From positions 1,110 to 65,109 of the forward strand of contig JAUSIP010000016.1 of the NCBI GenBank assembly GCA_030648005.1: DNA of 64,000 nt, in the 5' to 3' direction. Under the pieces are notes generated by a model. That model worked only from the letters and a program-made list of their open reading frames with translations. It searched no databases and was not told where the DNA came from. Origin of the DNA: a bacterium (GTDB lineage Bacteria > Patescibacteriota > Minisyncoccia > Phycocordibacterales > UBA12445). Both the position numbers and the translations under genes were made by a program. Shown here one piece after another: positions 1 to 64,000 of the stretch; positions within the stretch are counted from its first letter, which is position 1, and each line of letters starts with the position of its first letter.

Positions 1-1
1 A

Positions 2-3000
2 TCAAGTTCTGATTTCAGTATTTGTTGTGTAGCAACCACCTCTAGTAGTAATCCTTCTGTTGCTACTCAAAATACCGACATCAATGGTCCTGGGACAGGC
101 ACTGTCGGTATAAAAACCATTACAGCTGACACGCTAGCCAAAACTGTTACGTTAACTCTCGATACTGCGACAAGATCAGAAAATAGCGACACTCACGACT
201 TCTTACGATTTACGATCGCTGGACTCAAGAATCCTTCTATTCCAAAAGGGATAGATTCATCAGGGTACGTTCTTGATATCAAATCTAAGAATGCTTCAGG
301 AGTGTTACTTGAATCATTCAATGCTAATCCTGTTTATATTGGTGGTGGTACAGCAGGTGGAGGATCTGTGACAACAATCAGGGGTGTTGTTTCTGGGAAC
401 GGTAGTAATTTGAAAGATGTTCCTGTTCACCTCATGTCGCCTTCAACTGGCCCACAAGATGCTACGACCGATGCTAACGGCTTGTATCAGTTCACTAATA
501 TTCCTGTCGGCTCGCAGTTCTTGTCAAATAACTTTGGTGGCGGTAATGAATATATGGTGTTCATTGAGCCATTCATAACCGGTGTTAGTGATGAGAACGG
601 CGCCACAACAACCAACTTCTTCGGTAATACTATGCCGTCACCAGTTATCGCGACCTCTACCAGTCTTATAGGGAAAAACTTCTCTCTTACTCCTGCAAAC
701 ACAGCTTCAATCGCAGCTAATTTCACTGTAAGGTTAACAGCTGCAGCCAATACTTTCACCGCCGCAGAGACCCTCGATGTATTTGCTGGCGGCCCCGGCC
801 AGTTTGTCTCAAGAACTATTACTCCTGGAGCCTCTGCTTTAAGCAACTCAACTCTTACTACCGTGCCTATTCCTAAGGTGAACGGTTCATGGGGTGTTGG
901 TATTAGTCCGCCTATGCCTAAGGGCGGAGGGTTTAGTGGTCCGCCACCATCACCAAATTGGTCTATGCCTAAGCCGATAGAGGTTAAGGTTTCCGGATGT
1001 CCTTCAGCCTGCGTAACATCCGTTAGTGGCTTCGCTACGACCTCCAATATCTTCACGATTTCTACCGCCGACAAAACTATTTCTGGCGTGTTGAAAGATG
1101 GCAGTGGTAATGCTATCGCTAGTGCTATGGTGTTCGCCTTCTCTCCATCGACAGACGCCGGAGGAGGTACAGGCAACAGCACTCAAAGTTCTACAGTGGG
1201 CGCCTTCTCTATTAAGGTGGTTGCCGGAACATATGTGGTTGGTGCGTACTCTCCGGGTATTGGTGAATCGAAGAAGGTTACTGTTGTTGTTGATAGTTCA
1301 GGCAATGTTTTTGTCGACGGCAATGCGACTGCTTCTACTGGCTCGTCAGGAGCTAATCCTTTCACACTTAAAATGGTTAAGCCTGACTACTCTATTACAG
1401 GTCAGGTAACGGATGGTTCGAGCGCAGTCGGTAACGCCCCAGTCTTTGCTTACCGTACGGATGCCCCAGGTCATGCCGATGCCATGAGTGACTCTTCAAC
1501 AGGAAACTATACACTTTACGTCAGTAATGGTACGTGGAAAGTAAGCTCGTTCATTCCTGGGTTTGGTCCAATGGCTGAGCAGACGGTGACTGTTTCAGGT
1601 AGTAGTCAGTCAAATATAAATTTCGCGCCATCTTCCAGTCAGACCTTCAGTATCTTGTCCGGTAATATCTATGAAGATACAAACAGGAGTGATACCTTTA
1701 CGGCCGGAGAGGGTTTGTCCGGTGCGGTAATTCGAGTTTCTAATGGCACAAATGTAAATGAAGGTGTGTCGAGTACTGACGGCGCTTATACTGTTCGAGT
1801 GCCATCCGGTACAGGTTACAAGATCCAAGATATTTTCAGCCCGACTTATGGTAGGATTGCGCCGATTGGAGATAGTGGCGCGGCAATTGGTACGATTAAT
1901 TTAACTGCTTCAACTACTAAGAATATCCGTATTCCTATCCGAGGAACTGTCAGTATCATAATTAAGGATTCAAGTGGCAATCCGCTTACAGTACCTAAGG
2001 CGTTTATTGATCTCTTTGACAATACGACTGGTTTGGGTAATCACGTAGAGATTGATAACGGAACCACTACATCCATACTCATGGCATCAAGCACCTCAGC
2101 CTATACTGTGAAAGCTTATATACAGGGTATTCCTCCAGCTAATATTTCTGTTGCGTCTGATGATGCCGGAACAACAGTCACATCTGGTAGGATAACGATC
2201 AACCGCGCTACTGAATATATTAAGATTGTGGTTAACACCGCCTCGGCTGGTATGAGCACTATCTCCGGTACCGTATATAAAGATTCCGCTACATCCGGCA
2301 ACGAACTCGAAGGCGCATGGATTCAATTCGTCGATCAGACCAACGGTGTTCAGTTTGGTACCCAGTCTACATCTAGCGGAAGATACAGCATAAAGGCTTT
2401 AGATGGTACTTATCAGATACTTGTATCAAAGCCTCAATATGTTGCTACTCCAACAACTTTAGTTGTTTCAGGCGCAACAACACAGAACATGACCATGACG
2501 CAATCCTCCCTGACTATCTCCGGTACTGTGACATCTGGTGGTGTGGCCGCCGCTAGCTCATTCGTTCGTGGTGAGAAAGTGGGAGGAGGTCAAGCCATAA
2601 CACAAACAGATACAAATGGTACTTATACCTTGAACGTTACTCCCGGTACTTGGAGAGTCTTCGCAGCTGCTGATGGTTATGCAGAGGCCGGTTATGCTTC
2701 TAATCCGCTGACTGTTTCTAGTTCGCAATCCAGTATCAATGTCGCTCTTTCAACCGCTGCATCCGTTCAGTCAAAGTTGGCTACTTCCAACACCTTTAGT
2801 GATACTTCAGCAGGAACTTTCAGTGACACTACGGTTAACCTTAAGGTAAGTGTTGATGCAAATGCTTTTGGTTCTGCTGGGGCGAGTTCCTACTTCACCG
2901 CCAAGGAGACTACTAACTATCCAAATACAACTAGTGTTAATATTGTCGCTAATAAAGCTAAGGATATCAGTGCTTTCTCGGGAGGTAGCCAGGTTACAAA

Positions 3001-4144
3001 TCTTGCATCCGGCAAAACAGCAGATGTTGAATTGACTTATACTGTGGCAGAGTTAGCAACTTCAAATATAGACACCACAACAGAGGTCGGCAAATTAACA
3101 GTCGTATCTTATAGTTCCGATAAGGGAGATTGGGAAACATTAAGTACGGTCGCAACCTACAAAGATTCGGCTGGAGATGTCGTGGCTTCCCCGAATGCTA
3201 ATCTATCTAACGTATCATCAGTCAGCTTCATTGCCTCAGGTACTCACTTCTCAGCATACGCCCTATCTTCTTCTGAGGGTGTATCACCGCCCGATGCGCC
3301 GACAGGAGTGACTGCTACTCCGGCAACAAACGTAGCTAGGGTTACGTTAACGTGGACTGCCTCTCCTGATGCTGAAGGATATTATGTTTACAGAGACACA
3401 TCTGCTGGTGGCACCTTCCCGTTAATTGGAAATCCTGGAAACACAACAAGCTATACCGATAATGCTGTATCAATCTCAACTACCTACCTCTATAAGGTGT
3501 CGGCATTTAAATCTAGTGGCGCTTCGGAATCATCACCTTCATCTGCTGTGAGCGCCACAACTCTTTCTGGCGGAGGTGGCGGAGGCGGAGGAGGAGCTGC
3601 CGCGTCACCTTCACCTGCTCCAGCAGCATCTACACCAGTAGTTGCCACTCCGGCACCTGTTGCGAAGCCAGCTGTTAAAGAGACCATAGGTCTTGCAATC
3701 CCTGTAAGTACTAGTGGTACAAATAGGATAGTTATAGGACATAAATTCTTGAAGGTGCTTAAGATTGGCAATAAGGGCAATGAGGTCAAGGCCCTTCAGG
3801 ATATTCTTGAGGCACAGGGACATCTTAAGATGCCTAAGGGTGTAGCTAAGGGCACCTTCGGCTCATTAACCAAAGAGGCTATTAAGAAGTTCCAGAAAGC
3901 CAATAATATCGCCAAAGAGGGTCAGCCTGGCTTCGGTGATCTTGGACCTAAGACTAGAGCGAAGTTGAATGAGATGGCTGTGGTAGAAACACCAAAAACG
4001 GAGGCAGAACCGGCCAAAGCACCAGAAGCATCTAAGTCAGCATCTGTTATGACTTCGGAGGCTAAAACAGCATTGATCAGCACTCTCTTACAGCAAATTC
4101 AGGCTCTGCAAGAAGTGCTTAAGGGTCTGAAGGCCGGACAATAG
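2..4144 (+). CDS. Giant secreted/cell-surface protein, 5'-truncated by the window edge. It has tandem beta-sandwich (carboxypeptidase-regulatory-like) repeats, an FN3 domain, a Gly/Ala/Pro linker and a C-terminal peptidoglycan-binding domain.
   Basis: Frame 2 is open from nt 2, with no stop before the GTG at 302 used by the ORF track. It contains repeated ~90-aa modules (e.g. SGTVT..DTNGTYTLNVTPGTWRV). It has the FN3-like PDAPTGVTATPATNVARVTLTWTASPDAEGYYVYRD, a GGGGGGGGAAASPSPAPAA linker, and the PG_binding_1-like NEVKALQDILEAQGHL...GTFGSLTKEAIKKFQKAN. Confidence 0.8.
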   Translation, partial: SSSDFSICCVATTSSSNPSVATQNTDINGPGTGTVGIKTITADTLAKTVTLTLDTATRSENSDTHDFLRFTIAGLKNPSIPKGIDSSGYVLDIKSKNASGVLLESFNANPVYIGGGTAGGGSVTTIRGVVSGNGSNLKDVPVHLMSPSTGPQDATTDANGLYQFTNIPVGSQFLSNNFGGGNEYMVFIEPFITGVSDENGATTTNFFGNTMPSPVIATSTSLIGKNFSLTPANTASIAANFTVRLTAAANTFTAAETLDVFAGGPGQFVSRTITPGASALSNSTLTTVPIPKVNGSWGVGISPPMPKGGGFSGPPPSPNWSMPKPIEVKVSGCPSACVTSVSGFATTSNIFTISTADKTISGVLKDGSGNAIASAMVFAFSPSTDAGGGTGNSTQSSTVGAFSIKVVAGTYVVGAYSPGIGESKKVTVVVDSSGNVFVDGNATASTGSSGANPFTLKMVKPDYSITGQVTDGSSAVGNAPVFAYRTDAPGHADAMSDSSTGNYTLYVSNGTWKVSSFIPGFGPMAEQTVTVSGSSQSNINFAPSSSQTFSILSGNIYEDTNRSDTFTAGEGLSGAVIRVSNGTNVNEGVSSTDGAYTVRVPSGTGYKIQDIFSPTYGRIAPIGDSGAAIGTINLTASTTKNIRIPIRGTVSIIIKDSSGNPLTVPKAFIDLFDNTTGLGNHVEIDNGTTTSILMASSTSAYTVKAYIQGIPPANISVASDDAGTTVTSGRITINRATEYIKIVVNTASAGMSTISGTVYKDSATSGNELEGAWIQFVDQTNGVQFGTQSTSSGRYSIKALDGTYQILVSKPQYVATPTTLVVSGATTQNMTMTQSSLTISGTVTSGGVAAASSFVRGEKVGGGQAITQTDTNGTYTLNVTPGTWRVFAAADGYAEAGYASNPLTVSSSQSSINVALSTAASVQSKLATSNTFSDTSAGTFSDTTVNLKVSVDANAFGSAGASSYFTAKETTNYPNTTSVNIVANKAKDISAFSGGSQVTNLASGKTADVELTYTVAELATSNIDTTTEVGKLTVVSYSSDKGDWETLSTVATYKDSAGDVVASPNANLSNVSSVSFIASGTHFSAYALSSSEGVSPPDAPTGVTATPATNVARVTLTWTASPDAEGYYVYRDTSAGGTFPLIGNPGNTTSYTDNAVSISTTYLYKVSAFKSSGASESSPSSAVSATTLSGGGGGGGGGAAASPSPAPAASTPVVATPAPVAKPAVKETIGLAIPVSTSGTNRIVIGHKFLKVLKIGNKGNEVKALQDILEAQGHLKMPKGVAKGTFGSLTKEAIKKFQKANNIAKEGQPGFGDLGPKTRAKLNEMAVVETPKTEAEPAKAPEASKSASVMTSEAKTALISTLLQQIQALQEVLKGLKAGQ

Positions 4145-4162
4145 ATTTCCCTGTTGCAATAG

Positions 4163-4198
4163 AAAAAAAACACTCCGCTTCTCAGCGGAGTGTTTTTG
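4163..4198 (+). terminator. Rho-independent terminator of the surface-protein gene
   Basis: An A-run precedes a CACTCCGCT-TCTC-AGCGGAGTG stem-loop, followed by TTTTTGTT. Confidence 0.75.
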
Positions 4199-4227
4199 TT
4201 AGACAAAAGTTCAAATTTAGTTTAAAT
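4199..4227 (+). promoter_or_regulatory. Putative promoter of the tRNA-Leu/tRNA-Cys pair
   Basis: TTAGAC-17 nt-TTAAAT lies about 20 nt upstream of tRNA-Leu. Confidence 0.3.
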
Positions 4228-4247
4228 TTAAGTGTGTCGAGTTGAAG

Positions 4248-4331
4248 GCCTGGGTGGCGGAATTGGTATACGCTACAGACTTAAAATCTGTCGCCCGTAA
4301 GGGATTGAGGGTTCGATTCCCTCCCCAGGCA
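4248..4331 (+). tRNA. tRNA-Leu (anticodon TAA)
   Basis: Hand-folded cloverleaf. Acceptor is GCCTGGG/CCCAGGC. Anticodon arm is ACAGA-CTTAAAA-TCTGT. It has a long variable arm and T arm GAGGG-TTCGATT-CCCTC. CCA is not fully encoded. Confidence 0.9.
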
Positions 4332-4347
4332 CCGCCGTATAAATTAT

Positions 4348-4422
4348 GGCCCGATAGCCAAGTGGTAAGGCAAAGATCTGCAAAATCTTTATGCGGGAGT
4401 TCAATTCTCCCTCGGGCCTCCA
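4348..4422 (+). tRNA. tRNA-Cys (anticodon GCA), CCA encoded
   Basis: Acceptor is GGCCCGA/TCGGGCC. Anticodon arm is AAGAT-CTGCAAA-ATCTT. T arm is GGGAG-TTCAATT-CTCCC. The discriminator is T, followed by CCA. Confidence 0.9.
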
Positions 4423-4423
4423 A

Positions 4424-4762
4424 TTATTTTGTTTTCTGGATGAGGGAATCTATATGCTGTCTATTTTTCTCCCCCATATCTATAGCAAAATCGAAGATAG
4501 GGTAGCGTCCAAGTCCTACAGCTTTCACCTTAACATATTCGCGGAAGTCACTCCTCTGTCTTTTGGCGAAACTCAACGCCTGTTCTTCGTACTTGTCCGG
4601 AAAGACAGTGATGAGGACGGTGACATTTTTATTGTCCCTACTTGCGCTGATACCAGTAACTGTAAGCAGCGCGTGTCCTGCTGATTCACGAGCTAGAAAT
4701 TCAGCCGCTAGCGTCATAAATCGCGCCGATATTCTATTTTCTCTTTTTCCATCTGACTCCAT
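4424..4762 (-). CDS. rbfA: Ribosome-binding factor A
   Basis: A 112-aa protein directly downstream of infB (the conserved infB-rbfA order), with RbfA-like length and pattern (ALLTVTGISASRDNKNVTVLITVF). Confidence 0.7.
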   Translation of the reverse strand: MESDGKRENRISARFMTLAAEFLARESAGHALLTVTGISASRDNKNVTVLITVFPDKYEEQALSFAKRQRSDFREYVKVKAVGLGRYPIFDFAIDMGEKNRQHIDSLIQKTK

Positions 4763-4767
4763 AGTAA

Positions 4768-6270
4768 TTATTTTTGTACTACGTCGAACACTTCTATTGT
4801 ATCATCTATTGCGATTGTAATCTTACTTTCTATTAGAGCGCCGAATTGGTTACCCTTAACAACCTCATCCGCTTTTTGTTTCTGCTGTTGCAGATCAACG
4901 ATAGTGCCCCGGCCGATCTCGTTCAACTGCCTTAATACCTTACACTTCCGGCCGAGCATTAACGAGCCCTCTAATACTGCACCGCCGACAATCTGTCTAT
5001 CTTTGGTCTTGCTGAATATCTTCAAGATCTTCGCTTTGCCGACAGTCTCTTCAACTTCAATCTTCGGAGTCCTCTCCTTCATCTCTTTGACTATAATTGG
5101 GCTGATATCGTAAATTATGTTGAAGATTCTAGGGGTTAGGTTTAAATTCTCAGCCATATCTTTGGCGGTATTATCGATTTTTACATTGAAGCCGATTATA
5201 AGTGGGCGCAAGCTTCCCGAAGCCGTCTTTATATCGTTCTCGCTTATGTTGCCGACGCCTTTGATGATGAATTTGATCTTTGCCTCGGTTGTCTCAAGCT
5301 TAAGAAGCTCTTTCTCAATAGCTTCCAGAGATCCGGAAACATCAGCTTTTAAGACTACTGGCACCACCACCCGGGCATTCTCAAATCTTGACTCATCCTT
5401 TTTTGATAACTCTTTTTGTTCGGCTTCTTTCGCCAACTTTTCCGCCTCTTTCTTGCTACCTACTGATCTAAACTTCGCTCCGGCTGGTACAACTTCACCA
5501 AAGCCAATAACTTTAATAGGGGAGGGTGCTTGTGCCTCGTCTACCGACTGACCCATAGAATTCTCCATATATCTCACTGGAGTTATGTTTTTGCCGATCA
5601 CCAAGAATGTGCCTTTTTTAAGAACACCATCTCGGAGGATGATCGTTGCCGACCCGCCCTTCTTTGGATCGAGGTTTGATTCGATTACGAAACCCTCAGC
5701 ATCTTTGGTTGTGTCTATCTTTAGTTCCCCCATTTCTGCGATAAGAAGCATTACATCGAGTAGCTCAGACACTCCGGCGCCTGTCTTGGCGGAGATTGGA
5801 GCGAACGGCACATTTCCACCAAAACCTTCGAGATAAACGCCGGCGGCAGCCAGATCAACCTTAACCTTCTCCACGTTTGCATTCGGTTTATCTATCTTAT
5901 TGATTGCCACAATGTAAGGCACTTTGGCTTGCTCGATAGTTTTTAAGGCCTCGAGAGTCTGTACTTTAACACCGTCATCTGCCGCAACAACCAAAATAAC
6001 AATATCGGCCACTTCAGCTCCACGCGAACGCATCTTTGAGAAGGCCTCATGCCCTGGAGTGTCCAAGAAGGTGATATTCTTCTCGGCTCCAGCTTCGGTC
6101 TTGTGTACTACTTCATAAGCGCCAAGATGCTGAGTGATACCTCCGGCTTCTTTGTCTACGGTACTTGATTTTCTAATGTAATCTAAAAGAGTTGATTTAC
6201 CATGATCAATATGCCCCATCACTGCGACAATAGGCGAACGCTCTTGATTGTTTGTCTCTTTTTTTGTCAT
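4768..6270 (-). CDS. infB: Translation initiation factor IF-2 (short form lacking the long N-terminal region)
   Basis: GTPase motifs [17 protein letters not shown] and NKID, followed by IF-2 C-terminal domains. Length is 500 aa. Confidence 0.95.
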
Positions 6271-6278
6271 GATATCTT

Positions 6279-6743
6279 CTAACCATTGTGGTTCTGAGAT
6301 TCCAAAATGGCCATCTTCTCTTCGTTGCTAAGTTCGTAGTCGGATTTGTGGCTCTGGAGTGGCTTAGCATAGATGCCAACTCGGTCTCTGCTGTATAGGC
6401 TTGATATCACCACTCCATCACCGTTGTCGTTAACGAAAGCGGTAGCGAAGCTTTGATTGCTTCCGGAATCTTTGAATGGGTTGAACCTTACCGTCTTAAC
6501 ACCTCTTATGTGGTGCCGCATCTTCTGTCTGATCGCCTCTATGTCTTGACGGAGTTCTGCTCTGGCTTTGGTTAGGTTATCTAGATCATTGCCGATCTTC
6601 TTAATAAGATCCTCTAGATCTCCACCACTTTTGCCCCGCATTAGTCTTCTTAATCGCAATTCCAGAATAATTACCCATATTAAGAGTAAAACTGAGACTG
6701 AAGCTATTATATATAGAACATTTCCCATATTTCGTATCGCCAA
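6279..6743 (-). CDS. DUF4446-family membrane-anchored protein
   Basis: It has an N-terminal TM helix and a coiled-coil. The C-terminal VRFNPFKDSGSNQSFATAFVNDNGDGVVISSLYSRDRVGIYAKP resembles DUF4446 as I recall it. Confidence 0.6.
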   Translation of the reverse strand: MAIRNMGNVLYIIASVSVLLLIWVIILELRLRRLMRGKSGGDLEDLIKKIGNDLDNLTKARAELRQDIEAIRQKMRHHIRGVKTVRFNPFKDSGSNQSFATAFVNDNGDGVVISSLYSRDRVGIYAKPLQSHKSDYELSNEEKMAILESQNHNG

Positions 6744-6810
6744 ATTGTACTACATTCTTAGGGGAATTACAAATTATTAATATTTATGCTAGCTTATAAT
6801 ACACAATATT

Positions 6811-8076
6811 ATGAAGAGCAAGACAAGACAGATATATATGGACTATGCTTCTGCGACGCCTATTGATCCACGGGTGGCTAAGGTGATGCAGAAGTATGTG
6901 AGTGTAGAGTGTGGCAACCCGAGCTCGATACATTCTTTGGGTGTATCTGCCAAGCGGGCAGTGGAAGATTCAAGGAAGAAGATTGCAAATGTTTTGAATT
7001 GCCAGGCGAAAGAGATAATTTTTACTAGTGGAGGTACAGAGGGTGATAATTTGGCAGTGTTAGGCACAGTCAGGAGTATAAGGGAAAAGTATAAGTATAA
7101 GGGAGGACACATAATAACGACCGCGATAGAACATCAGGCGGTGTTGGCACCGTGCCGACAGCTTGAGAAAGAGGGTTTTGAAGTGACATATCTGCCGGTT
7201 TCTAAAGAGGGGATAGTTGATCCGGAGGATGTGAAGAAGGCTCTTCGGCCTGACACCTTTCTTGTTTCTGTGATGTATGCGAATAATGAGGTGGGGACTG
7301 TCCAGCCTATTTCTGAAGTCGCTAAGGTTATACGCCGCTTCAAGTCCGGAAGTAAGGAATTTAAATTCCCTGCTCTTCTGCCTGCCCATGCTAGGGCAGG
7401 CGAGCATAATAGTGAAAGCGCGATGAATTTTGAAACCCATTCTCCGCTTTTTCACGTTGATGCGTGTCAGGCGCCGGGAGCTTTATTACTTAATGTGGCC
7501 AAGTTAGGCGTTGACATGATGACTCTAAGCGGAGCTAAGATTTATGGTCCGAAAGGTGTTGGATGTTTGTATTTAAAAAGTGGAGTTGAAATTTCTCCTA
7601 TAATCTACGGCGGAGGACAGGAGAAGGGTTTAAGGTCTGGTACGGAAAATGTCGCCGGTATTGTCGGTATGGCCGAAGTCTTAGTGACAGCTGATTTTGA
7701 TAGAGAGAAAGAGGGGATTAGATTAAGTAAATTAAGAGACTATTTTGCTGAGAAAATTTTAGAAGTTGTTTCTGATTCCGAGATAAATGGAAGTATGGAC
7801 AAGAGACTACCAAATAATTTAAACGTTTATATTCCGGATATTGGTAATGAACAGCTAGTGATAGAGCTTGATGCTATAGGTGTGGCCGTCTCATCCGGAA
7901 GCGCTTGTAATACGAACGAAGAGGGAAGTTCGCATGTTATAGATGCACTCGGTTATGGCCATGAAAGAAGCAGGGGATCTATACGATTCAGTCTGGGTAA
8001 GAGCACAACAAAGAAAGATATTGATTTCGTTATAAAAAATCTACCGGGGATTTTGGGTCGCATCAGGTTTAACTAA
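6811..8076 (+). CDS. Cysteine desulfurase (NifS/IscS-like class V aminotransferase) with a ~30-aa internal insertion
   Basis: Motifs YMDYASATP, SGGTEGDN, HVDACQA, SGAKIYGPKGVG (PLP lysine) and SSGSAC (active-site Cys). Confidence 0.9.
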   Translation: MKSKTRQIYMDYASATPIDPRVAKVMQKYVSVECGNPSSIHSLGVSAKRAVEDSRKKIANVLNCQAKEIIFTSGGTEGDNLAVLGTVRSIREKYKYKGGHIITTAIEHQAVLAPCRQLEKEGFEVTYLPVSKEGIVDPEDVKKALRPDTFLVSVMYANNEVGTVQPISEVAKVIRRFKSGSKEFKFPALLPAHARAGEHNSESAMNFETHSPLFHVDACQAPGALLLNVAKLGVDMMTLSGAKIYGPKGVGCLYLKSGVEISPIIYGGGQEKGLRSGTENVAGIVGMAEVLVTADFDREKEGIRLSKLRDYFAEKILEVVSDSEINGSMDKRLPNNLNVYIPDIGNEQLVIELDAIGVAVSSGSACNTNEEGSSHVIDALGYGHERSRGSIRFSLGKSTTKKDIDFVIKNLPGILGRIRFN

Positions 8077-8099
8077 GAATTAAGAATCAAATAAAGATT

Positions 8100-8139
8100 A
8101 AGCTGTTTTATTCTGACGGCCGTCAGAATAAAACAGCTT
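8100..8139. terminator. 40-nt perfect palindrome (bidirectional terminator-like hairpin)
   Basis: AAGCTGTTTTATTCTGACGG|CCGTCAGAATAAAACAGCTT, followed by TCGGATTTTT. Confidence 0.7.
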
Positions 8140-8155
8140 TCGGATTTTTGACAAT

Positions 8156-8183
8156 AAAAAAAGGTCAGGGGGATTCCCTGACC
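8156..8183 (-). terminator. Rho-independent terminator of the GC-rich minus-strand ORF
   Basis: The minus strand reads GGTCAGGG-AATCC-CCCTGACC followed by 7 T. Confidence 0.75.
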
Positions 8184-8202
8184 TTAGCACTCGAACCGAG
8201 TA

Positions 8203-8756
8203 CTACTTCTTCTGCTTGGACTTCTGTGCCGCCTTCTTCTTGGCTGCCTCCTGTGAGGACGACTGGATGGAGAGTCTCGAGGCCTTCGAATCGGCGTCGC
8301 GTTCCCGCTTGGCATCGGCTTCGCGCAGAGCGCGTGCTCGGCGTTCGGCCCGATTCCTTTCCTGCCGACCCGTCGTCACCTCCGGCTGGGCTTCGGTCTC
8401 GGACTTCAGCCCGGTGTAGGTCACGTGTCCCTTGAGAGACCGCAGGTCCCGCCAGAGGATGTTGAGACCACCACCGAAGCTGACCTTCGCGAGGTGACCC
8501 TGGATCTCCAGGACTCGGCCCTTGCCGTAGCTCGGGCGACCGACCGCGATGTCCTCCACCATGGGGTGGAAGACCGTGTCCGGCACCACCTCCAGGTTGG
8601 AGATGTGACACTTGACCACGCTCTTGCCGATACTGACCTCCGCGATGACCTTCTCGATGGACTCTCTAAGATCGACGGAATGGTGTTCACACGGCCCAGT
8701 ATGTTGCCGGGCATGCAGATGACGAGGTTGCCGGCACAGATGATGAGATTCTTCAT
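8203..8756 (-). pseudogene. GC-rich ORF of unknown function, apparently frameshifted near 8670-8700
   Basis: GGAGG lies 7 nt before ATG 8756. The frame from the ATG (MKNLIICAGNLVICMPGNILGRVNTIP) turns into Arg/Ser-rich nonsense. The -1 frame continues protein-like (VDLRESIEKVIAEV...GRVLEIQGHLAKVSFGGGLNILWRDL...) to the stop at 8203. Confidence 0.55.
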
Positions 8757-8845
8757 GGGATGTCCTCCGTTGTACGATTCACGCCTGTTTGAGCAGTGTT
8801 AGCTCGCTCAGGTTTACTATTTCAATAGTTCAGAGTCTACTTTAT

Positions 8846-8874
8846 ATCATACACCAATGGGTCTATTTTGTCAA
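8846..8874 (-). promoter_or_regulatory. Consensus sigma70-type promoter driving the GC-rich ORF
   Basis: The minus strand reads TTGACA (8874-8869), 17 nt, then TATGAT (8851-8846). Confidence 0.6.
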
Positions 8875-8876
8875 GT

Positions 8877-8905
8877 TTGGCCTTTTTAGTGGACTATTAT
8901 ATAAT
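8877..8905 (+). promoter_or_regulatory. Promoter of the 8914 gene (near-leaderless)
   Basis: TTGGCC-17 nt-TATAAT, with the ATG 8 nt after the -10 element. Confidence 0.5.
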
Positions 8906-8913
8906 AATAAGCA

Positions 8914-9738
8914 ATGGAGGAGCTTAATAAAACCCAGATCGTCTTACTAACATTGTTCATAACATTTGTTACGTCTGTAACAACAGGTATTGTCACTGTG
9001 ACCCTTCTTCAGCAGGCTCCGCAAGGTGTTACTCAGACTATTAATAGGGTCGTTGAGCATACCATTGAGAAGATTACTCCTGTCACAACCAGAACGGAGA
9101 CAAGAGTTGTTGGACAGGAAGATGAGATCATAAAAACCGCATCATTAATTAAGCCTGCTATTGTGAGAATTACCTCTTCAGTTTCGACTGCTGTGGCATC
9201 TACTTCTGACGAGCAGCTTGCGGGGATTTTAGTAGCAACAAATTTAAGCGACAACGAGGTGGGTACCGGCTTCCTGGTCTCAAGCGATGGATTAGTCGCT
9301 ACGGCCTATTCAGTGATCCCTGACCACAATATAAGCTATGGAGTTTTTGTTGGAGACAAGAAGTATCAGGCCAATGTTATCATACACAATAAGAATGAAG
9401 GATTAGCTATACTTAAGATTGAACATGATAAAGCTACTAAGTTTGTCGCTCCGCAGTTTGCATCTAAACCTGTAACGTTGGGTCAGACCATCATAGTATT
9501 AGGTCGCGATCTTGATAGGTACACTGTGTCTGTCGGCCTGGTTGCTTCACTCAAGGAGGCAACTTTGTCGTCTTTGCCTATATTTAAAACCACTGTGAGG
9601 TCTGACAATACCAACATCGGCGGACCGCTACTTTCAAGTACAGGACAGGTTGTGGGTCTTAATCTTGAGAATGGTAATGCTTTGCCTATTGAATTAATCA
9701 AATCTGGTATGGCATCTACAACAAGGGCGACGAATTAA
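8914..9738 (+). CDS. Membrane-anchored trypsin-like (S1C/HtrA-like) protease homologue with a substituted catalytic triad
   Basis: It has an N-terminal TM helix. GTGFLVSSDGLVATAYSVI, GLAILKI and TNIGGPLLSSTGQVVGLN align to the S1C motifs GSGF..TN.HV, DIAVLKI and GNSGGPL. Confidence 0.65.
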   Translation: MEELNKTQIVLLTLFITFVTSVTTGIVTVTLLQQAPQGVTQTINRVVEHTIEKITPVTTRTETRVVGQEDEIIKTASLIKPAIVRITSSVSTAVASTSDEQLAGILVATNLSDNEVGTGFLVSSDGLVATAYSVIPDHNISYGVFVGDKKYQANVIIHNKNEGLAILKIEHDKATKFVAPQFASKPVTLGQTIIVLGRDLDRYTVSVGLVASLKEATLSSLPIFKTTVRSDNTNIGGPLLSSTGQVVGLNLENGNALPIELIKSGMASTTRATN

Positions 9739-9740
9739 GT

Positions 9741-9768
9741 TTGACAAAATATCTAATTATCTTACAAT
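9741..9768 (+). promoter_or_regulatory. clpB promoter
   Basis: TTGACA-16 nt-TACAAT, with the ATG 12 nt after the -10 element. Confidence 0.6.
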
Positions 9769-9780
9769 CTTCATATTGCT

Positions 9781-12450
9781 ATGTTGCCATTCAATAACTT
9801 CACAACCAAAGCCAAAGAGGCCGTAAGGAAGGCTCATGAACTGGTTATAGAAAGAGGACAGAACCAGGTTGCGCCTATACATCTTCTTATTGCCTTGCTT
9901 ATCCAGGAAGATAGCCTCGTTCTGTCTATCCTTGATCGTTTGGAAGTAGATACTATTCTTCTGACTGATCACCTGATAGAGACTGTTGAGGGTGAAGCCG
10001 GTGGCAGTGTCTCAGCTCCAGCCTATCAGATATATCTGACGGCTGAGCTTGTTAAGGTGTTAGATATGGCGGCTAAGGCGGCGGCTTACTTGAAGGATGA
10101 ATTCATCTCTACTGAACATTTACTTGTGGCACTTCTTGATGTTCAGAGCCAGGCGCGCGATATACTCAATAAATTTAAAATTTCTAAAGATGAACTGCTT
10201 AAGATTTTGCAGGAGATCAAGAATGGCAAGATCACAGATGTAGTGCCAAAGAAGAAGGCGCATGCTCTGGAGCGGTACACTAGAAATCTTACAAGGCTTG
10301 CTCGTGAGGACAAGCTCGATCCTGTTATTGGACGAGATGAAGAGATCAGACGCGTGATGCAGATACTCTCAAGAAGGACCAAAAATAATCCTGTACTTAT
10401 AGGTGAGCCGGGTACTGGCAAGACCGCCGTGGCAGAAGGTTTGGCTAATAGAATTGCCAAAGGTGACGTACCGGATATTTTAAAGAATAAGGAGATAGTG
10501 TCTCTCGACATGGGGTCGCTGGTAGCTGGTACAAAGTACCGCGGAGAATTCGAAGAGAGGCTTAAGGGAATTTTAAAAGATGTAGAGAAGGCGAATGGCA
10601 ATATAATTCTATTCATAGATGAAATACACACCATCGTTGGAGCCGGTGCGGCTGAGGGCTCTATAGATGCGTCTAATATGTTGAAGCCTGCCCTTGCGCG
10701 CGGAGAGCTTCGTGCTATCGGAGCTACAACACTCAAGGAGTATCAGAAATATATTGAGAGAGACATGGCACTAGCCAGAAGATTCCAGCCGGTCTATGTA
10801 GGTGAGCCGAGTATTGAAGATGCAGTGGCGATACTTAGAGGTCTTCGGGATAGGTATGAGTTGCATCACGGTATTAAAATAAATGATGATGCGATCGTTG
10901 CGGCGGTCAACTTGAGCGCTAGATATATTGGAGACAGATTTTTGCCCGACAAAGCTATTGATCTTATAGATGAAGCTTCGGCTTCACTCCGGCTTTCGCT
11001 GGAAGACAAGCCAATGCTTCTTTTAGAGACCGACAAGAAGATTATGAGGCTTGAAGTTGAGAAGGAGGCGCTGAAGAAGGATGAGAGTGTAGATCAGAAG
11101 GCTGTTAAGACGCGCATAAAACAGATAGACAAAGAGGTCGGCGATCTACGAGAGACAACTTCCGAACTGGATAATCGCTGGAAAAATGAGAAGAAAAATA
11201 TTGTTGATACAAGGGCGATCAAGAAAGAACTTGAAGCTCTTCGGCTTGAGGCCGAAGCAGCGGAGATGCGCGCTGATTTAGGATTGGTGGCGGAGATCAG
11301 ATACGGCCGTATTCCACAGAAAGAGAGGGAGCTTAAGGAAACAGAGACAAAATTAAAGAAGCTTCAGAATAATAAGAGGATTTTGAAAGAAGAGGTAAAC
11401 GCAGAAGATATCGCCGGTGTAGTGTCTAAGTGGACAGGTATCCCAGTATTCCGAATGCTTGAGGAGGAAGTAGAGAAGTTGAAGAGAATGGAGGAAGAGC
11501 TTGCTAAGAGGGTTATCGGTCAGGCGGATGCAGTCAAGAAGGTTTCTGGTGCCATCAGACGCTCTCGTGCTGGTATTTCTGATCCAGACAGGCCAATAGG
11601 TTCATTCATGTTCTTGGGGCCCTCAGGTGTTGGCAAGACAGAACTTGCCAAGTCGCTGTCAGAGTTTATGTTTAACGATGAGAAGGCGATCATCCGCATA
11701 GATATGTCGGAATTCATGGAGAAGCACTCCGTGTCAAAGTTGATCGGCTCTCCGCCAGGCTATGTCGGTTATGAAGAGAGCGGTAAGCTGACAGAGATGG
11801 TTCGACATAGGCCGTACTCTATAATCCTCTTCGATGAGATCGAGAAGGCACATCCAGAGGTGTTTAACATACTCCTTCAGGTTCTTGATAATGGAAGGCT
11901 GACGGATTCTAAGGGACGAATCGTTAACTTCAAGAATACTGTTATAATTCTGACATCCAATATTGGATCCGAATATATCAGCAAGATGTCATCTATTGGC
12001 TTTGGTAACAATGCCATTAGCGACGGTTACGCTGAGACTAAAGATAAGATCCGAGATACTTTGAAAGACCACTTTAGGCCGGAGTTCTTGAATCGTCTGG
12101 ATGAGATCATAATCTTCGATACATTGAAGGACGAGACATTAAAGATGATTGTTGGTAACCAACTAAATATTGTAAGGAAGAGGCTGACAGACAAGGGGAT
12201 AGGTTTGGAGGTGAGTGATGAAGTTCTGATAAGCTTGGCGAAGGAGGGTTACAATCCAAATTACGGAGCGAGACCACTGAAGCGTTTGATTCAAACTAAA
12301 ATATTGAATCCAATATCAGAATTCTTGATCTCAAGCTCTGTAATATCCGGCTCTAGGATCTCCGTATATATGAAGAACGGCATTGTTGAAGTCGGTATTG
12401 TTTCCGGTGTGGCGAAAGCTAGACAGGCTAGGGTATCTAAGTTATCCTAG
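9781..12450 (+). CDS. clpB: ATP-dependent chaperone ClpB
   Basis: It has a Clp_N repeat, two AAA+ modules (GEPGTGKTA and GPSGVGKTE), a long coiled-coil middle domain and the RPLKRLIQ C-terminal motif. Length is 889 aa. Confidence 0.95.
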
Positions 12451-12507
12451 CTTAGAGTTTAGATTTGTTCGTTGATAAATCCGCCGGCTGGCGGAGGAGG
12501 TGCGTTT

Positions 12508-13380
12508 GTGAAAAAAGAAAAACCGAAGCCGTACTACGGGATCTCATGTCTCCATGACAGAAAGCAGATGCAGGATATCCTGACTTATGTTAAGGCCAAG
12601 AAGATTACCGGTAGGCGGATCATGGCCGGGACACATATGTCGTCTGCATCCTTCCGTGGGTTCGAAGTAGAGCATCCAAAAAGAACATTGAGGCTTGACG
12701 AAGTACGGAGCATCTACTCTTCGATTGAACGACCGAAGCAGCGGGGCCCAGATAGAGATTGGTTCGATGCGAATGTTTTCCGGGTCGTCCAATTCAACAG
12801 TGAAGGTCCGGCTGTGATAGACGCTGAGCTACTTCTTGTTAATCAGATGATACATATTCCAGATGGCGGACGGGAAGTCAACGTTATCGATCAGTTTGTT
12901 GAAGGTTTCCAGATCAACCACGCTCTGCCTAATCCGGATAAACTACGGTGGTTTAGAGACAAACAGATGTGGAGAAATATGCAGATCATCCTTCAGCTTG
13001 GTGAGTTGGCGATGGAAGAAACCGGTAATGATCCGGAGGGTCTGGCTGTGCTAGTGGAGAGCTATGGGGATGCCATCGACTATGTTCTTTGGGATGGGTC
13101 GGAAGATCATCAAGCAGTCTTCGATGCTGAATTTGCCAGGCCGTATCTTCGCGCGATTCGCGAGCATTGCCCAGATCTGGGCATTGCCGTATCAGGCAAT
13201 CTAGGACCAAACAGTATGCGTCTTGTAGATCCTCTTCGTGCAGAATTTCCAGATCTTTCCGTCGATGCAGAGAGTGAACTCCGGGATGAGAACGACTCAT
13301 TACTTATGGCTAAGGCCTTGAGCTATCTTGATGAATGCGCCAAGAGGTGGGAAAAGAAAATAAATATAGAGGATTGTTAA
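12508..13380 (+). CDS. TIM-barrel protein resembling phosphoribosylanthranilate isomerase (TrpF-like); function unknown
   Basis: GGAGG lies 7 nt before GTG 12508 (the ORF track starts at TTG 12472). There is a loose TrpF-like pattern: YYGIS.., VVQFNS, DAIDYVLWDGSE, IAVSGNLGPNSM, DLSVDAESELRD. Confidence 0.4.
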   Translation: MKKEKPKPYYGISCLHDRKQMQDILTYVKAKKITGRRIMAGTHMSSASFRGFEVEHPKRTLRLDEVRSIYSSIERPKQRGPDRDWFDANVFRVVQFNSEGPAVIDAELLLVNQMIHIPDGGREVNVIDQFVEGFQINHALPNPDKLRWFRDKQMWRNMQIILQLGELAMEETGNDPEGLAVLVESYGDAIDYVLWDGSEDHQAVFDAEFARPYLRAIREHCPDLGIAVSGNLGPNSMRLVDPLRAEFPDLSVDAESELRDENDSLLMAKALSYLDECAKRWEKKINIEDC

Positions 13381-13388
13381 GTTGTGTC

Positions 13389-13413
13389 ACCCCCTCCGTT
13401 CGCGGGGGTTTTT
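13389..13413 (+). terminator. Rho-independent terminator
   Basis: ACCCCC-TCCGTTCGC-GGGGGT followed by TTTTT. Confidence 0.6.
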
Positions 13414-13450
13414 AATTTGACTTTCCGGAGTTTTAAGGCTTAATGTAGGT

Positions 13451-14674
13451 ATGGAGAGGCTTAAACAAAAATTACCCGATTCGCCCGGAGTTTATTTCTT
13501 TAAGAAAGGAAAGGGTATTTTGTATATCGGCCGGGCTACGTCACTTCAAAGCCGTGTTAGAAGTTACTTTAATAAAGAGACGATAAATTCCCGTGGGGCT
13601 TTTATTGCGGGAATGGTTGCAGAAGCTACTTCGCTAGTTTGCAGACAGACTGATTCTGTTCTAGAGGCGATAATTCTGGAGGCGGAACTCATTAAAAAAT
13701 ACCAACCAAGATTTAATTCTAAAGAGAAAGATAATAAGAGTTTTTATTATATTGTCGTCACGGCTGAAAATTTTCCTAGAGTACTCATGGTTCGGGGTAG
13801 GAATTTAGAGATGAAAGATAATGATTTCAAAATTAAGAAACTTTTTGGCCCTTTCCCATCCGGCACAGAATTGAAGGAGGCACTCCGAGTCATCAGGAAA
13901 CTTTTCCCATTCAGAGATAAATGTTTGCCAAATTCAGGGAGATCTTGTTTTAACCGCCAAATAGATCTATGCCCGGGTGTTTGTATTGGAGAGGTATCTC
14001 GTGTTGAGTATAAAAAGCAGACTAAAAAAATAGAACTATTTTTGTCGGGCAAGAAGAAGACTGTGATCAGCTTACTTAAGAAGGAGATGAATATTTTTGC
14101 GAATAAAAGAGAATTTGAAAGAGCCGAAATTACAAAAAGAAAGATCTTTGCACTCGAACATATACAGGATGTAAGCTTGATAAAGAGAGAGTCGGCAATA
14201 TTACCGGATTTTGGCGAAAAAAATAAAATATTCAGAATAGAAGCATATGATATCGCACATCAGAGCGGGACGAATAATGTCGGGGTGATGGTTGTCTTAG
14301 AGAACAATGAACCCAATAAGGAAGAGTATAGGAAGTTTAAAATAAGAGGGGATTATCCATCTGATGATTTGCGATCATTGCGCGAGGTGTTGGAGAGACG
14401 GCTGAATCATCCCGAGTGGCGCTTTCCTGACTTGATAGTCGTCGACGGAGGCAAACTTCAGGTGGCTGTGGCGGAAGATATAATGAAGCGCGATGGTCTG
14501 CTTATTCCAATTGTTGGTGTAGTCAAAGATGAACATCATAGGCCTAAGAATATTTTGGGAGATGTTGAGATAATTAAAAAATATGAAAGAAAAATACTGC
14601 TGGCCAATAATGAGGCGCATAGCTACGCTATCAATTATTTTAGGAAACTAAGTATTAAGAGTATGAAGGGATAG
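13451..14674 (+). CDS. uvrC: Excinuclease ABC subunit C, short form lacking the C-terminal (HhH)2 region
   Basis: It has a GIY-YIG N-terminus (GVYFFKKGKGILYIGRATSLQSRV), a UVR-like helix (KREFERAEITKRKIFALEHI) and an endonuclease domain (RIEAYDIAH). Length is 407 aa. Confidence 0.85.
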   Translation: MERLKQKLPDSPGVYFFKKGKGILYIGRATSLQSRVRSYFNKETINSRGAFIAGMVAEATSLVCRQTDSVLEAIILEAELIKKYQPRFNSKEKDNKSFYYIVVTAENFPRVLMVRGRNLEMKDNDFKIKKLFGPFPSGTELKEALRVIRKLFPFRDKCLPNSGRSCFNRQIDLCPGVCIGEVSRVEYKKQTKKIELFLSGKKKTVISLLKKEMNIFANKREFERAEITKRKIFALEHIQDVSLIKRESAILPDFGEKNKIFRIEAYDIAHQSGTNNVGVMVVLENNEPNKEEYRKFKIRGDYPSDDLRSLREVLERRLNHPEWRFPDLIVVDGGKLQVAVAEDIMKRDGLLIPIVGVVKDEHHRPKNILGDVEIIKKYERKILLANNEAHSYAINYFRKLSIKSMKG

Positions 14675-14716
14675 ACTTGAAACTTACAGTTTCAGTACCC
14701 GCGATTGGGTTTTTTA
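14675..14716 (+). terminator. uvrC terminator region (two hairpins plus T-run)
   Basis: GAAACT-TAC-AGTTTC, then ACCC-GCGATT-GGGT followed by TTTTTT. Confidence 0.45.
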
Positions 14717-14731
14717 ATTCGCTCCGCTCTT

Positions 14732-14752
14732 AAAAAAGCCTCAATCGGGCTT
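14732..14752 (-). terminator. Putative terminator downstream of tRNA-Leu(CAA)
   Basis: The minus strand reads AAGCC-CGATTGA-GGCTT followed by TTTTTT. Confidence 0.4.
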
Positions 14753-14817
14753 CAAGTCTCTCACAGAAGACACTTAGGTGTCTTCTTCCGCGTCAAAATT
14801 TCACTTCGTTCAATTTG

Positions 14818-14900
14818 TGCCGCGGGAGAGACTTGAACTCTCACGAGGTTGCCCCCGATAGATTTTGAGTCTATTGCGTCTACCATTCCGCCACCGCGGC
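14818..14900 (-). tRNA. tRNA-Leu (anticodon CAA)
   Basis: Acceptor is GCCGCGG/CCGCGGC. Anticodon arm is ATAGA-CTCAAAA-TCTAT. It has a long variable arm and T arm GAGAG-TTCAAGT-CTCTC. Confidence 0.9.
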
Positions 14901-14946
14901 AGCACCAGATAAAATTATCAAACATTTGACAAAAACGCAAATAAGT

Positions 14947-14975
14947 TTGACAGACTTATCTGAGTCTGCTACAAT
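14947..14975 (+). promoter_or_regulatory. Consensus sigma70-type promoter of the smORF operon
   Basis: TTGACA (14947-14952), 17 nt, then TACAAT (14970-14975). Confidence 0.7.
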
Positions 14976-15016
14976 ATGTAAGTAATATTGAACCTTGACT
15001 AAGGAGGGATTTAAAC

Positions 15017-15100
15017 ATGAAGCAAACGAACGTTGCAGCCCTCATTCTTATCCTGATCACCATTGTGGTTATTGCACTTTCTACCATCGTTCGTCGTTAG
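15017..15100 (+). CDS. 27-aa hydrophobic single-TM peptide (MKQTNVAALILILITIVVIALSTIVRR)
   Basis: AAGGAGGG lies 8 nt upstream of the ATG. It sits downstream of a consensus promoter. It was not in the ORF track, being below the size cut-off and masked by the 99-aa TTG-start ORF. Confidence 0.55.
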   Translation: MKQTNVAALILILITIVVIALSTIVRR

Positions 15101-15108
15101 GAGGATAT

Positions 15109-15294
15109 ATGCTTACAGTCTACTGTACTCTAAAATGTCGATTCCTGGACATCAACCACATGCACTGTGTTAAGTGCGGTGAGGTGTGCAGTACGATGTG
15201 CCATCCGGAGTCATGTCCTGCGCCGGTTAAATTGCACTCTGAACCGGAAACGACCAAGGACATAACGAGACTAGCTTTTCTCGAAGGGCTTTAA
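15109..15294 (+). CDS. 61-aa Cys/His-rich small protein (putative metal-binding)
   Basis: An AGGAGG overlapping the smORF1 stop lies 4 nt before the ATG. It has 7 Cys, including CVKCGEVCSTMCHP (C-x2-C-x3-C-x3-C-H-P). Confidence 0.55.
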   Translation: MLTVYCTLKCRFLDINHMHCVKCGEVCSTMCHPESCPAPVKLHSEPETTKDITRLAFLEGL

Positions 15295-15309
15295 TAAGAC
15301 AAGGTGTCT

Positions 15310-15341
15310 GACCCGCGGTATAACTGCGGGTCTTTTTTTTT
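15310..15341 (+). terminator. Rho-independent terminator of the smORF operon
   Basis: GACCCGC-GGTATAACT-GCGGGTC followed by 9 T. Confidence 0.8.
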
Positions 15342-15365
15342 GTATCCAAAAAAGTTTGTGCTAAA

Positions 15366-16379
15366 ATGCAGGGTATGAATCCTGAAGAGAACAGAGAAAG
15401 TAAGAATGGCCTGAGCCATTCGATATTTTGGATCGAGCTGGAGAAGATCAAACCGAATCCTTACCAGCCGAGGCACGAATTCGATCAGGCACAGTTGAAT
15501 GACTTGGCGGAGTCTATTCGTCAGTACGGGGTTCTTCAGCCCCTTGTTGCCACTAGGAAGGAGTTCAAGACAGAAGATGGCGGACTCGGTGTTGAATATG
15601 AGCTAATCGCTGGAGAGAGGCGTCTCCGTGCTTCGAAGATAGCAGGTATATCACAGGTGCCGGTGGTTATCAGGACAGGTGAGCAATCTGATCTTGTTAA
15701 ACTTGAGCTGGCGATAATTGAGAACATTCAAAGAGAGGATTTAAATTCAGTAGATCGAGCGCGCGCCTTCAAACAACTTGTAGATAAATTTAATTTCAAA
15801 CACGCAGAGATAGCCGTTAAGGTTGGTAAGAGCCGAGAATATGTCTCCAACACCATGAGGATTTTAGATTTGCCGGAGGAGATACTTGAGGCGGTGTCGG
15901 CCAAGAAGATTACCGAAGGACACACAAGGCCACTCTTGATGCTTATTGATCGCAAGGAAGAGCAGATGACGCTCTTCAAGGAGATCATGTACAAAAAGCT
16001 TTCAGTTAGGGAGGCAGAAAGCATCGCCAGGAAGATTGCGGTGGAGAAGGTTAGGAAGAAGGATTATGGCGTTGATCCGGAGATCATAGACTTGGAGTCG
16101 AAGCTGACGGAGAAGCTTGGTACTAGAGTTGCGATAGAGAAGAGGGAATTCGGCGGGCGAGTGACTATCGACTTCTTCTCCAAAGAGGACGTTCACAACC
16201 TCCTTAGTCTTATAACTTCAGGCAAGATTGCTGCTCCGGCGGATCTGGCGAAGTTTGCAAATGGAATAGCCTCCAATGCTCCGACCTCAGAGAACGGCGC
16301 GCCGATAGACGATGTGCCAAAAGCGGAGAAAGATATGGACGATCCTGATCTGTATTCTCTAAAAAATTTTAGCGTTTAA
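15366..16379 (+). CDS. parB: Chromosome partitioning protein ParB/Spo0J
   Basis: It has a ParB N-terminal box (IKPNPYQPRHEFD..LAESIRQYGVLQPLVA...GERRLRASKIAG) and an HTH region. Confidence 0.9.
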   Translation: MQGMNPEENRESKNGLSHSIFWIELEKIKPNPYQPRHEFDQAQLNDLAESIRQYGVLQPLVATRKEFKTEDGGLGVEYELIAGERRLRASKIAGISQVPVVIRTGEQSDLVKLELAIIENIQREDLNSVDRARAFKQLVDKFNFKHAEIAVKVGKSREYVSNTMRILDLPEEILEAVSAKKITEGHTRPLLMLIDRKEEQMTLFKEIMYKKLSVREAESIARKIAVEKVRKKDYGVDPEIIDLESKLTEKLGTRVAIEKREFGGRVTIDFFSKEDVHNLLSLITSGKIAAPADLAKFANGIASNAPTSENGAPIDDVPKAEKDMDDPDLYSLKNFSV

Positions 16380-16411
16380 AACCTCATTACTATCAACATA
16401 TTAAGGGAAAC

Positions 16412-16523
16412 AATTTTTAATTTTTAATTTTGCAATTTTCAATGAATGTCGCAATGAATAAATGTTTAAAATATTGGAGCATTAAAAATTCATTGAAAAT
16501 TGTAAAATTAAAAATTTAAAATT
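16412..16523. repeat. AT-rich 36-bp inverted repeat (34/36 match) with a 40-nt spacer, between convergent parB and the RSH gene
   Basis: The left arm is AATTTTTAATTTTTAATTTTGCAATTTTCAATGAAT (16412-16447). The reverse complement of 16488-16523 differs at 2 positions. Confidence 0.8.
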
Positions 16524-16537
16524 CTCTTCTGATTACG

Positions 16538-18046
16538 CTATCCTCGTTGGCTCTTTTTCTTTGACTCTTCTTGTTCGCCCAGAGCTGCTTTTATTTTTCT
16601 TCTTGCGAAACTCGTTTTGGCATATTCAAGCCACTTGTAAGTTGGCTTACTGTTCTCTCTGGATTGGATTTCTACGATATCTCTATTTTTAAGTACCGTA
16701 TCTAGTGACATAAACTTGCTGTTTATTTTTGCACCGGCCACATGATCGCCAAGATCTGAATGTATTGCATATGCGAAGTCGATAGCCGTTGAAGCTTGAG
16801 GTAGCTCTATGACGTCTCCCTTGGGAGTGAAGACGAAGATCTGATCCTGGAAGAAGTCCAGCTGGATGTTCTCCAAGAACTCCTTCGAGCCCTTCACTGT
16901 CTTCTGCCACTCGATCAGCTGATTTAGCCATCGTAGCTTCTTGCCCATTAATCCTCCTGAATCCGGCTTGCCTGATTCATCGTATGCCAAGTGTGAGGCG
17001 ATACCGTACTCGGCTTCGTTGTGCATCTTCTCTGTTCTGATCTGTACCTCCACCACTCCGCCGTCGCCGGTAAAAATAACAGTATGGATACTCTGGTAAC
17101 CGTTTATTTTGGGTACAGCAATGTAGTCTCTGAGTCTGTCAGGTAGAGGCCGCCAGGTATTGTGTATGATCCCGAGTACACGATAGCAATCTTCCACAGT
17201 TGGCACTATTATTCGCAGGGCCGCGATGTCATATATTTTAGTGAGGTCCATATTGTTCCTCTGGAGTTTCTTATACAAACTGTAATCGTGCTTGATACGA
17301 AAGTCGGTCGTCACTTTGGTCAGGTTCTCCTTTGCGAATCTTTTTCTAAGCTGCTTCTGTATATTTTCTAATTGCTCCAGAGCCTCCTGGTTTTTAATCT
17401 GTCTGATTTTTTTCGTCTCTTCATACTCTTTGGGATATGCATAAGGAAAGGCAGCATCTTCAAGTGCCCCCTTAATCTGTCCCATCCCTAGGCGATTGGC
17501 AATCGGAGCGTAGATTTCGATCGTCTCTGCGGCGATGCGTTTCTTTTTCTCCGGTTTGATGTGCTCGAGGGTCATTACGTTGTGAAGTCGATCCGCAAGC
17601 TTAATCAGTATCACTCGTACATCTTTGGCGGTGGCGATGAAGAGCTTTCGTAAGCTCTCAGCATGACGTTCTATTCCCTGGTACTTTATCTTAGCGAGTT
17701 TTGTCACACCTTGTACTAGAAAAAGTATGTCGGCGCCAAATTCTTTCTGTAGAATTTCCGGAGTTACTAATGTGTCCTCAATCGTGTCATGTAGAAGCCC
17801 GGCTGCTATTGTCTGGGCATCAGCCTGCATCATCTTGGCGAGATTCTTGGCTGTGCCGGTTAGATGTACAAAATACGGTTCGCCTGACAGCCGCATCTGC
17901 CCTTCGTGAGCCTTTTTTGCAAATTCGTACGCTGTAGATACAAGTTTAACATCCTCCGGCGCACCGGAGATCATGAGACTCAAAATTTCTTTAAGTGTAA
18001 CATTGGTTTCTCCATCCGGATTTTTATTTTTTAGTTCCTTTTCCAT
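16538..18046 (-). CDS. RelA/SpoT homologue (bifunctional (p)ppGpp synthetase/hydrolase type)
   Basis: It has an HD domain (LLHDTIEDT), a synthetase domain (YQSIHTVI) and a TGS domain (IFVFTPKGDVIELPQASTAIDFAYAIH). I moved the start to ATG 18046 because the track start at 18112 overlaps topA by 89 nt. Confidence 0.85.
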   Translation of the reverse strand: MEKELKNKNPDGETNVTLKEILSLMISGAPEDVKLVSTAYEFAKKAHEGQMRLSGEPYFVHLTGTAKNLAKMMQADAQTIAAGLLHDTIEDTLVTPEILQKEFGADILFLVQGVTKLAKIKYQGIERHAESLRKLFIATAKDVRVILIKLADRLHNVMTLEHIKPEKKKRIAAETIEIYAPIANRLGMGQIKGALEDAAFPYAYPKEYEETKKIRQIKNQEALEQLENIQKQLRKRFAKENLTKVTTDFRIKHDYSLYKKLQRNNMDLTKIYDIAALRIIVPTVEDCYRVLGIIHNTWRPLPDRLRDYIAVPKINGYQSIHTVIFTGDGGVVEVQIRTEKMHNEAEYGIASHLAYDESGKPDSGGLMGKKLRWLNQLIEWQKTVKGSKEFLENIQLDFFQDQIFVFTPKGDVIELPQASTAIDFAYAIHSDLGDHVAGAKINSKFMSLDTVLKNRDIVEIQSRENSKPTYKWLEYAKTSFARRKIKAALGEQEESKKKSQRG

Positions 18047-20240
18047 CTTCTTTTTTCTCTTCGAGTTTGTGCGGGTTGTGGTTTGGGCAAGTCTTATCGC
18101 TACACCTCTCACTGATAGTCTTCGTACCCGCCATCATTAAATGTGTACAAAGACCGTTCTCTCTTGGATAACCGCAGATCTTGCCAGTTGGTTTCGCTTT
18201 TATAATATGTTTGCAATCCGGATAGTTTGAACATCCGTAGAAAATACCGAACCGGCCTTTCTTCTCCACCATCTGTCCTTTCTTGCAAATCGGACAGATA
18301 ACCCCCGTGCCATGTTGTGCTAACATCGCTGCCTCATCCTTCTTAATGAATTTACATTTCGGATAGTTATTGCAAGAGATGAACTTACCGAATCTGCCTT
18401 CTCTTTCTACCAACATTCCGTCTTTACACTTCTCGCACTTCTCTCCTGTCTCTTTTGGCCCGGCCAGTTCGTTGCCTTCCATCGTACGAGCGCCGGTACA
18501 CTCAGGGAATTTAATACAAGAGTAGAACTTACCTGTACGTCCGAGCTTGATGATCATCAAACCTGCGCAAGTCGGACAGTTCATCCCTTCCGGCGCGTCG
18601 CCCATATTTGTGACTTTTAGAGAATCGTCTTTAGACTTAACCTCCTTCTGGAATGGTCCGTAGAAATCTTTCAAAGTTTTTGTATAATCCTTCTTGCCCT
18701 CAGCGATCTCATCCAGGTTCTCTTCCATCTCTGCGGTGAAGGTGTCGCTGATGATGTTACCGAAGTTGTTTTCTAAGAAGGTGCTGACGACATCTCCGGT
18801 GTCTGTTGGTTTTAAAGTTTTATTCTCTTTATCGACATAACCTCTGGCCTGGATAGTTGCAAGAATAGAAGCGAATGTACTCGGCCTTCCGATGCCTCTC
18901 TTCTCCAACTCTTTAATTAAGCCCGCTTCGCTATATCTGTTTGGTGGTTCAGTCTGTTTCTCTTGTGATGTCGTCTGAATTAGATCGAGTTTCTCGCCGA
19001 CAGCAACCTTCGGCAGTTCTACCTCTTCGCCTCGTGCGCCCGGATCAGCCAAGAGCCAGCCAGGGAAGAGGGTTCGTGAGCCGTTGACGTGGAAGTCGGG
19101 GATGGATTTGCTCTCAATATTTGAGATAATCTTGGTCTTCAATATCTCAGCGTCCTTCATCTGGCTTGCAACTGTCCTCTGCCAGATAAGTTTATATAAT
19201 TTATTTTCTTCTTCATTCTTGCCGGCATTGTCTCTTAAACTATTAGTTGGCCTGATCGCTTCATGCGCTTCTTGCGCGTTCTTGACTCGGCTCTTATATT
19301 GGCGAGATACATATAGTTCTGCGCCATAGATCTTCGTGATAGCACTTTTAATATTCTCCACTGCTTCAGCACCAAGGTTGGTACTATCAGTTCTCATATA
19401 AGATATGTGGCCCTCTTCATAAAGCTTCTGTGCGATTTTCATAGTTCGACTAGGGGAGAAACCGAAGCGAGAGCTGGCGCTCTGTTGAAGGGTTGATGTG
19501 GTGAAGGGCGCTCTCGGGTGCCGCATCCCTTTCTCCTCTTTTATTTCTGTAACTATCCACTGCTCCTTGTTGCCCTTAGTAAGAATTTTGTCCGCCTCTT
19601 CTTTAGTCTCCGGTTCCACCTCACAGGTTGAAGTTATTAGATCTTTACTTTTAGTTTTTGTATCGGCAGTTATTACAAAAAATGTCTTTGGTATAAAAGC
19701 CCGAATCTCACGTTCGCGTTCCATTATTATACGAAGGGCTGGGGACTGTACTCGGCCAGCAGAAAGACCATAACGCACCTTCTTCCAGATCAGTCCTGAT
19801 AAATCATAACCGACAAGTCTGTCTAATATTCTCCTGGCTTCTTGTGCTTTTCTTAGATCTTGGTCAATCTCGCGCGGATGCTGTATCGCCTCCTTCACCG
19901 CCTTCTCGGTGATCTCGTGGAAGACGACGCGCTTCGGATGCTTAAGGTCGCAGGCCTGCTCAATGTGCCAGGCTATAGCCTCACCCTCTCGATCAGGGTC
20001 TGTGGCAAGCAGAACTTCTTCCGCTTTCTTGGCTAACTGCTTGATTTCTGCCACAACATGTTCTTTACCTTTGGAAATTTCGTAATGGGGAATAAAGCCG
20101 CCGGGAATGTCGACTGCTTTCTTGTTGCTCTTCGGGAGATCTCGTATATGCCCGATACTTGCAACCACCTTGTATTTACCATCCAAGTACTTCGAAATAG
20201 TTTTTGCTTTGGCTGGTGACTCAACAATTAATAATTTCAT
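18024..20240 (-). CDS. topA: DNA topoisomerase I with C-terminal zinc-ribbon repeats
   Basis: It has a Toprim N-terminus (MKLLIVESPAKAKTI), the active-site region (ISYMRTDS) and four CxxC...CxxC ribbons. Confidence 0.95.
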   Translation of the reverse strand: MKLLIVESPAKAKTISKYLDGKYKVVASIGHIRDLPKSNKKAVDIPGGFIPHYEISKGKEHVVAEIKQLAKKAEEVLLATDPDREGEAIAWHIEQACDLKHPKRVVFHEITEKAVKEAIQHPREIDQDLRKAQEARRILDRLVGYDLSGLIWKKVRYGLSAGRVQSPALRIIMEREREIRAFIPKTFFVITADTKTKSKDLITSTCEVEPETKEEADKILTKGNKEQWIVTEIKEEKGMRHPRAPFTTSTLQQSASSRFGFSPSRTMKIAQKLYEEGHISYMRTDSTNLGAEAVENIKSAITKIYGAELYVSRQYKSRVKNAQEAHEAIRPTNSLRDNAGKNEEENKLYKLIWQRTVASQMKDAEILKTKIISNIESKSIPDFHVNGSRTLFPGWLLADPGARGEEVELPKVAVGEKLDLIQTTSQEKQTEPPNRYSEAGLIKELEKRGIGRPSTFASILATIQARGYVDKENKTLKPTDTGDVVSTFLENNFGNIISDTFTAEMEENLDEIAEGKKDYTKTLKDFYGPFQKEVKSKDDSLKVTNMGDAPEGMNCPTCAGLMIIKLGRTGKFYSCIKFPECTGARTMEGNELAGPKETGEKCEKCKDGMLVEREGRFGKFISCNNYPKCKFIKKDEAAMLAQHGTGVICPICKKGQMVEKKGRFGIFYGCSNYPDCKHIIKAKPTGKICGYPRENGLCTHLMMAGTKTISERCSDKTCPNHNPHKLEEKKEDGKGTKK

Positions 20241-20297
20241 TATCTATCCATAGTAGCCACCTTTCGCAATCCGTGTCAAATAATAGCGGAGAGGATA

Positions 20298-21164
20298 TTA
20301 TAATTCCCTCTGAATTTTTCCTCCAAGTTCTTTAATCAGCCCCTTGATCTCCATCATTGAAAGCACGACATTTATCTCACTTGTTTTAATTTCAGATTCT
20401 CTAATCAAGTCATCACGTGTCATGGCTTCTACAGAGAGTAGTTTCATTACTTTAATTTCATTTTCGGAAAGAGTTGTTAAGTCTAATTCTTGTTGGCCAT
20501 CTTTCCTTGCAAGCGAGAGCGCTTCAAGTAGATCATCGCTGGAGCTGATCGGCGTGGCACCCTGTTTGATCAGTCTGTTTGTACCGTTCGAGTTTAAAGA
20601 GAAGATAGAGCCGGGAACTGCAAACAAGTCTTTATTGTATTCAGTTGCGAGTCTGGCAGTGATAAGCGTACCGGATTTATTTTGAGCTTCTATGACCAAG
20701 ATGGCCCGTGACATACCCGCCATGATCCTATTGCGAGCTGGAAAGGTGTGCGTGCCGGCAGGCATTAGTGGAGGCAGCTCAGAGAGCAGTGCACCGCCGG
20801 AGCGGACTATCTCGTCGGCCAAGTCTTTATTGGAGTGTGGATGCAGAACTTTCCTGTCCAAACCAGAACCGGGCACGCCTATCGTTGTGATGCCAGCCTG
20901 GAGTGCTGCTTTGTGAGCTATTGAGTCTATGCCGAGCGCCAAGCCGGATACAATCACAACTTTCTCGCCCCGCAAGCCTGCGATAATCTTCTCGCACGCC
21001 TCCTTGCCGTAGGTTGAAAACTTTCTTGAGCCAACTACTGTCAAAAAGATAAACTCCTCATCCGGCAGTACTCCTTCTAAATATAACTCTTTCGGCGGTT
21101 GAGGAATCTCAAAGAGTGATGCCGGAAATTCTTCTTTATTTAGTTTTCTAATCTGACCCTGCAT
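20298..21164 (-). CDS. dprA: DNA processing protein DprA (Smf)
   Basis: LTVVGSRKFSTYGKE, SGLALGIDSIAHKAAL and a C-terminal winged-helix-like tail. Confidence 0.9.
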   Translation of the reverse strand: MQGQIRKLNKEEFPASLFEIPQPPKELYLEGVLPDEEFIFLTVVGSRKFSTYGKEACEKIIAGLRGEKVVIVSGLALGIDSIAHKAALQAGITTIGVPGSGLDRKVLHPHSNKDLADEIVRSGGALLSELPPLMPAGTHTFPARNRIMAGMSRAILVIEAQNKSGTLITARLATEYNKDLFAVPGSIFSLNSNGTNRLIKQGATPISSSDDLLEALSLARKDGQQELDLTTLSENEIKVMKLLSVEAMTRDDLIRESEIKTSEINVVLSMMEIKGLIKELGGKIQREL

Positions 21165-21242
21165 TCCCGCTATCCTAGCATACCAAGATCAAATGAGTAA
21201 TTTTAATGTTTTATACGATAGTCACGGTCGTACTGATGATAT

Positions 21243-21283
21243 AACCTTGCTTAATCACGACGGCCGTATGAATTAAGCAAGGT
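21243..21283 (+). other. 13-bp-stem hairpin in the dprA/serS divergent region
   Basis: AACCTTGCTTAAT-(15 nt)-ATTAAGCAAGGTT sits immediately upstream of the serS -35 element. Confidence 0.4.
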
Positions 21284-21284
21284 T

Positions 21285-21313
21285 TTGCATAGAAAAGATT
21301 TGTCTGCTAAGAT
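21285..21313 (+). promoter_or_regulatory. serS promoter (leaderless configuration)
   Basis: TTGCAT-17 nt-TAAGAT, with 6 nt between the -10 element and ATG 21320. Confidence 0.55.
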
Positions 21314-21319
21314 TATTTT

Positions 21320-22585
21320 ATGTTAGATATCAAATTCATCCGGGAGAATTCAGACCTGATCAAGGAGGCAGCGAGGAAGAAGCATGTTGATTTCGACGTG
21401 GCTAAACTGCTGGAGGTGGATAAGGAGAGGCTGGCTTTGATGACCGAGATAGAAGGGATGCGCGCTAAGCAGAACCATGCCAGTCAGGAGATCATGAAGG
21501 CATCGGCTGACGCCAAAATATCGATATTGCATGATATGAAGACGCTGAAGGAGGAGATGCAGGTCAAGGAAGATGCGTTAGTGGCAGTGATGAAGAGTTG
21601 GCGCGAGATGATGCTTGCCGTGCCGAATATTCCGGACATGTCTGTACCAGAAGGAGCTTCAGATGCCGAGAATCAGGAGGTCAGGGTTTGGGGCGATATC
21701 CCCAAGTTTGATTTTAAGCCTAAGGATCATATTGAGTTAATGCAGAATCTTGGGATGCTTGATCTTGAAAGGGGCACTAAAGTCTCCGGTTTTCGCGGAT
21801 ATTTTTTAAAGGGCGATGGCGCTAAACTCCAGTTTGCTCTCTGGCGTTTTACTCAAGATTTTTTTGCACAAAAAGATGGGTTTGTGCCAATGATTGTACC
21901 TGCACTTTTAAAACCGGAAATATTTTTAGGAACAGGTTATCTTCCGCAGGGTGAAGAAGATTTATATAAAACACAAGACGGCGACTACCTTGCTGGAACT
22001 GCGGAGGTGGCTACGATGGGATACTATATGAACGATATTATAGAGAAGAAAGATTTGCCTCTAAAAATGCTCTCTTTTTCTTCTGCATTTCGAAGAGAGG
22101 CTGGGAGTCACGGCAAGGATACTCGGGGCATCTTGCGTGTACACGAATTTTATAAGTTTGAACAGGTGGTGCTCTGCGAGGCATCGCATGCGGAGTCAAT
22201 GAAGCACCACGAAGAGATAGAGAGGAATACTGAAGAGCTGACCGAAGCACTGGGTTTGCCTTATCATGTAGTGGCTAATTGTGGAGGTGATCTTGGTCTC
22301 GGACAGGTCAAGAAGTATGATATCGAAGTTTGGCTTCCATCTGAAGGTCGGTATCGAGAGACAGGCTCTGCATCTTATTTTCACGACTTTCAGACACGAA
22401 GGCTGAATATTCGTTATAAAGATGATGATGGCAAGCTTAAGTTCGTACATTCACTCAACAACACTGCCCTTTCTGGACGTCCCCTTATTGCGATAGTCGA
22501 GAACTATCAGAACGTCGATGGTTCCATAACTGTGCCGGAAGTTTTGAGGAAATATATGGGGAAGGATCTTATTTCAAAAATTTAG
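21320..22585 (+). CDS. serS: Seryl-tRNA synthetase
   Basis: It has an N-terminal coiled-coil arm and a class II core (FRREAGSHGKDTRGILRVHEF, GSASYFHDFQTRR). Confidence 0.95.
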   Translation: MLDIKFIRENSDLIKEAARKKHVDFDVAKLLEVDKERLALMTEIEGMRAKQNHASQEIMKASADAKISILHDMKTLKEEMQVKEDALVAVMKSWREMMLAVPNIPDMSVPEGASDAENQEVRVWGDIPKFDFKPKDHIELMQNLGMLDLERGTKVSGFRGYFLKGDGAKLQFALWRFTQDFFAQKDGFVPMIVPALLKPEIFLGTGYLPQGEEDLYKTQDGDYLAGTAEVATMGYYMNDIIEKKDLPLKMLSFSSAFRREAGSHGKDTRGILRVHEFYKFEQVVLCEASHAESMKHHEEIERNTEELTEALGLPYHVVANCGGDLGLGQVKKYDIEVWLPSEGRYRETGSASYFHDFQTRRLNIRYKDDDGKLKFVHSLNNTALSGRPLIAIVENYQNVDGSITVPEVLRKYMGKDLISKI

Positions 22586-22600
22586 TTTAAAATATAAAAA

Positions 22601-23461
22601 GTGGAGGTTAATCGTGAGGTTTTAAAATCTTCAGGGAGGATTAAGAGGAAGAAGGCGCTACAGGTTCTTTTTTGCGTTGCCTTTTTTCTGGCTGTAGCAT
22701 TTGTTGTATCTAATGGTGTTTTTCATCTGGATAAATTATATATAAAGAAAGTTTATATTGATGGTAACAAACAGGTGGAAGATAGCCGGATATTTGCCGT
22801 TGCCAAAGATATTTTATCTGGCAGATATTACGGAGTCTATCCGAAGAGTAATATCCTGATATATCCCAAAGAGCAGATAGCAGAGGTCTTACTCCGCAAT
22901 ATTCCCTGGCTGGCGAGTGTTGTGGTGTCCGGCAGTGCAAATGTAATCTCTATCGAGGTTATGGAGAGAGAGCCGAAATATTTATGGTGCGATGATCTTG
23001 CCAAGTCGGCCGTAGATCGCATTTGTTATTATCTGGATAAAGATGGGTTTGTTTTTGATAAGGCGCCCAACTTCACCGGGCATATCTACCCTGAATTTTA
23101 TGGAGGGAATAAAAGGGGTGGATACGTAGGCAGGTCTATTCTGCCAATCGAGACTTTACGTGAGATTTTGTCAATAAAAGATTCTATCGATAAGACATTG
23201 CAAGACAAGGGAGGTATTCTAGGTTATGTATATGGAGTTTACATTTATGAGAACGGCGATTATGATCTGTTACTTTCTGGTGGTAGAAAAGATTGGAAAA
23301 TTAATTTTGATCTTAATACCGATCCAGTAAAGAAGTTCCAGGTGGTTGTGGAGTCTAAGTTTTTCAAAAAAGAGCTTGATAATTCCACTAACCAGCTTGA
23401 TTATATCGATCTTAGATTTGGCAAAAAAGTTTTTTATAAATTCAACAAAGCGGGGGAATGA
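22601..23461 (+). CDS. FtsQ/DivIB-like cell-division protein (TM plus POTRA)
   Basis: It has an N-terminal basic segment, a TM helix and a POTRA-like IKKVYIDGNKQVEDSRIF. Confidence 0.5.
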   Translation: MEVNREVLKSSGRIKRKKALQVLFCVAFFLAVAFVVSNGVFHLDKLYIKKVYIDGNKQVEDSRIFAVAKDILSGRYYGVYPKSNILIYPKEQIAEVLLRNIPWLASVVVSGSANVISIEVMEREPKYLWCDDLAKSAVDRICYYLDKDGFVFDKAPNFTGHIYPEFYGGNKRGGYVGRSILPIETLREILSIKDSIDKTLQDKGGILGYVYGVYIYENGDYDLLLSGGRKDWKINFDLNTDPVKKFQVVVESKFFKKELDNSTNQLDYIDLRFGKKVFYKFNKAGE

Positions 23462-25251
23462 GGCGCTATAAAATGTCAGATTATCTTCTTAGTTTAGCGG
23501 CTGTTCTTACTGTCGGAGCGTTCTTTGGCTTCATCTTGTTTAAAACTGGCTCGTTCACGATAGATATTGTTAGCTCAAAATTAAATCCGCTTCCAGCTTT
23601 AATTCCAACAGAAGAATCTGTTGTTGCAGAACATAAGAAATTTCCTGTTTTATCCCGCAAGGTCATCGTAGATAAGGATCTTCTAAACTACAAGTTGACG
23701 CTGAAGGCCAAAGCTTTCGTTGTTAAAGATCTTGATACTGGTGAAGGCGTACTACAACAGAATGGCGATACTAAATTTCCGATTGCCTCTGTTACCAAGC
23801 TAGTTACGGCTATGGTCGCCCTGGATAATATTCCACCAGAGGAGATCGTTAAGGTCTCGAAGTCGGCAATTAACACCTACGGTCGCCAGGGTGGTTTGTC
23901 TACAGGGGAGAAGTTTAGGGTGGTAGACCTCATCAACTGCCTTCTGCTTGAATCGAGCAACGATGCTGCCGAAGCGCTAGCGGAACATTTTGGCCGAGCC
24001 GAATTTCTCGCCCTTATGAACAAGAAAGTTGCTTCTTTGGGGATGAAAGATACAAGTTACAAGGATCCGAGTGGACTCTCGAGTTCTAATGTCTCAACAT
24101 CGGAGGATCTCTCTAGGCTTATTACTCACATAGAGCATAACCGATCTGATATTCTGGCAATAACCAAGAAGAAGTCGTATGAGGTTCCGGCAAGTAAGCT
24201 GTCTAAGAAACATGTCTGGTACAACATCAATCGATTGGTTAGAAACAATGATTCATATTATTTGGGAGGTAAGGATGGTTTTACTGGAGAGGCGTTAATG
24301 ACTTTCACCGGCGCCTTCTCTATACCCATAAACGAGTTTGATCATAAAAGATTTTCCATAGCAATCCTCCGAAGTAGCGACCGCAACAGTGACGTCGCTA
24401 AGATCATAGACCGTGTTAGCAAATCGCTTAAGTACGAAAATGGGTTGTCCGCTGTTGCTGCTGTTAATAAAAATAATAAAACCAAGATCGAACCTGATAA
24501 GAATTTGGCGCTCTTGTTTGCTGGCGATATCCGAATAGGCCAACTAGATCCGCCGCCTTTCGAATCAGTTCCATTCCTGAAAGATGCGGACATAACGTTC
24601 GGAAGCATAAAAGGCCCGATATCAGACTTGGGTTATGATATTGGCAACAAAGATTCTGTTCGTATGGCACCGGAAGTCATTCCAGCATTAGTTGAAGCAG
24701 GCTTCGATGCACTGTCAGTGGCGGGCGGACATATTGGCGATTGGGGAATCACTGCACTAGAAGACACACTAAAAAGACTGCGGACGCATGGGATCGTCTA
24801 TGTGGGTGGAGGTTTTAATGTAAATGACGCAAGGACGGTTAAAATAATAGAGAAGAATGGTATTAAGATTGGGTTTCTTGGGTTCTCCGATATGGGCCCG
24901 GAGTGGCTTGAAGATAAGAAAGATCTACCAACGATACTTTCGGCTAGCGATGCCGAGATTAAAGAGGTCATCAGTGATGCAGCACAGCAAGTCGACCATT
25001 TAATCGTATCGTTTGATTTTGGAAAGCAGGACAAGAGTGAGTCGTCTGAACGTCAACGTTTTCTGGCTCATAGGGCGGTAGATTTGGGAGCTCGCATTGT
25101 AATCGGCCACGATACACACCTCGTGCAAGATGTTGAGAGGTATAATGATGGCATGATTGCGTATGGACTTGGGGATCTGACATCAGGAAATTTCTTAGGA
25201 GTGATCTTAGATAAGAAGATGATTTTGGAAGTTAGGGAAGATGGGGTATAA
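23458..25251 (+). CDS. Fusion protein: serine-type D-Ala-D-Ala carboxypeptidase (S11-like) plus a CapA-like metallophosphatase-fold domain
   Basis: The N-terminal half has SxxK (IASVTKL), SxN (ESSNDAAE) and a KTG-like GKDGFTG. The C-terminal half resembles CapA (LLFAGDI.., SVAGGHIGDWG, VYVGGGFN, IKIGFLGFSD, RIVIGHDTHLVQ). Confidence 0.65.
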   Translation: MRRYKMSDYLLSLAAVLTVGAFFGFILFKTGSFTIDIVSSKLNPLPALIPTEESVVAEHKKFPVLSRKVIVDKDLLNYKLTLKAKAFVVKDLDTGEGVLQQNGDTKFPIASVTKLVTAMVALDNIPPEEIVKVSKSAINTYGRQGGLSTGEKFRVVDLINCLLLESSNDAAEALAEHFGRAEFLALMNKKVASLGMKDTSYKDPSGLSSSNVSTSEDLSRLITHIEHNRSDILAITKKKSYEVPASKLSKKHVWYNINRLVRNNDSYYLGGKDGFTGEALMTFTGAFSIPINEFDHKRFSIAILRSSDRNSDVAKIIDRVSKSLKYENGLSAVAAVNKNNKTKIEPDKNLALLFAGDIRIGQLDPPPFESVPFLKDADITFGSIKGPISDLGYDIGNKDSVRMAPEVIPALVEAGFDALSVAGGHIGDWGITALEDTLKRLRTHGIVYVGGGFNVNDARTVKIIEKNGIKIGFLGFSDMGPEWLEDKKDLPTILSASDAEIKEVISDAAQQVDHLIVSFDFGKQDKSESSERQRFLAHRAVDLGARIVIGHDTHLVQDVERYNDGMIAYGLGDLTSGNFLGVILDKKMILEVREDGV

Positions 25252-25259
25252 TTATATTG

Positions 25260-25664
25260 ATGTTTTTACTTCAACTATTTTTTGATTATTGGCGGTGGCA
25301 TTACGGGACAGCCATAGCGAATATATTATCTATATGGAGTGATTTCTTCTGGTTTCTTAGAAGTTACTTCTCGACCGGAAGGTTCGCTGGAACTTTCTTC
25401 GTGCCGTGGAGGAATATTCATGAAGACTCCGCCGGCATCTCTGAATTTTTTAAATTGATCTCATCTGTCGTCACAGCTTTTTCTATGCGTATTATAGGAA
25501 CGACCATCAGGCTGATCATAATGGTTCTCGGCCTCGTCTCAAAAATCCTTCTGGCTACCTTAGGGGTCTTGTTTCTGATCCTCTGGATCGTTATGCCTGT
25601 GGCTCTGGCTATAACCTTTGCCGTCGGAGTAAATCTTTTAATTAAAGATCTACCAATCTTATGA
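25260..25664 (+). CDS. Hypothetical membrane protein
   Basis: It has multiple hydrophobic helices and an ATGA overlap with the next gene. Confidence 0.5.
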   Translation: MFLLQLFFDYWRWHYGTAIANILSIWSDFFWFLRSYFSTGRFAGTFFVPWRNIHEDSAGISEFFKLISSVVTAFSMRIIGTTIRLIIMVLGLVSKILLATLGVLFLILWIVMPVALAITFAVGVNLLIKDLPIL

Positions 25665-26326
25665 AACTATCAGAATTTAAAAAGCGAGACATAACCTTCT
25701 ACCCCGTACTTTTCCTTGAGCGCTTTTACCCCGAACAAGCTCGTCACTCGGTACTGTCGTTGTCTCAATATCTCTTCTATCTTTTTCTTATCGGTCTGTA
25801 CATGCTCCAGTACGGCAACAACTTCCCGTATCTTATAAATCTTTTAGGCCTGGCTATCATCTTCCTAACTTTCGGAGTGGCGACGCTCATGCTTGAAGCC
25901 TTCTTTCTTTCCTACTACTATTCCGGTCTAACTGCCGAAGAGCTAGATGCCGGCAGAATAATCTATCAGGTTAAGAATGGAGATCTTGTAAGTGCTATGC
26001 TTTCCTTGCCAATCGGGCAGAAATTGCAAAAGAAGCTCGGCCTCCGCTCCTTAGTAACCGACAACCTCCTGACTCACCGACAGATGGCAGTAGAGTATGA
26101 GAAATTTGAATTACCCAATCTAGGTACCGATAGATTCTTCACTACCACGGAACTGGTCTTGGGTATGTATCGCCAAGATCAGGGATTCGCAAGACTCCTG
26201 TCTGATAACGGCATCGGCGAACACGATCTGATGACTGCGATCAACTCAATAATAAAAGAGAGCGAAGAATTAGCCGCCAAAGAGCGCTGGTGGTCGCGGG
26301 AAAATCTGCAGGGCTATGTCCATTGA
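25661..26326 (+). CDS. Hypothetical membrane protein
   Basis: It has two or three N-terminal TM helices and is translationally coupled to the upstream gene. Confidence 0.5.
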   Translation: MKLSEFKKRDITFYPVLFLERFYPEQARHSVLSLSQYLFYLFLIGLYMLQYGNNFPYLINLLGLAIIFLTFGVATLMLEAFFLSYYYSGLTAEELDAGRIIYQVKNGDLVSAMLSLPIGQKLQKKLGLRSLVTDNLLTHRQMAVEYEKFELPNLGTDRFFTTTELVLGMYRQDQGFARLLSDNGIGEHDLMTAINSIIKESEELAAKERWWSRENLQGYVH

Positions 26327-27296
26327 CAAATACCTCATGATGGGTAATGGATTTTGGGATAGTTTAAAGAGGCCTATAATGGCTTTGGCGCCGATGGCGG
26401 ATGTTACTGATGCGGCCTTCAGGCGTGTGATCGCGAAGTACGGCAAGCCGGACTTAATGTACACAGAGTTTGTAGCCATAGATGGTCTTCTTTCTGACGG
26501 ATACGATAAACTATCCAAAGATCTTATTTATACAGATATAGAGCGGCCTATTGTGGCGCAGATCTTCGGCACCAAGCCGGAGAACTTTGAGAAGGTAGCA
26601 CGAATGGTGGCGGACATGGGCTTCGATGGAGTGGATATTAATATGGGTTGTCCTCATCATGCACTTGTGAAGAGCGGTACCTGTGGAGGGCTGATCGGAG
26701 ATATCCCGCACGCGAAGGAGATAGTTGAAGCTACAAAGCAAGGCGCGCAGTCTGGTCCGAATAAAATTCCGGTATCACTCAAAACTCGCATCGGCAGAAA
26801 TAAGATAATTACAGAAGAGTGGATCGGCGGACTGCTTGAAGCTCATCCGGCAGCGATCGCTATCCACGGCCGGACAGTTAAGGAGATGTCGAAGGTGCCG
26901 GCACATTGGGATGAGATAGCGAAAGCGGCGAAGCTTTGCCGTGATGCTGGTGTAGTCTCACTTGGCAACGGCGACATTAAAGATTTGCGTGACGCCCGTG
27001 AGAAGGTCAGTGAAAGCGGAACGGATGGCGCTATGCTTGGACGTGCCATCTTTGGCAACCCATGGCTTTTTTCTGAATATATACCGACGCTACAAGAAAG
27101 ACTTAGTGTGATGCTTCTGCATGCGCAAATATATGACGAACTATTTACCGGCATCAAACCATTTGCTTTAATGCGTAAGCACTTCGGTTCTTATGTCGGC
27201 GGATTTAATGGAGCCAAAGAACTTCGGACAAAACTGATGGAGGCGGAGAATTCGAAAGAGGTGGAAGAGATGATCAAACCGTATTTGGAGAATTGA
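26316..27296 (+). CDS. tRNA-dihydrouridine synthase
   Basis: LAPMADVTDAAFR, INMGCP and HGRT motifs. The exact start is uncertain (Met codons lie at 26316, 26337/26340 and 26379). Confidence 0.85.
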   Translation: MSIDKYLMMGNGFWDSLKRPIMALAPMADVTDAAFRRVIAKYGKPDLMYTEFVAIDGLLSDGYDKLSKDLIYTDIERPIVAQIFGTKPENFEKVARMVADMGFDGVDINMGCPHHALVKSGTCGGLIGDIPHAKEIVEATKQGAQSGPNKIPVSLKTRIGRNKIITEEWIGGLLEAHPAAIAIHGRTVKEMSKVPAHWDEIAKAAKLCRDAGVVSLGNGDIKDLRDAREKVSESGTDGAMLGRAIFGNPWLFSEYIPTLQERLSVMLLHAQIYDELFTGIKPFALMRKHFGSYVGGFNGAKELRTKLMEAENSKEVEEMIKPYLEN

Positions 27297-27357
27297 TAAC
27301 TTTGACCGGAGTAAATTTTTTTGTAATACTATACAGTAACCTTTGGGTTATTAAAAT

Positions 27358-28710
27358 ATGTTAAGAAATTCAAAAAAGCACTTAATTCTAATATTTAAAA
27401 TAGTTACGCCGATACTACTTTTTGGTGCTGGATTTTATGTTGGAGATAGGTATAGCGATAATTTCGGCATACAAAAACTTTCATCTATAAGCAATAAGGA
27501 GCCAGCTTTGCCGGTGACCGCTGACTTCGCGCCATTCTGGAAGACATGGAATTTGATTAATGAGAAGTTTGTTGATGGTCATGCCTCATCGACCGGCACC
27601 ACAACTGCGGCGTATAAAGCTGCTTACAAGCCAGTATCGGATCAGGAGAAGATCTACGGCGCTATCTCCGGGTTAGTTAAATCTCTTGGAGATCCATACA
27701 CCACCTTTCTGCCACCAAACGAAGCGGAGATGTTCCAGAACGATATCAATGGCAGTTTCCAGGGCGTTGGTATGGAGGTTGGATTAAAGAGTGATCTATT
27801 GACCGTCATTGCGCCACTTGAAGGCACTCCAGCCAAGAAAGCAGGAATAAGGTCGGGCGATAAGATTGTGAAGATAGATGACAAATCGACCGTCGGCATG
27901 TCAGTCGAGGAAGCAGTGAAGATGATCCGTGGGCCTAGAGGCACTTCCGTTACGCTATCAATCCTACGAGAGGGAGAGAAGGATATTTTAACTATTAAGG
28001 TTACCAGAGACACCATAACTATCCCGGTGATGGATATCGGCGAATCGAAGTCGGTCGGTAAGGATGGATCCTTAAGAAACGGTAAGGGTGGCACAGTGTC
28101 AGATGAGAATAATAATGGATTACGTAAAGACGGGATATTTGTAATGAGATTGTACAACTTTTCTGCACCGTCACCGGATTTCTTCCGTGAAGCACTGAAA
28201 AAATTTGAAGTTTCCGGTTCTAATAAATTAATTTTAGATCTAAGAGGCAACCCGGGTGGGTTCTTGGAAGCGGCAGTAGAGATCTCTAGCTGGTTCTTGC
28301 CGTCGGATAAGGTTGTTGTAAGAGAGGTCATAAACAAAGAGGGTGATGAGAAGATCCACAGAAGCAAGGGGTACGATATATTTAACGAGAATCTGAAGAT
28401 GGCAATTTTGATTGATAAAGGTAGTGCCTCAGCATCTGAGATCTTAGCCGGAGCACTTTCAGAACACGGAGTGGCTAAGCTTATCGGTGAACAAAGTTTC
28501 GGTAAGGGTTCTGTTCAGGAATTAATATCGGTGACATCAGACACTTATGTTAAGATGACCATCGCCAAGTGGCTGACTCCAGGTGGCAAGTCTATCTCAC
28601 TTTCAGGCTTGACTCCGGACATCATTGTGCCTATAACTAAGGAGGATGTTCTGAAGGGCAATGATCCACAGATGGATCGAGCAGCCAAACTTTTACTAGA
28701 AGGGAAATAA
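27358..28710 (+). CDS. Carboxy-terminal processing protease (S41 family) with a PDZ domain
   Basis: It has an N-terminal TM helix, a PDZ domain (GIRSGDKIVKIDD), LDLRGNPGGFL and DKGSASASEILAGAL. Confidence 0.9.
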   Translation: MLRNSKKHLILIFKIVTPILLFGAGFYVGDRYSDNFGIQKLSSISNKEPALPVTADFAPFWKTWNLINEKFVDGHASSTGTTTAAYKAAYKPVSDQEKIYGAISGLVKSLGDPYTTFLPPNEAEMFQNDINGSFQGVGMEVGLKSDLLTVIAPLEGTPAKKAGIRSGDKIVKIDDKSTVGMSVEEAVKMIRGPRGTSVTLSILREGEKDILTIKVTRDTITIPVMDIGESKSVGKDGSLRNGKGGTVSDENNNGLRKDGIFVMRLYNFSAPSPDFFREALKKFEVSGSNKLILDLRGNPGGFLEAAVEISSWFLPSDKVVVREVINKEGDEKIHRSKGYDIFNENLKMAILIDKGSASASEILAGALSEHGVAKLIGEQSFGKGSVQELISVTSDTYVKMTIAKWLTPGGKSISLSGLTPDIIVPITKEDVLKGNDPQMDRAAKLLLEGK

Positions 28711-28726
28711 TATAAAGAACAAAGAT

Positions 28727-29170
28727 ATGAAAGTAGTATTATTAAAAGATATACCGAAGGTGGGTAAGAAGTATGACATTAAAGATGTTTCAGATGGACA
28801 CGGAAGGAATTTTCTTATTCGTAACAAGCTGGCTGAATTAGCCACACCACACTCCTTAAGGATGGTGGAAGATATGAAAGGTAAGATCACAGCACAAAAA
28901 AATATAGAGGAAGCACAAGTGGAGGCTGGGTTAGCTAAGCTGTCTAAGGCTAAGATCACACTGAAGGGAAAAGCCAATGAAGAGGGCCACCTCTTCGCTG
29001 GCATTAAGGCAGAGGAACTATCGGATGCGATTAAGGATCAGACCGGATTGACCGTATCTTTTGAACATATAAATTTGGATAAACCGGTCAAGATGGTTGG
29101 AGAACACGAGGTGGAGGTGTCTATGGGTAGTAAAAAGGCAAAATTCAAACTGACGGTGGAGAAAGAATAA
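28727..29170 (+). CDS. rplI: Ribosomal protein L9
   Basis: MKVVLLKDIPKVGKKYDIKDVSDGHGRNFLI. Confidence 0.9.
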   Translation: MKVVLLKDIPKVGKKYDIKDVSDGHGRNFLIRNKLAELATPHSLRMVEDMKGKITAQKNIEEAQVEAGLAKLSKAKITLKGKANEEGHLFAGIKAEELSDAIKDQTGLTVSFEHINLDKPVKMVGEHEVEVSMGSKKAKFKLTVEKE

Positions 29171-29175
29171 CCAAA

Positions 29176-29209
29176 TAAAAAAATCCCCCGTTTAGTGGGG
29201 ATTTTTTTT
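29176..29209. terminator. Bidirectional terminator between rplI and rpmA
   Basis: An A-run, ATCCCC-CGTTTAGT-GGGGAT, then a T-run. Confidence 0.8.
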
Positions 29210-29216
29210 GATTATT

Positions 29217-29489
29217 TTAGAGAACGCTAACTGTAACCTTCTTAATAGCCTTGCCGTTGAATCTCGTCTTTCTTTTTTCTCCGAACTTAACAATTCCGGC
29301 CTTTGTTGCAAACAGTGAGTGATCCTTTCCAACTCCGACATTAGCACCGGCCATTATAACTGTACCGCGCTGACGTACAATAATAGAACCTGCCAGGGCT
29401 TTGTCCCCGTCATAGAGCTTTGTACCAAGATACTGTGGTCCCGAATCTTTTAAGTTTTTGGCTGAACCGCCTGCCTTTTTATGTGCCAT
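29217..29489 (-). CDS. rpmA: Ribosomal protein L27
   Basis: [28 protein letters not shown]...IIVRQRGT. Confidence 0.95.
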
Positions 29490-29507
29490 ATGTTATATTA
29501 GTCTGTA

Positions 29508-29861
29508 ATGAAAAACAGTTTAAACTACTTTATGGAAAAAATCAAGGGGCTAGAGAAAGAGATCTGCTTGGTTGTGCTGGTCACACTTGTTGGCCTTCTT
29601 GGTTTTGGACTTGGGAGATTGTCTAGACTAGAAGAAAGAAGGGTGCCTATAGTCATAAAGAACGAGGCTATTTCGATGCAGGAAGGAAGTACTCCTATTG
29701 AAGCAGGTAAGTATGTCGCCTCAAAAAGTGGCAACTCTTATTACTTGCCCTGGTGTACAGGAGTTAAAAGAATTAAAGAGAATAATAAAGTTTGGTTTGA
29801 TAGCGAAGATGAAGCAAAAACAGCAGGCTATGCACCGGCAAGTAATTGCAAGGGGTTGTAG
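29508..29861 (+). CDS. Membrane-anchored small protein with a C-terminal Cys-containing 'sunset'/Ada-like domain
   Basis: It has a TM helix and YVASKSGNSYYLPWCTGVKRIKENNKVWFDSEDEAKTAGYAPASNC. The family name is recalled from memory. Confidence 0.5.
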   Translation: MKNSLNYFMEKIKGLEKEICLVVLVTLVGLLGFGLGRLSRLEERRVPIVIKNEAISMQEGSTPIEAGKYVASKSGNSYYLPWCTGVKRIKENNKVWFDSEDEAKTAGYAPASNCKGL

Positions 29862-29944
29862 GTTTATGTACAATGTTATATATATATGGTTAATGGTTAG
29901 TCGACCCTTAACTCTATTAATATTTAGTCATAGGATTGAATAAT

Positions 29945-30112
29945 ATGGGTAATAAACTAGTTTGGATTGTCGTAGTAGTTTTGGCGCTCCTTGGTTTGTA
30001 CTACTACTCAATGCCTGCATCTGAGGCTCCTGTGGAGTCAGCTCCAGCAGCTGTAGCCGAGGTGGTTCCAGAGGCTCCTGCTGATGCAGTAGCTCCGGCT
30101 CCGGTTCAGTAA
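29945..30112 (+). CDS. 55-aa membrane-anchored Ala/Pro-rich peptide
   Basis: MGNKLVWIVVVVLALLGLYYYSMPASEAPVESAPAAVAEVVPEAPADAVAPAPVQ. It is below the ORF-track cut-off and is followed by a hairpin plus T-run. Confidence 0.4.
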   Translation: MGNKLVWIVVVVLALLGLYYYSMPASEAPVESAPAAVAEVVPEAPADAVAPAPVQ

Positions 30113-30140
30113 TCTTTCTCTAAAGAGACAAGGAAGGCTT

Positions 30141-30176
30141 TGCTTGATAGCTGTCAGGCAAGGTCTTTCTTTTTTA
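30141..30176 (+). terminator. Putative terminator
   Basis: TGCTTGATAG/CTGTCAGGCA forms a hairpin with G-U pairs, followed by a T-rich run. Confidence 0.45.
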
Positions 30177-30326
30177 AAACATGCATATTTGGCGCGGAAC
30201 TTTGTCAGAAGCTCCGTCTACTCCTCGAAGTACGATTTGTACATCCTCGTCGTATACTCGCTTCTTCCTCGTTCCGCATCCAAATCTGCGAGTTTTAACT
30301 AGCAGATTGACGGGAGGTTTTAATTA

Positions 30327-32396
30327 GTGTTTAATGTTTCAATGACAGAGCACTTCAAATTAAAGTCTGATTGGAAACCTGCCGGCGATCAACCGGAGGC
30401 TATTGCAAAACTTTCAGAGGGACTCAAAGATGGCCTTCGTCACCAGACTCTTTTTGGCGTGACTGGATCAGGTAAGACCTTCACCGCAGCCAATGTTATT
30501 GCCAAGTTCAATAAGCCGACTCTTGTCATTGCCCACAACAAGACGCTCGCCGCCCAGCTCGCACAAGAGTACCGCGAATTTTTCCCAAACAACGCCGTTC
30601 ACTACTTCGTCTCATACTACGATTACTATCAGCCGGAGGCATACATGCCGATCACTGATACGTATATAGAAAAAGATGCAAAAATTAATGAAGAGATAGA
30701 TAGATTAAGACACGCATCGACACAAGCTCTTCTAACTAGACGTGACGTTATTATTGTCGCTTCAGTATCTTGCATATACGGCTTAGGCAGTCCAGAGGAT
30801 TATGAGAATGAGAATTTGAAGATCAAGGATGGCGACGAAATTTCACGTCAGGACTTTTTTAAAAAACTTGTGTCGATACATTTCAATAGAACGAACTCCG
30901 ACCTGACTCCAGGCACTTTCCGTTCACTTGGTAATAACATCGAGATAATGCCAACAGGGGAGAAGGTTATCTTCAATGTAAATATCGCTCTGCGCGGTGG
31001 TAGGAGCTTTATAGATGGTATTTTAAAATTAGATCCAGTCTCAATGCAGATGTTGGAGAAGCTTGATTTCTTCTATCTTTTCCCAGCCAAGCACTTCTTA
31101 ACAAACAAGGATAAGAAGAAGGCTGCGTTGAAGTCTATCCGTGCCGAACTAGCACAGAGACTTAAAGAGCTGAAGAAGGCTGGAAAGATCCTTGAAGCAG
31201 AGAGGATCAAGCGTCGTACAACTTATGATTTAGCTATGATTGATGAAGTCGGCTACTGTAGCGGTATTGAGAACTATTCAAGACATCTGTCTGGCCGAGC
31301 GACAGGTTCACCTCCTGATACTCTGCTTTCATACTTCCCGCACAAAGCTGACGGCTCGGCGGACTTCTTAACCATCATCGACGAGTCGCATGTCACAGTA
31401 CCGCAGATCGGTGGAATGTATGGTGGAGATCAGTCACGTAAGAAGACCTTGATAGAGCACGGCTTCCGTCTGCCTTCTGCTTTAGATAATAGGCCATTCA
31501 CCTTTGAAGAGTTTAGTAAAGCTGTGGGGCAAGTTATATATACTTCTGCAACACCAGCTGAACATGAAAGTAATCTAAGTAAGCCTCCTACTGGTCAGAC
31601 CGTTGAACAGATCATTAGGCCGACTGGACTGATAGATCCTGAAATTATTGTCCGGCCAATAGTACCTTCCGGCAAATACGAAGGCCAGATCCAGGACTTC
31701 ATGAGAGAAGTGAATGATACTATCCAGAAAGGCTTCCGAGTCATCGCTACAACACTAACCAAGAAGATGGCCGAGGAACTCTCAATATATCTAAAAGAGA
31801 AGGGGATTAAAGCGGAGTATTTACATAGTGATATCAAAACAATCGAGAGAATCCAGATCCTGACCGATTTCCGAAGGGGTAAGTTTGACTGCATCGTCGG
31901 TGTTAACCTGTTGCGAGAAGGTCTCGACTTACCGGAAGTTGCACTGATCGGTATCCTGGATGCCGACAAAGAAGGCTTCTTGCGATCTGAATCTGCCCTC
32001 ATACAAACCATTGGCCGTGCTGCTAGAAATGTTTTCGGCAGAGTTATCCTTTATGCGGAAAAAATGACCGGCTCAATGAAGGCCGCGATAGATGAGACAA
32101 CAAGAAGAAGAAAGATTCAGGTTGCTTATAATGAGAAGCATGGCATCACTCCAAAAACTATTATTAAATCTATAAAAGATATTACAGAGAGTATGGAGTC
32201 CAAACACAGCAAGACGGTCAACGCCCTGCTTGAGATCGATAAAAGGGTTTTTGCCAAAAATCCGAAAGCATTACTTAGAGAAAAAGAGCGTCAGATGAAC
32301 GAGGCTGTGAAGCTTCTCGACTTTGAGACAGCGGCAATTCTCCGCGATGAGATCAAGGTGCTATCAGACCTTCATTTGCGTATACATCAGATGTGA
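30327..32396 (+). CDS. uvrB: Excinuclease ABC subunit B
   Basis: GVTGSGKTFT, helicase motifs and a C-terminal UVR domain (FETAAILRDEIKVL). GGGAGG lies upstream of the GTG start. Confidence 0.95.
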   Translation: MFNVSMTEHFKLKSDWKPAGDQPEAIAKLSEGLKDGLRHQTLFGVTGSGKTFTAANVIAKFNKPTLVIAHNKTLAAQLAQEYREFFPNNAVHYFVSYYDYYQPEAYMPITDTYIEKDAKINEEIDRLRHASTQALLTRRDVIIVASVSCIYGLGSPEDYENENLKIKDGDEISRQDFFKKLVSIHFNRTNSDLTPGTFRSLGNNIEIMPTGEKVIFNVNIALRGGRSFIDGILKLDPVSMQMLEKLDFFYLFPAKHFLTNKDKKKAALKSIRAELAQRLKELKKAGKILEAERIKRRTTYDLAMIDEVGYCSGIENYSRHLSGRATGSPPDTLLSYFPHKADGSADFLTIIDESHVTVPQIGGMYGGDQSRKKTLIEHGFRLPSALDNRPFTFEEFSKAVGQVIYTSATPAEHESNLSKPPTGQTVEQIIRPTGLIDPEIIVRPIVPSGKYEGQIQDFMREVNDTIQKGFRVIATTLTKKMAEELSIYLKEKGIKAEYLHSDIKTIERIQILTDFRRGKFDCIVGVNLLREGLDLPEVALIGILDADKEGFLRSESALIQTIGRAARNVFGRVILYAEKMTGSMKAAIDETTRRRKIQVAYNEKHGITPKTIIKSIKDITESMESKHSKTVNALLEIDKRVFAKNPKALLREKERQMNEAVKLLDFETAAILRDEIKVLSDLHLRIHQM

Positions 32397-35074
32397 TGTA
32401 TGGTGTAGGGATGTCTAAAATCGAAAAACCATCCTCCGCACAAGGCTACGGCATGGCGAAGTACGAAAAAAGCGACAAGATAATCGTGAAGGGGGCCCGG
32501 ACTCACAACCTCAAGAATATTACAGTTGAGATGCCTCGCGACAAGATGATTGCCTTCACCGGCCTTTCCGGCTCGGGCAAGTCTTCGCTTGCCTTCGATA
32601 CTATCTTCGCTGAAGGTCAGCGTCGATATATTGAATCTCTTTCCTCTTACGCTCGACAATTCTTGCGTCAATTTCAGAAGCCAGATGTTGATGAGATCAT
32701 CGGCCTTTCGCCTGCTATCTCTATCGACCAGAAGAGCCACTCTTCTAACCCACGTTCGACCGTCGCTACTATCACCGAGATCTACGACTACCTGCGAGTA
32801 TTCTTCGCCCGTGTCGGACGACCGCACTGTTTGGTCTGCGGGACAGAAATCAGGAGACTCTCAAACGATGAGATTGTGGATTTCGTAGTTGAGAAGATAA
32901 AGAAGCATGATGCTGAGGATAAAAATAAAACATCTCAGATCTCTAGAGTTATGGTTTTCGCCCCTGTAGTCCGCGGAAGGAAGGGTGAATATTATCAACT
33001 ACTCTATGACTTACTTAACAAGGGTTACACTCAGGTAAAGATAGATGGAACTATCTATAAACTTCGCGAGCAGATCATTTTAGATAAAAACATTAGACAT
33101 GATATTGATGTCTTGATAGACGAAGTATCGCTATTGGAAGGTATTAAAGCCGAGAATTCTATTAATACAAAAGAGAAGATTATAAAAGATAGGTTGGCGG
33201 AAGCTGTCGGCATAGCACTTGGGCATGCTGACGATACGGTTAAGATAATTTTCAATATGGATCAGGGCAGAGTTGTACTCTCCGGACTTGGACCGAAGTG
33301 GGAAGAGATCGGCATGTCAGCTAAGTACACCTGCCCTAAGGATGGCTTCTCTTTCATGGAAGTCGAGCCGAGACTTTTCTCCTTCAACTCACCTTTTGGT
33401 GCCTGCGAAGTTTGTCACGGATTGGGAACCAAAGAACTCTTTGGCGAAGAGCCTTGTGATGCATGTCACGGCAAACGTCTTCGTCCCGAAGCTTTGAATG
33501 TGCTGATTGAAAATAAAAATATTGTCGATGTAAGCTCCATGTCTATAAAAGAAGCATCAGACTTTTTCAAAGAGCTTAAACTTACAGAACGAGAAGTAAG
33601 TATTTCAACATCGGTGATAAGAGAGGTTGTGAACCGCATTAAATTCATGCTTGATGTTGGTTTAGATTATCTTTCTTTGGATAGACGAGCCGGTACTTTG
33701 TCCGGTGGTGAGGCGCAGAGGATTCGTCTAGCCTCTCAGCTTGGCTCAAGATTAGTTGGCGCATTGTATGTGCTGGATGAACCGACGATAGGCCTGCACT
33801 CCAGAGACAACGACAGGCTGATTAAGACATTAAAAGACCTGCGGGATCTCGGTAATACTATAATCGTTGTTGAGCATGACGAGGACACTATCTTCGCATC
33901 TGATTATCTGGTGGATATAGGCCCGGGTGCCGGTGTGCATGGGGGCGAGATTGTCGTTTCCGGTCCAACTGATGAACTCATCACAGATAAAAAGAAGAAA
34001 TCTTTGACGCTAGATTATCTGCGTGGCGACGCTAAGGTTGAGATACCAGAAAAGAGGCGAGATAAGGAGATGGGGTCGCTTAAGATCGTAGGCGGGAAAG
34101 TATTCAGTATAAATAATTTAAATATCGAAGTACCTCTAGGGAGGCTGGTCTGTCTGACTGGCGTCTCTGGTTCCGGTAAGTCATCTCTGATGGATGAGAT
34201 CATCTACAAGAATCTTCATCAGAAGTTTGAGAGGCGCAACAAGGCTGAACCGGTGAATTGCAAAAGTTTCCTAGGTACAGAATATGTCTCCCGTGTTGTA
34301 TCAATAGATCAATCGCCAATCGGCAGAACACCAAGATCCAACCCGGCTACTTACACCGGTGCCTTCACTCACATTCGTGATATGTTCGCTGAGACGGTAG
34401 ATGCTAAGGTTAAGGGCTTCCGTGCTAACCGCTTTTCCTTCAACGTTAAGGGTGGGCGATGTGAGACATGTGAAGGCAACGGCCAGATCGCCGTCGAGAT
34501 GCACTTCCTACCGACTGTCTATGTGCCGTGCGATGTCTGTGGAGGTAAGAGATTTAATAGGGAGACGCTGGAGGTGAAGTATAAGAAGAAGTCTATACAT
34601 GATGTGCTTAAGATGACAGTGGAAGAAGCGACGAGATTCTTTATAGATATTCCCGCAATATATGACAGGTTAAAAATTCTTGGCGAAGTGGGGCTTGGCT
34701 ATTTAGAGCTTGGCCAATCCGCCACTACACTTTCCGGTGGAGAATCACAGAGAGTCAAGATTGCCTCCGAGCTCTATCGGCCCGGCCTGCACAAGACTGT
34801 CTACCTTCTTGATGAGCCAACTATCGGACTTCACTATGAAGATGTTAAGAATTTAATAGAGATCATCCAGCGACTCGTTAAGCACGGTAATACTGTGATC
34901 GTCATTGAGCACAATATGGATGTCATAAAGTCGGCTGACTACTTGATCGACATGGGGCCCGAAGGCGGGGATCAGGGTGGTAAGGTTGTGGCGGAGGGCA
35001 CACCGGAGGATGTAGCCAAGAATCCAAGATCTCACACTGGACATTACTTGAAGAAAGTGCTAAAAAGAAAGTAG
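32393..35074 (+). CDS. uvrA: Excinuclease ABC subunit A
   Basis: It has two ABC ATPase modules (GLSGSGKSS and GVSGSGKSS) and zinc-finger CxxC pairs. The start is ambiguous among GTG 32393, ATG 32396 and ATG 32411. Confidence 0.95.
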
Positions 35075-35098
35075 ATCGGAACAAAAAGGAGGCAAGAT

Positions 35099-35482
35099 AT
35101 GACAAGGTCAGAAGGGATCGTGGTTCAGAAACCGGCGAAGACTTTTGTTGATAGGATCAAGGAGGAGTTGGAGACAAACGATAAGACTGAGGAACAGGAG
35201 GTACGATTGTTAATACAGAAGGCGAAGGATGCTCTTAATTCATTGATCGAAGGTCTAATTGTAGAAATTCGGAATACCGGCATTACTTCCAAGGAACTTA
35301 ACAGGGTTGTCAATTTTACTTACTGCGCTCCAAGCCACCAGATCCTGGGTAAGGTAGATAGCTTTTTGGTGGCCTACCTCGCAAATCAAGGATTTACAGA
35401 CATTAAGGCTGAAGCTAGGTCCTCCGGTACCAAGGACGGAAATTTTGTTGGGACGACTATACAGTTCACAATCCCAAAGTAA
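35099..35482 (+). CDS. Hypothetical protein (127 aa)
   Basis: It has AAGGAGG 7 nt before the ATG and its own terminator. I recognise no motif. Confidence 0.55.
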   Translation: MTRSEGIVVQKPAKTFVDRIKEELETNDKTEEQEVRLLIQKAKDALNSLIEGLIVEIRNTGITSKELNRVVNFTYCAPSHQILGKVDSFLVAYLANQGFTDIKAEARSSGTKDGNFVGTTIQFTIPK

Positions 35483-35498
35483 TCTATGGTTAACCAAC

Positions 35499-35522
35499 CG
35501 GCCCGCATGGGCCGTTTTTTTT
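35499..35522 (+). terminator. Rho-independent terminator
   Basis: CGGCCC-GCAT-GGGCCG followed by 8 T. Confidence 0.8.
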
Positions 35523-35545
35523 ATATTCTATATTGATATTATTAA

Positions 35546-35581
35546 ATGTTACAGATGTGACGGCCGTCTGATGTGTAACAT
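35546..35581 (-). terminator. Hairpin directly downstream of truB
   Basis: An ATGTTACA/TGTAACAT stem encloses a GACGGCCGTC core. Confidence 0.35.
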
Positions 35582-35582
35582 A

Positions 35583-36323
35583 TTATTGTAAGTGCCATTC
35601 GCCGATTCGGGTTCTTTTGATTGTCAGCGCAATCGCTTTAGTGCCGAGCATTTTGCCAAGCTCGTGGGCGATCGAACGCATGTAGGCTCCACTTTGGCAG
35701 GAGATTTTAATTTTGGCGATATCAAATTTCTTTATTTCCGGATTTATTTCAAAATATTTTTTCCACGAATCTGTTATTTTATCCTGTCGGAAGTCGCCGG
35801 TGACTTTTTGAGTAGAATCTAATACATATTTTTCTAAGCTATCTCTATCTATGGCGTTAAATCTAATAAGTTCCACGGAATTTATGAACGAATCTTGCTT
35901 CGGTACTTTTATTTTTTTTATTATTCCTTGTCGTGCCCATTCAAAAAGTGGTATCCCCCCTACCGGCTTGGAGGAGTATGGTGGATATGGAAGTTCTACC
36001 TTGCCGATGAATTTATTTAAGGAAGAAATTAACTCATTTTTGTTTATTATTTTTTTCTTCCCACCTTTCACTAGACCTAATATGTCATAGCTGTCAGTTT
36101 CTATGCCGAAGACTATTTCGACCTCATACTCTTTGTCCAGATTCAGATATTTTTCCCTATTTTTATTCTCCTCTCCGACCATAACCAGAAGAAGCCCTTC
36201 AGCCATTGGATCTAAGCGCCCAGCGTATGAAAGTTTTACGGACTTAAATTCCGGCCTCTCTGTCCTAAGTTTATCTAATGCCTGAAGCGGAGTTTGTCCG
36301 ACGGGCTTATTCAGTAGTATCAT
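35583..36323 (-). CDS. truB: tRNA pseudouridine synthase (TruB-like)
   Basis: MILLNKPVGQTP...AGRLDPMAEGLLLVMVG, carrying the catalytic Asp motif. Confidence 0.8.
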   Translation of the reverse strand: MILLNKPVGQTPLQALDKLRTERPEFKSVKLSYAGRLDPMAEGLLLVMVGEENKNREKYLNLDKEYEVEIVFGIETDSYDILGLVKGGKKKIINKNELISSLNKFIGKVELPYPPYSSKPVGGIPLFEWARQGIIKKIKVPKQDSFINSVELIRFNAIDRDSLEKYVLDSTQKVTGDFRQDKITDSWKKYFEINPEIKKFDIAKIKISCQSGAYMRSIAHELGKMLGTKAIALTIKRTRIGEWHLQ

Positions 36324-36379
36324 CTGTGTATTCTTATTTATTCTGTAACGTTTGGCAATATGATACTATTATACTCATA

Positions 36380-37339
36380 ATGATGACTAGAGTGGCGGTA
36401 TTAAGAGGTGGGCCAAGCTCGGAGTATGACGTCTCGCTTAAAACGGGGGCTAATGTGTTGGCCGCCTTGGCACCGAAATATAAGACCAAAGATATTTTAA
36501 TATCTAAAGATGGTACATGGCACATGGATGGCATACCGGCTACTCCGGAGAAGATTGCTAGGGGTGTAGATGTAGTCTTTATTGCCCTGCACGGCGAATA
36601 TGGCGAAGATGGACAGGTTCAGCGGATCCTCCATCAGCTCAAGGTGCCGTATACGGGTTCGGAAGCATGGCCGTCATCAGTGGCTCTGAATAAGGCTCTC
36701 ACTAAAGATCATTTCAGAAAGCACAACATCAGAACTCCGCACGGGATGCTGGTTTGTAATGATGAAGACGTAGAAACTCTGGCGGCAAGAATATTCAACA
36801 AGCTTTCTCCGCCCTGGTTCGTAAAGCCGAACACCGGAGGTTCTTCTATTGGTGCCGGACTAGCCAAAGATATTCAGAGTCTTATAAATCGTTTGCAAGA
36901 ATCTTTTAAATATAGCGACACGGTTATTGTGGAGGAGGCGATCATGGGACGAGAGGCGACCTGCGGAGTTATAGATAATTTCCGCAATAAAAAGCATTAC
37001 GCTCTCTTTCCAATAGAGATTATTAAGCCGAAAGCTAGAGACTTCTTCGACTACGAATGCAAGTATGACGGTTCGACTCAAGAGATCTGCCCGGGTAATT
37101 TCACAGCTAAAGAAAAACAGGAGATGCAGAATGCTGCACTAAAGGTGCACAAAGCATTAGGATTAAGACATTACTCACGTACTGATTTCATTGTCTCACC
37201 ACGGGGCATATACACGCTTGAGGTGAACACTCTGCCTGGCCTTACTTCAGAATCTCTCTTTCCGAAGGCTATGGCTGCTGTGGGCACCAATTATCTCGGC
37301 TTTCTAGAGCATCTCATTAATCTGGCACTTAAAAAATAA
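36380..37339 (+). CDS. ddl: D-alanine--D-alanine ligase
   Basis: MMTRVAVLRGGPSSEYDVSLKTG with an ATP-grasp core. I trimmed the start from the track's 36278, which overlaps truB. Confidence 0.9.
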   Translation: MMTRVAVLRGGPSSEYDVSLKTGANVLAALAPKYKTKDILISKDGTWHMDGIPATPEKIARGVDVVFIALHGEYGEDGQVQRILHQLKVPYTGSEAWPSSVALNKALTKDHFRKHNIRTPHGMLVCNDEDVETLAARIFNKLSPPWFVKPNTGGSSIGAGLAKDIQSLINRLQESFKYSDTVIVEEAIMGREATCGVIDNFRNKKHYALFPIEIIKPKARDFFDYECKYDGSTQEICPGNFTAKEKQEMQNAALKVHKALGLRHYSRTDFIVSPRGIYTLEVNTLPGLTSESLFPKAMAAVGTNYLGFLEHLINLALKK

Positions 37340-37361
37340 AAAAACCTCCGATGAACGGAGG
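37331..37361 (-). terminator. Terminator shared by convergent ddl and the RidA-like gene
   Basis: CCTCCG-ATGAA-CGGAGG with a T-run on the minus strand. Confidence 0.65.
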
Positions 37362-37377
37362 AGTGTAACACTCTGTA

Positions 37378-37740
37378 TTATTGGTTGAAGTTAAGCGAAG
37401 CCAGAGCCTTAATTGCCACACGAGCCCCAGACCAAAGTCCCTTAACAACTACACACTCTCTCGTTGGATACTCGTTTGGAGGATGCCAAAAACTACCGTA
37501 TGTCTGGTTCATCTCTTCATAATCAGCCTGATCGATCAGAGATATTCTCACATCCATTACATAACTCAGGTCAAGGTCAAAATGCTTAGAGAGTATTTCT
37601 TCGATATTTTTTAATATCTGTCTCGTCTCGACCCCAACTCCGCCCCCAACTAGAACTCCATTTTTATCTAATCCAATCATACAAGAAAAAAATATATAGT
37701 GGCCATTTCTGCGATAGAGGCTGTACGGATGCCTGTCCAT
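37378..37740 (-). CDS. RidA/YjgF/L-PSP family protein
   Basis: Length of 120 aa and the patterns ETRQILKNIEEIL and ARVAIKALA. Confidence 0.6.
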   Translation of the reverse strand: MDRHPYSLYRRNGHYIFFSCMIGLDKNGVLVGGGVGVETRQILKNIEEILSKHFDLDLSYVMDVRISLIDQADYEEMNQTYGSFWHPPNEYPTRECVVVKGLWSGARVAIKALASLNFNQ

Positions 37741-37795
37741 ATTACTGTCTCCTTGATTGTATAAAGGATTCTTGTCCTATCTATGAGCAATTTTA

Positions 37796-39742
37796 CTAGA
37801 GGATATTTTCCGGGTCAACTCTAACAATGAACCTACTTGGCAGAGATCTTAATATTTCCAGCAAATTAGAATATGGCGTCTCTGCAATATCTGGAGACAA
37901 CTCACCTTGAGCTTGTTGAGGGGGCCACCCTTCCGGATCCACCTTTAGTAGGATATTTACTCTGTCCTTATTTCCCACCCTTTCAATGAAGGCATTGAAT
38001 TTGCTTGGCTCATAATTTTGCAGAAATTTCTCCAGTTGATCCATCTCTGTATTTGTAATATTTTTAGGCCCTTCCGATGTGATCTTTATAAGAATTTTGA
38101 AGGGGGGATAGTTGAACCTTTTTCTTTCTTTAATCTCACCACGGAAGAATTCTAGCAAGTCTCCTGAGAGTACGTTCTCAAAGATCTTCTCGTCGGGCTT
38201 TCTGGTCTGTATCAGAAATCTTTTTAATGTCTTAAGTCGCAGCCGCGTCAGAAGATCAAAAATATTTTCATCCATTTTATAATCAGGAAGAGAAAAGAGG
38301 GTATCGATGGAGATGATCGCTACTGTCTCAATGTTCTGATTCAGATAACTTAGAACCATGTCAGTACCGATAAGTATAGCGCCGGGTGTTTGCAGAAACT
38401 CTGTGATAATCTCTCTAGCCTGTTTGTACTTTTTAACAGCATTGCCGTCTATTCTGAATATCCTTGCGTCCGGGAATTCTGCTCTTACTTCATCCTCAAC
38501 TCTTTCTGTGGCCACCCCCAAGACTTTTAGCTTCCAACTTCCGCAATTCGTGCATTTAACGTCTGTTGCAGACTTTCTACCACATCTGTTACAAAGGAAG
38601 ATATTCTCGCTAACTGTTCTATGAAGAACCATCGGTAGACTGCATTCGGTACAGAGGATTATCTCACCGCAGTCTGCGCACAGAGTCGATGTACCGAGAC
38701 CTTTTCTGGCGCATATAAGTAGAGCATGCTCTTTTTTTGCAATAGACTCCTTTATAGCCAGCTTAACTTTGGGGCTTAATATCGAATCGCCCGCCTTCCG
38801 CATATCTATAACCTCCTGATATATATTCATAGGAAACCGGTATTTTAGAGGTGATTCTTGTATGAAGTTACCAGCTTGCGCGTTATAGATATCTTCAATT
38901 CTAGGTATTGAATCTCCAAGCACTAGCCTTGCAGGTTTCGCTCTCGCTAGTTTTTCTGCGAATGTTCTGATGTCCATGAATGGTCGTGACATTGTTTTGT
39001 AGAAGTGGGAATTCTCTTTATCGATGATGATCGTCGCAATATCTTCGCGAGGTAATGACAGGAATACCGGAGTGGCCACGATCAATATCGGGTGCTGTTC
39101 TTCGAGGGCACCTCGCCACCGTTCATAGATCGTTTTTACTGTAAGACGGTTATGCATAATAACCGTATACTCTTCTATGCCTTTTTTCAGTATCTCGCCA
39201 CATTCTTCGGCATCATGAATCGTCGGCAAGATGAAGAAGACGGAGTGTTTCTTTGCGAACTCTTCGCGTATTAAACTTTTATAGTAAGAGTATCTTTCGT
39301 CATCAGGAAGACCCAGAACAGATATTTCAAATCTTCTATTCTTAACATTGGAGAGGATTTTCGGAGGGAACAAGTCCTTTGCTGTTTTATTTTTCTCCCA
39401 GGCATTTAGGATCGCCTTGGGGGTCAGAAAGCGGATTATCTGCCCTGGAGATGAGACGGCATATTCAGCTGTTTCTTTTGAGGCAGTTATAAAGTCGGGT
39501 AAATAGGCACCTTCCGCCACTATCTTTTTAATTTTTTTAAAACCGAATTCAGAAGTTTTTAATTCTGACTTCATCTCTTTTGCTCCGCTTATAGAAGTGG
39601 CGATTCCCAAGACCTCTTTATTGCGCAGAGGAATCACAACCAACGCGCCGTTAGTTATTTCTTTGGTAGTAAAGTAGGTCAGATCCTCATTTAGAATATT
39701 CTTGGCTATGGGGGCGACCGTGACGATCTTAAGATTCTCCAT
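37796..39742 (-). CDS. priA: Primosomal protein N' (PriA) homologue with degenerate Walker A and B motifs
   Basis: It has PriA Cys-rich zinc motifs (LCADCGEIILCTECSLPMVLH...CNRCG...CTNCG). The helicase motif I position reads GLPDDERYSY and the DEEH position reads DKEN. Confidence 0.75.
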   Translation of the reverse strand: MENLKIVTVAPIAKNILNEDLTYFTTKEITNGALVVIPLRNKEVLGIATSISGAKEMKSELKTSEFGFKKIKKIVAEGAYLPDFITASKETAEYAVSSPGQIIRFLTPKAILNAWEKNKTAKDLFPPKILSNVKNRRFEISVLGLPDDERYSYYKSLIREEFAKKHSVFFILPTIHDAEECGEILKKGIEEYTVIMHNRLTVKTIYERWRGALEEQHPILIVATPVFLSLPREDIATIIIDKENSHFYKTMSRPFMDIRTFAEKLARAKPARLVLGDSIPRIEDIYNAQAGNFIQESPLKYRFPMNIYQEVIDMRKAGDSILSPKVKLAIKESIAKKEHALLICARKGLGTSTLCADCGEIILCTECSLPMVLHRTVSENIFLCNRCGRKSATDVKCTNCGSWKLKVLGVATERVEDEVRAEFPDARIFRIDGNAVKKYKQAREIITEFLQTPGAILIGTDMVLSYLNQNIETVAIISIDTLFSLPDYKMDENIFDLLTRLRLKTLKRFLIQTRKPDEKIFENVLSGDLLEFFRGEIKERKRFNYPPFKILIKITSEGPKNITNTEMDQLEKFLQNYEPSKFNAFIERVGNKDRVNILLKVDPEGWPPQQAQGELSPDIAETPYSNLLEILRSLPSRFIVRVDPENIL

Positions 39743-39903
39743 ATATTAAGTCTACCCTTTAGCTGTTCTCAGTGTAGTCTTGGCACGGTCTAGATTTAAT
39801 GGTACTCTTTGGCGACGTGTCCCGTTAGAATTCTTTGATTAAAGGATATCTAGTGGAAGAATATTGTGCTGTATGGCCGTAATTAAACGAAAAAAAGGGG
39901 AAA

Positions 39904-41055
39904 ATGAAGAATTCTAGTGGGATGAAAAAGGGGCCTAAGGTCTTCGTGGGTATGTCCGGCGGAGTAGATTCGTCTGTTTCTGCTGCCCTTTTAAAACAAG
40001 CCGAATATGATGTAACTGGTGTTTTTATTAAGACCTGGTCGCCCGACTGGCTCCCTTGCACCTGGCGTGAAGAGAGGCGTGATGCCATGCGAGTAGCAGC
40101 TAAACTTAAGATCCCACTGTTAACCCTGGACTTGGAGAAAGAGTATAAAGAAGGGGTCGCAGAATATATGATAGAAGGCTATAGACGAGGTGAGGTGCCC
40201 AATCCAGATGTGATGTGCAACAAGATTATTAAGTTCGGTGGGTTCTTTGATTTCGCGATGAGGCAAGGTGCCGATTACGTTGCCACTGGACATTACGCGC
40301 AGATACGACAGGAAGCAGACCCAGCACGCAAAAAGCCAGCCCTGCTTGCTCCCAACCATCAAGGGGCAGTCGCAATCAGGACTGCTTTTCTTCTCGCTGG
40401 GTCTCGTGACAGCGAGAAGGACCAAACCTATTTCCTCTGGATGCTCGGACAAAAACAACTTTCCCACACACTATTCCCAATAGGAGATTTTAAAAAGTCA
40501 GAAGTTAGAAGGCTGGCCAAGAAGTTTGATCTTCCGGTGGCAGACAAGAAAGACAGCCAAGGACTCTGCTTCATGGGCGACATAGATGTTAAGGATTTTC
40601 TGAAGCATTATATAAAGGAGAAGAAGGGAGATGTTTTAAGTGAGGAGGGCGAGGTGATAGGCGAGCATGAAGGTTCAACCTTCTATACTATTGGCGAGCG
40701 TCATGGATTCAAGATAAATAAAAAGACACCGGATGATACGCCATACTATGTAGTTAAGAAAGATACCGCCAAAAATATTTTAGTAGTTTCTAATAAAAAA
40801 AGTTCCGGCGAGATCATGAAGAAGGAGATCTTAATAAAAGACGTTAACTGGAATCAGGGACGAGCTCCGGACTTGTCTAAAAAGTTAGAAGCTAGGATAC
40901 GCTATCGTCAGGAGCTTCAAGTTTGTCGGTTAGAAGAACCGGAAAAAGGTGTCTATAAAGTCATCTTCGACGCCGACCAACCCGCACCTTCTTCCGGCCA
41001 ATCCGTCGTCTTCTACTCCAAAAATATTTGCCTCGGCGGGGGAGTAATACTATAA
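39904..41055 (+). CDS. mnmA: tRNA 2-thiouridine(34) synthase MnmA, with a ~20-aa insertion
   Basis: VFVGMSGGVDSSVSA (PP-loop), ATGHYA and KDQTYFL. Confidence 0.9.
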   Translation: MKNSSGMKKGPKVFVGMSGGVDSSVSAALLKQAEYDVTGVFIKTWSPDWLPCTWREERRDAMRVAAKLKIPLLTLDLEKEYKEGVAEYMIEGYRRGEVPNPDVMCNKIIKFGGFFDFAMRQGADYVATGHYAQIRQEADPARKKPALLAPNHQGAVAIRTAFLLAGSRDSEKDQTYFLWMLGQKQLSHTLFPIGDFKKSEVRRLAKKFDLPVADKKDSQGLCFMGDIDVKDFLKHYIKEKKGDVLSEEGEVIGEHEGSTFYTIGERHGFKINKKTPDDTPYYVVKKDTAKNILVVSNKKSSGEIMKKEILIKDVNWNQGRAPDLSKKLEARIRYRQELQVCRLEEPEKGVYKVIFDADQPAPSSGQSVVFYSKNICLGGGVIL

Positions 41056-41064
41056 TTGGAAAAT

Positions 41065-42912
41065 ATGAAAACAGCTGAAGTTCGAGAGAAATATTTAAAG
41101 TTTTTTGAGGAAAGGGGGCACAAGATTATGGCCTCGGCCTCTTTGGTGCCGCAAAATGACCCCACAACACTATTCACCGGCTCCGGTATGCAACCGATGA
41201 TTCCATATCTGCTTGGAGAGAAACACCCACTAGGAACTAGAATTACAGACTCGCAGAAGTCCTTCCGTAGCGGAGACATAGACGACATTGGCGATAACCG
41301 CCACACCACTTTCTTCGAGATGCTTGGTAACTGGTCACTGGGTGACTACTTCAAGAAAGAACAGGTGCCTTGGATGTTTGAATTTCTAACCAAAGAGATT
41401 GGTATTGATCCAAATAAGCTTTATGTGAGTGTCCTGATCGGCGATGAGAAAAATAATATACCAAAAGATACTGAGACAGCAGAGATCTGGAAAGGACTTT
41501 TTGCAGACAAAGGGATCGAAGCTAAGGAGGTGGAGATAGGCAGTGAGAAGAACGGCTATGACGTCGGCATGCAGGGCGGGCGGATATTCTACTACGACGT
41601 CGGCAAGAACTGGTGGTCAAGAGTTGGTGTACCAGACAAGATGCCTGCAGGTGAACCAGGTGGTCCCGATACAGAAATGTTTTATGAGTTTTCCGACATA
41701 CCTCATGATCCAAAATATGGCGAAAATTGTCATCCCAACTGCGACTGTGGGCGATTCATGGAGATAGGCAACAACGTCTTCATGGAGTACAAGAAGAATG
41801 ATGATGGCACTTTCTCTAAACTACCTCAGAGTAATGTTGATTTTGGTGGTGGGCTTGAACGTATTACAGCAGCAAGCCTAAATACTGCTGATGTCTTTCA
41901 GATCGATATCTTCAGGGGAATTATCGAGACGCTTGAAGGGCTTTCTGGGAAATCATATTCGGATACTAACTATACGGCAGCATTTAGGATTATCGCAGAT
42001 CATACTCGGTCGGCTATTTTCCTTATTGGTGATGGAGTTTACCCTTCCAATGCAGACCAGGGCTACTTCGTCCGACGTCTGCTTCGTCGTGCGATACGAT
42101 ACTGGGACAAGTTGGGTATTAAGAAAGAGGGTATAGCAGAGCTTGTAGACCCTATTTTGGACTACTATGAGGATGCTTATGTTGATACTTATAATAAGAA
42201 GGAGGAGATCAAGTCAGAGATTAAAAAAGAAGAACAAAAATTCAGAGAGACATTAGAAAGGGGGATGAAGGAGTTTGAAAAAGGCATAGATTCTTTTACT
42301 CTCTTTACTACTTACGGCTTTCCGGTTGAATTAACTGAGGAATTAGCTAAGGAGAAAGGTGTCATTATAGGTAGAAGCGAATTTGACCTCAAGATGAAAG
42401 GACATCAAAACCTCTCCAGGTCTGGCTCTGAGCAGAAGTTTAAGGGGGGTTTGGCAGATCATAGCCAAGAGACAGTGCGACTTCATACTGCACATCACTT
42501 ACTTCTTGCTGCACTTCAGAATGTTTTAGGTTCGAATGTTAAGCAGAGGGGTTCAAATATTACCTCAGAGAGATTGCGAATAGACTTCTCTTTTGAACGC
42601 AAGATGACAGATGAGGATAAGAAGAAGGTGGAAGATCTGGTCAACATCTGGATATCGGAAAAGATACCGATGATACGCCGAGATATGCCTAAGGCAGAGG
42701 CTGAAGCGCTTGGTGCCGAGCATGAGTTCGGAGCAACTTACGGCGACGTCGTGTCTGTTTACTTCGCAGAAAGATCAGACGGTACACGAGTATCAAAAGA
42801 ATTCTGTGGCGGACCGCATGTGCAAAATACCAGTGAACTTTCGCATTTTAAAATCTTAAAGGAAGAGGCTGTGGCATCGGGTATTAGGCGCGTCAAGGCC
42901 GTACTAGAATAA
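41065..42912 (+). CDS. alaS: Alanyl-tRNA synthetase, short form lacking the C-Ala domain
   Basis: HTTFFEMLGNWSLGDYFK plus editing-domain motifs HTAHHLL and CGGPHV. Length is about 615 aa. Confidence 0.9.
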   Translation: MKTAEVREKYLKFFEERGHKIMASASLVPQNDPTTLFTGSGMQPMIPYLLGEKHPLGTRITDSQKSFRSGDIDDIGDNRHTTFFEMLGNWSLGDYFKKEQVPWMFEFLTKEIGIDPNKLYVSVLIGDEKNNIPKDTETAEIWKGLFADKGIEAKEVEIGSEKNGYDVGMQGGRIFYYDVGKNWWSRVGVPDKMPAGEPGGPDTEMFYEFSDIPHDPKYGENCHPNCDCGRFMEIGNNVFMEYKKNDDGTFSKLPQSNVDFGGGLERITAASLNTADVFQIDIFRGIIETLEGLSGKSYSDTNYTAAFRIIADHTRSAIFLIGDGVYPSNADQGYFVRRLLRRAIRYWDKLGIKKEGIAELVDPILDYYEDAYVDTYNKKEEIKSEIKKEEQKFRETLERGMKEFEKGIDSFTLFTTYGFPVELTEELAKEKGVIIGRSEFDLKMKGHQNLSRSGSEQKFKGGLADHSQETVRLHTAHHLLLAALQNVLGSNVKQRGSNITSERLRIDFSFERKMTDEDKKKVEDLVNIWISEKIPMIRRDMPKAEAEALGAEHEFGATYGDVVSVYFAERSDGTRVSKEFCGGPHVQNTSELSHFKILKEEAVASGIRRVKAVLE

Positions 42913-42960
42913 ATTCTTTTCCACACACACTTATACTGAATTTGGGGTATAATTCTGTAC

Positions 42961-44007
42961 ATGAACGTGGCTATTATTGATATTGGTAGCGGGAGTGTTG
43001 GGCTTGCCGGAGTTCTTCTGGAGAAGGATAAGGTACCGATTCTAAAATTCTCAAAGAGAATCGAGCTCACACTTCAGGAGAAGCTGGATCCAGAAAGACT
43101 ACTTCAAGAAAGCTTCACTGCTATAGAGCGAGTTATTGCTGATATGCAAAAAGGTATGGCCCTAGCGCCGTCGTCAGTCTTCTGCTTCTTGTCTCCGCAT
43201 CTCATTGTATCTCAGGCGAGAAATATTATCCTTAACTTTGATAAATCCTCTACAGTAAATTCTCTTGTCATAAACGATGCCGTCAACAGGGAGCTTAAAA
43301 GATTTAGTGCAGGTAATAACAGTGGTGAAGTTGTCATTGAGCACAAGATCATGGGCGTTAAGTTGAATGGCTACGAAACAACCAACCTTAAAGATCGGAT
43401 TGCGAATAGATTAGAGATTTCGATCTTTTTTACACTGGCTCCGGCAGATATATTAAATAAGATCAAGAAGCAGATCTCAAGCTCTTTTCATAACGAACAG
43501 GTGGAATTCCACTCCTTTTCCATTGCCCATTTTGCCATTCTACGAGATATATTTAGGGCTGAACAAAACTTCGCCTTCATTGATATTGGATCTGAGATTA
43601 CTGATGTTTCTCTTGTCAGAGAGGGGGTCATTGAGAAAACTACGTCCTTTCCACTGGGCAAGAACACATTCATTAGATCTATAATGAACAAGATGCAAGT
43701 CAGTGCGCCTGTTGCGTTATCTATAATAAAGAAGGGGGGTGATCTAGTTTCTGTGAGCGAAGAATGGATTACAGCGATAAGGGGTGCGATTGATAGCAAT
43801 AATTTTGAGGGTAAAGTACGGGAGAAGATTTTTATATTAACCGACAAGGACTTTTCTGGAGCTACCTCCGCAATTCTCAATCAACAACTGGAGATCAAAG
43901 AACTAACTTCTACTGATCTAAATAAATTCTGTCAGAATTATAGTGGCGCCGTAGATGACCCATTCCTTATGGTGGCTTCAATATTTGTTAATAAATTGTT
44001 AAACTAA
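42961..44007 (+). CDS. Actin-fold ATPase (FtsA/PilM-like)
   Basis: VAIIDIGSGSVG (phosphate 1) and FAFIDIGSEITDVSL (phosphate 2). Confidence 0.5.
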   Translation: MNVAIIDIGSGSVGLAGVLLEKDKVPILKFSKRIELTLQEKLDPERLLQESFTAIERVIADMQKGMALAPSSVFCFLSPHLIVSQARNIILNFDKSSTVNSLVINDAVNRELKRFSAGNNSGEVVIEHKIMGVKLNGYETTNLKDRIANRLEISIFFTLAPADILNKIKKQISSSFHNEQVEFHSFSIAHFAILRDIFRAEQNFAFIDIGSEITDVSLVREGVIEKTTSFPLGKNTFIRSIMNKMQVSAPVALSIIKKGGDLVSVSEEWITAIRGAIDSNNFEGKVREKIFILTDKDFSGATSAILNQQLEIKELTSTDLNKFCQNYSGAVDDPFLMVASIFVNKLLN

Positions 44008-44011
44008 GATT

Positions 44012-45271
44012 ATGAAAAGAAAAGTTGTTGAAGATCTAATATTTAAAAAGGCGCCCGTCTATCAAATGGACGAAGTCAATGACAACAGGGTGGTGAGTAA
44101 TGGGAACCGAGGCTCCGGAAGAAAGTTTTATGTGTATGCACTTATTGTTATAGCCGGCTCGGTCCTGGTACTTGGCTTGTTTGTACTTTTGTCCTCAACC
44201 TTCTCAAGGGTTTCTGTGATGGTTTTAACGACAAATCGAGAGATTATATTGGATGACCTTGTTCCACTCAACAAAGATGGCGCAGGGGGCGGGATAAAGT
44301 ACGAGATGATGAGTTTGAAGGAAATGGAGTCTGGATATGTTCCTACTAGCGGTAATAAACTCGTGTCTAAGTACGCTACTGGTATTGTGACTATTTACAA
44401 TTCATTTAGCCCCGCGTCCCAAATTTTGGTTGCCGGCACAAGGCTTGAGACCACAGATGGTAAGATCTACAAAATAGACAAAACAGTATCGATCCCAGGC
44501 ATGTCGTCAGTTGCTGTATCTGTTAAGGCCGGAGAAGCGGGCGTAAAATACAATATACCCCCGACGAACTTTACTATTCCAGGCCTTAAAGACAGCCCGA
44601 AGTTTTCGAAGATATATGCTAAATCTGTTAAAGATATTTCCGGAGGCTGGTCCGGGGAATTGAAGGTGGCTTCCTCGGCGGATATCACAAAGACGCGGCT
44701 GAATTTACAGGACAGTCTAAAAAAGAAACTGATCAAGAAGGCTCTAGCGGAAACCCCGAAAGGTTTCTTACTTTGGGAAGATGGGATGCTTATCAGTTTC
44801 AGCGACAACACAATAGACAACTCTTCTTTAATTGGGGCTGATGGAGATAAGATGAATCTCCAGGTGAATGGTGTACTCCGCGCAATAATGATATTAGAAG
44901 ATGATCTTAAAAATTTTATAGTAGCCAAAAAGAAAGCTGAGCTGGTCGGTGGGACTAAGTTTGTTATCGACAATCCAGGCAAACTTAGTTTTAAGATATT
45001 AAATAAGGATAAAATAAACACAGACGGAACAAGCAGCGTTCTTGCAAGGATAACGGGCAAACAATATATAATGTGGGATTTTGATGAAAGTTCTCTTAAG
45101 AATAAACTGAGTGGTGTAAAACGATCTAAATATCAGGATGTTTTCAAGGAGTTCCCGGCGATAGAAGAGGCTGCCGCAGTGTTCTACCCATCATGGGCTT
45201 TCTATTTTCCAATCGACACAAATAGGATAGAAATAGCCTTAGCACCTAAGGAGGGGGTTGACTTAAAATAG
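44012..45271 (+). CDS. Hypothetical membrane-anchored protein (419 aa)
   Basis: It has a single N-terminal TM helix (FYVYALIVIAGSVLVLGLFVLLSS), and its start lies 4 nt after the preceding gene's stop. Confidence 0.5.
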   Translation: MKRKVVEDLIFKKAPVYQMDEVNDNRVVSNGNRGSGRKFYVYALIVIAGSVLVLGLFVLLSSTFSRVSVMVLTTNREIILDDLVPLNKDGAGGGIKYEMMSLKEMESGYVPTSGNKLVSKYATGIVTIYNSFSPASQILVAGTRLETTDGKIYKIDKTVSIPGMSSVAVSVKAGEAGVKYNIPPTNFTIPGLKDSPKFSKIYAKSVKDISGGWSGELKVASSADITKTRLNLQDSLKKKLIKKALAETPKGFLLWEDGMLISFSDNTIDNSSLIGADGDKMNLQVNGVLRAIMILEDDLKNFIVAKKKAELVGGTKFVIDNPGKLSFKILNKDKINTDGTSSVLARITGKQYIMWDFDESSLKNKLSGVKRSKYQDVFKEFPAIEEAAAVFYPSWAFYFPIDTNRIEIALAPKEGVDLK

Positions 45272-45287
45272 GTTAATCTGCTATGAT
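45258..45287 (+). promoter_or_regulatory. Promoter of the infA-rpmJ-rpsM... operon
   Basis: TTGACT-18 nt-TATGAT, located in the 3' end of the upstream CDS. Confidence 0.5.
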
Positions 45288-45304
45288 AGCCGAGCAATTT
45301 GAAT

Positions 45305-45544
45305 ATGGAAAATAGTAAAGATATAGTCCACCTGGATCAAGAAGTAGACGGTACTGTTGTTGAAACATTACCCAATATGATGTTCCGGGTAGACCTTAGT
45401 CCGCCAGCTGGCGGAGGCAAAATCATTTTGGCCTATCTTGCGGGCAAAATGAGGATGAATCGAATCAAGGTTCTAATTGGCGATAAGGTAAGAGTCAAGC
45501 TTGATATCTATGGAGTTAAGGGCAGAGTAATTAGAAGATATTAA
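45305..45544 (+). CDS. infA: Translation initiation factor IF-1, with a small in-frame palindromic insertion
   Basis: GTVVETLPNMMFRV...GKMRMNRIKVLIGDKVRV. The extra SPPAGGG is encoded by TCCGCCAGCTGGCGGA. Confidence 0.9.
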   Translation: MENSKDIVHLDQEVDGTVVETLPNMMFRVDLSPPAGGGKIILAYLAGKMRMNRIKVLIGDKVRVKLDIYGVKGRVIRRY

Positions 45545-45547
45545 TAC

Positions 45548-45661
45548 ATGAAAGTAAGATCATCATTAAAAAAGTTGTGTGCGAAGTGTAAGATGGTCCG
45601 TCGCAAGGGCTGTCTTTATGTCGTATGCGATCAGCCTAAACACAAGCAAAGGCAAGGATAA
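45548..45661 (+). CDS. rpmJ: Ribosomal protein L36
   Basis: [37 protein letters not shown]. It is below the ORF-track cut-off. Confidence 0.9.
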
Positions 45662-45665
45662 ATAT

Positions 45666-46046
45666 ATGAGAATCTCAGGTATAACAATTCCGGATAATAA
45701 AAGACTAGAAATAGCACTAACTGCTGTTTATGGGATTGGCAGAAGTTTAGCTCAGAAGATGCTGGATGAGCAGTCTATTCCACACAGCACAAAGGCAACC
45801 GAGCTGACGCCAGACCAGGAGAATATCCTACGAAAGCGTGTTGAGTCAGAGAAGGTAGAAGGTGAGCTAAAGAGAATAATTGCCGGCAACATAAAGCGCC
45901 TAAAAGACATCAAGGCATACAGGGGCACAAGACACCAGAAGAGCCTTCCTTCCCGTGGACAAAGGACGAAGACGAACTCCCGAACACGAAGAGGTAACGT
46001 AAGAAAGACCATGGGTTCCGGAAGGAAGAAGGTTGAGAAGAAGTAA
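45666..46046 (+). CDS. rpsM: Ribosomal protein S13
   Basis: MRISGITIPDNKRLEIALTAVYGIG. I trimmed the start from the track's 45579. Confidence 0.95.
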   Translation: MRISGITIPDNKRLEIALTAVYGIGRSLAQKMLDEQSIPHSTKATELTPDQENILRKRVESEKVEGELKRIIAGNIKRLKDIKAYRGTRHQKSLPSRGQRTKTNSRTRRGNVRKTMGSGRKKVEKK

Positions 46047-46055
46047 AAAAACAAA

Positions 46056-46499
46056 ATGGGAAAGACAAAAATTATAAATAAACCGGACGCAGAGCAGAAG
46101 TCCGAAAGCAAGGTGGGCGAAGTTAAGCCTGTGGTTAAGAATGCCAAGCAAAGACTTTCTTCTGGTACTCTATACGTTCAGGCAACCTACAATAACACTA
46201 AGTTACTCTTCACCGACAACGACGGTAACTCTATCGCAGCATCTTCATCTGGAGCTCTCGGTTTTAGTGGCGCTAAGAAGGGTACCCCTTTCGCAGCCGC
46301 CAAGGTGGGCGAGCTTATCGGCGACAAGGCGGCCGCTCTGGGTGTTAAGGATGCTAATGTCGTGGTTAAGGGTGTGGGGGCAGGTCGAGAGTCGGCCATT
46401 AGAGCCTTCTCTTCTAAGGGGATCAACATCTCAGCTATCCGAGATGAGACCCCAATTCCTCACAACGGTCCAAAGCCTAAAAAGCCGAGAAGAGTATAA
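46056..46499 (+). CDS. rpsK: Ribosomal protein S11
   Basis: GTLYVQATYNNTKLLFTDNDGN...GAKKGTPFAA. Confidence 0.95.
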   Translation: MGKTKIINKPDAEQKSESKVGEVKPVVKNAKQRLSSGTLYVQATYNNTKLLFTDNDGNSIAASSSGALGFSGAKKGTPFAAAKVGELIGDKAAALGVKDANVVVKGVGAGRESAIRAFSSKGINISAIRDETPIPHNGPKPKKPRRV

Positions 46500-46513
46500 A
46501 AAATAAATAAATC

Positions 46514-47131
46514 ATGTTAGTAAAACGAAAATATAAAATTTGCAAAAGACTGGGAGATGGAATCTTTAACAAGTGTCAGACACCAGGTTTTTCCCGTGCA
46601 ATGGCTCCAAAAAAGGGCGCGATAAAGAAGAGACCACCACGAGCAAGGTCAGAATACGGCAACCAGCTTATAGAAAAGCAAAAGGTGCGATATACATATC
46701 TAATAAGAGAGAAACAGTTTTCTAACTACGTAGAGAAGGCTCAGAGTACTAAGGGTGTTAAGGCTATAGACCATCTATACACATTACTTGAGAGGAGACT
46801 CGACAACGTAGTCTACCGAGCTGGATTCTCGCCTTCAAGAGCCGGGTCAAGACAGCTCGTTTCTCACGGACATATTACAGTCAACGGCACACGTGTCACT
46901 ATTCCTTCTTATCAGCTCAAGATTGGAGATGAAGTTAGAATCAGAGATGGCAGTAAAGATAAGACTGTTTTTAAGGGATTAACAGACAAGCTGAAGAACT
47001 ATAAGATGCCAAAATGGCTTAAGTTTGAAGCCGATAAGATGGAGATTGGAGTTCTTTCTGACCCTACTCCACTCGAGGCTGGCTCCACCTTGAATTTGAA
47101 TTCGGTGATGGAGTTTTATAGTAGAACGTAG
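46514..47131 (+). CDS. rpsD: Ribosomal protein S4
   Basis: S4 N-terminal region plus S4 RNA-binding domain (RLDNVVYRAGFSPSRAGSRQLVSHGHITVNG). Confidence 0.95.
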   Translation: MLVKRKYKICKRLGDGIFNKCQTPGFSRAMAPKKGAIKKRPPRARSEYGNQLIEKQKVRYTYLIREKQFSNYVEKAQSTKGVKAIDHLYTLLERRLDNVVYRAGFSPSRAGSRQLVSHGHITVNGTRVTIPSYQLKIGDEVRIRDGSKDKTVFKGLTDKLKNYKMPKWLKFEADKMEIGVLSDPTPLEAGSTLNLNSVMEFYSRT

Positions 47132-47158
47132 TATTTTGCGAGGTTTCCACCCGAGGAC

Positions 47159-47187
47159 TTGCAAAAAGTCTGGGAATAGTTTATAAT
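47159..47187 (+). promoter_or_regulatory. Internal promoter upstream of rpoA
   Basis: TTGCAA-17 nt-TATAAT. Confidence 0.55.
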
Positions 47188-47222
47188 AATCAACTAAATA
47201 TTTAATATTTTTTTATAAAAAT

Positions 47223-48206
47223 ATGCCAAATTATAACATCGTTCTTCCATCGAAACCCCGAGTCGTCTCTGAAGCGGATTTTAAGGGTGTTTACGAGATA
47301 GATGGGCTTTATCCGGGCTATGGCCACACACTAGGAAACTCACTAAGAAGGATTATTTTATCCTCTTTGCCGGGTGCTGCTATCACATCCCTAAAGATTG
47401 TCGGTGTTGACCATGAGTTTTCTACTATCGAGGGCGTTAAGGAGGATGTTATTACTATACTTTTAAGCCTTAAGAAGGTCAGATTCAGACTGATTGATGA
47501 TAATCCTCAGAAGGTATTCCTTTCTGTGTCTGGAGCTAAGAAAGTAACCGCAGGGGACATAGAGGCACCGGCGGGAGTAGAAGTTTTAACTCCAGACTTC
47601 CACATAGCTACTCTAACCGACAAGAGCTCCAAGCTTGAGATTGAATTTGTGGTTGAGAAAGGACTTGGATTTGTGCCTAAGGAGGTTATCCACAAGGAGA
47701 AGGTTGATATCGGCACTATCTCCGTCGACGCCATCTTCACTCCTATTAGAAGGGTCAACTATGAGGTTGAGAACATGCGAGTTGGAGACAGGACAGACTA
47801 CAACAGACTACGCCTTTTCATCGAAACAGACGGCACTCTTACTGCCAGAGAAGCCCTTGAAACATCCATCTACACTATGATCTCACAGCTTAAGGCGATA
47901 GTTGGCTTCATAGAAGAAGTTCCTGAGGTTGCTGAGGAGGATAAGATCAGCGACGAGGAGTCTAAGGGTGGTGAGCAAGGTGGAGACAATGAGTCTGCTA
48001 GACAAGAAGATGTTATGAAGATCCGGATCGAAGATGTAAGCTTCTCTACAAGGACACAGAAGGCCTTATCTGAAGCAAGCATCAGGACAGTTGGCGGATT
48101 AGCCAGGAAGCGAGAGGAGGATCTCCGCAATATCGACGGTTTAGGCGAGAAGGGTATCTCTGAGATCAAGAGAGCCCTGGGTAATTATGGGATCAACCTT
48201 AAATAA
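47223..48206 (+). CDS. rpoA: DNA-directed RNA polymerase subunit alpha
   Basis: It has the N-terminal dimerisation domain (GHTLGNSLRRILLSS-type) and a C-terminal HhH domain. Confidence 0.95.
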   Translation: MPNYNIVLPSKPRVVSEADFKGVYEIDGLYPGYGHTLGNSLRRIILSSLPGAAITSLKIVGVDHEFSTIEGVKEDVITILLSLKKVRFRLIDDNPQKVFLSVSGAKKVTAGDIEAPAGVEVLTPDFHIATLTDKSSKLEIEFVVEKGLGFVPKEVIHKEKVDIGTISVDAIFTPIRRVNYEVENMRVGDRTDYNRLRLFIETDGTLTAREALETSIYTMISQLKAIVGFIEEVPEVAEEDKISDEESKGGEQGGDNESARQEDVMKIRIEDVSFSTRTQKALSEASIRTVGGLARKREEDLRNIDGLGEKGISEIKRALGNYGINLK

Positions 48207-48227
48207 ATAAGAAACTAAAGAAATTCC

Positions 48228-48578
48228 ATGAGACACCACAATAGTGTAAGAAAATTAAGCAGAGAGACTGGGCAGAGGAAGGCACTGTTGCGTTCACTTG
48301 CGGAGAGTCTTGTTATCCACGGCAAGATCAAGACTACCGAGGCCAAGGCTAAGGAGTTGCGTCCGTTCATCGAGAAGCTAGTCACAAAAGGCAAGGACGG
48401 CACATTGGCTTCAAGAAGAATTTTAATCTCTAGACTTGGAAGCCCTGAGGTGGTTAAGAAGATGGTAGATGAGATAGCCAAGAAGTACACAGAGAGAAAA
48501 GGGGGCTATACCAGGATACTTAAGCTGGGCACAAGAGGAGGAGATGCCAGCCCGATGGCTTTAATCGAATTTGTATAA
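48228..48578 (+). CDS. rplQ: Ribosomal protein L17
   Basis: MRHHNSVRKLSRETGQRKALLRSLAESL. Confidence 0.95.
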   Translation: MRHHNSVRKLSRETGQRKALLRSLAESLVIHGKIKTTEAKAKELRPFIEKLVTKGKDGTLASRRILISRLGSPEVVKKMVDEIAKKYTERKGGYTRILKLGTRGGDASPMALIEFV

Positions 48579-48582
48579 TCAT

Positions 48583-48933
48583 ATGACTACCAAATACACA
48601 ATAGACGCCAGCGGAAGGACGATAGGCAGGATAGCATCCGAAGCCGCTTTTATCATCATGGGCAAGAATACAGCGCAGTTTGCCAAGAATATCGCCCCTA
48701 AGGTATCCGTAAGCATCGTCAATGCTGCCAAGACTAAGATTACAGACAAGAAGAAGGAGGAGAAGGAGTATTACCACTTCACCGGCCACCCGAGTGGAAG
48801 AAAGAGCAATACACTAGGAATGGTGCTTGATAAGAAGGGACATGAAGAGGTCTTCCGCAATGCTGTATACGGCATGCTTCCGAAGAATAAGTTAAGGAAG
48901 GAGATGCTGAAGAATTTGATAGTTACAGAATAA
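48583..48933 (+). CDS. rplM: Ribosomal protein L13
   Basis: IDASGRTIGRIASEAAFIIMGK. I prefer the ATG at 48583 over the TTG at 48571. Confidence 0.9.
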   Translation: MTTKYTIDASGRTIGRIASEAAFIIMGKNTAQFAKNIAPKVSVSIVNAAKTKITDKKKEEKEYYHFTGHPSGRKSNTLGMVLDKKGHEEVFRNAVYGMLPKNKLRKEMLKNLIVTE

Positions 48934-48940
48934 TATTTAA

Positions 48941-49357
48941 ATGATGAAAACAGAGACTAAAGGAAAATATTTCGAGGCTGTAGGCAGAAGAAAGACTTCA
49001 ACTGCCAGAGTAAGACTTTACCCTCACGAGTCTACAAAGAACGTTTTTGTAATAAACGGCAAGGATATCAAAGAGTACTTTCCAACAGCTGAGATGAAGT
49101 ACATTGTAGCTTCTCCATTTGAGACATCAGCTACAGTTGCCAAGTATGAGGTTACAGTAGTGGCTACAGGTGGCGGGATACACTCTCAGGCTGAGGCGGT
49201 AAGGCACGGCATCTCAAGAGCCTTGCTTCTGACTGACGGTGAGCTAAGAAAGCTCCTCAAAAAGGCTAAGATGCTCAAGAGAGACCCACGAGCTAAGGAG
49301 CGAAGGAAATTCGGCCTCAAGAAGGCAAGAAAGGCTCCACAGTGGAGCAAGCGATAG
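48941..49357 (+). CDS. rpsI: Ribosomal protein S9
   Basis: GRRKTSTARVRL and the C-terminal KARKAPQWSKR. Confidence 0.95.
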   Translation: MMKTETKGKYFEAVGRRKTSTARVRLYPHESTKNVFVINGKDIKEYFPTAEMKYIVASPFETSATVAKYEVTVVATGGGIHSQAEAVRHGISRALLLTDGELRKLLKKAKMLKRDPRAKERRKFGLKKARKAPQWSKR

Positions 49358-49372
49358 TTCAAAAATTAAAAA

Positions 49373-49396
49373 GATCCCGGAAACGGGGTCTTTTTG
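49373..49396 (+). terminator. Terminator of the ribosomal protein operon
   Basis: GATCCCG-GAAA-CGGGGTC followed by TTTTT. Confidence 0.8.
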
Positions 49397-49410
49397 TTTG
49401 GCATGAGAAA

Positions 49411-49430
49411 ACCGCCAGAGGTCTGGCGGT
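49411..49430 (-). terminator. Hairpin/terminator of the 49479-49736 gene (CCGCCAG/CTGGCGG motif family)
   Basis: ACCGCCAG-AGGT-CTGGCGGT, with TTTTC following on the minus strand. Confidence 0.55.
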
Positions 49431-49478
49431 TTGGCGGCGGTAAGCAGTAGGTCTGCTTAGTACTTAAAAGAGGAGTGA

Positions 49479-49736
49479 TTAGACGTGCATCCAACCGTTG
49501 TCATCTTCATGGTAAATCCAGCCGAACTTGCCCATCTCACGGACCTCTTCTTCGGACATGTAGAGAACAAACATGTCGAAGTCTCCAACAAAGATACCAG
49601 CCTCGCTGAGGTCTATTTTCTCATCGAGATCAGCGTAGTAATTCTTCAGGATCTGAAGACCACCCAGAACACCATTCTTTTTGCTGGGATCCGATGAGTC
49701 TTCATCAAGAATCTCTACTGCTCGCTTGACGTTCAT
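49479..49736 (-). CDS. Hypothetical small acidic protein (85 aa)
   Basis: It has its own consensus promoter, a GGGAG SD and a terminator. It is Asp/Glu-rich with no recognised motif. Confidence 0.55.
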   Translation of the reverse strand: MNVKRAVEILDEDSSDPSKKNGVLGGLQILKNYYADLDEKIDLSEAGIFVGDFDMFVLYMSEEEVREMGKFGWIYHEDDNGWMHV

Positions 49737-49797
49737 TTTGCTTCTACTCCCGTCTGTTGATTTAGTTGTCGAATAACTCGGCTAATTTCTATCTTCA

Positions 49798-49827
49798 AGT
49801 ATAGCATACTAAATATCAAACTGTCAA
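49798..49827 (-). promoter_or_regulatory. Consensus promoter of the acidic-protein gene
   Basis: The minus strand reads TTGACA (49827-49822), 18 nt, then TATACT (49803-49798). Confidence 0.6.
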
Positions 49828-49900
49828 TAGCAAATACAAAATACCATTATTTTATAAGGGGGATATTTTAATTTTGATTTCAGCAGATTCTATGTGATCA

Positions 49901-50002
49901 CAAGTTACTAAGTCTACTCATCCGCCCAGGGCGGATTGCGTGGACTAAGTACTTGCCGACCCCGACTCACGGTTTTTGTTTTTTAGGAGAGAAAACAAAA
50001 AC
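49901..50002. other. Structured intergenic segment (two long hairpins)
   Basis: CAAGTTACTAAGTCTAC...GTGGACTAAGTACTTG encloses TCCGCC-CAG-GGCGGA. It is followed by GTTTTTGTTTT-TTAGGAGAG-AAAACAAAAAC. Confidence 0.4.
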
Positions 50003-50024
50003 ATCGTTCCGCCTTCATAAAACT

Positions 50025-50049
50025 AAAAAAGTGGAGAAGTCCACTTTTT
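50025..50049 (-). terminator. Terminator of the minus-strand tRNA-Glu transcription unit (bidirectional shape)
   Basis: AAAAAGTGGA-GAAG-TCCACTTTTT lies 13 nt downstream of the tRNA 3' end. Confidence 0.75.
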
Positions 50050-50061
50050 CTTAACGTTTGA

Positions 50062-50133
50062 TGACCCTACAGAGAATCGAACTCTGATTTAAGCCTTGAG
50101 AAGGCTCCGTCCTAACCGTTAGACGATAGGGCC
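50062..50133 (-). tRNA. tRNA-Glu (anticodon CTC)
   Basis: Acceptor is GGCCCTA/TAGGGTC. D arm is GTCT-AACGGTTA-GGAC. Anticodon arm is GAGCC-TTCTCAA-GGCTT. T arm is CAGAG-TTCGATT-CTCTG. Confidence 0.9.
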
Positions 50134-50149
50134 AAATTGTAAACTAACT

Positions 50150-50362
50150 GCGACCAAACTCTGATTTCCTCCTTACAGGAGCGGTACACCTTTCGCACCC
50201 TACGGGGATGCTCAAGGTCTTGCAGTTGGGTCCCCAAGCCCAACCTCACCTCTCGAAGGCCGTGTCCTAACCGATAGTCCCGACCCCACAGGGTCGAGGA
50301 TCCTCGATTTTATGGAGATTTCGCTGTAACGAAATCGTAATAAAATCGGGAACGATAGGGCC
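50150..50362 (-). ncRNA. tRNA-Glu-derived structured RNA or tRNA pseudogene carrying two large hairpin-rich insertions
   Basis: Three blocks match tRNA-Glu (nt 1-11 at 11/11, nt 12-25 at 13/14, nt 39-54 at 13/16). They are separated by 74-nt and ~80-nt self-complementary inserts. The T-arm 3' strand and the acceptor 3' strand are missing. Confidence 0.45.
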
Positions 50363-50389
50363 GTTACTGTGAAACTATTCTAATATAAC

Positions 50390-50417
50390 TTGCCAAGAAT
50401 GTAAAATATGATAGTAT
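50390..50417 (+). promoter_or_regulatory. Putative promoter of the nuclease gene
   Basis: TTGCCA-16 nt-TAGTAT, followed by tandem AAAGGAGG SD motifs. Confidence 0.4.
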
Positions 50418-50446
50418 GAGAAAGGAGGTTTGTAAAGGAGGTCGTT

Positions 50447-50863
50447 TTGCCCCGCAAGAACAATGAGGAGCTCCGAAGGAAGGATCTCCCTAGTGGTAAA
50501 AAAAAGACCCGTTCACGCGGATGCCGAAGCAGAAAACCCAACAATAAGGTTAACCGCGGGAGATATTGGGAGGAGCGAATGGCTAAGCTCCTGGACGATA
50601 ATAACATCAAGTACACAGCCAATAGATCATTTAAAACGGTTAATAAGAAAGGATATAGAAACCATAGGGAAGTTGATTTCTGCCTCCATGAAGATCTAAG
50701 TGTCTTGCGACGAGAACATCCGATCCGGTACATTGAAGTTAAGAGTGGAAAACTAGATAGAGACCAGCAGGAGGATCTTCGTAATGCTGGAATTTATACC
50801 GACATTATCATCCCCCTAGACATAATCTATTGGGAAATACATGGTCTTTCTTTGCAGAAATAA
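50447..50863 (+). CDS. PD-(D/E)XK nuclease-fold protein with a ~45-aa Lys/Arg-rich N-terminal tail
   Basis: It has a TTG start 5 nt after GGAGG. REVDFCL (Asp) and YIEVKSGK (E-x-K) fit the PD-(D/E)XK motif, preceded by a GRYWEERMAKLL helix. Confidence 0.5.
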   Translation: MPRKNNEELRRKDLPSGKKKTRSRGCRSRKPNNKVNRGRYWEERMAKLLDDNNIKYTANRSFKTVNKKGYRNHREVDFCLHEDLSVLRREHPIRYIEVKSGKLDRDQQEDLRNAGIYTDIIIPLDIIYWEIHGLSLQK

Positions 50864-50876
50864 ATCTAGAACTACC

Positions 50877-50899
50877 CCGGCTACTTAGCCGGATTTTTT
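50877..50899 (+). terminator. Rho-independent terminator
   Basis: CCGGCT-ACTT-AGCCGG, then A and TTTTTT. Confidence 0.75.
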
Positions 50900-50938
50900 C
50901 TTGCCACGCCGATAAGGCGGGTATGCTATAATTATCCA

Positions 50939-51574
50939 ATGAACTTTATAGACACGTTTCTTCATATCGATACATACTTGGCCGGGTTGACATCTGACTA
51001 CGGCGTATATATCTATGCACTACTCTTCCTGGTTATCTTCTTAGAGACTGGGATTGTAGCTACACCCTTCCTACCCGGAGATTCCCTACTCTTTGCTGCC
51101 GGAGCGATAGCAGCTTCGGCTGGCGGATTGAATATCTGGATCTTATTAGCTGTTATAGCTTCCGCATCCATAATTGGAGATTCCGTCAACTACACGATTG
51201 GTAGTTATCTGGGAGCAAGGGCATTTGGAGATCCTAATTCACAGATATTCAAGAAGGAGTATTTAGATCGCGCACAAGAATTTTACAGTAAATATGGCGA
51301 CAGGGCGGTGGTATTGGGGCGCTTCTTCCCAATCATTAGGACATTTGTTCCATTTGTTGCTGGTGTCAGTAATATGAAATATGATAAGTTTGTCTTTTTT
51401 AATATAACAGGCGGAATACTCTGGACACTAGTTTTCTGCTTCGGCGGATACCTCTTCGGCAATATCCAGATAGTGAAAGACAATTTCACTGCCGTTATCT
51501 TTGGTATTATTATTATTTCTCTCCTACCAGGGATTTACCATCTGTTTGCAAATAGATTAAGAATACGTGAGTAA
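50939..51574 (+). CDS. DedA family (VTT domain) membrane protein
   Basis: FLPGDSLLFAAG and RFFPIIRTFVPFVAG. Confidence 0.85.
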   Translation: MNFIDTFLHIDTYLAGLTSDYGVYIYALLFLVIFLETGIVATPFLPGDSLLFAAGAIAASAGGLNIWILLAVIASASIIGDSVNYTIGSYLGARAFGDPNSQIFKKEYLDRAQEFYSKYGDRAVVLGRFFPIIRTFVPFVAGVSNMKYDKFVFFNITGGILWTLVFCFGGYLFGNIQIVKDNFTAVIFGIIIISLLPGIYHLFANRLRIRE

Positions 51575-51647
51575 GCATACATTGACTATTTAAGCCAAAA
51601 GACTTAACTTGAATACGGATGTTTTTAGTCTTTGACTCAAGGGAGTT

Positions 51648-52139
51648 TTGCAGATGCTTATCGTCGTACCTGAATTCAAAGAAGTGAAGGGTCAACTGGT
51701 CTTCCTTGCTGGCCCCATACAAGGCGCGGAAGACTGGCAGAGTTTTGCTATTAATTTTTTCTCAAAGAGATGTCCGTCGTTGGATATAGCTACCCCGAGG
51801 GGTAATTATAAAGATCTTAACTTCGATTACGATAAGCAAGTAGACTGGGAATCCTTTTACCTCGCGATGGCATCTAAGAGTGCTGGAATTCTCTTCTGGC
51901 TAGCAAAAGAGAAGACGCATTACTGCGACAGGTCTTATGCACAAACAACAAGATTTGAACTGGCTGAATGGGTGATAAAAAACACCATCAATCCGTTTGT
52001 AAATCTTTTCATTGGCATCGAGCCAGGATTTACCGGCGCGAAATATATTAGAAGGCGACTTAGCCGGGAGTGTCCGGAAATTGTAATACACGAGACCCTC
52101 GAGGCGCTCTGCGAAGAGGTGATCTTGAATGTCCGTTAA
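51648..52139 (+). CDS. Nucleoside 2-deoxyribosyltransferase-like fold protein
   Basis: VFLAGPIQGAEDWQ and AQTTRFELAEW (catalytic-Glu-type motif) resemble PF05014/PF15891 as I recall them. A GGGAG SD is present. Confidence 0.5.
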   Translation: MQMLIVVPEFKEVKGQLVFLAGPIQGAEDWQSFAINFFSKRCPSLDIATPRGNYKDLNFDYDKQVDWESFYLAMASKSAGILFWLAKEKTHYCDRSYAQTTRFELAEWVIKNTINPFVNLFIGIEPGFTGAKYIRRRLSRECPEIVIHETLEALCEEVILNVR

Positions 52140-52494
52140 ACCCGAGCTTGATTTCGATAGACCGCGACAAGTTACAAAAATCCCAGTATTTCCTGAGAAT
52201 TCAGCAGGACTCAATCGAGGTAGTGTACTCGAGATTACATCGCTCATGCCGGAAGCCGCTCAGTTGGGAGGGCTAAAAGTCGGAAAGAAGATTATGCTGG
52301 GCTATGATGGCACACATATCCGCTCGGGGCCACTTATCTGGCTGGTAGAAAAGATCATTGAAGAGATAGCCTACGGCTGGTGGAAAGTTATCGAGGTGCC
52401 ATTGCCCGACTTCTCAAATGCGGAATTCAACAAGGAATTCGCCTTGATTATCGAACATCTAGAACTTGTACCAGTCATCAAGCTGGATTCCTAA
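52129..52494 (+). CDS. Hypothetical protein (121 aa), translationally coupled to the NDT-like gene
   Basis: It overlaps the upstream CDS by 11 nt. I recognise no motif. Confidence 0.5.
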   Translation: MSVKPELDFDRPRQVTKIPVFPENSAGLNRGSVLEITSLMPEAAQLGGLKVGKKIMLGYDGTHIRSGPLIWLVEKIIEEIAYGWWKVIEVPLPDFSNAEFNKEFALIIEHLELVPVIKLDS

Positions 52495-52510
52495 TCAGAT
52501 CACACTCTTT

Positions 52511-52537
52511 ACCCCCGCTTAGCGGGGGATTTTTTTT
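52511..52537 (+). terminator. Rho-independent terminator
   Basis: CCCCCGC-TTA-GCGGGGG followed by a T-run. Confidence 0.85.
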
Positions 52538-52557
52538 ATGAAATTTGATAGACTCCA

Positions 52558-53097
52558 GTGGTGACCATACAAATGATCCACCATACAATAAAGCATGTTG
52601 ATGTCTTCCCGGAGGAGGCTTGTGTTGAGCCTGCATTTTATAGCACTAGGCGCACTGCGAAGGGAATCGTCCTTGATTCGCATAGAAAAGTTGCCTTAGT
52701 GTCTAAAAAAGGGAGTGGTTTCTACTTCCTGCCTGGCGGTGGAATTGAGGAGGGGGAGTCGACAGAGGAAGCGCTTAAAAGGGAGTGTGCTGAAGAGATG
52801 GGGCAAAGTATAAAGATCGAAAGAAAGTTCGCGACAACTTCTGAATACCGCGCCAAGTCTGCAGAATTATATGAGACATCATGCTTTATAGCCCGCTTAT
52901 CAGAAGACGGACAAGATTTGGAGGTCATACCCGACGATAGCTTGCTTGGTATGGAGGTACTCTGGATAGGTAAGCCGGAAGCGATAGAACTATTAAAAAA
53001 ACAGGCTAAAAAAATAACTGATAAAACAGATAACTATTACAGCCGTAAATTTAATACTCTCCGCGATCTATACTTCATAGATAAAAGTTTGATATAA
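52558..53097 (+). CDS. Nudix hydrolase
   Basis: Nudix box GGGIEEGESTEEALKRECAEEMG. Confidence 0.85.
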   Translation: MVTIQMIHHTIKHVDVFPEEACVEPAFYSTRRTAKGIVLDSHRKVALVSKKGSGFYFLPGGGIEEGESTEEALKRECAEEMGQSIKIERKFATTSEYRAKSAELYETSCFIARLSEDGQDLEVIPDDSLLGMEVLWIGKPEAIELLKKQAKKITDKTDNYYSRKFNTLRDLYFIDKSLI

Positions 53098-53100
53098 ATA

Positions 53101-53124
53101 AAAGGCCTCCAGTTTGCGGAGGCC
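53101..53124. terminator. Bidirectional hairpin between convergent genes
   Basis: GGCCTCC-AGTTTGC-GGAGGCC. Confidence 0.55.
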
Positions 53125-53143
53125 AGCCAGATTTTCTACTCAC

Positions 53144-53503
53144 TTAATTTTCTTTACGTGGCTTCTTTGGTTTATTTAGGAAGAGCGACCAACATTGAAC
53201 CGGCGTGATCCCTAGCGTCTCTGCTAACTTTATGATACCCATCGTAAACGCGGTATTAATATATCTATCGTACAAGAACCGGCGACCAAAAACATTGATG
53301 TACTCTTGCATATTTATACCATACTGCTTGCTTAATATTAGAGTGAGATCCTCTTCATTTTTCGGCAAGGTAGCCGTGAACTTAGTGTTGAAGTCCGCTA
53401 GTCTCTCTTTGACTTCATTAGTATCGAGTTCAATATATTTGAGCTCCTCGAAGGCTTCATCCAGCTCCTTCTTTGTGTAGGGCGAATTTATTATACCCAC
53501 CAC
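53144..53503 (-). CDS. Hypothetical protein (119 aa), possible C-terminal HTH
   Basis: It has a GTG start preceded by AGGGGGA. MGIIKLAETLGITPVQ looks HTH-like. The C-terminus is basic. Confidence 0.45.
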   Translation of the reverse strand: MVGIINSPYTKKELDEAFEELKYIELDTNEVKERLADFNTKFTATLPKNEEDLTLILSKQYGINMQEYINVFGRRFLYDRYINTAFTMGIIKLAETLGITPVQCWSLFLNKPKKPRKEN

Positions 53504-53596
53504 TCATCCCCCTTTTTTTTATAAACGTCCAATTATCTGACATAATCATAGCCTTTTTTCTTAAAATAATGTAGTCTCTAACACGGAGGTGTTGAC

Positions 53597-54631
53597 ATGA
53601 AAATCGAAGAAGTGGCGAAGATTGACATGGCTAAACTGATCAACGCCACAGGGCTCACAGAAGAAGAGGTACTCACAGCACTTAGAGTGTCTAATCCAAA
53701 ACGATGGCTTAGGGATATGAAGGCAGCGAAGACTATTGGGGAATCCCGACGAGTCTATGATGCGGCGAGCGATGATCTGGAGAACAAAGATCCGGTCAGA
53801 AAGAAGATACTCTACATGCACGAAGCAAGGTGCCAGGCTGTCGTTGATCAAAAAAAGATTGACTCTGTCGAAGACTTGTATGAAATAGTTAATCGTGGAA
53901 TTGTAGATGGCCCAGCATTCACTAAGGCTGCATGGCTTCTCGTCGCATGCATAAAACAACTAGGCCAGTTCGCAAGACTCTATCGTCAACTCATCGAAAA
54001 GAAAAGCACCAATGATGCCTTGATCACAACTGTGGCCGGTGAATTCATCGCTTCATGCATGCTTGAACTGGAGAAGCCGACGCTTACAATGGAAGAGCTC
54101 TATGGTATCCGTGCATACTCATCTTATCTTCCACCTACCCATCCTGTCCGGCATTATGCAAACAAAAAATTCAAGATTGCCCTCGGGAAATTCCTGTCAG
54201 AACCGCGTGTGCTTACTGAACTCACAACTGCTCGGGGCTGGGCTAGAGAAAAACGGGAATTTTCCCGTATAGACTCCCTGATATTCAAGATCGTGGTGAA
54301 GGAGTGTGAAAACAACCCCGTCTTCGCTAATGCTTGTGAAGTTCTAGTCAGATATTTTAATCTGATCGGCCCGAATTCAGCTCAGCGTAAATGCCTGACT
54401 ATACTTGCTGGAAGAGCCCAAACTTTCGATGAGCTTCGGCATGTCTTCGATCGCTACTCCCATGGAAGCTACTTGGATAATCTCCGCCGAAAGATGATTG
54501 ATAAGCTAGTGGCCCTGGCTTCTACGGTTGAACGGCTCATGTTTATTTATGAGAGAGGAGGATCTGGGCTGGTGACGTCTGCTAACAAGAGAAAGATCAT
54601 CCAAAAGTTGGCAAAGATGTACACCAAATAA
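53597..54631 (+). CDS. Hypothetical all-helical protein (344 aa)
   Basis: CGGAGGTG lies 6 nt before the ATG. I recognise no family. Confidence 0.55.
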   Translation: MKIEEVAKIDMAKLINATGLTEEEVLTALRVSNPKRWLRDMKAAKTIGESRRVYDAASDDLENKDPVRKKILYMHEARCQAVVDQKKIDSVEDLYEIVNRGIVDGPAFTKAAWLLVACIKQLGQFARLYRQLIEKKSTNDALITTVAGEFIASCMLELEKPTLTMEELYGIRAYSSYLPPTHPVRHYANKKFKIALGKFLSEPRVLTELTTARGWAREKREFSRIDSLIFKIVVKECENNPVFANACEVLVRYFNLIGPNSAQRKCLTILAGRAQTFDELRHVFDRYSHGSYLDNLRRKMIDKLVALASTVERLMFIYERGGSGLVTSANKRKIIQKLAKMYTK

Positions 54632-54640
54632 GTAAGAAGA

Positions 54641-54667
54641 AACCCCCTGCGGAAATCGCGGGGGGTT
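54641..54667. terminator. Bidirectional terminator
   Basis: CCCCCTGCG-GAAAT-CGCGGGGGG, a 9-bp stem. Confidence 0.7.
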
Positions 54668-54676
54668 ATTAATTTT

Positions 54677-55162
54677 TTAACGATAGGATGTTGACAACAG
54701 GCTCATTCCCCAGTAGTCGTGGAAACCGAGAGGCTCGCCATCTTCATATCTGTAGATTTCTTCGCGGCCATTGAAATTAGTGAAGTCGAAGAGACGCCCC
54801 TGGTTGAAGTAGATGAACGAATCTCCCTTATAGTACGCCGGGCCACGACCACCGATGAACTGCCCGGTTTCGTATGTCTTTCGCAACACAGCCCTTAGAA
54901 AAGGGATCGCCTCTTTTGAGTAAGCCCCACCATAGTTCATTATCCAAATCGGCCGATCCTTGAACCAGATTGTTGTCGTGCCGGCCGACCTCTCTTCTCC
55001 TGGAATTGCGCAATACTGATCCTGAAGACGGAAGTCGCCGTCTCGATAATGAATGGCCAGGAAGTCTGGCATATCGTGAACCTGTATCTCTTCCGAAAGA
55101 CCACTAGCCAAACATGACGCCATCGCTCTGAAGAAGAATTCGCGAATCTTACTGATGTCCAC
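54677..55162 (-). CDS. DUF5680-like protein
   Basis: AGGAGGTG lies 4 nt before GTG 55162 (the track start at 55246 has no SD). The pattern YRDGDFRLQDQY...IWIMNYGG..FLR.VL resembles DUF5680 as I recall it. Confidence 0.45.
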   Translation of the reverse strand: MDISKIREFFFRAMASCLASGLSEEIQVHDMPDFLAIHYRDGDFRLQDQYCAIPGEERSAGTTTIWFKDRPIWIMNYGGAYSKEAIPFLRAVLRKTYETGQFIGGRGPAYYKGDSFIYFNQGRLFDFTNFNGREEIYRYEDGEPLGFHDYWGMSLLSTSYR

Positions 55163-55296
55163 AGGACACCTCCTATTGCTCCATTTTTTTAAAATCAAAT
55201 CTATCGGCGATATTAACATAGAGTCAACCACCACGCAATATGACAATAAACCGGGAATTTCTACTATTCAACAATGAGTGGTAAAATAATAAGACA

Positions 55297-56262
55297 ATGT
55301 TGTTCTACTTTTATATTTTTATTTTTCTAGTCGCGATAGTATCGCTCGGGGTGTCGAGTGGGATGGTGGCACGTGCCTTGCTGAAACTCGGTAGGATTGT
55401 AGGGCTCAACGAATGCGTGCTTTCTTTTATGCTACTTGGGATCATAACCTCCTTGCCCGAAATATTTATCGCAACAGCATCCGTTATCACAAACAATCCA
55501 CTCTTATCGATTGGAAATATTATAGGTGCCAACTTCACCAATATCACTTTGGCTATCGGACTAGTGGCATATTTGTCTGGCGGAATAGATCTCTCTGGGC
55601 AAGTATCCAAGAGGGTTTTCTGGATATCATTCATGCTAGTTCTAATGCCTTCTTTTTTGGTTCTTGGAGGAGGGTTGTCTCGCTTCGACGGATTACTTCT
55701 ATGTTTAATGTTCCTAGCCTACATAATCGTCTTTTCTTATGATGGACAGTTTCTAGAAAAGTCAGCACCACATGTACCCTACGGTGTACACTACTTCTCT
55801 GAGGTTTATCCAAGCTTGATTAATCTTACCCTAGGACTACTAATACTTGTACTATCCTCAATTTTTATCATACTATTCACTGCTGGACTTACTAGCTATT
55901 GGCCCATCGACTTAATACTCTTTAGCACAGTTGTCCTCGGACTTGCCACCACGCTCCCTGAGCTCTTCTTTGGTATGAGAGGTGCAATAATGCAACACTC
56001 TTCGCTGGCAATGGGTAATATACTCGCATCAACCGTCTTTAATAGCACAGTCATCATCGGTCTACTCGCAATAGTATCGCCGACGGCCACGAATTCTTTA
56101 ACTGCCGGCCCAGTCATCCTAACTTCATCCTTCACCTTTTTAGCATTTATCTTACTATCGGTATTCTCTTACACCGGCTCTAGAATAAACCGCACGGAGG
56201 GGGTATTATTAATGTCGTTGTACTTTTTATTCATCACATCTGCTTCCGCACTTTATTTATAA
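55297..56262 (+). CDS. Ca2+/Na+ antiporter (CaCA family, YrbG-like)
   Basis: It has two alpha-repeats: GIITSLPEIFIA...GNIIGANFTNITLAIG and GLATTLPELFFG...GNILASTVFNSTVIIG. Confidence 0.85.
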   Translation: MLFYFYIFIFLVAIVSLGVSSGMVARALLKLGRIVGLNECVLSFMLLGIITSLPEIFIATASVITNNPLLSIGNIIGANFTNITLAIGLVAYLSGGIDLSGQVSKRVFWISFMLVLMPSFLVLGGGLSRFDGLLLCLMFLAYIIVFSYDGQFLEKSAPHVPYGVHYFSEVYPSLINLTLGLLILVLSSIFIILFTAGLTSYWPIDLILFSTVVLGLATTLPELFFGMRGAIMQHSSLAMGNILASTVFNSTVIIGLLAIVSPTATNSLTAGPVILTSSFTFLAFILLSVFSYTGSRINRTEGVLLMSLYFLFITSASALYL

Positions 56263-57353
56263 TGACTGCTATCTATATAATTTTAGGAATAGTTTTTGGC
56301 GCCATCGTCGCTCTTTTTATATTTTATTCACTGAATAAGAAGGTTGAACCTTCTTCCGATAATAATCCTCTGCTCTTGATCCAGAACCAGCTCAATAATC
56401 TTTCTAAAACATTAGACCAGCGCTTGGCAGACTCTGAAAGACACCTCAACGAATCCGTGACCGGCGCGCACCGTGCCATGCAGAACCAGATAGGGGAGTC
56501 GTACAAGATCGTCACTGATCTGACTGAGAAGTTGACGCGCCTCGATGAGACCAACAAACAGGTTGTTGGCTTCGCTGACCAGCTACAGTCACTTCAAGAC
56601 ATTTTGAAGAATCCAAAACAGCGTGGGATACTTGGCGAGTATTACCTAGAGACAGTGCTTAAGAACGTCATGCCACCAGGTAGCTATGAGATGCAGTACA
56701 AGCTTGGACAAGACGAAGATGGTGCCGACTTAATACCCGATGCGGTTGTCTTTGTGAAAGATAAAATCATACCAATAGACTCCAAATTCTCACTCGAAAA
56801 CTACAACAGGATAGTCGCCGAGCGTGACCCGGTAGAGCGCGAGAAGTTGGAAAAACTTTTTGTGAATGACTTAAAAAATCGTATTTCAGAAACAGCTAAG
56901 TATATTAAACCTAGTGCCGGTACTATGGACTTCGCTTTCATGTTCATACCGCATGAGGCCATTTACTATGATCTACTAATCAACAAGATCGGCGCCTTAA
57001 AAGAAGATACGGAGTCGCTGATCCAGCGCGCCGCTTCGAAGTATAAGGTTATCATCGTTTCGCCGACATCTTTCCTAGCCTACCTACAAACCGTCCTCCA
57101 GGGCTTGAAGGCGATGCAGATTGAGGAACAGGCCAAAGATATTGTGAAGCGAGTAGGGGAGCTGACCACACACCTCAAGACTTATATGGAGAAACATGAG
57201 AAGCTCGGCAAGTCGCTCGCCACTGTCGTCAACCAGTACACCGATTCCTCCAAGGAGTTCAAGAAAATAGATAAGGATTTGATGCGTATCACCGAAGCAG
57301 ACGTCGCCCTCGACTACGAACCGCTCTCACTCGACAAGCCAGAGATGGAATAG
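56262..57353 (+). CDS. rmuC: DNA recombination protein RmuC
   Basis: It has an N-terminal TM helix, a coiled-coil and a nuclease-like core (RGILGEYYLETVL...PDAVVFV..IPIDSKF). Confidence 0.85.
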   Translation: MTAIYIILGIVFGAIVALFIFYSLNKKVEPSSDNNPLLLIQNQLNNLSKTLDQRLADSERHLNESVTGAHRAMQNQIGESYKIVTDLTEKLTRLDETNKQVVGFADQLQSLQDILKNPKQRGILGEYYLETVLKNVMPPGSYEMQYKLGQDEDGADLIPDAVVFVKDKIIPIDSKFSLENYNRIVAERDPVEREKLEKLFVNDLKNRISETAKYIKPSAGTMDFAFMFIPHEAIYYDLLINKIGALKEDTESLIQRAASKYKVIIVSPTSFLAYLQTVLQGLKAMQIEEQAKDIVKRVGELTTHLKTYMEKHEKLGKSLATVVNQYTDSSKEFKKIDKDLMRITEADVALDYEPLSLDKPEME

Positions 57354-57355
57354 GC

Positions 57356-57540
57356 TTAAATTCCAAAAGGCTTCAAAAATCAAATTTGTAAAATTGCTTA
57401 ACCCCACTCTCACACCTAGGCCAGAATGATTGTCCCACTAAGACGGGACAGAAGAGGATCATTCTGGCCTAAGGGCTCGAGCGGCCGCCCCCACCTACAA
57501 TTTTAAAAATTTATTTTTTCCGCCTTATTTTGGAATTTAA
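57356..57540. repeat. 185-nt nested inverted-repeat element (MITE-like or structured RNA)
   Basis: The outer pair is TTAAATTCCAAAAGGC / GCCTTATTTTGGAATTTAA. The middle AT-rich arms match ~19/23. The central 14-bp stem TAGGCCAGAATGAT/ATCATTCTGGCCTA encloses TGTCCC-(8 nt)-GGGACA. Confidence 0.7.
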
Positions 57541-57552
57541 ACATATTCCCCC

Positions 57553-57581
57553 TTGCATTTTAGGGCGGATTTTTGTATTAT
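57553..57581 (+). promoter_or_regulatory. rplU promoter (near-leaderless)
   Basis: TTGCAT-17 nt-TATTAT, with the ATG 10 nt after the -10 element. Confidence 0.55.
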
Positions 57582-57591
57582 ACTTGGACTT

Positions 57592-57921
57592 ATGGAATTT
57601 GCAGTAATACAGACGGGTGGCAAGCAGTATATCGTCAAGCCAGGCGACGTTATTCATATTGAGAAGTTGTCCGGATACGACGATAAAAGGCCTGAAAAAG
57701 GGGCAAAAATCACCTTTAACGAGGTTTTACTAGTGGATGACGGGGATAGTACCACTGTAGGCGCACCGTTCATTTCAGGGGCTAAAGTTGAGGGTACGCT
57801 GGTAGAAGAGGGCAGGGATAGAAAAGTCATAATTCAGAAATACAAAAATAAGGTGAGATACAAGAAGCGAATCGGCCACCGCCAGCACTACTCAGAAGTT
57901 AAGATAGACACTATAAAATAA
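57592..57921 (+). CDS. rplU: Ribosomal protein L21
   Basis: MEFAVIQTGGKQYIVKPGD. I trimmed the start from the track's TTG 57553, which overlaps the promoter. Confidence 0.9.
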   Translation: MEFAVIQTGGKQYIVKPGDVIHIEKLSGYDDKRPEKGAKITFNEVLLVDDGDSTTVGAPFISGAKVEGTLVEEGRDRKVIIQKYKNKVRYKKRIGHRQHYSEVKIDTIK

Positions 57922-57925
57922 ACTT

Positions 57926-57954
57926 AAAAATCCACCGAACGGGTGGATTTTTTC
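57926..57954. terminator. Bidirectional terminator between rplU and recR
   Basis: An A-run, ATCCACC-GAACG-GGTGGAT, then a T-run. Confidence 0.8.
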
Positions 57955-57955
57955 A

Positions 57956-58585
57956 TTACTGTCGATTCTTTAGTGCATTCTTGATTGTGTCACTATCGGA
58001 ATACTCCAGCTCCGTACCGGTAGACATACCGCGGCCAAGGACAGAGATTTTTATAATATTGGAAGACTCACTTCGAGTTTTTTGGCAGATTGGTGTTAAG
58101 GTGTTTCGGACATAATCTGCGGTATTGTCGCCCTCGGGATTGGCGTTCAGGGCGATTATTATTTCTTTAAGGCCGACTTGCGACATATTGTTAATCAGGT
58201 TAGTAAGTTCGCGGATCCGTATCTTCTGTTCCGGATTTTTCTCCAATATCTGAAGCAGGCCACCTAAGATGAAGTACCTGCCGTTAAACTCGCCGGAACG
58301 GGAGATATTCTCTAGATCTATATCTTTAGCTACAACCATAAGCACAGAGCTGTCCCGACTCTGATCACTACATAGTGCACACTGCTGACTGACTGGAGTT
58401 AAAGAAAGTCGGAAGCAAGTGGGACAGTGGCTGACCTCCTTCTTGAGTCTTACAATATAATCAATTAATTCTCTGGTGTAGGCAGTGTTCTCAGCCAGCA
58501 AGAAATAGACGAACCTCTTCGCCTGTCTTGGTCCAATCCCCGGGAATCGGCCGAACATCTGAGTTAACTTGCTTATTGGATCCAT
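57956..58585 (-). CDS. recR: Recombination protein RecR
   Basis: It has an HhH motif (FPGIGPRQAKRF), a C4 zinc finger (CPTC...CALC) and a Toprim domain. Confidence 0.9.
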   Translation of the reverse strand: MDPISKLTQMFGRFPGIGPRQAKRFVYFLLAENTAYTRELIDYIVRLKKEVSHCPTCFRLSLTPVSQQCALCSDQSRDSSVLMVVAKDIDLENISRSGEFNGRYFILGGLLQILEKNPEQKIRIRELTNLINNMSQVGLKEIIIALNANPEGDNTADYVRNTLTPICQKTRSESSNIIKISVLGRGMSTGTELEYSDSDTIKNALKNRQ

Positions 58586-58594
58586 GTTAAGAAG

Positions 58595-59935
58595 TTAGAA
58601 GTCACCGAAGCCGGAGGCACCATGGTCAGACTTATCAATATTCATGAAGCTGACGCGCTTCTGGTCGAAGAAGAGTTCTGCCTCACCGGTCGGGCCATTT
58701 CTATGCTTAGCGATGATGATCTTAGAGATACCCGCAGGAGCACTCTTGTCCTGCTTATCTTCGCGGTGGATGAAGAGTACAACATCGGCATCCTGCTCAA
58801 TAGAACCGGAATCTCGGAGATCTGACAATCTTGGCTCGCCACCTCTCTGTTCCACAGCTCGGGATAGCTGTGAGAGTGCGAGCACAGGCACATCAAGATC
58901 GCGCGCAAGCCCTTTCAATGCCCTTGATATCTCCGTAACTTGATGGACCATGGAGTCATAATTTTTGCTTGGATGCATAAGTTGAAGGTAGTCGACGACG
59001 ATCAGACCTAGTCCATGCTCACTCTTCAAACGCCTAGCAACCGACTTCATCCTGATTATATTATTACTTGATTCATCATCAATATAGAGCGGTGCTTTCG
59101 ACAGCTTCTCCAGAGTGTCCCGTATCAGCGAAAACTCATCATCACTCTCGATCTGCCCCGTACGTAGTTTCCATGCATCGACATTTGATTCAGCAGCCAG
59201 CATTCTGTCTACAAGCTGTTGAGAGCTCATTTCTAGAGAGAAGATGCCGACAGGAATATTATTGAGCAGAGCTGCATTACGGGCGATATCCATCGCCAAA
59301 GTCGTCTTTCCCATCGAGGGCCGAGCTGCCAAGATAATTAGGTCTGATTTCTGTAAACCAGCCAGCTTATTGTCGAGTTGGTGAAACCCGGTCTTAACCC
59401 CACGAACCTCGTTCTTAGAGTGATGTAGACGGTCAAGTCTTGTCCAAGCCTCTTCGAGTGTAGAGCCTATATCGACAAATTTACTGCGTATAGAAGCATT
59501 TCCTATATTAAAGATCTTTTTCTCGGCTGCATCAATCACCTGATCAACTTCATCAGCCTCACCATAACCAAGATTAGATATGTGGTCGGCAGCTTCGATC
59601 AAATTCCTGAGCGTTGAAGACTTCTGGATAAGCCGAGCGTAATGTTCGACATTATTAGTCGAAGGGACAGTGGTCACAAGCTGGGTCAAATAGCTCGCTC
59701 CACCGATATTATCAAGTAGCTTCTTCTCTTTCAGCTTAGCCGAAAGTACAACCATGTCGATGGGCTCGTTCTTAGCCAAGAGCTCGAGCATGGTCGCATA
59801 GATTATTTTATGCTTCTCGGAATAGAAAGCGTCTTTCTGCAGGATATCAGAGATGTCGTGTATAGACTGAGGTCGCATCATGATAGCCCCAAGAAGCGCC
59901 TTCTCGGCGTCGAGGTTCTGCGGTGGTACACGCAT
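58595..59935 (-). CDS. dnaB: Replicative DNA helicase DnaB
   Basis: PPQNLDAEKALLGAIM and Walker A ARPSMGKTT. I prefer ATG 59935 over the TTG at 59974. Confidence 0.95.
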   Translation of the reverse strand: MRVPPQNLDAEKALLGAIMMRPQSIHDISDILQKDAFYSEKHKIIYATMLELLAKNEPIDMVVLSAKLKEKKLLDNIGGASYLTQLVTTVPSTNNVEHYARLIQKSSTLRNLIEAADHISNLGYGEADEVDQVIDAAEKKIFNIGNASIRSKFVDIGSTLEEAWTRLDRLHHSKNEVRGVKTGFHQLDNKLAGLQKSDLIILAARPSMGKTTLAMDIARNAALLNNIPVGIFSLEMSSQQLVDRMLAAESNVDAWKLRTGQIESDDEFSLIRDTLEKLSKAPLYIDDESSNNIIRMKSVARRLKSEHGLGLIVVDYLQLMHPSKNYDSMVHQVTEISRALKGLARDLDVPVLALSQLSRAVEQRGGEPRLSDLRDSGSIEQDADVVLFIHREDKQDKSAPAGISKIIIAKHRNGPTGEAELFFDQKRVSFMNIDKSDHGASGFGDF

Positions 59936-60027
59936 AGCAGAAGATTTGAATTCAGTTGCAGTGGTCACTACCAAAGAATATTGGAAAAAACTTAAATTCC
60001 AAAGCTACTATAGGGGATAAACTGTGA

Positions 60028-61773
60028 CTATCTTCTCCCTGCTACCTCCTCCTTAATCATCACCACAAAATCCTCAATTTTCAAGTCTTTAATCTGCCCC
60101 TTATCTCGACTTTCTGCGGTTATTGTCCCGGCTTCCACCTCTTTAGCTCCAATAACTATTAAGTACGGCGTCTTCATCATCTTGTTATTTCGAATCTTCT
60201 TGCCCAGAGTCTCATTACTGCTATCAAGTTCTACGCGAACATCCTCTGCCTTCAGCTTGTTATATATCTCGCTCGCATAGTCCATAAACTTCTCGCTCAC
60301 AGGCACTATCGCCACCTGAGTAGGTGCTAGCCATGTCGGGAAGGCTCCGGCACAGTGCTCGATTAGGAAGGCGAAGACTCGCTCGAGAGAGCCGATCGTA
60401 GAACGATGAATCATAACCGGTCTTTTCTTTTGACCGTCTGCGTCGACGTATTCTATCTCAAACTTCTGCGGAAGCAGGAAATCCATCTGCGCTGTAAATA
60501 AAGTGTCCTCCTTGCCATGAACATTCTTCGCCTGCACATCGAGCTTAGGTCCATAGAAGGCAGCTTCGTCGAGGGCTGTGATATAAGGAAGGCCGAGTTC
60601 ATCCAACGCTTCTTTCATTAAACCTTCGGCGTGATTCCAGAGATCATCATCCGGAAAATATTTCTCCTTGTTTTCCGGATCCCGCTTAGAGAAACGATAA
60701 GAGACGATATCAAGAAGTCCAAGCCCCTTCATACCCTCAACTATCATGTTACAAACCCGCTTAAACTCCTCCTTCAATCCTTCCGGAGTTACAAAAATAT
60801 GACCATCAGTAAGCTGAAATTTACGCACGCGTATCATCCCCATCAATTCTCCGGACTTTTCATAACGATTATAATCAGCGATTTCCGCATATCGAACCGG
60901 TAGATCCTTATAGCTCCATGGCTTTCGTTGGTACAGGCGAATATGATGCGGACAAGCCATTGGTCTCAAGTAGAATTTGTCGCCATCCATATCTATTGGA
61001 GCATACATACTGTGAGTGTAGTGGTCTAAGTGACCGGAGGTTCTATACAACTCCTCGCCACCCAGATATGGTGTTGAAACGTGCTCATAGTCATACTTCC
61101 TCTCAAGTTCACGAGCGAATTTCTCCAGTTCAAATTTAACTGCCGTACCCTTAGGAGTCCATAATGGCAACCCCTTACCAACTTTCTCATCAATTATAAA
61201 AAGATCTAGTTCTCTACCGAGTTTCTTGTGGTCTCTCTTCTCGGCTTCTTCTCGCATGGCAACATATTCATCAAGCTTCTCCTTAGACTCAAAAGCTAAG
61301 CCGTAGATGCGCGTCAACATCTGATTCTTCTCATCACCTCGCCAATAAGCACCGGCTGTCCTTTCTATCCTGAAGGCGTCGACAGGGATCTCGCTTGTAT
61401 TCTTCACATGTCCTCCGCGGCAAAGATCTGTGAAGTCGCCTGTTGTATAAGTTGTAAGTTTGGAGCCCTCTTTGGATAAATCTTCTATCAGCTCGCACTT
61501 GAATGGCTGATCTTCAAACATCTTCAATACTTCCGCTTTGGGTCTTTCGGCACCAATGAAATCGAGTTTGGCTTCAATCAACTTCCTCATCTCTTTCTCA
61601 AGCTCCGGCAAATCAGTCTCTGAAATAGGTTTTGATAACAAAAAATCGTAGTAGAAGCCGTTATCAATGACCGGGCCGATCGCGAGCTTAGCCCTTGGAT
61701 CATGTTTCAAGACGGCGATGGCTAGCAAGTGAGCCAGCGAATGTCTGATGTCGTGTAATTTATTGTTTTCCAT
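60028..61773 (-). CDS. thrS: Threonyl-tRNA synthetase, lacking the N-terminal TGS region
   Basis: HSLAHLL motif, a class II core and a C-terminal anticodon-binding domain. Length is 581 aa. Confidence 0.9.
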   Translation of the reverse strand: MENNKLHDIRHSLAHLLAIAVLKHDPRAKLAIGPVIDNGFYYDFLLSKPISETDLPELEKEMRKLIEAKLDFIGAERPKAEVLKMFEDQPFKCELIEDLSKEGSKLTTYTTGDFTDLCRGGHVKNTSEIPVDAFRIERTAGAYWRGDEKNQMLTRIYGLAFESKEKLDEYVAMREEAEKRDHKKLGRELDLFIIDEKVGKGLPLWTPKGTAVKFELEKFARELERKYDYEHVSTPYLGGEELYRTSGHLDHYTHSMYAPIDMDGDKFYLRPMACPHHIRLYQRKPWSYKDLPVRYAEIADYNRYEKSGELMGMIRVRKFQLTDGHIFVTPEGLKEEFKRVCNMIVEGMKGLGLLDIVSYRFSKRDPENKEKYFPDDDLWNHAEGLMKEALDELGLPYITALDEAAFYGPKLDVQAKNVHGKEDTLFTAQMDFLLPQKFEIEYVDADGQKKRPVMIHRSTIGSLERVFAFLIEHCAGAFPTWLAPTQVAIVPVSEKFMDYASEIYNKLKAEDVRVELDSSNETLGKKIRNNKMMKTPYLIVIGAKEVEAGTITAESRDKGQIKDLKIEDFVVMIKEEVAGRR

Positions 61774-61829
61774 AATTATCCAGTTTACATATTATTGCAA
61801 AAAAAGTCGATATGTAAGATAATTATAAT

Positions 61830-62138
61830 ATGAAAAAAGAAAAAAATATTTTAATGGCGGTGCTTGCATATTGCGGGCCTCTGATCATCATCTCATATCT
61901 CGCTGCTAAAGATGACTCTTTTACAAAATTTCACATCAAGCAGGCTTTAACTATTATTATCGTCGGATTCGTTTTGTCTTTCTTGAGTATGTTTATGTTT
62001 TTCTCGGTTGGCATATTCTTTGGGATGGCTAAAATGGCACTCGGCATATTCATGATCATCGGCATTTTGAACGCCGCTCAGGGCAAGGAGACGGAACTGC
62101 CTTTCATCGGCCAGCTCGCAAAATCCTTAAATTTCTAG
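61830..62138 (+). CDS. DUF4870-like small membrane protein
   Basis: AVLAYCGPLIIISYLAAKDDSFTKFHIKQAL plus two further TM helices. Confidence 0.6.
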   Translation: MKKEKNILMAVLAYCGPLIIISYLAAKDDSFTKFHIKQALTIIIVGFVLSFLSMFMFFSVGIFFGMAKMALGIFMIIGILNAAQGKETELPFIGQLAKSLNF

Positions 62139-62194
62139 TAGTATAACAAGAGATCAAAAGATATAGTACTGACCTTTAACAAGGAGGTGTGCTC

Positions 62195-62734
62195 ATGAGT
62201 AGTGGTGAGATCAAGGTAGTGAAATATAGGGGTGAGAAGCTCTTCAAATCCCAGGATAATATCATGCTTGATATATTGTACGGCTTCGATTTCTACACCG
62301 GAAAAATTTCGATAATCAGGAGAGGTGTCGAAGTAGATCATTGTACGATTGAGGCCGACGGAAAAAGAGATCCTTCTCCATGCTTCGAGGGGCTGGAAAA
62401 GCTTTTAAAAAATTTCCAAGTCTCAGGCGATCGACAAGAACTGTATCCAGCGTATTTTGAAGAAGGGGACAAGATCCGATTTGAAAATGCACGCTGGGAT
62501 CTCGACTTCAAGGAAGAATTCATAGAGGATGATGTAGCTAACAAACTCTCGCACATTCTTCAAGAATCACTCAAGATTCTAACGACTGTAACACAAGAAC
62601 GAGTGTTAAACAGGTACGACAGATTACTTAAGAAAGAAAGGGAGAAGTTGCTAGCAAATTTCCCGAATTTCCCAATTCATCGGCGGATACTCAAAAAGAA
62701 CGAGTCCATTGATCTAGGATTCAGCAATAAATGA
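62195..62734 (+). CDS. Hypothetical protein (179 aa)
   Basis: AACAAGGAGG lies 7 nt before ATG 62195. I recognise no family. Confidence 0.55.
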   Translation: MSSGEIKVVKYRGEKLFKSQDNIMLDILYGFDFYTGKISIIRRGVEVDHCTIEADGKRDPSPCFEGLEKLLKNFQVSGDRQELYPAYFEEGDKIRFENARWDLDFKEEFIEDDVANKLSHILQESLKILTTVTQERVLNRYDRLLKKEREKLLANFPNFPIHRRILKKNESIDLGFSNK

Positions 62735-62767
62735 AAGATGGCTGATTCCTTGAGTCTTCTGGTATAG

Positions 62768-62790
62768 TCCCCGCTCCGCGGGGATTTTTC
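62768..62790 (+). terminator. Rho-independent terminator
   Basis: TCCCCGC-TCC-GCGGGGA followed by TTTTT. Confidence 0.8.
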
Positions 62791-62862
62791 TTTTCTTTAC
62801 AGACCAGAACAAATATGGTAGTTTCTAACTGGATCTTTTGATAACTAACAAGGAGGCACGAA

Positions 62863-63897
62863 ATGGCCGAACCACTCTTTAGTGCGGAAGAATCCTCTCT
62901 GCACAAGTCTGAGATCGATAAACTAAGGGAGGAGCGTAAATATGACGAGATAGAAAATGTTCGCCAAGCATTTATGCTGGAGGGCGTACGCAGAGCTCAA
63001 TCTCGGCCGGAAGAACTATTGAACGGCATGATCATATGTGTAGGTAGCCGGGGACATAAATACGTTCTACTGGATGAAGCCTTCACTCATTCGGATTCCA
63101 AAAAAAATAAGGACGCCCTAAATAGCTTCGACACACCGGAAGCCAGGCGAAATCTCTACACGATCCTACGGGCTCTGGTAGAGGTGCCGAGATCCTGGGC
63201 TTGGTCCGCATTCACTAGATTCCTCCGGGGTATCGGTAAGCAGAACGGGGCGAAGTATCATGGGGCCGGAATGTTCAGTGTAAGATACGGCTGGAAAGAA
63301 AGAGAAGTTAGCGCGATCGCATATGTAATGACGTGCGATAGTTATCGCGGTTACACTACATACTCTAGCGTACTTATGTCTTATGCTGACACCATGAAAG
63401 AGATCGAGGAAGAGGATAGGTATAATAGAGCGAAGTTCTACGCAGTCCGCGCGGAACGGGATATTCCATTCCTGAACAAACTTTGTGAGATGCTCGAAGC
63501 ACGCGGACTAGGACCCATTCCGGCTCTACCCGATGAAAAACCCAAGAAAGAGCGGGAGATAAAAATTTTCAAGGCAGGAGATATTGTACGACAGAAAGAT
63601 CTACGAGATCTGCCCCTGCCGGCTCTGGTCAGAATATCGGTAACAAAGATATTCAAGGGGAAAGAAGGAGAAAAGGATCAGCGCGTTGCGGGCCAGATGG
63701 ACGAAGTTATCACAAGAATTCATGAGAAACATTACTACGACTATTATGTCGTCGCCAAAGACGGTAAGGCCTATAAATACTTTATGGGATACAGCTTCAA
63801 GACAAATCTCGATGGCGCCACCTTCCTCGGCGAATGGAAGGGCGAGATAGTCAAGAATAAAGAGATAAAATTAGATTTCCACTACTACAAAAACTAA
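62863..63897 (+). CDS. Hypothetical protein (344 aa)
   Basis: AACAAGGAGG lies 6 nt before the ATG. I recognise no family. Confidence 0.55.
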   Translation: MAEPLFSAEESSLHKSEIDKLREERKYDEIENVRQAFMLEGVRRAQSRPEELLNGMIICVGSRGHKYVLLDEAFTHSDSKKNKDALNSFDTPEARRNLYTILRALVEVPRSWAWSAFTRFLRGIGKQNGAKYHGAGMFSVRYGWKEREVSAIAYVMTCDSYRGYTTYSSVLMSYADTMKEIEEEDRYNRAKFYAVRAERDIPFLNKLCEMLEARGLGPIPALPDEKPKKEREIKIFKAGDIVRQKDLRDLPLPALVRISVTKIFKGKEGEKDQRVAGQMDEVITRIHEKHYYDYYVVAKDGKAYKYFMGYSFKTNLDGATFLGEWKGEIVKNKEIKLDFHYYKN

Positions 63898-63901
63898 AAA
63901 T

Positions 63902-63940
63902 AAAAAGCCGGCCGTCCCGCTTAGCGGGACGGCTTTTTCT
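63902..63940 (+). terminator. Rho-independent terminator
   Basis: GCCGTCCCGC-TTA-GCGGGACGGC followed by TTTTT. Confidence 0.85.
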
Positions 63941-64000
63941 TTTGCCATAAGCTATTATTTAGTGTATAGTTTTGCGAATGATAGATTTTAAGATACTCAA

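Follow-up and report, generated by a model that had tools for sequence, protein, structure and literature searches.

A clade-specific inherited gene neighbourhood between rpsI and rmuC in a member of the Paceibacteria, and small structured elements adjoining its tRNA-Glu gene

Within the 64-kb stretch of DNA analysed here (the window), a block of mostly unfamiliar genes surrounds a tRNA-Glu gene at 49.4-55.3 kb, and a sequence-only reading suggested that this region is an old integration hotspot. The question is whether the 5.8-kb block is a mobile island that entered at the tRNA or an inherited part of the chromosome. All open reading frames listed in that reading were recovered in place (Table 1). 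The block lies where two widely conserved blocks meet, namely alaS...rpsM-rpsK-rpsD-rpoA-rplQ-rplM-rpsI on the left and rmuC-rplU-recR-dnaB on the right. The right block is preceded by a CaCA antiporter gene (55297-56262; Pfam), the stop codon of which overlaps the RmuC start at base 56262. The hairpin terminators claimed for the block are borne out: terminator-like hairpins are enriched at 47-58 kb (24 versus 9.7 +/- 3.2 expected), the strongest ones being located 3' of p344, p121, p119, the nuclease and the tRNA, and the block genes look like independent transcription units.

Table 1. Features of the rpsI-rmuC region and a related element elsewhere in the window
Feature	Coordinates	Strand	Basis or remark
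Diverged module-A-like element	14674..14757	-	covariance model R2, 21 bits, E 0.1
rpsI	48941..49357	+	Pfam; left anchor, final gene of its block
85-aa acidic ORF	49479..49736	-	GC3 0.56, z about 2
Module B	49894..50020	-	covariance model R1, 60.6 bits, E 1e-16
Terminator-like hairpin AAAAAGTGGACTTCTCCACTTTTTT	50025..50049	-	3' of tRNA-Glu
tRNA-Glu(CUC), intact	50060..50134	-	ARAGORN; Rfam tRNA, 60.3 bits
Element X ("partial tRNA copy")	50135..50362	-	sequence reading; roughly 230 nt
Short tRNA copy within X	50157..50167		variable loop and T-stem 5' strand
Module A core within X	50163..50226	-	covariance model R2, 67.2 bits, E 4e-12
74-nt structured insert in X	50278..50351	-	in D-stem of the tRNA-like 5' part
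Promoter-like site	50375..50405	-	TTTACA-N17-TAGAAT; upstream of X
Small PD-(D/E)XK-like nuclease	50447..50863	+	divergent from the tRNA locus
DedA/VTT membrane protein	50939..51574	+	Pfam, E 5e-23
NDT-like protein	51648..52139	+	PF15891, E 6e-5, weak, under cut-off
121-aa partner (p121)	52129..52494	+	start overlaps NDT-like gene by 11 nt
Nudix hydrolase	52558..53097	+	Pfam, E 5e-11
119-aa protein (p119)	53144..53503	-	no family
344-aa protein (p344)	53597..54631	+	fast-evolving, taxonomically restricted family
DUF5680 protein	54677..55246	-	Pfam, E 4e-9
CaCA antiporter and RmuC	55297..57353	+	right anchor

The block was compared with three close relatives, L164, L168 and L169 (RpsI 79-88% and RmuC 81-87% identical to those of the window), each represented by a single metagenome contig; both flanks are covered by L164 alone, and the depth of conservation given here is that of three genomes. 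The gene order in L164 is rpsI, DedA, nuclease, tRNA-Glu ... p119, NDT-like, partner, Nudix, p344 ... CaCA, RmuC, rplU, recR, dnaB. The L169 contig reads p119 ... NDT-like, partner, Nudix, a gene for an NTP-transferase, two p344 copies ... CaCA, RmuC, so that the CaCA-RmuC adjacency is kept in both genomes, and that of L168 reads rpsI, DedA, nuclease, promoter, tRNA start. The tRNA-nuclease-DedA unit (roughly 1.7-2.1 kb) is inverted in the window compared to the relatives. Only the 85-aa ORF (no tblastn match in any of the three), the DUF5680 gene (no match in L164 or L169, where other genes occupy that junction) and two small non-coding elements were not found in the close relatives. Whole-cassette differences are nevertheless seen even at this distance, with swaps at a few junctions. 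The proposal that DedA alone is core-like was accordingly too narrow: DedA does belong to the conserved part, but so does most of the block. These comparisons show that the block has been inherited vertically within one clade of Paceibacteria (ultra-small CPR bacteria), to which this gene neighbourhood is specific, and that the backbone of the block, consisting of DedA, the nuclease, tRNA-Glu(CUC), p119, the NDT-like protein and its partner, Nudix, p344, CaCA and RmuC, was present in the common ancestor with L164; the NDT-to-RmuC part is also common to L169 and the rpsI-to-tRNA part to L168.

Farther away, the picture changes. Synteny upstream of rpsI is retained in 44-81 of 81 loci and nothing is common downstream; of 80 rmuC loci, 26-36 have rplU, recR or dnaB on the 3' side. 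No block gene adjoins rpsI in any of about 160 more distant relatives, and only weak, partial or far-off matches are found near rmuC (CaCA in L138, Nudix in L092). The flanks and the linkage of tRNA-Glu to rmuC survive and the intervening content is unrelated: when 88 proteins from the tRNA-Glu-rmuC interval of relatives with tRNA-Glu upstream of rmuC were compared together with 10 window proteins, 78 of these 98 matched none of the others.

Such variation, the cassette turnover among close relatives, the several orphan or lineage-restricted genes and the nearby tRNA are what could be expected of an old island inserted at tRNA-Glu by a tyrosine recombinase, with the integrase and att repeats subsequently lost and the composition drifted to that of the host. 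This scenario is very unlikely, the shared backbone order in L164 and L169 weighing heavily against it. The composition of the block is native: its tetranucleotide distance is 0.0093, a value equalled or exceeded by 84% of same-size windows; its GC content is 44.1%; and in codon usage 45% of gene runs of the same size are no less deviant. The 3' end of tRNA-Glu occurs once in the 64 kb with up to 3 mismatches allowed, that is, there is no distal repeat, and tRNA-derived repeats were not found inside the block. Furthermore, the block is situated 5' of the tRNA, further upstream than its promoter, whereas islands of the integrase type occupy the 3' side, and the tRNA-nuclease-DedA unit inverts as a part of the chromosome, not as an island boundary. 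No integrase or transposase families were detected among the block proteins in Pfam, NCBIfam, PHROG and PADLOC scans. The earlier statements that mobility genes and clear direct repeats of the tRNA 3' end are lacking thus hold, and the hotspot claim survives in part: the neighbourhood is flexible and insertion-like elements with att-like repeats do occur at the tRNA locus (see below), but the 5.8-kb block as a mobile island is rejected, its composition being native and its order largely conserved at genus or family depth.

What the genes of this neighbourhood encode bears on a second proposal, namely that the block, or the run of NDT-like, partner and Nudix genes, is an anti-phage or nucleotide-conflict system and the region a defence island. 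NDT-like and Nudix domains are known from nucleotide-centred conflict systems, and the three genes are adjacent in three genomes: the partner directly follows the NDT-like gene in L164 (41% identical) and L169 (47%), Nudix follows the partner (75% identical in both), and the NDT-like protein itself is 70% and 58% identical, respectively. In PADLOC, the Nudix protein hits candidate PDC-S07 (E 9e-12), but the match is confined to residues 52-109, the generic Nudix box, and the nine other proteins scanned gave no hit, so that the suggested defence check yielded no other defence family. The NDT-like protein has 607 homologues, most of those listed containing PF15891; the named ones come from metagenomic genomes of Parcubacteria and archaea, including Nanoarchaeota, and one adjoins an HD phosphohydrolase and housekeeping genes, all of which fits salvage in nucleotide auxotrophs. 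A defence function is therefore highly improbable, and the most plausible role of the run is to salvage or clean up nucleotides in a symbiont auxotrophic for them.

Among the remaining proteins, DedA scores 254.7 bits, over the cut-off, with NCBIfam PRK10847 and is 70-71% identical in L164 and L168. The small nuclease (138 aa counted from a TTG start, 94 aa in the annotation) shows only weak matches (TPD, E 0.013; PHROG homing endonuclease, E 7e-4) and yielded just 2 hits in a search of 5.8 billion proteins; its homologues in the same position are 44% (L164) and 55% (L168) identical, and the L168 alignment spans query residues 3 to 115, thus including the N-terminal extension. The 85-aa, 121-aa, 119-aa and 344-aa proteins matched no Pfam, NCBIfam or PHROG family. 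Homologues of p119 (28-29% identical) lie elsewhere within the neighbourhood in L164 and L169. Those of p344 are 28% identical in L164 and 46% and 26% in the tandem copies of L169; among 1.84 billion representatives, p344 has four matches, including itself and a marginal one (E 1.7e-4), and a word-indexed search returned only the self-match.

The partial tRNA copy noticed beside tRNA-Glu is real, and it is not a scar of the block but part of a roughly 230-nt element, X, which L164 lacks and which is found again at tRNA genes elsewhere. X consists of a copy of nt 1-34 of tRNA-Glu (interrupted in the D-stem by a 74-nt hairpin), module A, a short repeat of the variable loop and 5' T-stem strand, and a 23-nt spacer. 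Homologues of X in L084, L128, L145 and L165 break from the tRNA at the same point, all five X-type copies leaving their tRNA exactly after nt 34; D-stem inserts of 21-70 nt occupy the same position in L142, L145, L117 and L165, with none in L084 and L128. In L164, the sole close relative with a fully assembled tRNA locus, the tRNA is 98.7% identical to that of the window and the promoter abuts it; both L164 and L168 keep a promoter, TTTAC(T/A)-N17-TAGTAT, immediately upstream of tRNA-Glu. X is an insertion/deletion polymorphism between a conserved tRNA promoter and the tRNA. The promoter-like site of the window would drive X and tRNA-Glu, and possibly also module B, which is located 40 nt downstream of the tRNA. 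A hairpin much like that between the tRNA and B follows tRNA-Glu in L084, L143 and L145.

Modules A and B have no Rfam match, and both possess covarying folds. Module A comprises a CCTT/AAGG helix, a GA/GA internal loop, a variable hairpin, GUGUAC and a hairpin with a CUGUAAG loop (93.3% pairing versus 73.8% shuffled; 42 cells changed on both sides versus 12.9). Module B forms two hairpins, each with a 3-bp GNC closing helix, the first containing a GGA/GA internal loop (pairing in 92.2% of cells, versus 64.2% after shuffling and 38-49% in slid controls, with changes on both sides in 150 cells versus 43.8). Both modules recur beside tRNA genes and rpsI in related genomes; copies outside the model-building set adjoin tRNA-Ala, Gln, Phe, Arg and Glu(UUC), and rpsI. 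Of the 26 copies downstream of a tRNA, 16 carry brackets made from the 3' end of that tRNA, one copy inverted and the other direct. The diverged module-A-like element of the window, 60 nt downstream of tRNA-Leu(CAA), is likewise preceded by an inverted copy and followed by a partial direct copy of the tRNA-Leu 3' end (bracket scores 12 and 11 versus a 95% null of 6). In L034 and L073, B lies between direct repeats (about 44-50 nt), each including the rpsI terminator, and modules form tandem arrays in L091, L134 and L165. X belongs to an undescribed family of small structured elements adjoining tRNA genes.

Least probable of the readings considered is that X is a decaying tandem duplicate of tRNA-Glu with random insertions. 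X does retain tRNA nt 1-34 and a short T-stem segment without the 3' half, and ARAGORN does not call it even with the intron and tmRNA searches switched on. However, its core outside the tRNA-like parts has been kept, with compensatory changes, in genomes of only 60-78% RmuC identity, is found also away from tRNA-Glu (behind tRNA-Gln or tRNA-Leu, or at loci lacking any nearby tRNA), and scores 60-75 bits in module A matches elsewhere; the break after nt 34 is, moreover, identical in five genomes. Group I introns of Patescibacteria that interrupt tRNA-Asn and tRNA-Asp at position 35/36, self-splice and are followed by the 3' exon (PMC13011429) resemble X in belonging to the same phylum, breaking the anticodon loop and being missed by standard tRNA finders. 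Unlike these introns, X breaks at 34/35, lacks a 3' exon of its own and has a short core (about 85-120 nt); Rfam intron models gave no match to it, even with E values up to 10 admitted.

The small modules, and not the gene block, share features with islands integrated in tRNA genes by tyrosine recombinases through anticodon- or T-loop crossover: direct repeats that correspond to the T-loop-to-3'-end segment or to nt 1-34 ending in the anticodon loop, presence or absence between relatives, and tandem arrays. They differ in their small size (about 100-250 bp) and lack of an integrase gene, in the duplication by X of the 5' and not the 3' part of the tRNA, and in the inverted target copy that many of them also carry. 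REP/BIME, MITEs, integron attC sites and the forked-hairpin attP of CTX phage are multi-copy, intergenic and hairpin-based, and the stem of a CTX-like hairpin imitates the target in the chromosome. The modules may be comparable in being multi-copy, intergenic and located at 3' ends of genes, with structure conserved more than sequence, and possibly in mimicking the target; they lack sequence similarity to any of these, show no apparent link to RAYT, IntI or Xer, and have long (about 12-50 nt), target-derived flanking repeats.

With moderate confidence, A and B are best viewed as miniature integrated or otherwise mobile elements, or remnants thereof. Such elements would target DNA encoding stem-loops (the anticodon arm, the T-arm with the acceptor end, the rpsI terminator) and leave target-derived repeats, recombination between which could expand or remove modules. 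Some observations run against mobility: no recombinase or transposase is linked to the modules; the brackets vary with the local tRNA, although a classical element would have fixed ends; and the B copy of the window has no bracket. A clearly less probable, although appreciable, alternative is that X and B are not mobile DNA but cis-acting RNAs of the tRNA-Glu transcript, in which decoy tRNA halves or minihelix-like structures compete for pairing with the halves of the tRNA itself and so control its folding, processing or stability, or else that they are stable tRNA-like small RNAs. Because X lies between promoter and tRNA, it must be co-transcribed; tRNA-Glu with A before it and B after it is seen again in L084, L145 and the distant L165 (UUC tRNA); bracketing copies that track each cognate tRNA would be expected if pairing with the tRNA matters; and the GA/GA internal loops may resemble protein-binding motifs. 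The strong covariation includes many G-T pairs on the sense strand, which are as consistent with an RNA transcript as with a DNA site folded in single-stranded form. Conversely, X and B are both absent from L164 and from most tRNA-Glu loci surveyed, and B also from L169 (which has no tRNA-Glu in its 16 kb), so that they are dispensable; B lies past a terminator-like hairpin; and the tandem arrays and the copies behind duplicated rpsI terminators look like insertion dynamics.

As an explanation of the whole locus, a fast-evolving inherited neighbourhood, with the mini-elements at the tRNA as a separate matter, is quite likely. The region would change by ordinary processes: lineage-restricted proteins appear to diverge fast (28-47% identity versus 79-88% for core proteins), the tRNA-nuclease-DedA unit is inverted in the window, and 1-4 genes would have been gained or lost at three junctions (upstream of the NDT-like gene, Nudix/p344 and p344/CaCA). 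Recent gain of single cassettes is compatible with the data for the DUF5680 gene and the 85-aa ORF, since neither has a counterpart in the relatives and the GC3 of both is slightly high (z about 2). In its conserved flanks (the rpsI operon and rmuC-rplU-recR-dnaB), content that varies with phylogenetic distance, cassette gain and loss at fixed junctions and many lineage-restricted genes, the locus resembles plasticity zones. It differs from them in the lack of mobility genes, compositional contrast and defence content, and in being mostly conserved within the clade, and thus behaves as clade-specific core rather than as strain-level accessory DNA.

The 5.8-kb block between rpsI and the CaCA antiporter gene, which the sequence-only reading took for an old tRNA-linked integration hotspot without mobility genes, is in our assessment, held with good confidence, an ordinary flexible neighbourhood conserved within the clade rather than a tRNA-linked island. 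All ORFs listed in that reading are present (NCBI locus tags Q7S19_032xx). The assignments of DedA, Nudix, DUF5680, CaCA and RmuC and a weak NDT-like domain are supported by Pfam/NCBIfam, the small nuclease yields only weak TPD and PHROG homing-endonuclease matches, and the 85-, 121-, 119- and 344-aa proteins match no family in Pfam, NCBIfam or PHROGs. No paralogues of the block proteins were found elsewhere in the window, and sequence searches of solved structures with the nuclease, the 344-aa protein (p344) and the NDT-like protein gave no useful match. The block genes have the appearance of separate units, and the strong hairpin terminators reported for this area were recovered, with 24 terminator-like hairpins between 47 and 58 kb versus 9.7 expected, the strongest ones 3' of block genes. 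Two starts are candidates for the nuclease ORF; in the long form, the N-terminal extension aligns, from residue 3, with the homologue in the related locus L168, and the public record (P0122, NCBI/Logan) gives a 94-aa form.

Coordinates of the features discussed (L numbers denote loci of related genomes)
Feature	Genome	Coordinates	Strand	Remarks
Element downstream of tRNA-Leu	window	14660-14816	minus	inverted tRNA-Leu 3' end copy, split by a hairpin (GACGCGG..GTGAGAGACTTGAA); then the core below; then partial direct copy (AGTCTATCCC)
Module-A-like core of this element	window	14674-14757		diverged, weak; CUGUAA hairpin
tRNA-Leu(CAA)	window	14817-14900
Two conserved hypothetical genes	window	44012-45271; 42961-44007		between alaS and infA-rpsM
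Unit B - tRNA-Glu - X - nuclease - DedA	window	~49.75-51.65 kb		inverted relative to L164 and L168
Corresponding unit	L164	5420-6817
Corresponding unit	L168	1-1291
Module B	window	49894-50020	minus	40 nt past tRNA-Glu
tRNA-Glu(CUC)	window	50060-50134	minus
Assembly breaks	window organism; L168	~50090-50337; position 1		independent Logan assemblies
Element X	window	50362-50135	minus	parts 1 to 6 below
X part 1	window		minus	GGCCCTATCGT = tRNA nt 1-11
X part 2	window		minus	structured insert, 74 nt
X part 3	window		minus	copy of tRNA nt 12-34
X part 4	window		minus	GAGAGGTGAG, hairpin, conserved core (module A)
X part 5	window		minus	AAATCAGAGTT = variable loop and T-stem 5' strand of tRNA
X part 6	window		minus	23-nt spacer
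Module A	window	50163-50226	minus	within X
Promoter TTTACA-N17-TAGAAT	window	50405-50375	minus	followed by X
Start region of the nuclease ORF (two candidate starts)	window	50447-50569		long form begins with TTG at 50447
NDT-like gene (PF15891)	window	51648-52139
p344 gene	window	53597-54631
Tandem p344-like genes	L169	10001-12095		46% and 26% identical to p344
Glycosylase-like gene	L084	8105-8479		MRVWDIHPKHLCRKHLL...; downstream of tRNA-Glu and module B
Truncated glycosylase-like remnant	L164	6820-6950		directly after tRNA-Glu
Four module B copies	L165	16469-17058		between convergent tRNA-Phe and tRNA-Arg
Carriers of the ~150-aa gene	L084, L101, L104, L111, L115-L117, L128, L134, L140, L141, L143, L145			between tRNA-Glu and rmuC

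The source organism is represented by a metagenome genome of the Paceibacteria/Parcubacteria (CPR), and its best RpsI matches among the GTDB species representatives are only 57-71% identical, too distant for synteny; the decisive relatives were found via homologues of the block proteins. At the distant level, 80 RpsI-anchored loci share an upstream block of alaS, two conserved hypothetical genes, rpsM, rpsK, rpsD, rpoA, rplQ, rplM and rpsI. Genes of this left block are kept in 44-81 of 81 loci and those of the right block in 26-36 of 80. The two hypothetical genes are found in 44-57 of the 81 related loci, and one of them shows a weak Baseplate_J match. Within 10 kb downstream of rpsI, none of the 80 RpsI-anchored loci contains the block genes, CaCA or RmuC, and in two of them rplU-recR-dnaB lies 6-8 kb downstream of rpsI, with grpE, dnaK, dnaJ and cysS in between. 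The second conserved block, rmuC-rplU-recR-dnaB, emerged from 80 RmuC-anchored metagenome loci; 21 of these have a tRNA-Glu no more than 10 kb from rmuC, mostly with the CUC anticodon and mostly on the other strand, and in 19 of the 21 it is located upstream of rmuC, at 0.7-9.8 kb. A conserved gene of about 150 aa, by eye YqeY/GatB-like, is present in the tRNA-Glu-rmuC interval of 13 of these 19 loci, where it usually adjoins rmuC on the opposite strand; tblastn gave no match for it in the 64-kb window, in which rmuC adjoins CaCA instead. Among 98 proteins compared (88 from the interval and 10 from the window), 78 have no match within the set. Since the left and right blocks are kept and the content between them is unrelated, the region at this depth joins two conserved blocks, and what lies between them varies freely, the pattern of a flexible region between conserved core blocks. 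The distant pattern alone fits an island as well as general gene-order decay and cannot separate the two.

Three closer genomes, L164, L168 and L169, were reached through homologues of the block proteins. In L164 (79% identity for RpsI, 85% for RpoA, 81% for RmuC and 86% for DnaB), rpsI is followed by a 206-aa gene, DedA(-), nuclease(-), tRNA-Glu(+), a pyrimidine-dimer glycosylase-like remnant, a 58-aa gene, ParA-like, FUR, Band7, p119-like(-), that is, a homologue of the 119-aa protein, NDT-like, its partner, Nudix, p344-like, a 238-aa gene(-), Prok-RING, CaCA, RmuC, acetyltransferase, rplU, recR and dnaB. L169 (RmuC 87%) carries a metal-efflux cluster, then NDT-like, partner, Nudix, NTP_transf_2, two tandem p344-like genes, 267-aa(-) and 115-aa genes, CaCA and RmuC; in L168 (RpsI 88%), rpsI is followed by a convergent DedA, the nuclease, the conserved promoter and the first 29 nt of tRNA-Glu, where the contig ends. 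This shared order implies that the backbone of the block was inherited within the clade. Between the window and L164, the proteins are 71% (DedA), 75% (Nudix), 70% (NDT-like), 60% (CaCA), 44% (nuclease), 41% (121-aa partner), 28% (p119) and 28% (p344) identical. The tRNA-nuclease-DedA unit is inverted in the window compared with L164 and L168, in both of which DedA is convergent with rpsI, and no inverted repeats were seen at the presumed breakpoints. Cassettes were gained or lost at three junctions between the window and the close relatives, in which the 85-aa ORF, the DUF5680 gene, element X (a partial tRNA copy just 5' of tRNA-Glu) and module B (a structured element 3' of it) were not found. 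A pyrimidine-dimer DNA glycosylase-like gene, recognized by eye in L084 and truncated in L164, is absent from the window.

The features expected of an island are lacking as well. The tetranucleotide distance of the block from the window mean is 0.0093, a deviation equalled or exceeded in 84% of same-size windows; its codon-usage distance is 0.563, with 45% of same-size contiguous gene runs at least as deviant; GC content is 44.1%, and GC3 is 0.48 versus 0.46 in the rest. The 85-aa ORF and the DUF5680 gene have a slightly high GC3 (0.56, z about 2), and rplM and rmuC are higher still. Recent horizontal transfer was rejected: tetranucleotides, GC, codon usage and GC3 gave no signal, and the two genes that lack a counterpart in the close relatives reach only z about 2. 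As the sequence-only reading had observed, no integrase or recombinase family is represented among the block proteins (Pfam, PHROGs, NCBIfam, PADLOC). Patterns of 16 and 20 nt from the tRNA-Glu 3' end occur once in the 64 kb with up to three mismatches, no tRNA repeat was found within the block, and all block genes except the 85-aa ORF sit on the 5' side of the minus-strand tRNA-Glu, upstream of the promoter. No empty site was found: L164 and L169 carry the backbone, and L168 carries the rpsI-DedA-nuclease-tRNA part. A tRNA-integrated island thus fails on integrase, 3'-end repeat, side of the tRNA, composition and empty site in relatives. A defence island was likewise rejected, the only PADLOC match being that of a generic Nudix box to PDC-S07, with nothing specific to defence and no other known or candidate defence protein. 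The sequence-only reading regarded gene order conserved across distant relatives, with indistinguishable composition, as the mark of a stable core region; this largely holds at genus/family depth. Distant relatives share the flanks only.

The "unrecognisable" genes of the block are fast-evolving, taxonomically restricted families. One of them is p344, a fast-evolving gene confined to this lineage: the search of 1.84 billion representative proteins returned four matches, including the query and a marginal one (E 1.7e-4), and a word-indexed search returned only p344 itself, whereas full HMMER combined with synteny recovered homologues that are 26-47% identical. Tandem copies occur in L169. The NDT-like protein has more than 600 homologues (41-71% identical), and those with a name belong to metagenome genomes of Parcubacteria and of archaea, Nanoarchaeota among them, a distribution that suggests a trait common to ultra-small symbionts or gene exchange among them. 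The NDT-like, partner and Nudix genes are adjacent in three genomes, the partner start overlapping the NDT-like gene by 11 nt, and in L165, a Parcubacteria relative, an NDT-like homologue follows an HD phosphohydrolase. We infer that this conserved run serves nucleotide salvage or clean-up in a nucleotide auxotroph rather than defence.

The partial tRNA copy is a separate matter. X is followed by the intact tRNA-Glu and then by a terminator-like hairpin at 50025-50049. The promoter abuts the tRNA in L164 and L168, so that X represents an insertion/deletion polymorphism with direct repeats of the tRNA 5' part at its borders. Homologues of X lie 5' of tRNA-Glu in L084, L128, L145 and the distant L165 (there with a UUC anticodon), and in all five genomes with X the likeness to the tRNA ends at precisely the same point, after nt 34 within the anticodon. 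One D-stem position is occupied by hairpin inserts of 21-74 nt in five genomes and by none in L084 and L128. No further copies of X were detected by blastn in the window or the rpsI-anchored loci, and ARAGORN in intron and tmRNA modes reported the intact tRNA only. A group I intron, for which a U-G pair is expected at the splice site, was rejected: X is too small, the 3' exon/acceptor strand is missing, the U-G pair is not conserved in the sequences, and no Rfam intron matched the window region (E up to 1) or five loci that carry homologous elements (E up to 10). Published tRNA introns of Patescibacteria are located at position 35/36 of Asn and Asp (PMC13011429). Identity as tmRNA, RNase P RNA or T-box was rejected in the absence of Rfam or ARAGORN matches, the elements being, moreover, multi-copy. 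Independent Logan assemblies of the window's organism and of L168 break inside the tRNA-Glu/X locus, as would fit repeated tRNA-derived sequence or population heterogeneity.

Two structured modules are recognizable around this tRNA. Module A, the core of X, consists of AAGAC, a CYTK/MARG helix, a GA/GA internal loop, a variable hairpin, GUGUAC and a hairpin with a CUGUAAG loop. With a covariance model of ten seed copies, the window copy reaches 67.2 bits, and non-seed copies after tRNA-Gln (L089, L091) are recovered as well. Module B comprises GAAGRCGGA, a hairpin, GAGUCGGGGUCGCG, a second hairpin and UGUGAC; its window copy scores 60.6 bits (E 1e-16), and across 2.1 Mb of related loci the model yields 42 matches (E up to 1), non-seed copies among them; about 25 of the matches exceed 30 bits. 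Pairing is conserved in 93.3% of cells for module A (73.8% in shuffles, 36-51% in slid controls) and 92.2% for module B (64.2% and 38-49%), with 42 versus 12.9 and 150 versus 43.8 cells, respectively, changed on both sides. Neither module matches an Rfam 15 family, five loci having been searched at E up to 10. A same-strand tRNA gene (Glu, Gln, Leu, Lys, Ala, Arg, Phe) is no more than 400 nt away from 31 of the 45 strong copies, and four more come directly after rpsI. Module B occurs in 2-5 copies within 7-21 kb of contig in L042, L134, L145 and L165, L091 has two module A copies, and the window contains a single B, a single A and a weak A-like copy. In recurring several times per genome with the fold kept, the modules resemble dispersed structured repeats (REP/MITE-like). 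Both modules are absent from L164; L169, searched for module B, lacks it and has no tRNA-Glu in its 16 kb. The weak A-like copy belongs to a second tRNA-flanking element, downstream of tRNA-Leu. These tRNA-associated modules are real and undescribed in the resources searched.

What the modules are is less certain; that A and B, including the arrangement X - tRNA-Glu - B, form an undescribed Patescibacteria class of either miniature mobile elements or cis-acting tRNA-half mimics is a tentative proposal that we consider rather unlikely. Neither reading has a counterpart in Rfam, and tRNA-linked Patescibacteria elements were not found in the literature searched. Among the 26 copies located 3' of a tRNA, 16 are preceded by an inverted copy of that tRNA's T-arm and 3' end and followed by a direct copy of the 3' end (bracket scores 10-20; the 95% null does not exceed 8). 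Direct repeats of about 44-50 nt that include the stop codon and terminator of rpsI flank module B in L034 and L073. The brackets stem from the target and not from the element. In the L165 cluster, some B copies carry 3' end copies of the respective tRNA. Repeats of the X type stop within the anticodon loop, those of the downstream type start within the T-loop, and others span a terminator hairpin; symmetric, stem-loop-encoding DNA segments are the sites used by site-specific recombinases, which suggests that the tRNA locus behaves as an insertion site. To this extent the proposed hotspot survives, although the inserted DNA is a 100-250-nt element and not the 5.8-kb block. Miniature elements of this kind would integrate into stem-loop-encoding DNA (anticodon arm, T-arm, terminators) and, in doing so, would copy the target in direct and inverted orientation. 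Among the loci covered, no recombinase was seen linked to the modules, and the brackets match each local tRNA. Alternatively, X and B could be cis-acting RNAs that influence how the tRNA folds or is processed, either as decoy tRNA halves or as minihelix mimics. Co-transcription from the conserved promoter, the recurrence of the order A - tRNA-Glu - B and sense-strand G-T pairs favour this reading; the tandem arrays in L091, L134 and L165 and the absence of the modules from the closest relative with the locus assembled weaken it. A phage origin of module B was rejected: 14-mer matches in viral contigs are due to chance, given model scores below 20 bits. Module A has no match in viral contigs, and no true module copy was present among the viral contigs retrieved by exact sequence patterns.

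For CPR genomes, these results caution that a run of unrecognisable genes beside a tRNA need not be an island: this block is inherited, clade-specific and fast-evolving, and word-based homology searches overlook its relatives, so that p344 seemed an orphan. The NDT-like, partner and Nudix genes are a candidate nucleotide-salvage module of ultra-small symbionts. The tRNA-associated modules can be taken for tRNA pseudogenes by tRNA finders and may add to assembly breaks at tRNA loci. If mobile, they would provide a compact system for studying DNA insertion at stem-loop targets, in genomes poor in classical mobile elements; if RNAs, they would represent a new layer of tRNA regulation.

Follow-up and report, generated by a model that had tools for sequence, protein, structure and literature searches.

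The locus described here raises the question of what a tRNA-like, insertion-laden segment is doing directly upstream of an intact tRNA-Glu gene and beside a divergently transcribed gene for a small nuclease-like protein. It lies within a stretch of 64,000 nucleotides that was analyzed as a whole and is referred to as the window. With moderate confidence, we favor the reading that the segment is a promoter-proximal tRNA-Glu copy that has been disabled and hosts a small, possibly mobile, non-coding structured repeat, designated element E. In this proposal, E (~82 nt here) would have lodged at the anticodon loop of the tRNA-Glu copy, the D stem of the same copy would have gained a lineage-specific hairpin, and most of its T arm would have been lost.

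Structure of the tRNA-Glu locus

ARAGORN and Rfam were used to identify RNA genes in the region (Table 1). Both found the intact tRNA-Glu(CUC) reported in the preliminary description and nothing else, so the upstream segment received no known-family assignment (Rfam at E<10), and only the downstream gene qualified as a canonical tRNA. The three collinear tRNA-Glu blocks were recovered as first described, with 11/11, 13/14 and 13/16 identities, and the gapped alignment of the pseudo-copy with the tRNA scored 52, compared with 21 +/- 4.6 (maximum 46) for shuffled sequences. In particular, the second block (CTATCGGTTAGGAC, 50277-50264; nt 12-25) extended in similarity to nt 34, and by eye 19 of the 23 nucleotides of this longer stretch were identical to the neighboring tRNA. 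This central block was closer still to the tRNA-Glu genes of relatives (18/18 in L005 and 15/15 in L003), which makes a recent simple local duplication unlikely.

Table 1. Features of the tRNA-Glu locus and positions of element E at its targets.
Feature	Position	Strand	Basis or remark
138-aa protein, PD-(D/E)XK fold, basic N-terminal tail	50447..50863	+	own promoter 50390-50417
Promoter-like TTTACA-17-TAGAAT, pseudo-tRNA leader and tRNA-Glu	50377..50405	-	consensus scan
Pseudo-tRNA-Glu nt 1-11, GGCCCTATCGT	50362-50352	-	11/11 identity to intact tRNA
Insert 1, 74 nt, hairpin-rich, in D stem between nt 11 and 12	50351-50278	-	
Pseudo-tRNA-Glu nt 12-34 (D loop, D stem 3' strand, anticodon stem 5' strand, TTC)	50277-50255	-	
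Element E copy 1 (insert 2)	50254-50173	-	covariance model; block-by-block homology to L124
Resumed tRNA-like sequence, nt 39-54, GGAGGAAATCAGAGTT	50172-50157	-	13/16, AAATCAGAGTT exact
Candidate acceptor-end remnant TGGTCGCA and leader-like spacer TAGTTTACAATTT	50156-50134	-	weak, by eye
Intact tRNA-Glu(CUC)	50133..50062	-	ARAGORN; Rfam RF00005, 60.3 bits
Intrinsic terminator, tRNA-Glu unit	50025..50049	-	scan
Element E copy 2	14792-14684	-	immediately downstream of tRNA-Leu(CAA) (14900-14818)
E at tRNA-Glu anticodon loop			window copy 1, L124
E at tRNA-Glu T-loop/3' end			L026, L032, L044, L087, L092, L113
E at tRNA-Val			L041, L095
E at tRNA-Leu			window copy 2
E at tRNA-Ile			L066
E at ftsZ 3' end			L084, ~38-nt direct repeat

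The segment had been judged unable to fold as a tRNA for want of its 3' T-stem and acceptor strands. This judgment holds, and the 3' half of the T arm and most of the acceptor 3' strand are missing; however, the loss of the acceptor strand may be incomplete, as TGGTCGCA after GAGTT may be a weakly matching remnant of its 3' end, left by a deletion of ~13 nt. The spacer TAGTTTACAATTT also showed a weak similarity, by eye, to TAGTTTCACAGTAAC upstream of the pseudo-copy.

The extent of insert 1 agreed exactly with the first description, and the insert folded at -34.9 kcal/mol (z = -5.2 against shuffles). Nothing homologous to it turned up in 0.95 Mb of related loci or in the rest of the window, and hairpin inserts unrelated to it occupied approximately the same place, after nt 11, in L124, L048, L116 and L058; insert 1 is best read as a lineage-specific hairpin. 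The second structured insert was also present, but it begins at 50254 rather than at about 50250. Neither insert was repeated elsewhere in the window in a sequence-level search.

Element E is a multi-copy family with covarying helices

A covariance model (R1) of the element that the second insert represents was run over ~0.94 Mb of Patescibacteria DNA. The comparison loci had all been fetched through a tRNA-Glu pattern and are therefore a biased sample. The model identified 14 copies of E, four of them from outside its seed (L026, L032, L092 and the first L087 copy). Two of the 14 lie in the window, both beside tRNAs.

Copy 1 consists of a 5' module (GAGAGGTGAG-P1 hairpin-TGCAAGAC, 50254-50217, with P1 at 50244-50225), P2/P3 at about 50216-50187 (P3 at 50211-50195), a junction (GGTGTACCG) and a P4 hairpin with a TGTAA loop (50181-50169), the 3' strand of which is formed by the first 4 nt of the resumed tRNA-like block. 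The model matched this copy at 50165-50224 with 47.5 bits (E about 1e-8), and the copy alone folded no better than shuffles (z = -1.5). In copy 2 (model match 14676-14755, 61.7 bits; fold z = -4.8), two arms complementary to the 3' part of tRNA-Leu (14792-14787 and 14762-14751) flank the hairpin Ha (14786-14765) and are followed by P2/P3, GGGTACTG and P4; part of the tRNA-Leu T arm is then repeated in direct orientation (14683-14668). Pfam assigned ClpB, a UvrC-like protein, ParB, RelA/SpoT and TopA to its neighborhood.

Conservation in relatives and compensatory changes had been proposed as a check on the segment; they were found for insert 2, whereas insert 1 offered no homologue to compare. 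Across the E family, 83.5% of helix cells were paired, compared with 58.9% in shuffles, and none of 500 shuffles reached the observed value. Ten of 13 pairs had changed on both sides, and slid controls were only 34-60% paired. Helices P2 and P4 thus covary across the family, the UAC of the junction and the GUA of the P4 loop are nearly invariant, and changes in Ha between the orthologous copies of L095 and L041 compensate for one another.

We also found that the arms around Ha often matched the local target: they matched the local tRNA at 12/12 positions and with foreign tRNAs at only 4-10 (12/12 and 4-6, respectively, for the arm of copy 2). All 13 copies whose context was read were co-oriented with the target gene and adjoined one intact and one partial copy of it, so that the target gene stays functional. 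Two copies stand in tandem at one tRNA-Glu in L087. The window locus had a counterpart in L124 (Parcubacteria GW2011_GWA2_43_11), in which a run of nt 1-11, a hairpin insert and the D block with the anticodon 5' strand continues into TTCGAGARGTGA..., a homologous E, a spacer and an intact tRNA-Glu, which is the design seen in the window.

These results bear on whether the locus is a plain case of decay, that is, a tandem tRNA-Glu duplicate with random indels and no element family. Tandem tRNA-Glu genes do exist (L007), insert 1 has no relatives, and the spacer resembles the upstream leader. However, decay fails to explain why insert 2 has 13 homologues, whose helices covary and which sit at different genes in different classes. 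Decay is contradicted for insert 2 and possible for insert 1 and the T-arm deletion; as an account of the whole locus, we consider it very improbable. A duplicate invaded by hairpin elements, one option of the preliminary description, came among the closest, although it had not recognized insert 2 as a member of a multi-copy family. The option of an integration scar was also among the closest.

No recombinase, transposase or reverse transcriptase was found near any E copy examined (by Pfam near window copy 2, and from ORF lists read by eye at L124, L066 and L084), and there is no ORF inside E. Rfam at E<10 returned only tRNA, whether it was run on the window region or on the tRNA-Val locus L095, which carries E. 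Literature searches gave no description of an E-like element. The family is apparently undescribed and recurs beside tRNA genes in many of the ultra-small Patescibacteria/CPR. E copies were counted only from the covariance model and full-context matches. When the regular expression for the 3' motif of E was loosened, it performed at chance level (28 matches, compared with 33-42 in shuffles). A scan of viral contigs with GTGTACYGCNNCTGTAAGG gave five chance matches, all in coding regions and without any other E motif, and the metagenome pattern GGCCCTATCGT-N59-89-CTATCGGTTAGGAC found only a false positive, a pair of neighboring tRNA-Glu genes in the tRNA array of L007.

Origin and possible activity of element E

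The distribution of E suggests present or past mobility and not an ancient cis element, and the partial target copies presumably arise at insertion. Mobility is judged from distribution only, because a flank-based search, which was swamped by tRNA matches, found no filled-versus-empty site pair among close relatives. The partial target copy is upstream at some E loci and downstream at others, and the insertion point varies; consequently, one simple integration model does not fit all of them. At several downstream copies an intrinsic terminator lies between the tRNA and E, which suggests that the conserved pairing may act at the DNA level and not in RNA. The complementarity of E also extends into the trailer, which argues that it was copied from DNA rather than matched to mature tRNA and speaks against a retroviral-type primer-binding site. 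Two further candidates were set aside: a C/D-box guide RNA, the boxes of which are not conserved, and a GIY-YIG gene remnant, for which the only likeness was a short GGTGTAC string.

E might instead be a tiny intron or a self-cleaving or self-splicing ribozyme whose processing sites are set by P4 and the arms, with the conserved UAC and GUA able, in principle, to form a compact pseudoknot. Consistent with this, E shares the orientation of its target in all 13 context-read copies, P4 covaries and takes its 3' strand from the first 4-5 nt of the resumed target copy, UAC and GUA hardly vary, and tRNA genes of Patescibacteria commonly contain group I introns (PMC13011429). In contrast, no Rfam ribozyme or intron family matched at E<10, E is far smaller than a group I intron, excision from the truncated host copies could give no tRNA, an intact copy of the gene is always present next to E, and several E copies are downstream of terminators. 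We therefore regard a ribozyme or intron as highly unlikely. A group I intron in particular was rejected, as neither the window region nor L095 matched RF00028 at E<10, E is 82 nt and the host copy is truncated. The ends also differ from those of group I introns (a U at the end of the 5' exon and omega-G), since E starts after ...TTC and ends in ...TGTAA; were the entire 229 nt an intron at position 11/12, the same repeat nucleotide would have to be both U and G. The option of an intron-bearing or split tRNA in the preliminary description accordingly found no support: there is no group I match, the host copy lacks the T-arm 3' half and most of the acceptor 3' strand, and the gene next to it is complete. 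A bulge-helix-bulge (BHB) intron or split tRNA is therefore not favored either.

A further reading, which we consider rather unlikely, casts E as an insertion element free of genes, or as a ribozyme-like RNA, with a target that is set by base pairing or copied in. Its conserved core would then comprise Ha, P2/P3, the UAC...GUA junction and P4, surrounded by exchangeable arms complementary to the tRNA T arm and acceptor strand or to the ftsZ 3' end. That the arms match the adjacent gene means either that the target is copied into E at insertion or that pairing directs insertion, and the latter, if true, would be a new kind of guided insertion. The reading as a whole would amount to programmable, nucleic-acid-guided lodging in essential genes, with their regeneration, in minimal-genome bacteria. 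Patescibacteria genomes are tiny and are thought to be poor in mobile elements. In the favored reading of a small, possibly mobile repeat, the family colonizes tRNA genes without inactivating them. Rfam, ARAGORN and gene callers all miss it. It would account for odd partial tRNA copies in Patescibacteria and may lie behind breaks in assemblies at tRNA loci and behind tRNA leaders that are long and structured.

Predicted transcription of the pseudo-copy as a leader

Consensus scans predicted a single promoter and a single terminator for the tRNA-Glu unit (Table 1), with no terminator on the minus strand between the pseudo-copy and the tRNA. The same promoter is kept in L001, directly upstream of an uninterrupted tRNA-Glu, and intact tRNA-Glu follows directly on this promoter, or on an equivalent one, in L001, L003 and L004. 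As the pseudo-copy and tRNA-Glu share one predicted promoter, the copy would form a leader of ~229 nt. The whole scar would be transcribed from the ancestral tRNA promoter, so that functional tRNA-Glu(CUC) would be made with a long structured 5' leader, for removal by RNase P. This leader probably has no function of its own.

Alternatively, the pseudo-tRNA and E could be a functional cis-acting leader or small RNA for the maturation, stability or expression of tRNA-Glu, acting, for instance, by competition for the acceptor 3' strand or by tRNA mimicry and kept because it is useful, not because it spreads. Several observations fit: the window and L124 share the leader design in different genomic contexts, the E helices covary, the first 11 nt can pair with the 3' acceptor strand of the real tRNA in the minimum-energy fold, truncated tRNA-Glu leaders lacking E recur in L028, L087, L095, L104 and L107, and the arms and partial copy of downstream copies fold as an acceptor/T-stem-like rod (z = -5.9). 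Nevertheless, the arrangement is absent from the closest relatives with nuclease synteny (L001, L003 and L004) and present at only about 5-8% of 120 tRNA-Glu loci, E also occurs after terminators and once behind ftsZ, and insert 1 is unique to the lineage of the window. A functional leader is thus unlikely in our judgment.

The adjacent PD-(D/E)XK protein

The divergent protein proved to be largely as first described. The ORF starts 84 bp from the pseudo-tRNA, both divergent promoters and the GGAGG motifs were located, and the basic tail is conserved. NCBI annotates only 94 aa of this ORF, from the ATG at 50579; however, the Lys/Arg-rich N-terminal extension is open in the closest homologue, with indels in frame, and is found in most family members. 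The protein shows a restriction-endonuclease-like fold and the conserved D...(D/E)-x-K of the PD-(D/E)XK superfamily, the D...E-x-K triad being invariant in its family, and matched no Pfam or NCBIfam family at threshold. Its alpha-beta-beta-beta-alpha-beta core is like that of Vsr/DUF559-like proteins, minimal VRR-NUC PD-(D/E)XK nucleases and RAP. It differs from Vsr, VRR-NUC and RAP in the Lys/Arg-rich N-terminal tail and in the tandem two-domain form of some family members. A single-sequence AF2 model had a pLDDT of 43 and was of no use.

The gene belongs to a small family always found upstream of a DedA/VTT gene. This synteny holds in six loci at 34-64% identity, a pattern of vertical inheritance. 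The order of divergent tRNA-Glu, nuclease and DedA is kept in L001, L003, L004 and L005, in each case with tRNA-Glu and no pseudo-copy. In L003, L004 and L005 the gene faces a tRNA-Glu that is intact and without alteration, and the L001 contig holds only its first 29 nt, uninterrupted; in L006, the available stretch has no tRNA beside the homologue but a 230-nt gap and then a 76-aa ORF at the contig end. The arrangement seen in the window is thus absent from the nuclease-bearing relatives.

The preliminary description had raised the possibility that the RNA is a partner, decoy or substrate mimic of the protein; the protein might also be a homing endonuclease that made the scar. The two genes are adjacent and divergently transcribed, the fold resembles those of Vsr, I-Bth0305I-type nucleases and RAP RNA-binding domains, and GIY-YIG nuclease ORFs lie within or beside equivalent tRNA-Glu scars in L048, L116 and L058. 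Against this, the homologues in relatives face plain tRNA-Glu, none occurs at 120 other tRNA-Glu loci, including every other E-bearing locus, and the gene travels with DedA. Co-occurrence, which had been suggested as a check, was therefore not seen, and a functional pairing is scarcely credible. DedA synteny and the unaltered tRNA-Glu of relatives likewise led us to reject a free-standing homing endonuclease. Scans of genome and metagenome contigs for the nuclease pair returned nothing, and protein-seeded searches for related loci were unproductive, the alignments being too diverse. The protein and the RNA are neighbors with no detectable link. Adjacency alone had misled, and the tempting but unsupported pairing of RNA and nuclease is hereby removed.

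Comparison with known systems

E resembles the group I introns of Patescibacteria (PMC13011429) in phylum and in the kind of host gene, in the anticodon-loop position of window copy 1 and as a structured RNA pairing with flanking exon sequence. The differences are its size (about 80 nt, compared with >200 nt), the lack of an RF00028 match, and a truncated host copy with an intact intron-less copy alongside.

MITEs, REP/REPIN, Rickettsia palindromic elements and Correia elements are likewise small, non-coding, multi-copy, hairpin-rich and intergenic in bacteria, including those with reduced genomes. With 14 copies in 0.94 Mb, E is multi-copy, non-coding and below the 600 bp typical of MITEs. 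However, the terminal inverted repeats and target-site duplications of MITEs were not found: the inverted pairing of E uses target-derived sequence that differs from site to site, and its direct repeats are variable and 16-40 nt long, compared with 2-10 bp. E is also strictly co-oriented with the target gene and has no known partner transposase.

Integration is known to leave a complete tRNA copy at one end of an element and a partial copy at the other (PMC9897764), and crossover sites lie in anticodon or T loops according to Williams 2002, as cited in PMC9897764. The E loci are similar to such att scars and to their gene-less, CIME-like derivatives in that direct complete and partial copies flank the insert and the target gene is functional; this flanking was found at window copies 1 and 2, L026, L032, L041, L044, L066, L084, L087, L092, L095, L113 and L124. 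Insertion points at or close to the anticodon loop and T loop and the tandem array of L087 are further likenesses. The footprint matches that of integrative elements at tRNA genes, although it measures 100-230 nt and encloses no gene. In contrast to att scars, the insert is only ~80-230 nt long and carries no integrase or other ORF, and no recombinase was found for E. Moreover, one core is shared by E copies at several tRNAs and at the ftsZ 3' end. The partial copy can precede the intact gene and represent its 5' part, and E carries an inverted copy of the local target that is split by a conserved hairpin.

Structure and transcription of the pseudo-tRNA-Glu leader

The window segment directly 5' of the intact tRNA-Glu(CUC) is a tRNA-Glu copy hosting, at the anticodon loop, a small structured non-coding repeat element that we call E. 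As the preliminary description had claimed, three collinear tRNA-Glu blocks were present, comprising nt 1-11 (11/11), nt 12-25 (13/14; our alignment extends this match to nt 34) and nt 39-54 (13/16), and they were separated by two inserts of 74 and ~82 nt. The gapped alignment of this leader to tRNA-Glu scored 52, compared with 21 +/- 4.6 in shuffles. E copy 1 (50254-50173) followed nt 34, and tRNA-like sequence resumed at ~nt 37-39; most of the T arm was lost, and a lineage-specific hairpin insert (insert 1, 50351-50278) followed nt 11. The leader was not recognized by ARAGORN, nor by Rfam with the threshold relaxed to E<10. The whole leader folded somewhat better than shuffles (z = -2.8), and insert 1 alone folded much better (z = -5.2). 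Insert 1 was without a relative in the comparison loci or the window; four loci (L124, L048, L116 and L058) carried inserted hairpins of unrelated sequence at roughly this point, after nt 11. The central block of the pseudo copy fitted the tRNA-Glu of other lineages (18/18 in L005 and 15/15 in L003) better than it did the neighbouring tRNA-Glu, and therefore the pseudo copy is not a fresh local duplicate.

The closest relative, L001, keeps the promoter that precedes the pseudo copy in the window; there it leads directly into an uninterrupted tRNA-Glu 5' end, indicating that the pseudo copy sits in the ancestral gene position. Based on consensus promoter and terminator scans, from which the transcription unit was drawn, functional tRNA-Glu is probably now made with a ~229-nt leader, and a functional cis leader is one rival to the reading of E as a mobile element. 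The window (GC content 42-46%) has, at 45.3-49.4 kb, a bacterial operon of ribosomal-protein genes and rpoA (infA, S13, S11, S4, rpoA, L17, L13 and S9), and all relatives found were Patescibacteria/CPR, e.g. Paceibacterota and Vogelbacteria. Two Logan contigs of SRR13727527 (L002 and L008), in which the same organism was assembled independently, break at both edges of positions 50090-50337 of the window, within insert 1 and within the intact tRNA. These breaks may reflect k-mers shared between tRNAs or a heterogeneous population at this site.

Features of the window and positions of E in the comparison loci
Feature	Position	Strand	Basis or remark
Promoter TTTACA-17-TAGAAT, 5' of pseudo copy	50405-50377	minus	consensus scan
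Three collinear tRNA-Glu blocks, directly 5' of intact tRNA	50362-50134	minus	alignment
Intact tRNA-Glu(CUC)	50133-50062	minus	ARAGORN, Rfam
Sole minus-strand terminator, 3' of intact tRNA	50049-50025	minus	consensus scan
Nuclease ORF	50447-50863	plus	publicly annotated as 94 aa, from internal ATG
E copy 2	14792-14684	minus	3' of tRNA-Leu(CAA)
E in L066			within truncated tRNA-Ile 5' copy, 5' of intact tRNA-Ile
ftsZ end with E in L084	4250-4400	minus	just past ftsZ stop codon, between ~38-nt direct repeats of gene end; FtsZ identity confirmed
E in L026, L032, L044, L087 (x2), L092, L113			3' of intact tRNA-Glu
E in L041, L095			3' of intact tRNA-Val

The divergent PD-(D/E)XK protein

The length of 138 aa proposed for the nuclease is reasonable, since in L001 its Lys/Arg-rich extension was kept open through indels that preserve the frame and carried a GGAGG motif of its own, and most family members also had the extension. 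The proposed nuclease signature also held, with D77, E97 and K99 invariant across a small family, for which a set of 1.8 billion proteins contained 20 cluster representatives. AlphaFold with the family alignment gave a pLDDT of 82 (core >90), and no match to Pfam or NCBIfam reached threshold. Four members of 259-317 aa (P0003, P0006, P0008 and P0010) contained two domains in tandem, a hint that members with one domain function as dimers.

The pairing of the RNA with this nuclease, another rival reading, was not supported: we found no functional link, and the nuclease of relatives faces a plain tRNA-Glu. The DedA/VTT gene was always next after the nuclease gene in L001 and L003-L006, and a divergent tRNA-Glu lay 5' of it in L001, L003, L004 and L005 (the L001 contig holds only the first 29 nt), with no pseudo copy or homologous insert at the tRNA-Glu of these four loci. 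Among the matches listed, none of 120 other tRNA-Glu loci encoded a nuclease homologue. Because relatives share the gene order without the pseudo copy and other tRNA-Glu loci have no homologue, the adjacency represents inherited gene order. In L005, a 940-nt gap (912-1850) with no called gene, Rfam hit or E copy separated tRNA-Glu from the nuclease homologue.

E is a conserved structured repeat

The scan of a genome collection with the tRNA-Glu 5' sequence revealed at least 120 loci, mostly from Patescibacteria; among the matches listed, nine had a second GGCCCTATCGT 46-302 nt 5' of the intact gene. L124 had the same design as the window, in the order nt 1-11, hairpin insert, D block with anticodon 5' strand, TTCGAGARGTGA, hairpin, CAARACCTT, variable hairpin, RGTGTACYGCWCCTGTAAGGMGGA, spacer and intact tRNA-Glu. 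The HMM from these two leaders also matched away from any tRNA-Glu 5' end. In 0.94 Mb, a covariance model built from ten copies and covering helices P2 and P4 had 14 hits at E<=2e-4, of which four lay outside the seed; these E-values are rough, as calibration was shortened. Covariation was evident in the 14-copy alignment, which was fitted to the model and so favours structure: the share of paired cells was 83.5% (shuffles, 58.9%), both sides changed in 10 of 13 pairs, and the observed values were reached by 0/500 shuffles. Pairing fell to 34-60% when partner columns were slid, and the MAFFT seed alignment agreed. Plain decay, another rival reading, does not account for this family. E had no match in Rfam 15 in two contexts, and a full-text literature search revealed nothing resembling it. 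Group I introns occur in Patescibacteria tRNAs (PMC13011429), and a tiny intron or ribozyme is a further rival.

Two arrangements of E were found. Upstream copies (window copy 1, L124 and L066) comprised a promoter, the tRNA 5' part, E, a remnant of the remaining tRNA, a promoter-like spacer and the intact gene. Downstream copies began with the intact gene end (X) and a trailer often including the gene's terminator. Next, a conserved hairpin of 9 bp (Ha) separated two reverse-complement arms, the first derived from the acceptor 3' strand and the second from the T-stem 3' strand with the T loop, and GAC followed the second arm; then came a core of P2 around a variable P3, GGUGUACUG, the P4 5' strand and UGUAA, and finally a direct partial copy of the gene 3' part (X'), the first 4-5 nt of which formed the P4 3' strand. 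The arms flanking Ha matched the local tRNA exactly (12/12) versus only 4-10 for foreign tRNAs, even between tRNA-Glu genes with differing T stems. Ha and the core were homologous across different targets, with compensatory changes in Ha between the L095 and L041 copies, and the arms and X' folded into a rod like an acceptor/T-stem stack (z = -5.9). Judged by eye, the 5' module of the upstream copies (GTGAG, P1, TGCAAGAC) looks like a degenerate GTGACCCTA, Ha, ...CGAAGAC.

Insertion sites of E and other scars at tRNA-Glu loci

E was co-oriented with the associated gene in 13/13 copies whose context was read, these being all but the first of the L087 pair (1583-1650). Because a tRNA-Glu pattern was used to fetch the comparison loci, the range of E targets and their frequencies are biased. 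In L084, the duplication spanned the last ~13 ftsZ codons, including the conserved C-terminal peptide; the TGA stop of the gene-attached repeat overlapped the conserved 5' GTGAG of E, and the displaced copy stopped with TAG. At 14668-14900 (-) of the window, the arms of E copy 2 were complementary to the 3' portion of tRNA-Leu, and a partial T-arm copy came after the element; this E copy abuts a convergent uvrC-like gene ending at 14674. A tandem E pair lay behind a single tRNA-Glu in L087 (1583-1835, +), with a partial tRNA 3' copy after each, and an upstream truncated tRNA-Glu 5' leader was also present.

Short ORFs encoding GIY-YIG nucleases (Pfam E 1e-11 to 1e-15) separated a truncated 5' copy of tRNA-Glu from the intact gene in L048 (3638-4011) and L116 (4816-5170), running into the intact tRNA, and abutted the scar just 5' of the truncated copy in L058 (1446-1836), running into that copy. 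Because these ORFs occupy an equivalent place, tRNA-Glu loci in Patescibacteria attract selfish inserts of different kinds. E-less truncated tRNA-Glu 5' leaders 5' of tRNA-Glu in L028, L087, L095, L104 and L107 carried a small palindrome (TCTAAC-CNA-GTTAGA...) in place of the D arm, a design common to distant genomes. In the complete genome CP174359.1 (L122), GGCCCTATCGT-GCAAAA-CGACGATAGGGCC, the tRNA-Glu 5' end with its own reverse complement, was located ~160 nt 5' of tRNA-Glu; this target-then-inverted-target pattern was also seen beside E copies.

Comparison with integrative elements

Integrative elements at tRNA genes leave one intact and one partial target copy (PMC9897764). As the footprint of E matches theirs, we favour, with some reserve, the reading of E as a small non-coding element that is, or once was, mobile. 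E may be mobilised in trans by a recombinase or may insert during double-strand-break repair with fold-back synthesis, the latter being a candidate because several inverted copies centre on the terminator hairpin; a third candidate is that base pairing directs E to its targets. Like integrative-element scars, E is associated with an intact and a partial direct target copy, anticodon/T-loop insertion points and tandem arrays (PMC9897764); unlike them, it is only 80-230 nt long, gene-free, found at several targets and contains a copy of its local target in inverted orientation.

Follow-up and report, generated by a model that had tools for sequence, protein, structure and literature searches.

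A clade-restricted gene trio encoding an NDT-like protein, a small unannotated protein and a Nudix hydrolase as a candidate nucleotide-processing set in a Patescibacteria bacterium

Organization of the locus

The locus lies in a window of 64,000 nucleotides, the whole stretch of DNA that was analyzed. It comprises gene A, gene B, an intrinsic terminator and a gene for a Nudix hydrolase. The same order occurs in three other Patescibacteria contigs, L002, L087 and L135, with differing flanks. The features, including those immediately downstream, were as follows:

51640–51645, plus strand: ribosome-binding site of gene A, AGGGAG, read from the sequence
51654–52139, plus strand: gene A, NDT-like (DrHyd-superfamily) protein of the PF15891 family, 161 aa, assigned from homologs, alignment, an AF2 model and Foldseek
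52116–52122, plus strand: ribosome-binding site of gene B, GAGGTGA, within the 3′ end of gene A
52129–52494, plus strand: gene B, 121 aa, member of a small unannotated family, overlapping gene A by 11 nt
52512–52537, plus strand: intrinsic terminator of the A-B operon, hairpin CCCCCGCTTAGCGGGGG with 7 G-C pairs, followed by a T run
52546–52554, plus strand: extended −10-like element TGATAGACT before the Nudix gene, read from intergenic sequences
52573–53097, plus strand: Nudix hydrolase, 174 aa, PF00293, with an alternative GTG start at 52558
53104–53124, strand unassigned: hairpin GGCCTCCGCAAACTGGAGGCC in the interval where the Nudix and 119-aa genes converge; a terminator was called here on the minus strand
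53144–53503, minus strand: 119-aa hypothetical protein, with 28–30% identical homologs adjacent to the trio loci of L002 and L135
53597–54631, plus strand: 344-aa hypothetical protein lacking a Pfam match, with homologs 3′ of the trio in L002 and L087

The open reading frame at 51648–52139 on the plus strand includes VFLAGPIQGAEDWQ and AQTTRFELAEW. An earlier, sequence-only reading of this DNA had described a 163-aa protein carrying both motifs; the frame and the motifs are indeed present, and the length is corrected here. Specifically, TTG 51648 is spaced 2 nt from AGGGAG and ATG 51654 is spaced 8 nt from it. The ATG is also the start in the gene call of NCBI and Logan (P0001, 161 aa) and agrees with the N-termini of homologs. 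Based on the spacing, the gene calls and the homologs, the product is likely 161 aa, and a start at TTG 51648 is unlikely. An Rfam scan of 50800–53700 yielded a sole, sub-threshold match on the terminator hairpin and thus argues against a riboswitch upstream of gene A.

Gene A ends with TAA at 52137–52139, and the ATG of gene B at 52129, 6 nt from its ribosome-binding site, overlaps the last codons of gene A. The terminator that follows gene B was the top-ranked site of a scan that found 7 sites, versus 2.4 ± 1.7 in shuffled sequences. The 11-nt overlap, the internal ribosome-binding site and the terminator are all in place for the bicistronic unit closed by a strong terminator that had been read from the sequence. 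Gene B is co-transcribed with gene A and is probably translationally coupled to it. In all four genomes with the trio, gene B lies directly 3′ of gene A in the same orientation, no terminator separates them, and a GC hairpin with a T run follows gene B. The two genes overlap in two of the four loci and are separated by approximately 22 nt in L002 and L087.

The Nudix protein scored 43.3 bits on PF00293, versus a gathering score of 21.1. Its Nudix box, GGIEEGESTEEALKRECAEEMGQ, is intact with respect to G-x5-E-x7-R-E-U-x-E-E-x-G-U, except that the last position is Q, not hydrophobic. Homologs and gene calls place the start at ATG 52573 rather than GTG 52558. Elements of the form TGnTA..(A/C)T, resembling TGATAGACT, occur at the equivalent place in L002, L087 and L135, and the element at 52546–52554 may serve as the Nudix promoter. 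A plus-strand promoter called by a consensus scan at 52561–52589 was rejected: it falls within or across the start of the Nudix gene, and the 5 sites of the scan did not exceed the shuffled mean of 6.5. The terminator before the Nudix gene and its own promoter-like element agree with its earlier description as a separate transcription unit. Further downstream, homologs of the 344-aa protein were 28% identical in L002, and two copies in L087 were 46% and 26% identical. The 119-aa and 344-aa hypothetical genes are loosely linked to the trio.

Family and predicted fold of gene A

Searches with gene A returned 607 homologs. The best 120 of these had E-values down to 1e-72, 45–71% identity and 88–100% coverage, and most carried a precomputed PF15891 annotation. 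Gene A itself matched the PF15891 HMM over residues 18–108 (profile positions 4–91 of 105) with 23.8 bits (E 5.8e-5), below the gathering score of 30; its viral relatives scored 30–54 bits. We assign gene A to PF15891 (Nuc_deoxyri_tr2) on the basis of full-length homology to members of the family, its own score being sub-gathering. A literature search for a tested activity of PF15891 members or of 4MCJ found none.

In an alignment of 37 sequences (A1), the mean column identity was 51% and 33 columns were invariant. The invariant residues include Q23, R49, Q62, E66, E86, H89, R93, Q97, T98, R100, E102 and Y131. Such a dense polar, Arg-rich site would be compatible with a phosphorylated substrate. 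E102, the Glu of AQTTRFELAEW, was conserved in all 37 sequences.

The AF2 model of gene A (m0ff17e8a9f13) had a pLDDT of 93 and a pTM of 0.89. The modeled topology is b1-a1-b2-a2-b3-a3-b4-a4-b5-a5, a three-layer alpha/beta Rossmannoid arrangement with a five-stranded parallel sheet. The top Foldseek match was 4mcj (E 1.5e-6, TM 0.65). Further matches were TIR domains, MilB (4jem, Foldseek probability 0.97), Trypanosoma brucei NDT (2a0k, 0.89, TM 0.52) and Rcl (2khz, 0.66). When the profile of A1 was compared with the PDB, only 4mcj was matched (E 3e-6); a single-sequence search of the PDB with gene A returned nothing useful. As judged from the model, gene A has a single-domain NDT/deoxyribohydrolase (DrHyd) fold, which is the NDT/Rcl-type fold first recognized from its motifs. 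In the model, E102 lies in the initial turns of helix alpha-3 (residues 95–112), the location of the nucleophile in this fold. This position, matched to Rcl Glu93 and NDT Glu98 by topology alone, would fit the catalytic role that had been proposed for the Glu of AQTTRFELAEW.

Gene B and its family

Gene B had no match in Pfam, NCBIfam, PHROGs or PADLOC, in agreement with its description as a protein with no recognizable motif. A word-indexed search with gene B recovered gene B alone. An exhaustive search yielded a family of 45 cluster representatives, unannotated proteins of approximately 100 aa; gene B is thus not an orphan. The model of gene B contains short beta-strands and three helices, its weak structural matches were mostly to small SH3-like barrels, and Foldseek found nothing significant. 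A PUA-, ASCH- or EVE-like reader fold, which the sequence-only reading had raised, was not among the matches in this structural comparison.

We also considered whether gene B belongs to the AlgH/YqgE family (DUF179, UPF0301, PF02622), and rejected the assignment on the Pfam and profile-profile results. In hhalign, gene B and E. coli YqgE aligned with a probability of 3.9% over 26 columns. Homology between the two is not claimed, as only a short motif aligned. To our knowledge, the AlgH/YqgE family has no settled function.

Among 11 distinct loci of the B family, seven were without gene A. At such loci the B gene lay next to DprA and Pth, to GyrB, to HicA, or to an array of small genes for hypothetical proteins. 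In one of them, L088, the B homolog lies 216 nt downstream of the HicA toxin gene. Across the trio loci, identity was 41–47% for gene B, 53–75% for gene A and 71–75% for Nudix.

Conservation and distribution

The four trio A proteins formed one clade in a neighbor-joining tree, and Nudix adjoins the A-B pair in all genomes examined from this clade. The trio count stands at four, as a metagenome scan with the Nudix protein gave one spurious 24-residue match. Outside the trio clade, gene B was absent from the 80 A loci in the genome collection. No recurrent family was found among 149 immediate neighbors of 78 other A loci, the maximum being three members per family; the neighbors included tRNA synthetases, helicases and other unrelated housekeeping genes. 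The expectation that homologs of A and B would be co-localized elsewhere holds in three other genomes and fails at the 78 A loci, which have no gene B. Pairing of A with B is confined to one clade and does not constitute a general module. As Nudix is kept with the pair, it is probably functionally linked to A-B and not merely adjacent. Equally, with only four trio loci, all from one clade, the linkage could be explained by inherited synteny.

The gene A family has a patchy distribution over distant phyla and extends to viruses. Fifty of its 80 best genome loci belong to CPR bacteria or DPANN archaea. In IMG/VR it was present in 35 contigs, many of jumbo size, and was often fused to a phosphoesterase; the phage GenBank collection contained just two matches. 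Of 10 viral fusion proteins tested, at least 7 carried Metallophos_2 or Metallophos fused to gene A, and two further viral loci had a separate Metallophos_2 neighbor. In the sister clade of the trio clade, an HD protein abuts gene A in three loci (L003, L007 and L008). Identification of this HD protein as a YfbR-like 5′-deoxynucleotidase was rejected: only generic HD and HDIG models matched. Gene A is thus recurrently accompanied by a phosphohydrolase, whether Nudix, HD or, in large viral contigs, a fused calcineurin-like phosphoesterase.

Genomic context

The pair had been placed in an accessory block. The surroundings do not bear this out: GC content is flat (0.41–0.48), the flanks are core genes (ribosomal proteins L13/S9, RmuC, L21, RecR, DnaB and ThrRS), and Pfam and PHROGs scans detected no integrase or transposase among the neighboring ORFs. 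The proposal of a defense or nucleotide-depletion system fared no better, as neither gene A nor gene B matched PADLOC-DB 2.0 at E-values up to 1. The Nudix protein partially matched the PADLOC candidate PDC-S07 (E 9e-12, residues 52–109), and this match is confined to the Nudix-box region common to all Nudix proteins.

Interpretation

We infer the function of the trio from these data. With moderate confidence, we propose that it is a chromosomal nucleotide-processing set, for salvage or sanitation, of a Patescibacteria (CPR) bacterium rather than a defense island. In this scheme, a phosphohydrolase would trim nucleoside di- or triphosphates, or NDP-X, to the monophosphate level. This role would fall to Nudix here, to the HD protein in the sister clade and to the fused calcineurin-like phosphoesterase in large viruses. 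By analogy with Rcl/DNPH1, MilB and NDT, gene A would then attack C1′ of the (deoxy)ribose through E102, releasing or exchanging the base and leaving (deoxy)ribose 5-phosphate. The products could feed base salvage and pentose catabolism; otherwise, the reactions could remove non-canonical nucleotides. CPR bacteria and DPANN archaea are generally regarded as reliant on nucleotide scavenging, and the route would fit an organism living in this way. Gene B might act as an accessory subunit or regulator of gene A, which is the weakest step and conjecture throughout. The substrate of gene A could be a nucleoside or a nucleotide, of the ribo or the deoxy type, or else NAD/ADP-ribose, and the reaction could be hydrolysis or transfer. 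Counting against the salvage reading, Nudix is in its own transcription unit, and the patchy and viral occurrence of the gene A family also fits conflict-related genes.

A competing account keeps A and Nudix as enzymes of nucleotide metabolism and treats B as functionally unrelated, its adjacency to A being inherited synteny within one clade. This is somewhat unlikely in our view. It would explain why most B-family loci lack A, why the A loci of the genome collection outside the clade lack B, and why A and B overlap in only half of the trio loci; the much faster evolution of B than of A or Nudix points the same way. It accounts less well for the placement of B directly after A, on the same strand and with a terminator only after B, at every trio locus, for the strong ribosome-binding site of B inside A, and for an order that is kept while the flanks differ among the four genomes. 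A further possibility takes B as the cognate antitoxin of A, a nucleotide-degrading toxin. Two small overlapping genes in one operon, the faster divergence of B and the proximity of its L088 homolog to HicA all recall such a pair. Nevertheless, hundreds of A homologs have neither B nor another conserved small partner, from which it follows that gene A is not generally toxic. The enzyme-first gene order and the conserved chromosomal position are also atypical of mobile toxin-antitoxin modules, and PADLOC and Pfam returned no toxin-antitoxin signature. We therefore consider this possibility highly improbable.

The trio might instead be an anti-phage or conflict system in which A is an effector that acts on nucleotides or NAD by depletion or cleavage, B is a sensor or regulator, and Nudix processes the products. 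PMC9503650 (section 3.3.3) groups the NDT/DrHyd fold with TIR and SLOG, and members of this class serve conflict systems as NADases or as enzymes that process signals. The TIR domains among the Foldseek matches of gene A, its 35 viral contigs with frequent phosphoesterase fusions, its patchy phyletic distribution and the partial PDC-S07 match of Nudix could all be read in this way. Against this, the PDC-S07 match covers a generic Nudix-box region, A and B are without PADLOC matches, and the neighbors of the other A loci include no recurrent family. The flat GC and the lack of integrase or transposase genes in the neighboring ORFs also argue against a defense island. Moreover, the gene A family is single-domain in cells and strongly conserved (51%), unlike fast-diversifying immune effectors. 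Overall, a conflict role appears improbable. A bolder version of the nucleotide-processing reading would make PF15891 and an interchangeable phosphohydrolase (Nudix, HD or calcineurin-like) an undescribed two-step pathway common to ultra-small symbionts (CPR/DPANN) and jumbo viruses. This pathway might break down or recycle one class of modified or signaling nucleotides, such as ADP-ribose-derived signals or hypermodified dNMPs, with B as a new specificity or regulatory subunit of one Parcubacteria clade. We regard it as speculative and rather unlikely.

Under the favored nucleotide-processing reading, the gene A family is a tangible candidate for a step that is missing from salvage or sanitation, as it is strongly conserved, over-represented in CPR/DPANN and phosphoesterase-fused in jumbo viruses. 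The A-B-Nudix trio is a small, clonable gene set for testing this. A DNPH1-like activity would extend nucleotide-pool sanitation to CPR/DPANN lineages; action on NAD/ADP-ribose derivatives would make the viral fusions point to counter-defense. Either activity would assign a function to PF15891. The present finding is an annotation-level refinement and not a new kind of system.

Comparison with known systems

The best structural match of gene A is 4mcj (BDI_0649 of Parabacteroides distasonis), a structural-genomics entry and the structural representative of PF15891, 'nucleoside 2-deoxyribosyltransferase like'. It shares with gene A an (I/V)FLAG N-terminal motif and a QV.WE helix, but the two are only approximately 20% identical. 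A near-invariant signature sets the gene A subfamily apart: FLAGPIQG..W, FWL..E..H...R.YAQTTRFELAEW and GIE.GF.G.RYI. As for gene B, the proteins of its family are approximately 100 aa, compared to approximately 190 aa for AlgH/YqgE.

DNPH1/Rcl (2′-deoxynucleoside 5′-phosphate N-hydrolase) and the MilB/BlsM-type NMP N-glycosidases have the same Rossmannoid fold as gene A, and use, by an established mechanism, a Glu nucleophile on a nucleoside 5′-monophosphate. The glycine-rich loop after beta-1 reads VFLAGPIQGA in gene A and VYFCGSIRGG in Rcl. The Rcl YFCGS motif contains the catalytic Tyr of Y-F-x-G (Tyr13 of the rat enzyme); the residue aligned with it in the gene A family is an invariant Phe (F17). 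The loop between beta-3 and alpha-3 is longer in gene A than in DNPH1/Rcl and carries the invariant E86, H89 and R93. In hhalign, A1 had no significant similarity to rat Rcl, the compared sequence being identical to that of 2khz (E 0.17, 23 columns, N-terminal motif only). As only this short motif aligned, sequence homology between gene A and Rcl is not claimed.

A literature search on NDT in connection with Patescibacteria led to a single paper, on haloarchaeal viruses. The classical NDTs (EC 2.4.2.6), from Lactobacillus and T. brucei (2a0k), match gene A in fold, but identity is only approximately 10% and PF05014 did not match gene A at E-values up to 1. The salvage role proposed here would parallel that of classical NDT in organisms that rely on nucleosides from outside.

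Organization of the genes

The sequence-only reading had described a nucleoside 2-deoxyribosyltransferase (NDT)-like gene (gene A), a coupled 121-aa gene (gene B), a terminator and a Nudix gene. The raw sequence, the ORF list and a terminator scan confirmed this layout:

51654-52139, forward strand: gene A, carrying VFLAGPIQGAEDWQ and AQTTRFELAEW
52129-52494, forward strand: gene B, 121 aa
52512-52537: terminator, hairpin CCCCCGCTTAGCGGGGG plus a run of T
52573-53097, forward strand: Nudix gene, 174 aa from the most likely start, ATG 52573

Gene A had been read as 163 aa. The ORF is present, but its most likely start is ATG 51654, predicting 161 aa, based on an AGGGAG site 8 nt upstream, the 161-aa public gene call (P0001) and the aligned N-termini of homologues, which share this start position. 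The ATG of gene B overlaps the end of gene A by 11 nt, and its strong ribosome-binding site, GAGGTGA, lies 6 nt before the ATG within the 3' end of A. The hairpin was the top terminator-like site of the region, which contained 7 such sites versus 2.4 ± 1.7 in shuffled sequence. Rfam revealed no regulatory RNA at the locus.

Family and fold of gene A

Gene A matched Pfam PF15891 (Nuc_deoxyri_tr2) at 23.8 bits, under the gathering score of 30, and had no match in NCBIfam, PHROGs or PADLOC. A large protein search yielded 607 homologues, the best 120 of which were 45-71% identical over nearly full length and mostly 159-187 aa; most of these 120 carried a precomputed PF15891 assignment. An alignment of 37 sequences was unusually conserved, with 33 invariant columns and the signature FLAGPIQG..W, QV.WE, FWL..E..H...R.YAQTTRFELAEW and GIE.GF.G.RYI.

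The AlphaFold2 model based on this alignment (pLDDT 93, pTM 0.89) had the topology b1-a1-b2-a2-b3-a3-b4-a4-b5-a5. Its top Foldseek match in the PDB was 4mcj (E 1.5e-6, TM 0.65), a structural-genomics entry labelled "putative nucleoside deoxyribosyltransferase", followed by TIR domains, MilB (4jem), Trypanosoma brucei NDT (2a0k) and Rcl (2khz). The family profile also matched 4mcj by sequence (E 3e-6). Together, the model and matches support the NDT/deoxyribohydrolase (DrHyd) fold originally proposed. In this fold, the nucleophile occupies the first part of helix alpha-3. The invariant E102 lies within the first turns of that helix in the model, and its predicted equivalence to the nucleophile rests on topology.

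Gene A belongs to PF15891 and to the fold superfamily. Assignment to the DNPH1/Rcl (2'-deoxynucleoside 5'-phosphate N-hydrolase) or classical NDT families was rejected, as similarity to Rcl was not significant (hhalign E 0.17; Rcl sequence checked against 2khz) and the motif Tyr of Rcl is replaced by an invariant Phe. The hhalign alignment paired VFLAGPIQGA with VYFCGSIRGG and nothing beyond.

Family and fold of gene B

A word-indexed protein search with gene B retrieved only B itself. An exhaustive phmmer search of 1.84 billion cluster representatives yielded 45 relatives at E ≤ 1e-3, mostly of about 100 aa, with a few tandem duplications or N-terminal extensions. No Pfam domains were assigned to family members. 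Conserved motifs were FP.N.LGL.RG, G..IPIG(F/Y)DG.YVR, W.IEQL..EI..G.W.I and DLSD...FA..IE. The AlphaFold2 model was confident (pLDDT 90, pTM 0.76), comprised short beta-strands and three helices, and had no significant Foldseek match (best E 0.45); the fold is not PUA, ASCH or EVE, the options raised in the sequence-only reading. Gene B encodes a genuine protein whose family is uncatalogued, with a possible distant relationship to part of AlgH/YqgE: weak DUF179 Pfam matches occurred in 5 of 35 family members, and hhalign paired only a 26-column motif with E. coli YqgE (probability 3.9%).

Some B-family proteins are tandem two-domain forms (P0122, P0134), and others carry B as the C-terminal domain after an unrelated N-terminal extension (P0127, P0137, P0138, P0146, P0147). 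On CPR contigs, B-family genes lie inside tight arrays of genes for 80-110-aa proteins (L086:5001-6132, L089:4659-5604, L093:4001-5549).

Conservation of the A-B-Nudix trio

Co-localization of A and B in other genomes, anticipated in the sequence-only reading, was observed at three further loci, but not generally. B was present at 2 of 85 A loci (80 GTDB species genomes and five look-up contigs), namely the window's own contig and L002, and 7 of 11 distinct B loci lacked A. L087 and L135 were found through look-ups of B relatives. A-B is conserved as a module within one clade only: in a neighbor-joining tree, the four trio-linked A proteins and the homologue P0005 formed one clade, whose sister includes A genes abutting an HD-domain gene.

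The four trio loci share the gene order A, B, Nudix. Relative to the window proteins, A is 53-73% identical, B 41-47% and Nudix 71-75%. Each locus also has a GC-rich hairpin and T-run immediately 3' of B, and an extended -10-like element, TGnTA..(A/C)T, that precedes the Nudix ATG by 15-25 nt. Thus, A-B would form one transcription unit and Nudix a separate, constantly adjacent unit. Given the element's proximity to the ATG and the lack of an obvious ribosome-binding site upstream of Nudix in the trio loci, the Nudix transcript leader is predicted to be very short or absent. The flanks differed among loci.

Features of the four trio loci
Window: A/B overlap 11 nt; -10-like element 52546-52554; flank DedA/VTT
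L002: A-B gap about 22 nt, good ribosome-binding site; element about 6922-6932; flank Band_7 protein and homologue of the window's 119-aa protein
L087: A-B gap about 22 nt, good ribosome-binding site; element about 5420-5430; flank copper ATPase and cupredoxin genes
L135: A/B overlap 4 nt; element about 4482-4492; flank Band_7 protein and GATase

Two hypothetical genes of the window, encoding 119 and 344 aa, reappear loosely around the trio. The 344-aa protein, which had no Pfam, NCBIfam or PADLOC match, accompanies it in three of the four genomes (window 53597-54631, forward strand; L002:7593-8621; L087:6707-7810 and 7770-8801), with two tandem copies in L087 (46% and 26% identity).

The wider A family

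At other loci, ORFs defined from stop to stop and lying up to 3.5 kb from A were clustered, setting aside alternative-frame artefacts of A. The largest cluster spanned 5 loci. The 149 immediate neighbors at 78 other A loci formed blast groups of at most 3 members, and their commonest Pfam family occurred three times; among them were tRNA synthetases, AAA ATPases, helicases and the like. A thus usually stands alone, amid ordinary chromosomal genes. The best 80 genome loci, a ranking that favors relatives of the CPR query, comprised 19 from Patescibacteria, 31 labelled archaeal (mostly DPANN lineages), 11 from Planctomycetota, about 7 from Bacteroidota and 12 from other phyla.

The family was also represented on 35 IMG/VR contigs, many of which measured 100-430 kb. 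Of 30 distinct viral loci, 14 had the A domain embedded in a 340-415-aa protein. By Pfam, the extra part was a calcineurin-like metallophosphoesterase, placed C-terminally in 6 of 10 fusions tested and N-terminally in L115, L116 and probably L105, where the matches were weaker. L102 (358 aa) was extended N-terminally by about 210 aa without a Pfam match. Two further viral loci had a separate Metallophos_2 neighbor. Elsewhere, a 195-aa HD/HDIG-domain gene abuts A, its stop within a few bases of the A start.

Phosphohydrolases fused to or beside A
A domain N-terminal: L113:4983-6047, L117:4941-6005, L119:4896-5969, L122:4938-6032, L125:4902-6002, L128:4944-5969
A domain C-terminal: L115:4302-5498, L116:4290-5486, L105:4263-5507
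HD/HDIG gene beside A: L003:5412-5999, L007:5412-5996, L008:5403-5990

Taken with the HD partner and the Nudix of the window, these fusions give a recurring association: PF15891 enzymes go with phosphohydrolases, which are drawn from three unrelated superfamilies. The HD copy in L008, a contig labelled "uncultured archaeon", was 69% identical to a Parcubacteria copy, which suggests that the HD-A pair was transferred or that the bin is mislabelled.

Genomic surroundings

GC was flat (0.41-0.48) over 44-60 kb of the window. Neighbors encode ribosomal proteins L13 and S9, a DedA/VTT protein, a Na/Ca exchanger, RmuC, L21, RecR, DnaB and ThrRS; the S9-to-RmuC backbone is also present in L002. Pfam and PHROGs scans found no integrase or transposase among neighboring ORFs. 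PADLOC matched neither A nor B, and its match to Nudix, candidate PDC-S07, covered only the generic Nudix-box region.

A 138-aa ORF (50447-50863, forward strand) has a basic N-terminus, a PD-(D/E)xK-like pattern (REVDF ... IEVKSG) and a 44% identical homologue in L002; it weakly matches Pfam TPD and a homing-endonuclease family of PHROGs (E 6.6e-4). A gene for a DUF5680 protein (PF18931, E 3.5e-9; 54677-55246, reverse strand) separates the 344-aa gene from that of the Na/Ca exchanger. L002 and the other loci compared had no homologue, which makes this a variable site among related genomes.

Proposed function

The fold, the invariant Glu, several invariant Arg/Gln/His residues and the repeated phosphohydrolase pairing suggest a two-step nucleotide route, to which we give an even chance. 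The phosphohydrolase would take a nucleoside polyphosphate or NDP-X compound down to the monophosphate; A would then cleave or exchange the base at C1' via a Glu-linked intermediate, as is established for DNPH1, MilB and NDT. The products, free base and (deoxy)ribose 5-phosphate, would enter salvage, or the reaction would clear aberrant nucleotides. CPR and DPANN organisms generally depend on scavenged nucleotides, which the route would fit.

Gene B may instead be an unrelated syntenic neighbor, which we consider unlikely but credible. A conflict or defence role is improbable. The viral fusions keep it in play, as does the relationship of TIR, DrHyd and SLOG set out in PMC9503650. The flat GC, the neighbors and the Pfam, PHROGs and PADLOC results leave the proposed accessory block and defence system unsupported. 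That A-B is a toxin-antitoxin pair is the least probable reading, and very much so.

Literature searches found no description of the trio arrangement or the phosphohydrolase theme. Compared with known systems, gene A adds one member to a catalogued yet uncharacterized Pfam family, the Nudix is ordinary, and nothing found goes beyond known enzyme classes.
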